IMG/VR virus record: IMGVR_UViG_2531839485_000005
From: a virus
Taxonomy: Duplodnaviria; Heunggongvirae; Uroviricota; Caudoviricetes
DNA: 5,622 nt
Strand: one strand, 5' to 3'
In this document: one piece after another, positions 1 through 5,622 of the stretch
Layout: each line of letters opens with the position of its first letter
Numbering within the stretch: position 1 is the first letter of the stretch
The notes under the pieces: generated by a model
Seen by the model: only the letters and a program-made list of their open reading frames with translations
Databases searched by the model: none
Told to the model about the DNA's origin: nothing
Position numbers and translations under genes: made by a program

Positions 1-734
1 TCAGCACAGCCCGGACGGCGGAAACCACATACCGCTTCACACAACTGGCGCTGGGGAACTACAGGCTGACAGTCCGGGCAGTAAATGCGTGGGGGCAGCA
101 GGGCGATCCGGCATCGGTATCGTTCCGGATTGCCGCACCGGCAGCGCCGTCGCAGATTGAGCTGACACCGGGGTATTTTCAGATAACCGCCACGCCGCAT
201 CTTGCGGTTTATGATCCGACGGTACAGTTTGAGTTCTGGTTCTCGGAAAAGCGGATTGCGGATATCAGGCAGGTTGAAACCGCAGCCCGCTATCTTGGCT
301 CGGCGCTGTACTGGATAGCTGCCAGTATCAATATCAAACCGGGCCATGATTATTATTTTTACGTTCGCAGTGTGAACACCGTTGGCAAATCGGCATTCGT
401 GGAGGCTGTTGGTCAGCCGAGTGATGACGCATCCGGCTATCTGGATTTTTTCAAAGGCGAGATAGGGAAAACCCATCTGGCTCAGGAGCTGTGGACGCAG
501 ATTGATAACGGTCAGCTTGCGCCTGACCTGGCTGAAATCAGGACGTCCATTACGGATGTCAGCAATGAAATCACGCAGACCGTCAATAAGAAACTAGAAG
601 ACCAGAGTGCGGCAATTCAGCAGATACAGAAGGTTCAGGTTGATACAAATAATAACCTGAACAGCATGTGGGCTGTGAAGCTGCAGCAGATGCAGGACGC
701 GCCTTTATATCGCGGGTATTGGTGCCGGTATTGA
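1..734 (+). CDS. J: Tail tip host-specificity protein J homolog, upstream fragment (5' end outside window; frame broken by apparent frameshift, ends at TGA 732-734)
   Basis: The frame with codons at 3,6,9... is open from the window edge and translates to [46 protein letters not shown]...[20 protein letters not shown]...[13 protein letters not shown], which I recognise as closely similar to the C-proximal part of phage lambda J (recalled, not searched). The GTG at 372 in the ORF track is just an internal codon of this longer frame. After QMQD the frame runs into a short nonsense tail ([11 protein letters not shown]), while the J-like sequence continues in another frame. Confidence 0.85.
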
Positions 735-1476
735 GAACACCCCTGACGGCATGCAGAGTCAGGTGCTGCTGGCGGCAGACAGGATTGCGATGATTAATCC
801 TGCGAATGGCAACACAAAGCCGATGTTTGTTGGGCAGGGCGATCAGATATTCATGAACGACGTGTTCCTGAAACGCCTGACGGCTCCCACCATTACCAGC
901 GGCGGTAATCCTCCGGTATTTTCCCTGACACCGGACGGGTGGCTGACGGCGAAAAATGCCGATATCAGCGGTAACGTGAATGCGAACTCCGGGACGCTCA
1001 ACAACGTCACGATTAACGAGAACTGTCGGGTTCTGGGAAAACTGTCCGCCAACCAGATTGAAGGCGATCTCGTTAAAACAGTGGGCAAAGCTTTCCCCCG
1101 GGACTCCCGTGCACCGGAACGGTGGCCATCAGGGACCATCACCGTCAGGGTTTATGACGATCAGCCGTTTGACCGGCAGATTGTTATTCCGGCGGTGGCA
1201 TTCAGCGGCGCTAAACATGAGAGGGAGAATAACGATATTTATTCGTCATGCCGCCTGATAGTACGGAAAAACGGTGCTGAAATTTATAACCGTACCGCGC
1301 TGGATAATACGCTGATTTACAGTGGTGTTATTGATATGCCAGCTGGTCGCGGCCACATGACGCTGGAGTTTTCGGTGTCATCATGGCTGGTAAATGACTG
1401 GTATCCCACAGCAAGTATCAGCGATTTGCTGGTTGTGGTGATGAAGAAAGCCACCGCAGGCATCAGTATCAGCTGA
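679..1476 (+). CDS. J: Tail tip host-specificity protein J homolog, downstream C-terminal (receptor-binding) fragment, in a different frame from the upstream part
   Basis: The frame with codons at 679,682... is open from just after the TGA at 676-678 to the TGA at 1474-1476 and encodes ...[72 protein letters not shown]...GISIS. This matches the lambda J C-terminal region from memory (the lambda stretch ...[30 protein letters not shown]... is almost identical). The first ATG in this frame is at 751, which is the ORF-track call 751..1476, but the homology continues upstream of it, so 751 is not a genuine start. Confidence 0.85.
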
Positions 1477-1495
1477 ATTTTATAACCCATATACG

Positions 1496-1520
1496 GGCGC
1501 CAGAAATGGCGCCTTTTTTA
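1496..1520 (+). terminator. Rho-independent terminator downstream of J
   Basis: Perfect 7-bp stem GGCGCCA (1496-1502), loop GAAA, TGGCGCC (1507-1513), followed directly by TTTTTTA (1514-1520). It lies 20 nt after the J stop codon. Confidence 0.75.
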
Positions 1521-1532
1521 TTGCAGAAAAGC

Positions 1533-1538
1533 GAGAGG
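1533..1538 (+). promoter_or_regulatory. Shine-Dalgarno sequence for lom
   Basis: GAGAGG lies 5 nt upstream of the ATG at 1544. Confidence 0.6.
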
Positions 1539-1543
1539 TAATT

Positions 1544-2143
1544 ATGCGTAAAGTTTGTGCAGCCATTTTGTCCGCAGCCATCTGTCTGGCCGTATCCGGT
1601 GCGCCTGCATGGGCGTCTGAGCAGCAGGCCACACTGAGCGCAGGGTATCTTCATGCCCGTACGAACGCTCCCGGCAGCGATAATCTGAACGGGATTAACG
1701 TGAAATACCGTTATGAGTTTACGGACACGCTGGGGCTGATTACGTCATTCAGTTATGCCAACGCTGGAGATGAGCAAAAAACGCATTACAGCGATACCCG
1801 CTGGCATGAAGATTCCGTTCGTAACCGCTGGTTCAGCGTAATGGCGGGGCCGTCTGTGCGCGTGAATGAATGGTTCAGCGCGTATGCGATGGCGGGTGTG
1901 GCTTACAGCCGTGTGTCGACTTTCTCCGGGGATTATCTCCGCGTAACTGACAACAAGGGGAAAACGCACGACGTGCTGACCGGAAGTGATGACGGTCGCC
2001 ACAGCAACACGTCTCTGGCGTGGGGGGCTGGCGTGCAGTTTAACCCGACCGAATCCGTGGCCGTTGATGTCGCTTATGAAGGCTCCGGCAGTGGCAACTG
2101 GCGCACTGACGGTTTCATCGTGGGTGTTGGTTATAAGTTCTGA
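1544..2143 (+). CDS. lom: Lom-like outer membrane beta-barrel protein (Ail/Lom/PagC/OmpX family), 199 aa
   Basis: Intact ORF with an SD sequence. The N-terminus MRKVCAAILSAAICLAVSGAPAWA-SEQQ is a typical Sec signal peptide with an AxA cleavage site. The sequence has alternating amphipathic beta-strand character and ends in the GSGSGNWRTDGFIVGVGYKF motif with a terminal Phe, as lambda Lom does (recalled ...WRTDGFIVGVGYKF). Its position immediately after J matches lambda. Confidence 0.93.
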   Translation: MRKVCAAILSAAICLAVSGAPAWASEQQATLSAGYLHARTNAPGSDNLNGINVKYRYEFTDTLGLITSFSYANAGDEQKTHYSDTRWHEDSVRNRWFSVMAGPSVRVNEWFSAYAMAGVAYSRVSTFSGDYLRVTDNKGKTHDVLTGSDDGRHSNTSLAWGAGVQFNPTESVAVDVAYEGSGSGNWRTDGFIVGVGYKF

Positions 2144-2169
2144 TTAGCCAGGTAACACAGTGTTATGAC

Positions 2170-2197
2170 AGCCCGCCGGTTCAGGCGGGCTTTTTTG
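2170..2197 (+). terminator. Rho-independent terminator downstream of lom
   Basis: 8-bp GC-rich stem AGCCCGCC (2170-2177), loop GGTTCA, GGCGGGCT (2184-2191), followed by a T run TTTTTTG (2191-2197). It lies 27 nt after the lom stop codon. Confidence 0.75.
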
Positions 2198-2203
2198 TGG
2201 GGT
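2198..2203 (+). promoter_or_regulatory. Shine-Dalgarno-like sequence for stf
   Basis: G-rich TGGGGT lies 5 nt upstream of the ATG at 2208. Confidence 0.45.
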
Positions 2204-2207
2204 GAAT

Positions 2208-5200
2208 ATGGCAGTAAAGATTTCAGGTGTACTGAAAGACGGTGCAGGTAAACCGGTACAGAACTGCACAATCCAGCTGAAAGCAAAACGTAACAGCACC
2301 ACGGTGGTGGCGAACACGGTGGCCTCAGAAAATCCGGATGAAGCCGGGCGTTACAGCATGGACGTTGAGTACGGTCAGTACAGCGTTATTCTGTTGGTGG
2401 AGGGATTCCCGCCGTCACATGCCGGGACCATCACCGTGTATGAAGATTCCACCGGTACGCTGAATGATTTTCTCGGTGCCATGACGGAGGATGATGCCGT
2501 CCGAGGCACTGCGCCGTTTGAACTGATGGTGGAAGAGGTGGCGCGTAACGCGTCCGCGGTGGCACAGAACACGGCAGCCGCGAAGAAGTCAGCCAGCGAT
2601 GCCGGCACATCAGCACGTGAGGCGGCAACCCATGCGACTGATGCTGCAGGCTCAGCACGCGCAGCCAGCACGTCAGCCGGACAGGCCGCGTCGTCGGCTC
2701 AGTCAGCATCTTCCAGCGCAGGAACGGCATCAACAAAGGCCAGTGAAGCATCGAAAAGTGCTGCTGCTGCAGAGTCCTCAAAAAGCGCGGCAGCTACCAG
2801 TGCCGCTGCGGCGAAAACGTCAGAAACGAATGCGGCAGCGTCACAACAATCAGCAGCCACTTCTGCATCCGCCGCGACCACGAAGGCGTCAGAAGCTGCC
2901 ACCTCAGCCCGGGATGCGGCGGCTTCAAAAGAGGCGGCAAAATCATCAGAAACGAACGCATCCTCGAGCGCCAGTAGCGCAGCTTCCTCGGCAACGGCGA
3001 CAGCAAATTCTGCGAAGGCGGCCAAAACGTCCGAGACGAACGCCAGGTCTTCTGAAACGGCAGCGGGACAGAGCGCCTCGGCTGCGGCAGGCTCAAAAAC
3101 AGCGGCTGCGTCGTCTGCCAGTGCCGCGTCAACAAGTGCCGGGCAGGCCTCAGCCAGTGCCACCGCCGCCGGAAAATCGGCAGAAAGCGCCGCATCGTCT
3201 GCTTCAACAGCCACAACGAAGGCTGGCGAAGCCACTGAACAGGCCAGCGCAGCAGCGAGGTCTGCTTCCGCAGCGAAGACATCCGAGACGAACGCGAAAG
3301 CGTCGGAAACCAGCGCAGAATCCTCAAAAACGGCTGCCGCATCGTCCGCCAGTTCGGCGGCGTCATCGGCATCATCGGCGTCTGCTTCAAAAGATGAGGC
3401 GACCAGACAAGCGTCCGCAGCGAAGGGCAGCGCCACGACAGCATCCACGAAGGCGACAGAGGCAGCTGGCAGTGCGACGGCGGCAGCACAGAGCAAAAGT
3501 ACGGCGGAATCCGCGGCAACGCGCGCCGAGACAGCGGCAAAACGGGCAGAGGATATTGCATCCGCCGTGGCGCTTGAGGATGCAAGTACGACGAAAAAGG
3601 GGATAGTACAGCTCAGCAGTGCGACCAACAGTACGTCTGAAACGCTGGCGGCAACGCCAAAGGCAGTAAAATCAGCCTATGACAATGCAGAGAAACGTCT
3701 GCAGAAAGACCAGAACGGCGCTGATATACCCGATAAGGGACGCTTCCTGAACAACATTAACGCGGTCAGTAAAACAGACTTTGCTGATAAGCGTGGTATG
3801 CGTTATGTGCGGGTTAACGCTCCTGCAGGTGCAACATCTGGAAAATATTACCCTGTTGTTGTTATGCGTTCTGCTGGCTCAGTAAGCGAACTGGCATCAA
3901 GGGTCATTATCACCACGGCAACGCGAACCGCAGGCGATCCGATGAATAACTGCGAGTTTAACGGATTTGTTATGCCTGGTGGCTGGACTGACAGGGGGCG
4001 TTATGCTTATGGAATGTTCTGGCAATATCAAAACAATGAACGAGCCATCCACTCAATAATGATGAGTAATAAGGGCGATGATTTGCGCTCTGTGTTCTAT
4101 GTTGATGGCGCTGCTTTCCCTGTTTTTGCGTTTATCGAAGATGGCCTGTCAATATCCGCACCTGGTGCTGATCTCGTTGTTAATGATACGACCTATAAGT
4201 TTGGGGCAACAAATCCGGCGACTGAATGTATCGCGGCGGACGTTATCCTTGATTTTAAGAGTGGGCGTGGTTTTTATGAGTCTCATTCGTTAATCGTTAA
4301 CGATAACTTGTCGTGCAAAAAACTTTTTGCCACAGACGAAATTGTAGCGCGTGGTGGTAATCAGATTCGAATGATAGGTGGGGAGTATGGGGCATTATGG
4401 CGTAATGATGGCGCTAAAACTTACCTGCTGCTTACCAATCAAGGTGATGTTTATGGTGGCTGGAATACATTAAGACCGTTTGCTATTGATAACGCAACCG
4501 GCGAACTGGTTATTGGAACCAAACTGTCCGCAAGTCTGAACGGTAATGCATTAACAGCAACAAAGCTGCAAACGCCAAGACGGGTTTCTGGTGTTGAGTT
4601 TGATGGTTCCAAAGATATTACTTTAACCGCCGCGCATGTGGCTGCTTTTGCCAGAAGGGCAACGGATACATATGCCGATGCGGATGGTGGCGTTCCCTGG
4701 AATGCCGAATCAGGCGCTTATAATGTCACCCGCTCTGGCGACAGCTATATTCTGGTTAACTTCTATACCGGAGTCGGAAGTTGCCGGACCCTGCAGATGA
4801 AGGCGCATTACAGAAATGGTGGTCTGTTCTACCGTTCTTCAAGAGACGGTTATGGTTTTGAGGAAGACTGGGCAGAAGTTTATACCTCGAAAAATCTTCC
4901 ACCAGAAAGCTACCCAGTCGGCGCACCAATCCCGTGGCCATCAGATACCGTTCCGTCTGGTTATGCCCTGATGCAGGGGCAGACTTTTGACAAATCTGCC
5001 TACCCGAAACTTGCAGCCGCTTATCCGTCAGGCGTGATCCCTGATATGCGTGGCTGGACGATTAAGGGCAAGCCCGCCAGTGGTCGTGCCGTATTGTCTC
5101 AGGAACAGGACGGCATAAAATCGCATACCCACAGCGCCAGCGCATCCAGTACTGATTTGGGGACGAAAACCACATCGTCGTTTGATTACGGCACTAAATC

Positions 5201-5600
5201 CACGAATAACACTGGTGCGCATACCCATAGTTTAAGTGGCAGCACGAATGCAGCTGGTAATCACAGCCATAGAGATGGCCGTCGATTTAACCCCAGTGTT
5301 TTTAAAGATACTTATCAATATGGTTATACAAGCTCAGGTCAAAATACCTGGGGTGTACAAGGCTCAGTAGGTATGTCTACGGGGGCGTTAGCTAATACCA
5401 GTACAGATGGTAACCATAGCCACTCACTGTCCGGCACAGCAGCATCTGCAGGTGCACACGCACATACTGTCGGTATTGGTGCACACACGCACTCCGTTGC
5501 GATTGGTTCACATGGACACACCATCACCGTTAACGCTGCTGGTAACGCGGAAAACACCGTCAAAAACATCGCATTTAACTATATTGTGAGGCTTGCATAA
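2208..5600 (+). CDS. stf: Side tail fiber protein (lambda Stf family): conserved N-terminal attachment domain, Ala/Ser-rich repeat shaft, distal receptor-binding region with HxH motifs
   Basis: One continuous frame. I prefer the ATG at 2208 ([26 protein letters not shown]..., the characteristic N-terminus of lambda-type side tail fibers) over the GTG at 2202 used by the ORF track. It contains a long low-complexity shaft, the motif [27 protein letters not shown], and C-terminal HxH repeats. It ends at TAA 5598-5600, overlapping the start of a tfa-like gene. Confidence 0.92.
2610..3575 (+). repeat. In-frame tandem array of 23 degenerate 42-nt (14-codon) repeats inside stf, encoding the Ala/Ser/Thr-rich fiber shaft
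   Basis: Cutting the translation into 14-mers from the codon at 2610 gives units that nearly all begin S-A, S-E or S-K ([14 protein letters not shown] / [14 protein letters not shown] / [14 protein letters not shown] / ... / [14 protein letters not shown] / [14 protein letters not shown]). The K(T/S)SETNA motifs start at 2814, 2940, 3024 and 3276, spaced exactly 3x, 2x and 6x 42 nt apart. Confidence 0.8.
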
Positions 5601-5622
5601 TGGCATTCAGAATGAGTGAACA
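5600..5622 (+). CDS. tfa: Tail fiber assembly chaperone Tfa, N-terminal codons only (3' end outside window)
   Basis: The ATG at 5600-5602 overlaps the stf stop (TAATG) and the frame reads M-A-F-R-M-S-E, which matches the N-terminus I recall for lambdoid Tfa proteins such as E. coli TfaR (MAFRMSEQ...). The position after stf is as in lambda. Only 7 codons are visible. Confidence 0.7.

Follow-up and report, generated by a model that had tools for sequence, protein, structure and literature searches.

The stretch of DNA analysed here (5,622 nt; hereafter the window) is the entire contig APYE01000026.1 of GCA_000357045.2, the draft assembly of the ETEC E. coli isolate P0299438.5. This isolate is one of several ETEC colonies from a single patient, and was sequenced with HiSeq 2000 paired-end Illumina reads at a coverage of >200x, the assembly being made with Celera Assembler (PMC4462620). 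The window contains four lambdoid tail-module genes, namely the last 1,476 nt of J, lom, stf, and the first 23 nt of tfa (Table 1). Both ends of the contig fall within genes, and the 5′ end of J is cut off in this way. At homologous loci, the gene I lies upstream of J and the module is ordered I-J-lom-stf-tfa, of which the window holds the J-lom-stf-tfa portion, the start of tfa overlapping the stop codon of stf (TAATG). The exact Lom protein of the window is also encoded in complete ETEC genomes.

Two open reading frames were also observed on the opposite strand. One (2144-2317, minus strand) spans the lom-stf spacer and the start of stf, and is listed as a 57-aa gene in a public catalogue. 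The other (2699-3448, minus strand) lies over the Ala/Ser-rich repeat region of stf, and is listed there as a 249-aa gene. Neither of them gave a match in Pfam, and both are almost certainly spurious.

Table 1. Features of the window, with positions counted from its first nucleotide
Feature	Position	Strand	Remarks and basis
J, 5′ part (tail tip attachment / host specificity protein)	3..698	+	Codons 669-900 of 1159; translation, Pfam
Private synonymous substitution CTG to CTA (Leu)	596..596	+	103 nt upstream of the deletion
TGA closing the downstream J frame on its 5′ side	676..678	+	Translation
Deletion junction, GA (bases 2-3 of the Gly901 codon GGA) absent	699..700	+	Alignments
Out-of-frame tail of the upstream J frame, 11 codons and TGA at 732-734	699..734	+	Translation
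J, 3′ part	700..1476	+	Codons 902-1159 and stop codon, +1 frame; translation, Pfam
lom (Ail/Lom outer-membrane protein), intact, 199 aa	1544..2143	+	
stf (side tail fibre), open 1130-codon frame as written	2208..5600	+	
Backbone switch point, prophage A to prophage C	2375..2402	+	Three-way comparison
Six missing stf bases, two groups of three	2448..2517	+	About 2449-2456; after 2496, 2502 and 2516
Start of tfa (tail fibre assembly gene), cut by the contig end	5600..5622	+	Annotation of homologous loci

Position and frame of the J lesion

Up to position 698 the J coding sequence is read in one frame; from position 700 onwards it is read in the +1 frame. The upstream frame (J-like translation of 3-734) runs out into 11 nonsense codons and the TGA at 732-734, and the second frame opens at the TGA at 676-678 and reads to the J stop codon at 1474-1476. 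The two frames overlap at positions 679-731, and a +1 (or −2) shift is needed to rejoin them. A single uninterrupted J frame of about 1130-1165 codons was not found, the break being located at codon 901. This split is a deterministic feature of the sequence and not a statistical one.

The window was aligned with the J genes of phages vB_EcoS-640R1 and PhiR55_1 and of prophage VT1-Sakai, which are intact or near-intact. Where the intact genes read GACG-GA-CGCC, the window reads GACG-CGCC; in the longer segment, the references carry GACGGACGCC and the window GACGCGCC, and this is the single difference in length. Pairwise alignment also placed a 2-nt deletion between 699 and 700, and the placement of the gap is unambiguous. 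The closest relatives have a 1159-codon J, in which the missing GA makes up the second and third bases of the glycine codon 901 (GGA).

These data bear out what an earlier note, made from the letters of the window, had said of the lesion. The translations of both frames confirm that J is split in two, and that the frames are bounded as described there, the upstream one ending after an 11-codon tail at the TGA at 732-734 and the downstream one being closed at its start by the TGA at 676-678. The loss of 2 nt, its predicted site near 697-703, and the +1/−2 shift all proved correct in the alignments and frames; the comparison with intact lambdoid J genes, which the note had recommended, located the indel exactly as GA at 699/700. 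Its suggestion of a homopolymer sequencing error failed, since no homopolymer is present at the lesion site. Should the lesion be erroneous, the fault lies in the consensus or assembly of a multi-copy prophage gene and not in base calling. Slipped-strand loss was also rejected as an origin of the lesion, because the repeat GACGGACG in the intact sequence would lose 4 nt by slippage, and not GA.

Both J fragments and an intact relative display the Pfam domain series of lambda-type gpJ. The 5′ fragment matched Ig_J and Ig_J_second, and the 3′ fragment matched PF09327 (Phage_Tail_Tip) and PF12421 (the C-terminal receptor-binding domain, Ig_GpJ_C). Furthermore, the solved structures of lambda gpJ in the PDB (8iyk, 8k35, 8xcg, 8xcj and others) match both parts of J, including the C-terminal part. 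The J of lambda and that of the window thus belong to the same family and have a common domain order (FNIII-A, Phage-tail_3, Ig_J, Ig_J_second, Phage_Tail_Tip, Ig_GpJ_C), but the window J is another allele and is split upstream of the receptor-binding domain. The lesion interrupts the Phage_Tail_Tip domain (residues 872-1000) and precedes the C-terminal receptor-binding domain (residues 1029-1159), and would therefore be inactivating if real. Translation would then stop 11 codons beyond Asp900, and the 911-aa product, with 900 J residues followed by 11 junk residues, would lack the larger part of the tail-tip fibre domain together with the entire receptor-binding domain.

A full-length J might still be produced if programmed +1 (or −2) ribosomal frameshifting, or another form of recoding, rejoined the two frames. 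The overlap of the frames leaves room for such an event, and a +1 shift there would restore J-like sequence. However, J is encoded in a single frame with identical flanks in every homologue examined, and the frame break is not conserved, which refutes a programmed frameshift. Direct reading of positions 679-734 revealed neither an X XXY YYZ heptamer nor a +1 site of the CUU-UGA type in which the A-site codon is slow, rare or a stop, and the shifted product would still be devoid of Gly901. We consider recoding extremely improbable, in agreement with the earlier note, which had thought a programmed frameshift unlikely and had seen no canonical slippery heptamer. The lambda G/GT genes, which encode the tail assembly chaperones, undergo a conserved −1 programmed frameshift at the slippery sequence GGGAAAG. 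Both frame changes lie inside the lambdoid tail gene cluster, but that of G/GT is conserved, goes in the −1 direction and has a slippery heptamer, whereas that of J is not conserved, requires +1 and has no slippery site.

A hybrid contig and base losses in multi-copy tail genes

The window is 8 nt shorter than its best full-length relatives, 2 nt being missing from J and 6 nt from stf (2450-2516), and no indel was found elsewhere in the contig against the best references. We compared it with two prophages in the finished genome of ETEC-2265 (from Dhaka), the potB-side prophage being called A and the prfC-side prophage C. Up to position 2375 the window agrees with prophage A at about 400 discriminating sites, and from position 2402 it agrees with prophage C at about 190 such sites. 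J, lom and the start of stf are A-derived, and the body of stf and tfa are C-derived. The contig thus arose by chimeric assembly or by natural recombination, and the cluster of errors at the join favours a chimera.

Of the seven A/C-polymorphic columns present in 2440-2525 (86 nt), stf has lost exactly six, and no other base is missing there. In the first group, TC[A/C]C[A/G]ACC[G/C]GGT has become TCCACCGGT; in the second group, the three variable columns of GC[T/C]CGTCC[G/T]GAGG...GCCG[C/T]TTTG were dropped. By our own arithmetic, six losses would coincide with A/C columns by chance with a probability of about 1.5e-8. The stf frame is kept despite the six losses, with about 10 residues rewritten: DSRPGT is changed to DSTGT, and DDARPEALRRFEL to a different 12-residue stretch. 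This version of stf is absent from complete E. coli genomes, in which the best matches differ solely by the six gaps, and the 1130-aa Stf (WP_024203322.1) is on record from this single contig only. The losses are attributed to assembly because they fall exactly on the columns at which the A and C alleles differ; they are demonstrably a consensus artefact, made when reads of two paralogues were piled together.

The earlier note had regarded both lom and stf as intact, in a prophage that was otherwise possibly defective. This is correct for lom (199 aa), but cannot safely be said of stf. When decay of the prophage is judged over these 5.6 kb only, lom is intact, and stf is open but scarred by six assembly-made losses and derived from the backbone of the other prophage.

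Genes carried at the ends of related prophages were observed outside the window. In the prfC-side prophage of both W150 and ETEC-2265, a reverse-transcriptase gene and a SLATT-domain gene lie right after tfa on the opposite strand (L004, 18305-20204; L019, 10781-12680), and this pair looks like defence-type cargo at the prophage end. A lambdoid prophage with the same lom-stf junction (L143, 33-1473; GCA_900174625.1) carries SMODS and SLATT_4 genes, a CBASS-like cargo, downstream of a Peptidase_S74 tail fibre.

We then compared contigs from the neighbouring accessions GCA_000357485.2 (L013), GCA_000358675.2 (L144) and GCA_000359075.1 (L149), the last of which is named p0305293.6 and comes from the same study. 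In these three contigs, J, lom and stf are cut up by about 90 dropped columns (deletions of 1-7 nt). The dropped columns are restricted to the prophage tail genes, and none occurs in the 4.6 kb of chromosomal flank compared with a finished relative. L144 and L149 occupy the same chromosomal site, yet 58 gap openings separate them in 12 kb, and the mismatch positions of one assembly are deletions in the other. L144 has dropped the same three stf columns (second group) as the window. In L149, the loss of two A/C-variable columns breaks J at points 12 and 21 nt 3′ of the window lesion, and both lesions of L013 are absent from all complete genomes. In a fourth contig, L148 (P0302293.2), J is intact. 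On a panel of about 145 alleles, essentially all of the lost columns are strongly polymorphic or adjoin a polymorphic column with ambiguous gap placement, against a background rate of polymorphic columns of 23-29%. This looks like a systematic consensus problem of multi-copy prophage regions in these assemblies.

Rarity of the J deletion and its possible origins

Positions 1-1500 of the window are 99.8% identical to the gpJ of complete ETEC genomes. Seven of these genomes (120899, 103605, 204446, 602354, 504237, ETEC-2265 and the record LR883006) differ from the window in this region only by the GA and by the synonymous SNP at 596. The potB-side prophage of those strains has the same I-J-lom-stf-tfa order and the same Lom protein, but its gpJ (e.g. 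WP_126130058.1, 1159 aa) is encoded by a single 1159-codon frame, whereas the frame of the window is broken at 901. Related complete ETEC genomes contain 4-7 copies of J each.

An 81-nt query spanning the junction matched at 3,312 places across 2,491 complete E. coli genomes, but never with 100% identity; no 100% match was obtained among 27 phage records, and the exact 28-mer of the junction was not found in IMG/VR, in GTDB species representatives or in JGI metagenomes. The earlier note had named orthologous intact J genes with this very sequence and a documented recoding mechanism as one of the cases that would contradict it; among the genomes, phages, IMG/VR, GTDB and JGI data searched, none carries the junction. 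When both positions were left free in a degenerate search of IMG/VR, GA was present in 121 of 121 matches. In a panel of J alleles, the lost columns were occupied by G in 147/147 and by A in 145/147, the two exceptions at the A column being a divergent B-type allele. The 237-aa downstream J ORF is on record solely from this contig, although clonal sibling isolates may lie outside the coverage. Exact look-ups of this fragment, of the 1130-aa Stf, of Lom and of the two antisense ORFs returned this contig or unrelated long contigs only.

Besides the loss of GA, the G596A substitution is the sole private change in 2.4 kb. All 111 panel alleles have G at position 596, as do all the best matches from 2,805 complete genomes, and no allele with A was detected in these 2,805 genomes (no 100% match to window 556-636) or in IMG/VR. 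A donor allele of G596A that might also explain the loss of GA was rejected, since no such allele was found.

We incline to the view that the J split is an assembly artefact. The contig would be a 5.6-kb consensus in which reads from several near-identical lambdoid prophages of P0299438.5 were merged, and the GA would have been lost during assembly, in an Illumina/Celera pipeline that is demonstrably prone to base loss in multi-copy tail genes. The J of the strain would then be intact and encode a normal 1159-aa tail-tip protein, and nothing biological would take place at 699/700. An assembly origin is preferred because the lesion is unique to the contig, the contig is error-bearing, the neighbouring assemblies are likewise affected, and the J break of L149 lies nearby; we infer that the J lesion shares the general origin of the losses in stf and in the sister assemblies. 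The proximity of the GA loss and G596A, only 103 nt apart, suggests a local problem. J codons 907-913 are a common end point of small contigs in other draft assemblies, and an assembly-graph branch point is therefore located just 3′ of the lesion.

Like the dropped columns of L013, L144, L149 and the window stf, the J lesion is deletion-only, unique to its assembly and located in a multi-copy tail gene. However, those errors fall on paralogue-polymorphic columns, whereas the GA columns are invariant in A- and C-type alleles, and the J lesion was for this reason rejected as a dropped polymorphic column. Given that the approximately 90 artefacts fall on polymorphic columns and that GA is invariant, the J lesion does not bear the recognised error signature, so that its reading as an artefact requires a different, undocumented error mode. 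Two other sources were considered and rejected. The divergent B-type allele (GACGGCAAACATT) would predict other missing columns. Position 699/700 is not the start of paralogue near-identity either, since the B-type J is A-like only from about 805; the C-type J is about 95% identical on both sides of 699/700.

It is quite possible, if short of probable, that the deletion is real and present in the DNA of the isolate, or in one of two near-identical copies of J, so that J is a pseudogene. The invariance of the GA columns, contrary to the error signature of the pipeline, speaks for this reading, as does the second private change nearby at an invariant column: G596A is hard to obtain as a consensus error at >200x coverage, and hints that this copy of J has truly diverged. 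The flanking A/C-discriminating columns 674, 711 and 720 are cleanly of type A. Frameshifted J genes are moreover known in finished prophages, such as VT1-Sakai of E. coli O157:H7 Sakai, in which J is also split into two ORFs by a small mutation, adjoins an intact lom, and is annotated 'truncated protein by a mutation'; its lesion, however, lies near codon 390, unlike that of the window at 901. The VT1-Sakai lesion is credible because the genome is finished, whereas the window is a short repeat-derived draft contig. Against a real deletion, the junction is present in no other searched record, and the seven complete genomes with an otherwise identical J (one SNP aside) are all intact. The 237-aa fragment is encoded in no further assembly on record, although the clonal sibling isolates may not be covered. 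Finally, the contig is a hybrid of two prophages that holds six artefactual deletions, and artefacts account for every other broken J gene examined in neighbouring assemblies.

Consequences for prophage annotation

The biological weight of the J split is very small, and such a split is ordinary whether it is an artefact or real. If it arose during assembly, which is the reading that we prefer, the consequences are of database hygiene only: the J fragments ENC13576.1 and ENC13577.1 in public databases would be spurious, alongside the artefactual Stf WP_024203322.1. The scars in J, lom and stf of assemblies from the same study could mislead counts of ETEC prophage pseudogenes and comparisons of host range, and the tail genes of these assemblies are unfit for pseudogene or host-range inference unless the reads are consulted.

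If the deletion is real, particles of this prophage would be non-adsorbing unless another resident prophage supplied J. That the prophage would still make a usable J, either by low-level +1 recoding at GAC-GCG or by complementation, is exceedingly unlikely. With complementation, the 900-residue N-terminal part may assemble into the tail tip, and receptor binding may be provided by a separately initiated C-terminal fragment (ATG at 751 or 763) or by the J of another prophage. A real deletion would otherwise add one more defective lambdoid prophage, which is a very common state.

Follow-up and report, generated by a model that had tools for sequence, protein, structure and literature searches.

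The heptad-repeat coiled coils of phage tail fibres have been described in several systems. In Ur-lambda, residues 102-393 of the side tail fibre protein gpStf form a trimeric proximal coiled coil according to cryo-EM/ET combined with AF3 modelling (Yu 2025, PMC12617516). The N-terminal segment gpStfN (residues 1-91) forms a dodecameric collar, and residues 92-101 are a flexible linker; high resolution in the lambda map is limited to the first ~120 residues, and the remainder of the lambda rod is an AF3 model fitted into tomograms (PMC12617516). In the prophage collagen-like protein EPclA, the domain known as PCoil was found to be a trimeric coiled coil by SEC-MALLS and CD (Ghosh 2012, PMC3368898). 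The heptad of PCoil reads Ala-X-X-Ala/Ser-X-X-Ser, and the domain varies in length by multiples of seven (PMC3368898). In phage DT57C, cryo-EM likewise resolved a region of the LtfA protein as a three-helix coiled coil (PDB 8hqz; PMC10713586).

How does the locus studied here compare with these systems? The window, that is, the whole 5,622-nt stretch of DNA that was analysed, carries J, lom, stf and the start of tfa, in the order of an Escherichia coli lambdoid prophage tail-fibre locus. The C-terminal domains of J and an Ail/Lom gene (4.8e-125) lie upstream of stf, and tfa follows stf in both the nearest genome and lambda. The J gene in the window is frameshifted, and this prophage may therefore not make virions. 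The features of the fibre gene are as follows.

2208..5600, + strand: stf (stfR-type side tail fibre) coding sequence, from the ORF list, Pfam and 99.2% identity to an annotated E. coli gene
2208..2486, + strand: N-terminal collar (tail-attachment) domain, aa 3-95, from the match to PDB 9e7m/9mgh
2487..2525, + strand: linker between collar and rod, with a compensated frameshift patch specific to the window, from comparison with NZ_AP027697 and Ur-lambda
2526..3575, + strand: uninterrupted heptad array, aa 109-458, ~50 x 7 residues, from register listing, autocorrelation, shuffles, Viterbi tracking and AF2
3576..3698, + strand: rod end and conserved junction motif, from the PDB 5yvq alignment and tblastn

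The stf product has 1130 aa. Its open reading frame (2202-5600) opens at a GTG at 2202, the start annotated in the nearest genome is the ATG at 2208, and amino acids are numbered here from nt 2202. Pfam matches were obtained to PF08400, PF21446 and PF07484; the first of these (phage_tail_N, or PfN; E = 7e-60, aa 3-134) indicates that the N-terminal collar domain is present, and the collar also matches residues 1-94 of the lambda 'Tail fiber protein' in PDB 9e7m/9mgh (E = 8.7e-48). The C-terminus is a T4 gp37-like receptor-binding tip (PDB 2xgf, gp37, E = 3.9e-85, aa 902-1132), and seven HxH motifs occur in the product. The coding sequence is 99.2% identical to one annotated in E. coli genomes as 'prophage tail fiber N-terminal domain-containing protein' or stfR. 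By these sequence matches and the gene order, 2208..5600 is placed among the side tail fibres of the lambda Stf / StfR family. Between the collar and the rod, three 1-nt deletions relative to NZ_AP027697 (at 2496, 2502 and 2516) convert the linker ARPEALRRFELM into 11 other residues. Because this private frameshift patch lies at the site of PFELM, that sequence could not serve as the N-terminal anchor for the comparison of array lengths, and MVEEV was used in its place. At the other end, the junction motif is common to Mu gpS, P2 gpH and P1 fibres; Mu gpS (PDB 5yvq) aligns with aa 441-521, and the tblastn matches of P2-like, Mu/D108 and P1 phages are restricted to query positions 456-497. In this tblastn search against a phage collection, the array was masked as low complexity, and the search was used only for placing anchors. 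A PDB sequence search found no solved structure covering aa 116-440.

What is the repeating unit of this array? The original prediction described 2610-3575 as 23 units of 14 residues without an indel. This interval is in frame with 2202-5600 (aa 137-458) and does divide exactly, but the unit is a heptad, of which there are ~50, with the consensus S-A-x-x-A-x-x. The register can be followed from aa 109/112 (nt 2526/2535) as far as aa 458 (nt 3575), and the array thus begins before 2610; a Viterbi register tracker recovered a single segment of uninterrupted 7-residue periodicity, aa 112-457. In the 46 heptads of 2610-3575, Ser occupies position 1 in 36, Ala position 2 in 33 and Ala position 5 in 44. 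The period of seven had been taken for a weaker sub-period, yet protein identity at a lag of 7 residues is 0.435 (z = 9.5 against residue shuffles) compared with 0.396 at a lag of 14, and all multiples of 7 residues give z = 7-9.6 in the same shuffles. The 42-nt peak expected to be fundamental in the nucleotide autocorrelation (0.426) is exceeded by that at 21 nt (0.458); the value at 63 nt is 0.44. The fundamental unit is therefore 21 nt, or 7 aa, and the repeat is real, far above chance and free of indels.

Four conserved motifs and one micro-repeat lie within the array.

2814..2834, + strand: KTSETNA motif 1, aa 205-211, straddling a heptad boundary
2940..2960, + strand: KSSETNA motif 2, aa 247-253, from motif position; junction partner in a homologue class 16 heptads shorter
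3024..3044, + strand: KTSETNA motif 3, aa 275-281, from motif position
3276..3296, + strand: KTSETNA motif 4, aa 359-365, from motif position
3358..3379, + strand: 9-nt micro-tandem repeat CGGCATCAT x 2.4, from Tandem Repeats Finder

The comparison with homologues extends the heptad rule beyond the window. Measured from anchor to anchor, the arrays of homologues differ from that of the window by 0, -15, -16, -29, -31 and -32 heptads, so that the ~50 heptads of the window stand against 35, 34, 21, 19 and 18 in homologues, and of the seven length classes that differ from the window, five do so by an exact multiple of 7. Against lambda, the array shows one 315-nt gap (15 x 21). The notion that fibre length is quantised by repeat number thus holds in that homologues differ by whole repeats, but not in its 14-residue unit or its count of 23. 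Two classes depart from the heptad rule, with remainders of +2 and +6 residues modulo 7, and indels of +/-3 aa occur in a few close homologues, which indicates that a strict register is not absolutely required. Across 63 diverse representatives comprising 1674 heptads, the register breaks only nine times, with no preference for even or odd lags. In the homologue heptads, position 5 is 89% Ala and 0.3% charged, position 1 is 70% Ser and 7% charged, and position 2 is 64% Ala and 27% charged.

We consider it very probable, from these features taken together, that nt 2526-3575 encode the proximal alpha-helical heptad coiled-coil rod of a lambda-type side tail fibre, the trimeric state being taken from the literature on homologues. 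AF2, run on the single sequence as a monomer only, predicts one continuous helix over residues 10-404 of 405 (mean pLDDT 72, pTM 0.26), with dips in pLDDT near model residues 165-175 and 293-300; the assignment of the rod as alpha-helical is thus a prediction of AF2. In each chain, the ~50 consecutive heptads would form a single long alpha-helix, and the helices of three chains would pack in parallel as a left-handed trimeric coiled coil whose Ala/Ser core is unusually small. The coiled-coil positions would be a for the Ala at position 5, d for the Ser at position 1 and e for the Ala at position 2. These core candidates are small and uncharged, not classically hydrophobic, and a core devoid of Leu, Ile and Val is atypical for coiled coils. 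The proposal of the original prediction that the Ala-rich Stf shaft might be a trimeric coiled coil is supported by the predicted monomer helix and by the trimers shown or modelled for homologues (PMC12617516, PMC3368898). At 0.148 nm per residue, the rod would be ~52 nm long, and it would act as a rigid spacer between the N-terminal collar, by which the fibre is fixed to the tail, and the beta-structured distal part that ends in the receptor-binding tip. Its length would shift in steps of 7 residues (~1 nm), because only whole-heptad insertions or deletions keep the core in register. The periodicity would be maintained by selection on the protein and not by recent duplication of the DNA, with rare length variants arising through in-register recombination between degenerate repeats.

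Could the array instead be a 14-residue (42-nt) unit repeated 23 times, with the heptad as its weaker sub-period and homologues differing by multiples of 14? Besides the exact division into 23 x 14, the spacings between the four K(T/S)SETNA motifs, which begin at aa 205, 247, 275 and 359, are 126, 84 and 252 nt, all multiples of 42 as had been claimed, and the homologue classes at -16 and -32, as well as homologue P0112 at -4, contain even numbers of heptads. Agreement in parity among four motifs has, however, a chance probability of 1/8, and SET motifs are also found at odd-heptad offsets (aa 284 and 368). A model of two heptads gains no more likelihood over a model of one than heptad-order shuffles do (p = 0.34), and the even-minus-odd lag identity of -0.009 (p = 0.79) shows no preference for even lags in the window; even lags exceed odd lags in only 18 of 48 homologue arrays. 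The Ser that had been taken to mark the first residue of each 14-mer stands at position 1 in 18 of 23 odd heptads and equally in 18 of 23 even heptads, and column composition is alike in both. A higher-order repeat of two, three or four heptads, or a recent internal duplication, was sought and none was accepted; lags of 7 and 11 heptads were marginally elevated (p = 0.04 and 0.01-0.03, before correction for 15 lags) and are read as noise. The existence of odd-heptad length classes (-15, with lambda among them, -29 and -31) refutes 14-residue quantisation, such differences being what the original prediction itself had named as evidence against it. A 14-residue repeat is therefore hardly credible. 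A different alternative concerns the DNA: the array might be a contingency-type tandem array, prone to recombination, whose copy number is often altered by unequal homologous recombination or slippage, with rapid diversification of fibre length. The whole-repeat differences between length classes are in line with this, at least one length-class junction falls within the repeated K-x-SETNA motifs (homologue P0138, 16 heptads shorter, joins heptad 249 to heptad 361), and rare 3-aa deletions of close homologues map to the 9-nt micro-repeat at 3358-3379, P0024 and P0091 lacking ASS (aa 387-389). Against it, Tandem Repeats Finder detected no 21- or 42-nt array in the window, only 11-nt and 9-nt micro-repeats; the longest exact repeat inside the array is 14 nt; the direct-repeat families within it are only 60-82% identical (family D2, to which motif 1 belongs, 71-82%); and synonymous codons are scrambled, with all four Ala and all six Ser codons in use. 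Array length is identical in 116 of 120 close homologues (at least 88% identity to a 499-aa query, most 91-97%), and no indel separates the array from that of the nearest genome. Degenerate copies and equal lengths argue that this is not a hot recombination array; the description of such arrays as good substrates for unequal recombination was overstated, and a contingency-type locus is decidedly unlikely.

The protein might also be a low-complexity Ala/Ser/Thr-rich linker, largely disordered or a single helix, with no defined oligomeric packing and with the 7-residue pattern as a by-product. The extreme bias of the composition towards Ala, Ser and Thr, with almost no large hydrophobic residues, would suit such a linker, as would the low pTM and the lack of any PDB match when the AF2 monomer model was searched with Foldseek, although such a lack is expected of one long helix. 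The register is nevertheless conserved over ~350 residues and through the homologue heptads, and charged residues are kept out of position 5; such strict conservation, together with heptad-quantised indels, points to a packing constraint. Furthermore, the homologous PCoil melts cooperatively at 52 C and has a trimeric mass (PMC3368898), and the rod is visible in Ur-lambda tomograms (PMC12617516). We therefore regard an unpacked linker as very unlikely. A beta-structured fibre repeat of the T4 gp12/gp34 type was rejected, given the predicted helix, the residue composition and what has been published on homologues. The coiled-coil rod could be taken further: Ala(a)/Ser(d)/Ala(e) heptads would define a separate class of trimeric coiled coil, thin and with a polar core, that serves as a 'molecular ruler' whose length classes are adapted to the depth of the O-antigen or capsule layer on the host surface; the off-register variants (+2, +6 and +/-3) would then be defined kinks or beta-layers, not defects. 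We consider this extension unlikely.

Three long open reading frames overlap the array.

2599..3606, + strand: 335-aa shadow ORF in frame +1 with respect to stf, not a gene; zero stops in frame
2699..3628, - strand: shadow ORF, 309 aa, not a gene, from codon composition; the phage lambda record lists its equivalent as orf206b
2794..3585, - strand: shadow ORF, 263 aa, not a gene, from codon composition

As the original prediction had proposed, the array accounts for all three. The second codon position of the array is 68% C and 1% T, so that stops are nearly absent in one forward and two reverse frames, and the three are confirmed to be composition artefacts; they should be treated as such in annotation, including the equivalent of lambda orf206b.

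The heptad coiled-coil rod of a lambda-type Stf is real, ordinary and already described (Ghosh 2012; Yu 2025). The region should be annotated as such a rod and not as a 14-residue repeat, and beyond correct annotation its importance is small. Of modest practical value, the heptad rule could guide the design of side tail fibres whose length is set in ~1-nm steps, and the natural classes of 18 to 50 heptads are a ready series for testing the effect of rod length on adsorption.

Where does this rod stand among known systems? The alanine zipper of E. coli Lpp-56 and Ala-rich hymenopteran silk are heptad coiled coils with a core dominated by Ala instead of Leu or Ile; Lpp has only a short Ala stretch, the silk coiled coil is tetrameric, and both are unrelated to Stf, so that this is a resemblance only. 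LtfA, of the L-shaped tail fibre of DT57C/T5 type, shares Ala/Ser/Glu-rich heptads with SETNA-like motifs directly after the tail-attachment segment, and its N-terminal three-helix coiled coil points away from a dodecameric collar (PMC10713586). In contrast to Stf, LtfA is attached through a separate collar protein, LtfC, and its similarity to the array, in an array-only PDB search, is marginal and of low complexity (E = 0.031), so that homology is not established. The PCoil of the E. coli prophage collagen-like proteins EPclA/B also directly follows PfN (PF08400) and consists of Ala/Ser-rich heptads. PCoil is, however, short and followed by a collagen Gly-X-Y triple helix, whereas the coiled coil of the window extends over ~350 residues and is followed by beta-structured fibre domains; collagen-like shafts occur in 20 of 150 representatives carrying the same N-domain. 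The fibre also resembles K-12 Rac StfR and other stfR-annotated fibres, the nearest genomes (98.7-99.2% DNA identity to the window) bearing the stfR-type annotations given above with tfaR/tfaQ downstream; it differs from them in its private linker indels and in the frameshifted J upstream. Finally, lambda Stf has the same gene position (J-lom-stf-tfa), the collar match noted above, 82% identity by tblastn to a 497-aa query region of stf, S-A-x-x-A-x-x heptads in the same register, the junction motif and the gp37-like tip. Relative to lambda Stf, the array of the window is longer by exactly 15 heptads (~15.5 nm), and the distal part of the fibre, in which a T4 gp34-like trimerisation segment lies, is also longer (1130 aa vs 774 aa).

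The window covers distal tail genes from a lambdoid prophage of E. coli:

372-734 and 751-1476, C-terminal part of J, split in two ORFs
1544-2143, lom, with an Ail/Lom match (E = 4.8e-125)
2202-5600, stf ORF of 1132 codons

The product of ORF 2202-5600 carries PF08400 (the prophage tail-fibre N-terminal domain; E = 7e-60), a trimerisation segment like that of T4 gp34, a collar domain and a tip resembling gp37. In complete E. coli genomes, counterparts with 99.2% identity to the gene are annotated as stfR or 'prophage tail fiber N-terminal domain-containing protein', with tfa after them. The counterpart of the annotated start is ATG 2208; residues are counted here from 2202, the ORF-finder convention. 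At 5598-5622, in a TAATG sequence, the stf stop codon TAA (5598-5600) shares one base with the ATG of the tail fibre assembly gene tfa, only 22 nt of which lie inside the window before its end.

What is the repeat unit of the shaft? Nucleotides 2610-3575 are in frame (aa 137-458), in exact register without an indel and divisible into 23 x 14 residues, as had been claimed. The periodicity of this region is far above chance: relative to residue shuffles, protein self-identity gave z = 9.5 at lag 7 and z = 7-9.6 at all further multiples of 7, and it was at or under expectation at other lags. However, the proposed 14-residue (42-nt) unit proved to be 7 residues, because autocorrelation is higher at 21 nt than at 42 nt (nucleotide self-identity 0.458 vs 0.426, with 0.44 at 63 nt and 0.444 at 84 nt) and at lag 7 than at lag 14 (protein self-identity 0.435 vs 0.396). 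When the order of the 46 heptads was shuffled, which keeps the heptad and removes higher order, no 14-residue signal was detected, either in the likelihood gain of a two-heptad model (28.5 vs 26.7 +/- 4.7 in the shuffles, p = 0.34) or in even-minus-odd lag identity (-0.009, p = 0.79). Odd and even heptads do not differ in column composition (Ser fills position 1 in 18/23 of either set); over all 46, position 1 is Ser in 36, position 2 is Ala in 33 and position 5 is Ala in 44. The four K(T/S)SETNA motifs (aa 205, 247, 275 and 359) do lie at multiples of 42 nt, a shared parity with a chance of 1/8 for four motifs, and SET motifs are present at odd-heptad offsets too (aa 284 and 368). The S-A-x-x-A-x-x register opens with MVEEVAR (aa 109, nt 2526) and closes with IASAVAL (aa 458, nt 3575), and a register-tracking Viterbi model returned a single unbroken segment (aa 112-457). 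The array therefore begins upstream of the predicted start at 2610 and comprises about 50 heptads, not 23 units.

The repeat is a feature of the protein level. TRF detected no array of 21 or 42 nt, the direct-repeat families are 60-82% identical, no exact repeat within the array exceeds 14 nt, and each of the four Ala codons and six Ser codons is in use. Codon position 2 in the array is 68% C and 1% T; one other plus-strand frame has no stop across the array, and two minus-strand frames have one each. This bias, which leaves the frames almost stop-free, accounts for three long shadow ORFs, as the original prediction held:

2599-3606, plus strand, shadow ORF
2699-3628, minus strand, shadow ORF
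2794-3585, minus strand, shadow ORF

The phage lambda record (NC_001416, 2998-3618) annotates a 'hypothetical protein', orf206b, that falls wholly within the stf heptad array on the minus strand. It is the lambda equivalent of the minus-strand shadow ORFs and is very likely not a gene but an artefact of composition.

Array length was measured from anchor to anchor (MVEEV to GIVQLS) in 120 close homologues (at least 88% identity to the 499-aa query, most 91-97%). The window's exact length recurred in 116; the other four differed by -28 aa (one), -3 aa (two) and +3 aa (one), the 3-aa changes lying at short tandem duplications, among them a 9-nt micro-repeat at 3358-3379. In a wider search, which used only the N-domain as query against 1.84 billion representatives at 50% identity, two-anchor proteins fell into classes of 0, -15, -16, -29, -31 and -32 heptads relative to the window, and two more classes were off register (-208 and -253 aa, or +2 and +6 modulo 7). 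Of the five non-zero classes that fit whole heptads exactly, three have odd counts (-15, -29 and -31); therefore, quantisation in 14-residue steps is refuted, whereas length quantised by whole repeats is supported, in 7-residue steps. In 63 representatives whose arrays reach at least 70 aa (1674 heptads), the register breaks 9 times, and odd-heptad and even-heptad lags give equal identity (0.393 and 0.398). Rare register-breaking variants comprise shifts of +6 (or -1) and +2 residues in representatives P0144/P0146/P0176 and P0170, and of -3 and +3 residues, that is, stutter/stammer discontinuities, in close homologues P0024, P0091 and P0028. In trimeric coiled coils, inserted stretches of 2 or 6 residues have been reported to give beta-layers (Hartmann et al. 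2016, PMC4786415).

Alignment of lambda stf with the window leaves one array gap, of 315 nt (15 x 21). Heptad listings of two length classes, set against the window, place their junctions between SAAAAKT (aa 200) and SASAAST (aa 305) and between KSSETNA (aa 249) and KTSETNA (aa 361); both resemble the outcome of recombination, in register, between degenerate repeat copies. The array had been considered a good substrate for unequal recombination; given its degenerate DNA copies and the single length of 116/120 homologues, it is not a hot one.

AlphaFold2 (single sequence, monomer; aa 95-499) predicted one unbroken helix (residues 10-404, mean pLDDT 72). A PDB sequence search matched no solved structure to aa 116-440, and Foldseek with the long-helix model gave zero matches. 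In pooled homologue heptads, charged residues make up 0.3% at position 5, 7% at position 1 and 27% at position 2, from which we infer a core with position 5 (Ala) as a, position 1 (Ser) as d and position 2 (Ala) as e. The expected Ala-rich trimeric coiled-coil shaft is supported, by the predicted helix of the monomer and, for the trimeric state, by published homologues. The T4 gp37 needle binds seven iron ions via HxH motifs. Seven such motifs (HTH, HTH, HSH, HSH, HAH, HTH, HGH) occur at 5124-5519 (Stf aa 975-1106), and the Stf C-terminal tip that carries them matches gp37 (PDB 2xgf, E = 3.9e-85), which implies a putative gp37/OmpC-type receptor-binding tip.

Several differences separate the window from its nearest complete genome, NZ_AP027697. 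Within the J region (699-751), 2 nt (GA) are missing after position 699, and because of this loss J is frameshifted and split; the gene, which encodes the central tail fibre, has probably become a pseudogene, with sequencing error as the alternative. In lom, a locally rearranged or divergent segment (1757-1780; +6, +4 and -10 nt, net change zero) leaves Lom otherwise intact at 199 aa. In the stf linker (2450-2517, aa 84-107), 3 nt are missing after 2450 in a deletion private to the window, and single bases are missing at 2496, 2502 and 2516, with the frame regained after about 20 nt; these losses change EDSRPGT to EDSTGT and ARPEALRRFELM to a different 11-residue stretch. This patch is absent from lambda and from every homologous protein inspected at this site, and sequencing error is again an alternative source. 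If the patch is genuine, its position inside or adjoining the flexible linker of Ur-lambda may be the reason for its tolerance.

The feature is genuine, and reading it broadly as an Ala-rich trimeric coiled-coil shaft of quantised length is correct; its repeat unit had been mis-parsed. A shaft of this kind, heptads and length steps included, is known already from lambda Stf and related prophage fibres, so its interest is low. Lambda Stf appeared among long prokaryotic coiled-coil proteins in 2005 (Rose et al. 2005, PMC1322226). In Ur-lambda gpStf, gpStfN (1-91) is followed by the flexible linker (92-101), a trimeric proximal coiled coil (102-393), a hinge and a distal part (Yu et al. 2025, PMC12617516). 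The heptads of DT57C LtfA (PDB 8hqz), a three-helix coiled coil leaving a dodecameric collar (PMC10713586), resemble those of the window (E = 0.031). In E. coli prophage collagen-like tail-fibre proteins, the same N-terminal domain (PfN) is followed by PCoil, an Ala/Ser-rich segment that SEC-MALLS and CD showed to be a trimeric coiled coil, with a seven-residue periodicity, 'Ala-X-X-Ala/Ser-X-X-Ser', and length differences in multiples of seven (Ghosh et al. 2012, PMC3368898). Of 150 representatives with the Stf N-domain, 20 (including P0152, P0157, P0179, P0215, P0217 and P0230) carry collagen-like stretches of up to 48 Gly-X-Y triplets, straight after that domain or after a short heptad segment; therefore, one anchor domain is fused to two kinds of trimeric rod, as that study also found.

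Follow-up and report, generated by a model that had tools for sequence, protein, structure and literature searches.

A candidate T4 gp37-type iron needle at the tip of a lambdoid prophage side tail fibre

Introduction

The last approximately 230 residues of the side tail fibre protein (Stf) of a lambdoid prophage are identified here, by sequence comparison, as a putative metal-stapled, receptor-binding needle of the T4 type. Residues ~902–1132 very probably correspond to the iron needle tip of T4 gp37, that is, to a trimer with seven iron sites and a distal head whose assembly would depend on Tfa. The observations behind this reading are the His-x-His (HxH) motifs themselves, the homology to gp37, the conservation of the histidines, a variable cassette, the coupling of strand lengths along the needle and the neighbouring tfa gene. 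The structure of gp37, its seven irons, the HxH iron sites and the homology between lambda Stf and gp37 are all published, and current understanding is unchanged by the identification of the needle in this protein. A probable host-range determinant is placed at nucleotides 5271–5414, between predicted iron sites 3 and 4, and this could be useful for annotation and for engineering, where one tip cassette might be replaced by another inside the conserved His-box flanks with Tfa retained.

Locus and domain organization

The window, by which the whole 5,622-base stretch of analysed DNA is meant, covers the end of a lambdoid prophage that carries the tail-fibre genes, and all positions are counted from its first base. 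The ORF list gives the C-terminal part of J (up to 1476), followed by a Lom/Ail-family gene (Lom-like ORF, 1544–2143). The side tail fibre gene stf (2202–5600, plus strand; 1132 aa from the GTG at 2202) was assigned from the ORF list, Pfam and DNA matches, and the first 23 bases of tfa (5600–5622, plus strand, MAFRMSE...) from the sequence and homologous loci. Both the prophage tail fibre N-terminal domain and the J-lom-stf-tfa order that mark a lambdoid Stf were found. The gene order is common to the window, lambda and the prophage of E. coli ES7, and the N-terminal domain is likewise the same in the Stf of lambda (Ur-lambda; orf-401/orf-314), which is also accompanied by Tfa.

Across its entire length the window shares 98.4–98.7% identity with prophages of those E. 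coli chromosomes that match it best, and of 5426 complete genomes 901 contain 80% or more of it. Its last 922 bases (4701–5622) show 98.3% DNA identity to the side tail fiber/tail fiber assembly protein region of Escherichia phage PhiR34_1. The J gene of the window appears to be frameshifted (near position 700), so the prophage may yield no infectious particles and its stf may be out of use. Apparent indels are also present in stf, at 2451–2517.

Residue numbers used here are counted from the GTG at 2202 (translation of 2202–5597). The true start of stf is likely to be the ATG at 2208 (MAVKISG, as in lambda), in which case all residue numbers would be two lower. The protein begins with a phage_tail_N domain (aa 3–134, plus strand; Pfam PF08400, E = 7e-60), and a composition scan detected an Ala/Ser/Thr-rich, low-complexity shaft (approximately aa 121–470; 2562–3611, plus strand) in which these three residues make up 63–83%. 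This shaft of about 350 aa, in a protein of 1132 aa, is a point of difference from lambda Stf. Two long antisense ORFs (2699–3628 and 2794–3585) overlap the shaft and are probably compositional artefacts. Tandem Repeats Finder detected no DNA tandem repeats in stf, and recent tandem duplication of DNA was therefore rejected as a source either of the shaft or of the 9-residue periodicity of the HxH motifs described below.

Further along, a Gp34_trimer-like domain (aa 663–762; 4188–4487, plus strand; Pfam PF21446, E = 3.4e-27) and a segment resembling the tail fibre protein S of phage Mu (aa 835–908; 4704–4925, plus strand; PDB 8ju3, E = 2.5e-18) lead into a Collar domain (aa 907–954; 4920–5063, plus strand; Pfam PF07484, E = 6.9e-12), which aligns to gp37 from residue 811 on (2XGF). 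A collar of this gp12 type is shared with short tail fibres (PF07484; match to 9cuy). N-terminal of the collar Stf is lambdoid and unlike gp37, and the virion would be that of a siphovirus-type prophage.

The seven His-x-His motifs and their counterparts in T4 gp37

An earlier note on this DNA had listed seven HxH motifs near the end of Stf, and translation of 2202–5597 yielded exactly these seven and no others: HTH at 5124 (residue 975), HTH at 5220 (1007), HSH at 5262 (1021), HSH at 5415 (1072), HAH at 5457 (1086), HTH at 5484 (1095) and HGH at 5511 (1104). The spacing of the final three is exactly 9 residues, as had been observed. The cluster spans codons 975–1106 (132 codons) and is followed by a further 26, so that the motifs lie within the last ~158 codons and not, as had been noted, within the last ~130. 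A G-(A/N)-H-x-H-(S/T) context had been attributed to most of the motifs; it is complete in four of the seven (1007, 1072, 1086 and 1095), and glycine occupies position -2 in six.

Fourteen of the 20 histidines of Stf sit in HxH motifs. The biased composition of the region is the one feature that would favour reading the cluster as a chance product of a Gly/Ser/Thr/His-rich tail. Against this, seven or more motifs never arose when the last 170 residues were shuffled 100,000 times (mean 1.07, compared with 0.34 on shuffling the entire protein), the motifs correspond position by position to those of gp37, and their histidines are near-invariant in homologues. On these three grounds chance or composition was rejected as the origin of the motifs, and we regard it as scarcely credible.

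The resemblance to gp37, which had first been suggested as an analogy, proved to be true homology. In a phmmer search against PDB, Stf residues 902–1132 matched the gp37 receptor-binding tip (2XGF) with E = 5e-86 (2xgf_A; query 69–299 against chain 27–242), and 156 of 216 aligned residues are identical (72%). With gp37 numbering taken as the 2XGF chain index plus 784, which was verified by the correspondence of H145/H147 to the H929/H931 named in PMC6957217, all 14 HxH histidines of Stf align with gp37 H883/885, 915/917, 929/931, 966/968, 980/982, 989/991 and 998/1000, so that the seven HxH pairs of the one fall on the seven of the other. The collar and linker are identical to gp37 at 60 of 72 residues. 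The block with motifs 1–3 aligns without gaps to gp37 883–931 (40/49 identical), as does the block with motifs 4–7 to gp37 966–1000 (25/35 identical), and the C-terminal tail shares 23 of 26 residues with gp37 1001–1026. The two proteins therefore have in common a homologous collar, needle and C-terminal tail, seven HxH motifs at identical alignment positions, and spans of equal length on the outbound (46) and return (32) strands. They differ in the distal part between sites 3 and 4, the head, which comprises 34 aa in gp37 and 48 aa in Stf and is essentially unrelated, being identical at 8 of 34 aligned positions.

According to PMC6957217, the needle of gp37 contains seven coordinated iron atoms along its length, and PMC11705849 likewise describes the iron as held by paired histidines. 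The number of irons in gp37 that had been given in the earlier note is thus correct. Substitution of either H929 or H931 by alanine is lethal in T4, and no plaques are formed (PMC6957217). This pair is named explicitly in that study; for the remaining six, we infer their role as iron sites from the match of seven motifs to seven irons.

The Pfam Phage_fiber repeat (PF03335) falls below its gathering threshold on Stf (18.8 versus 20 bits), with a single stretch at aa 1002–1015 around motif 2. Annotations of this repeat are present on Stf homologues.

Proposed structure and metal sites

By analogy with the gp37 structure, the tip of Stf would consist of a collar built by three chains and a long, slender needle with a small head at its far end. 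Each chain would run out along the needle through HxH motifs 1–3 (H975/977, H1007/1009 and H1021/1023; 5124–5270, plus strand), form the head (aa 1024–1071; 5271–5414, plus strand), and come back through motifs 4–7 (H1072/1074, H1086/1088, H1095/1097 and H1104/1106; 5415–5519, plus strand). Both needle strands were delimited from the gp37 alignment. The chain would then end near the collar in the conserved C-terminal tail (aa 1107–1132; 5520–5597, plus strand), which was delimited from the same alignment and from the needles of the family. At each of seven levels, one HxH motif per chain would contribute to a set of six imidazoles around one buried iron, in octahedral geometry on the three-fold axis. 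The metal sites would maintain the register of the chains and lend rigidity to a needle nearly devoid of a hydrophobic core. Receptor specificity would reside in the head, the hypervariable part that separates site 3 from site 4, and trimerization would require Tfa. This model takes the geometry of the trimer, the kind of metal, its structural role and the dependence on Tfa from the structure of gp37 and the literature.

An AlphaFold2 monomer prediction of aa 902–1132, made with a 34-sequence alignment, gave an unusable model (mean pLDDT 41.7, pTM 0.16) with almost no secondary structure, which is expected of an obligately intertwined trimer.

An octahedral Fe(II) site of six histidines, formed by three symmetry-related HxH motifs, is known from gp37, P2 gpV, phi92 and R-pyocin fibres, where the metal has been proposed to preserve chain register and add rigidity to the fibre (PMC6116203). 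The same axial arrangement of three HxH motifs occurs in the shaft of the R1/R2 pyocin fibre, P2 gpV, phi92 gp138 and, with zinc, T4 gp12, but each of these has one site in another fold context, whereas the needle of Stf, of the gp37 type, would have a succession of seven.

The gp12 case bears on the metal itself, for the same fold and six-histidine sites could hold, at one or more of the seven levels, a metal other than iron such as Zn, Ni or Mn. The HxH site of gp12 contains zinc in the crystal structure (PMC6116203), and the metal is not identifiable from sequence alone. Yet zinc was observed in refolded gp12 alone and may stem from refolding in a zinc salt, iron is the usual occupant of HxH sites in the fibres listed above (PMC6116203), and the needle blocks of Stf are about 70–80% identical to those of gp37, in which iron is reported. 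A non-iron metal is thus considered unlikely, and iron is kept in the model.

Needle length and the predicted out-and-back topology

Variation in needle length among relatives provides a further view of the proposed topology. A search run without a profile on 1.84 billion cluster representatives returned 883 relatives at E <= 1e-10, among which complete needles carry 5, 6, 7, 8 or 10 HxH motifs. For 143 distinct needles of the family with 4–8 motifs, the span between the first and last HxH motif was measured separately on the outbound and the return strand. Although these spans range over 32–56 and 18–41 residues, respectively, the outbound span exceeds the return span by 14–16 residues in 140 of the 143 needles, and the three exceptions are cases in which a histidine has been lost or gained. 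The offset is retained in at least six distinct length classes, the 140 needles being kin and not independent events. In all 143 distinct needles the final HxH starts 29 residues from the C-terminus, leaving 26 residues after the motif.

The unit of this variation is visible in the sequences, as extra outbound 10-mers of the form SFDYGTKxxx are paired with extra return 9-mers of the form xIGAHxHxx. The outbound strand of the Stf described here contains one SFDYGTK unit. Lambda Stf, which is 71% identical to it across the C-terminal module, has eight HxH motifs instead of seven, with an extra SFDYGTKTTG on the outbound strand and an extra IGAHQHPVV on the return; conserved HxH motifs in lambda had been reported earlier (PMC11705849). 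Residues 578–774 of lambda Stf have also been modelled on 2XGF (PMC7291167). An antiparallel needle that runs out and back requires coupled outbound and return lengths, and the coupling is therefore indirect evidence that the family as a whole, Stf included, has the topology of gp37.

Conserved histidines and an exchangeable tip

A homologue search with Stf aa 902–1132 returned 1804 proteins at E <= 1e-5, and conservation was assessed in the 93 distinct sequences among the best 120 of these. In this set of close homologues each of the 14 HxH histidines is 96–100% conserved (99–100% in motifs 1–3 and 96–100% in motifs 4–7). Mean column entropy is 0.23–0.24 bits in both HxH blocks as against 2.0 bits at aa 1024–1071, the segment between them. 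Relatives carry one of several discrete types of cassette at this place, 45–53 aa long and with common flanks, and the cassette of lambda Stf differs from that of the window. The hypervariable distal tip cassette (aa 1024–1071; 5271–5414, plus strand), delimited from the alignment, the entropy and the relatives, is predicted to be the receptor-binding end. The earlier note had placed a receptor-proximal needle tip at the C-terminus; the needle tip is upheld in substance, but, because the chain would go out and return, the distal end is predicted to be the loop between motifs 3 and 4 and not the extreme C-terminus.

The divergence of the tip is also seen in the DNA. In a comparison with phage mEp332, identity falls to ~55% in 5241–5420 while the flanks are mostly 97–100% identical, with recovery through the region of motifs 4–5, which places the borders of the divergent cassette in the region of motifs 2/3 on one side and of motif 4 on the other. 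This pattern, together with the existence of several discrete tip cassettes with common flanks, is what would be expected if the GxHxH blocks were kept mainly as DNA recombination sites ('His boxes') for cassette exchange, with metal binding secondary or absent. Tetart, Krisch and colleagues are said to have described the His boxes of gp37, in 1996–98, as endpoints of recombination and duplication; a search on 'His box' in gp37 found nothing in the literature available. However, the histidines are invariant even in relatives that are 57–65% identical, while the middle residue of the motif varies (T/S/A/G/N/Q/K/D) and the histidine codons are a mixture of CAT and CAC, which argues for selection on the histidine side chains at the protein level and not on a DNA word. 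The lethality of the T4 H929A and H931A substitutions described above also counts against a mainly recombinational function. The two roles are compatible, and recombination would be an added role, not a replacement. It is therefore very unlikely that exchange of cassettes accounts for the motifs in place of metal binding, and conserved metal-site histidines flanking an exchangeable head remain the preferred reading.

In gp37 the receptor-contacting tip subdomain was mapped by mutagenesis to approximately residues 929–960, between motifs 3 and 4, and contacts with its receptors, LPS and OmpC, map to surface residues of the tip (PMC6957217). This location also weighs against the published proposal that fibre iron is a functional bait for siderophore receptors (the 'Ferrojan/Trojan Horse' hypothesis), which is cited for HxH fibres (PMC11705849). 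In analogous solved sites, moreover, the iron lies in the interior, its coordination sphere filled by six histidines (PMC6116203). A bait function is accordingly held to be extremely improbable for Stf, and a structural function of the metal is retained.

As the tip segment of Stf is both longer than that of gp37 and unrelated to it, neither the structure of the head nor the receptor is transferable from T4, and the receptor of Stf is probably different, to judge from the divergence of the head. A literature search on the closest phages, PhiR34_1, mEp332 and PhiR26_1, found no papers relevant to a receptor.

The variation in needle length and in the tip can be brought together in a single reading, to which we would give an even chance. 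Needles of this family would be built of quantised rungs, each a unit of about 10 aa outbound (SFDYGTKxxx) and about 9 aa on the way back (xIGAHxHxx), giving 5, 6, 7, 8 or 10 predicted metal sites. Recombination within the conserved flanking His boxes would exchange a receptor-binding cassette of 29–67 aa that lies between invariant sites, and the cassette of the window would be one specificity allele.

The Tfa chaperone

As the earlier note had indicated, tfa lies directly downstream of stf. Its ATG at 5600 overlaps the stf stop codon (TAATG, 5598–5602), and tfa is probably translationally coupled to stf through this overlap. T4 has the equivalent arrangement, with a chaperone gene directly downstream in both cases, gp38 in T4 and Tfa here, and Tfa is the assembly factor of lambda Stf (PMC7291167). 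At one homologous locus (L002, 98.6% identical), the place of tfa is occupied by a 194-aa Caudo_TAP protein (PF02413, E = 6.8e-44). This protein is 95% identical to lambda Tfa, though the tip cassette of the locus differs from that of lambda. Such near-constancy of the chaperone across different cassettes suggests that Tfa may recognise conserved parts of the fibre, either the needle or the C-terminal tail, and not the tip.

Start codon, indels and shaft of stf

The ORF finder placed the start of the side tail fibre gene stf at a GTG at 2202, but examination of window positions 2202-2210 against lambda and RefSeq relatives showed that in these the gene starts at an ATG, which lies at 2208 in the window (MAVKISG...). 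A start at this ATG would give an Stf of 1130 aa. Further into the gene, comparison with both lambda and the prophage locus of E. coli ES7 (L002) revealed that the window lacks a CGA at 2451 and is one base short at each of 2497, 2503 and 2517; two of these single-base gaps fall within short runs of C or T. The sum of these indels is in frame, and across 2451-2517 a short stretch of 14 residues differs in the window from the DDARPEALRRFELMV of L002 and lambda. These differences look like compensated frameshifts or sequencing errors.

The low-complexity shaft of Stf follows at 2562-3611 (approximately 350 aa), with an Ala/Ser/Thr content of 63-83% and four SETNA motifs. A DNA tandem repeat was sought in this region and none was found. 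Examination of both strands showed a long ORF of 335 aa in another frame of the plus strand (2599-3606) and antisense ORFs of 309 and 263 aa on the minus strand, and these overlapping frames are probably compositional artefacts.

Frameshift in the J gene

The J gene (1-1476) carries a frameshift near 700, where the window lacks two nucleotides (GA) that are present in E. coli ES7, whose gpJ is intact. The open frames of J in the window are frame 3 (1-732) and frame 1 (677-1476), and the change of frame leaves the C-terminal ~258 codons, which are receptor-binding, out of frame. The frameshift reflects either prophage decay or an assembly error.

Tip cassette allele and unusual relatives

Within the hypervariable tip cassette, aa 1062 (window 5385-5387) is Ala (...MSTGALANT...), whereas Trp occupies this position (MSTGWLANT) in most of the clusters that share the cassette. 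Both alleles are common, and the Ala form is identical to the database cluster P0001, which has 981 members.

Several other database relatives are unusual in their architecture. P0006/P0012, P0039, P0040 and P0066 are proteins of ~325-400 aa that end in the collar and HxH C-terminus but carry at the N-terminus a Pfam domain unrelated to it (Terminase_GpA, ParB, major head protein or Lom), and P0012 is present on 480 contigs. These short fusions may have arisen by deletion within prophages, or they may be artefacts of gene calling. In P0121 (938 aa), needle modules stand in tandem as one and a half copies; the first comprises the collar and motifs 1-3, followed by a tip that begins differently, and after a junction at 'QWV|' a second, complete Stf C-terminal half follows. 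Such an arrangement suggests that the fibre is either recombinant or misassembled.

Beyond the window, the chaperone gene tfa in E. coli ES7 is directly followed by genes for a reverse transcriptase and a SLATT-domain protein (L002 10305-12204). At the end of a prophage tail-fibre module, this pair looks like anti-phage defence cargo.
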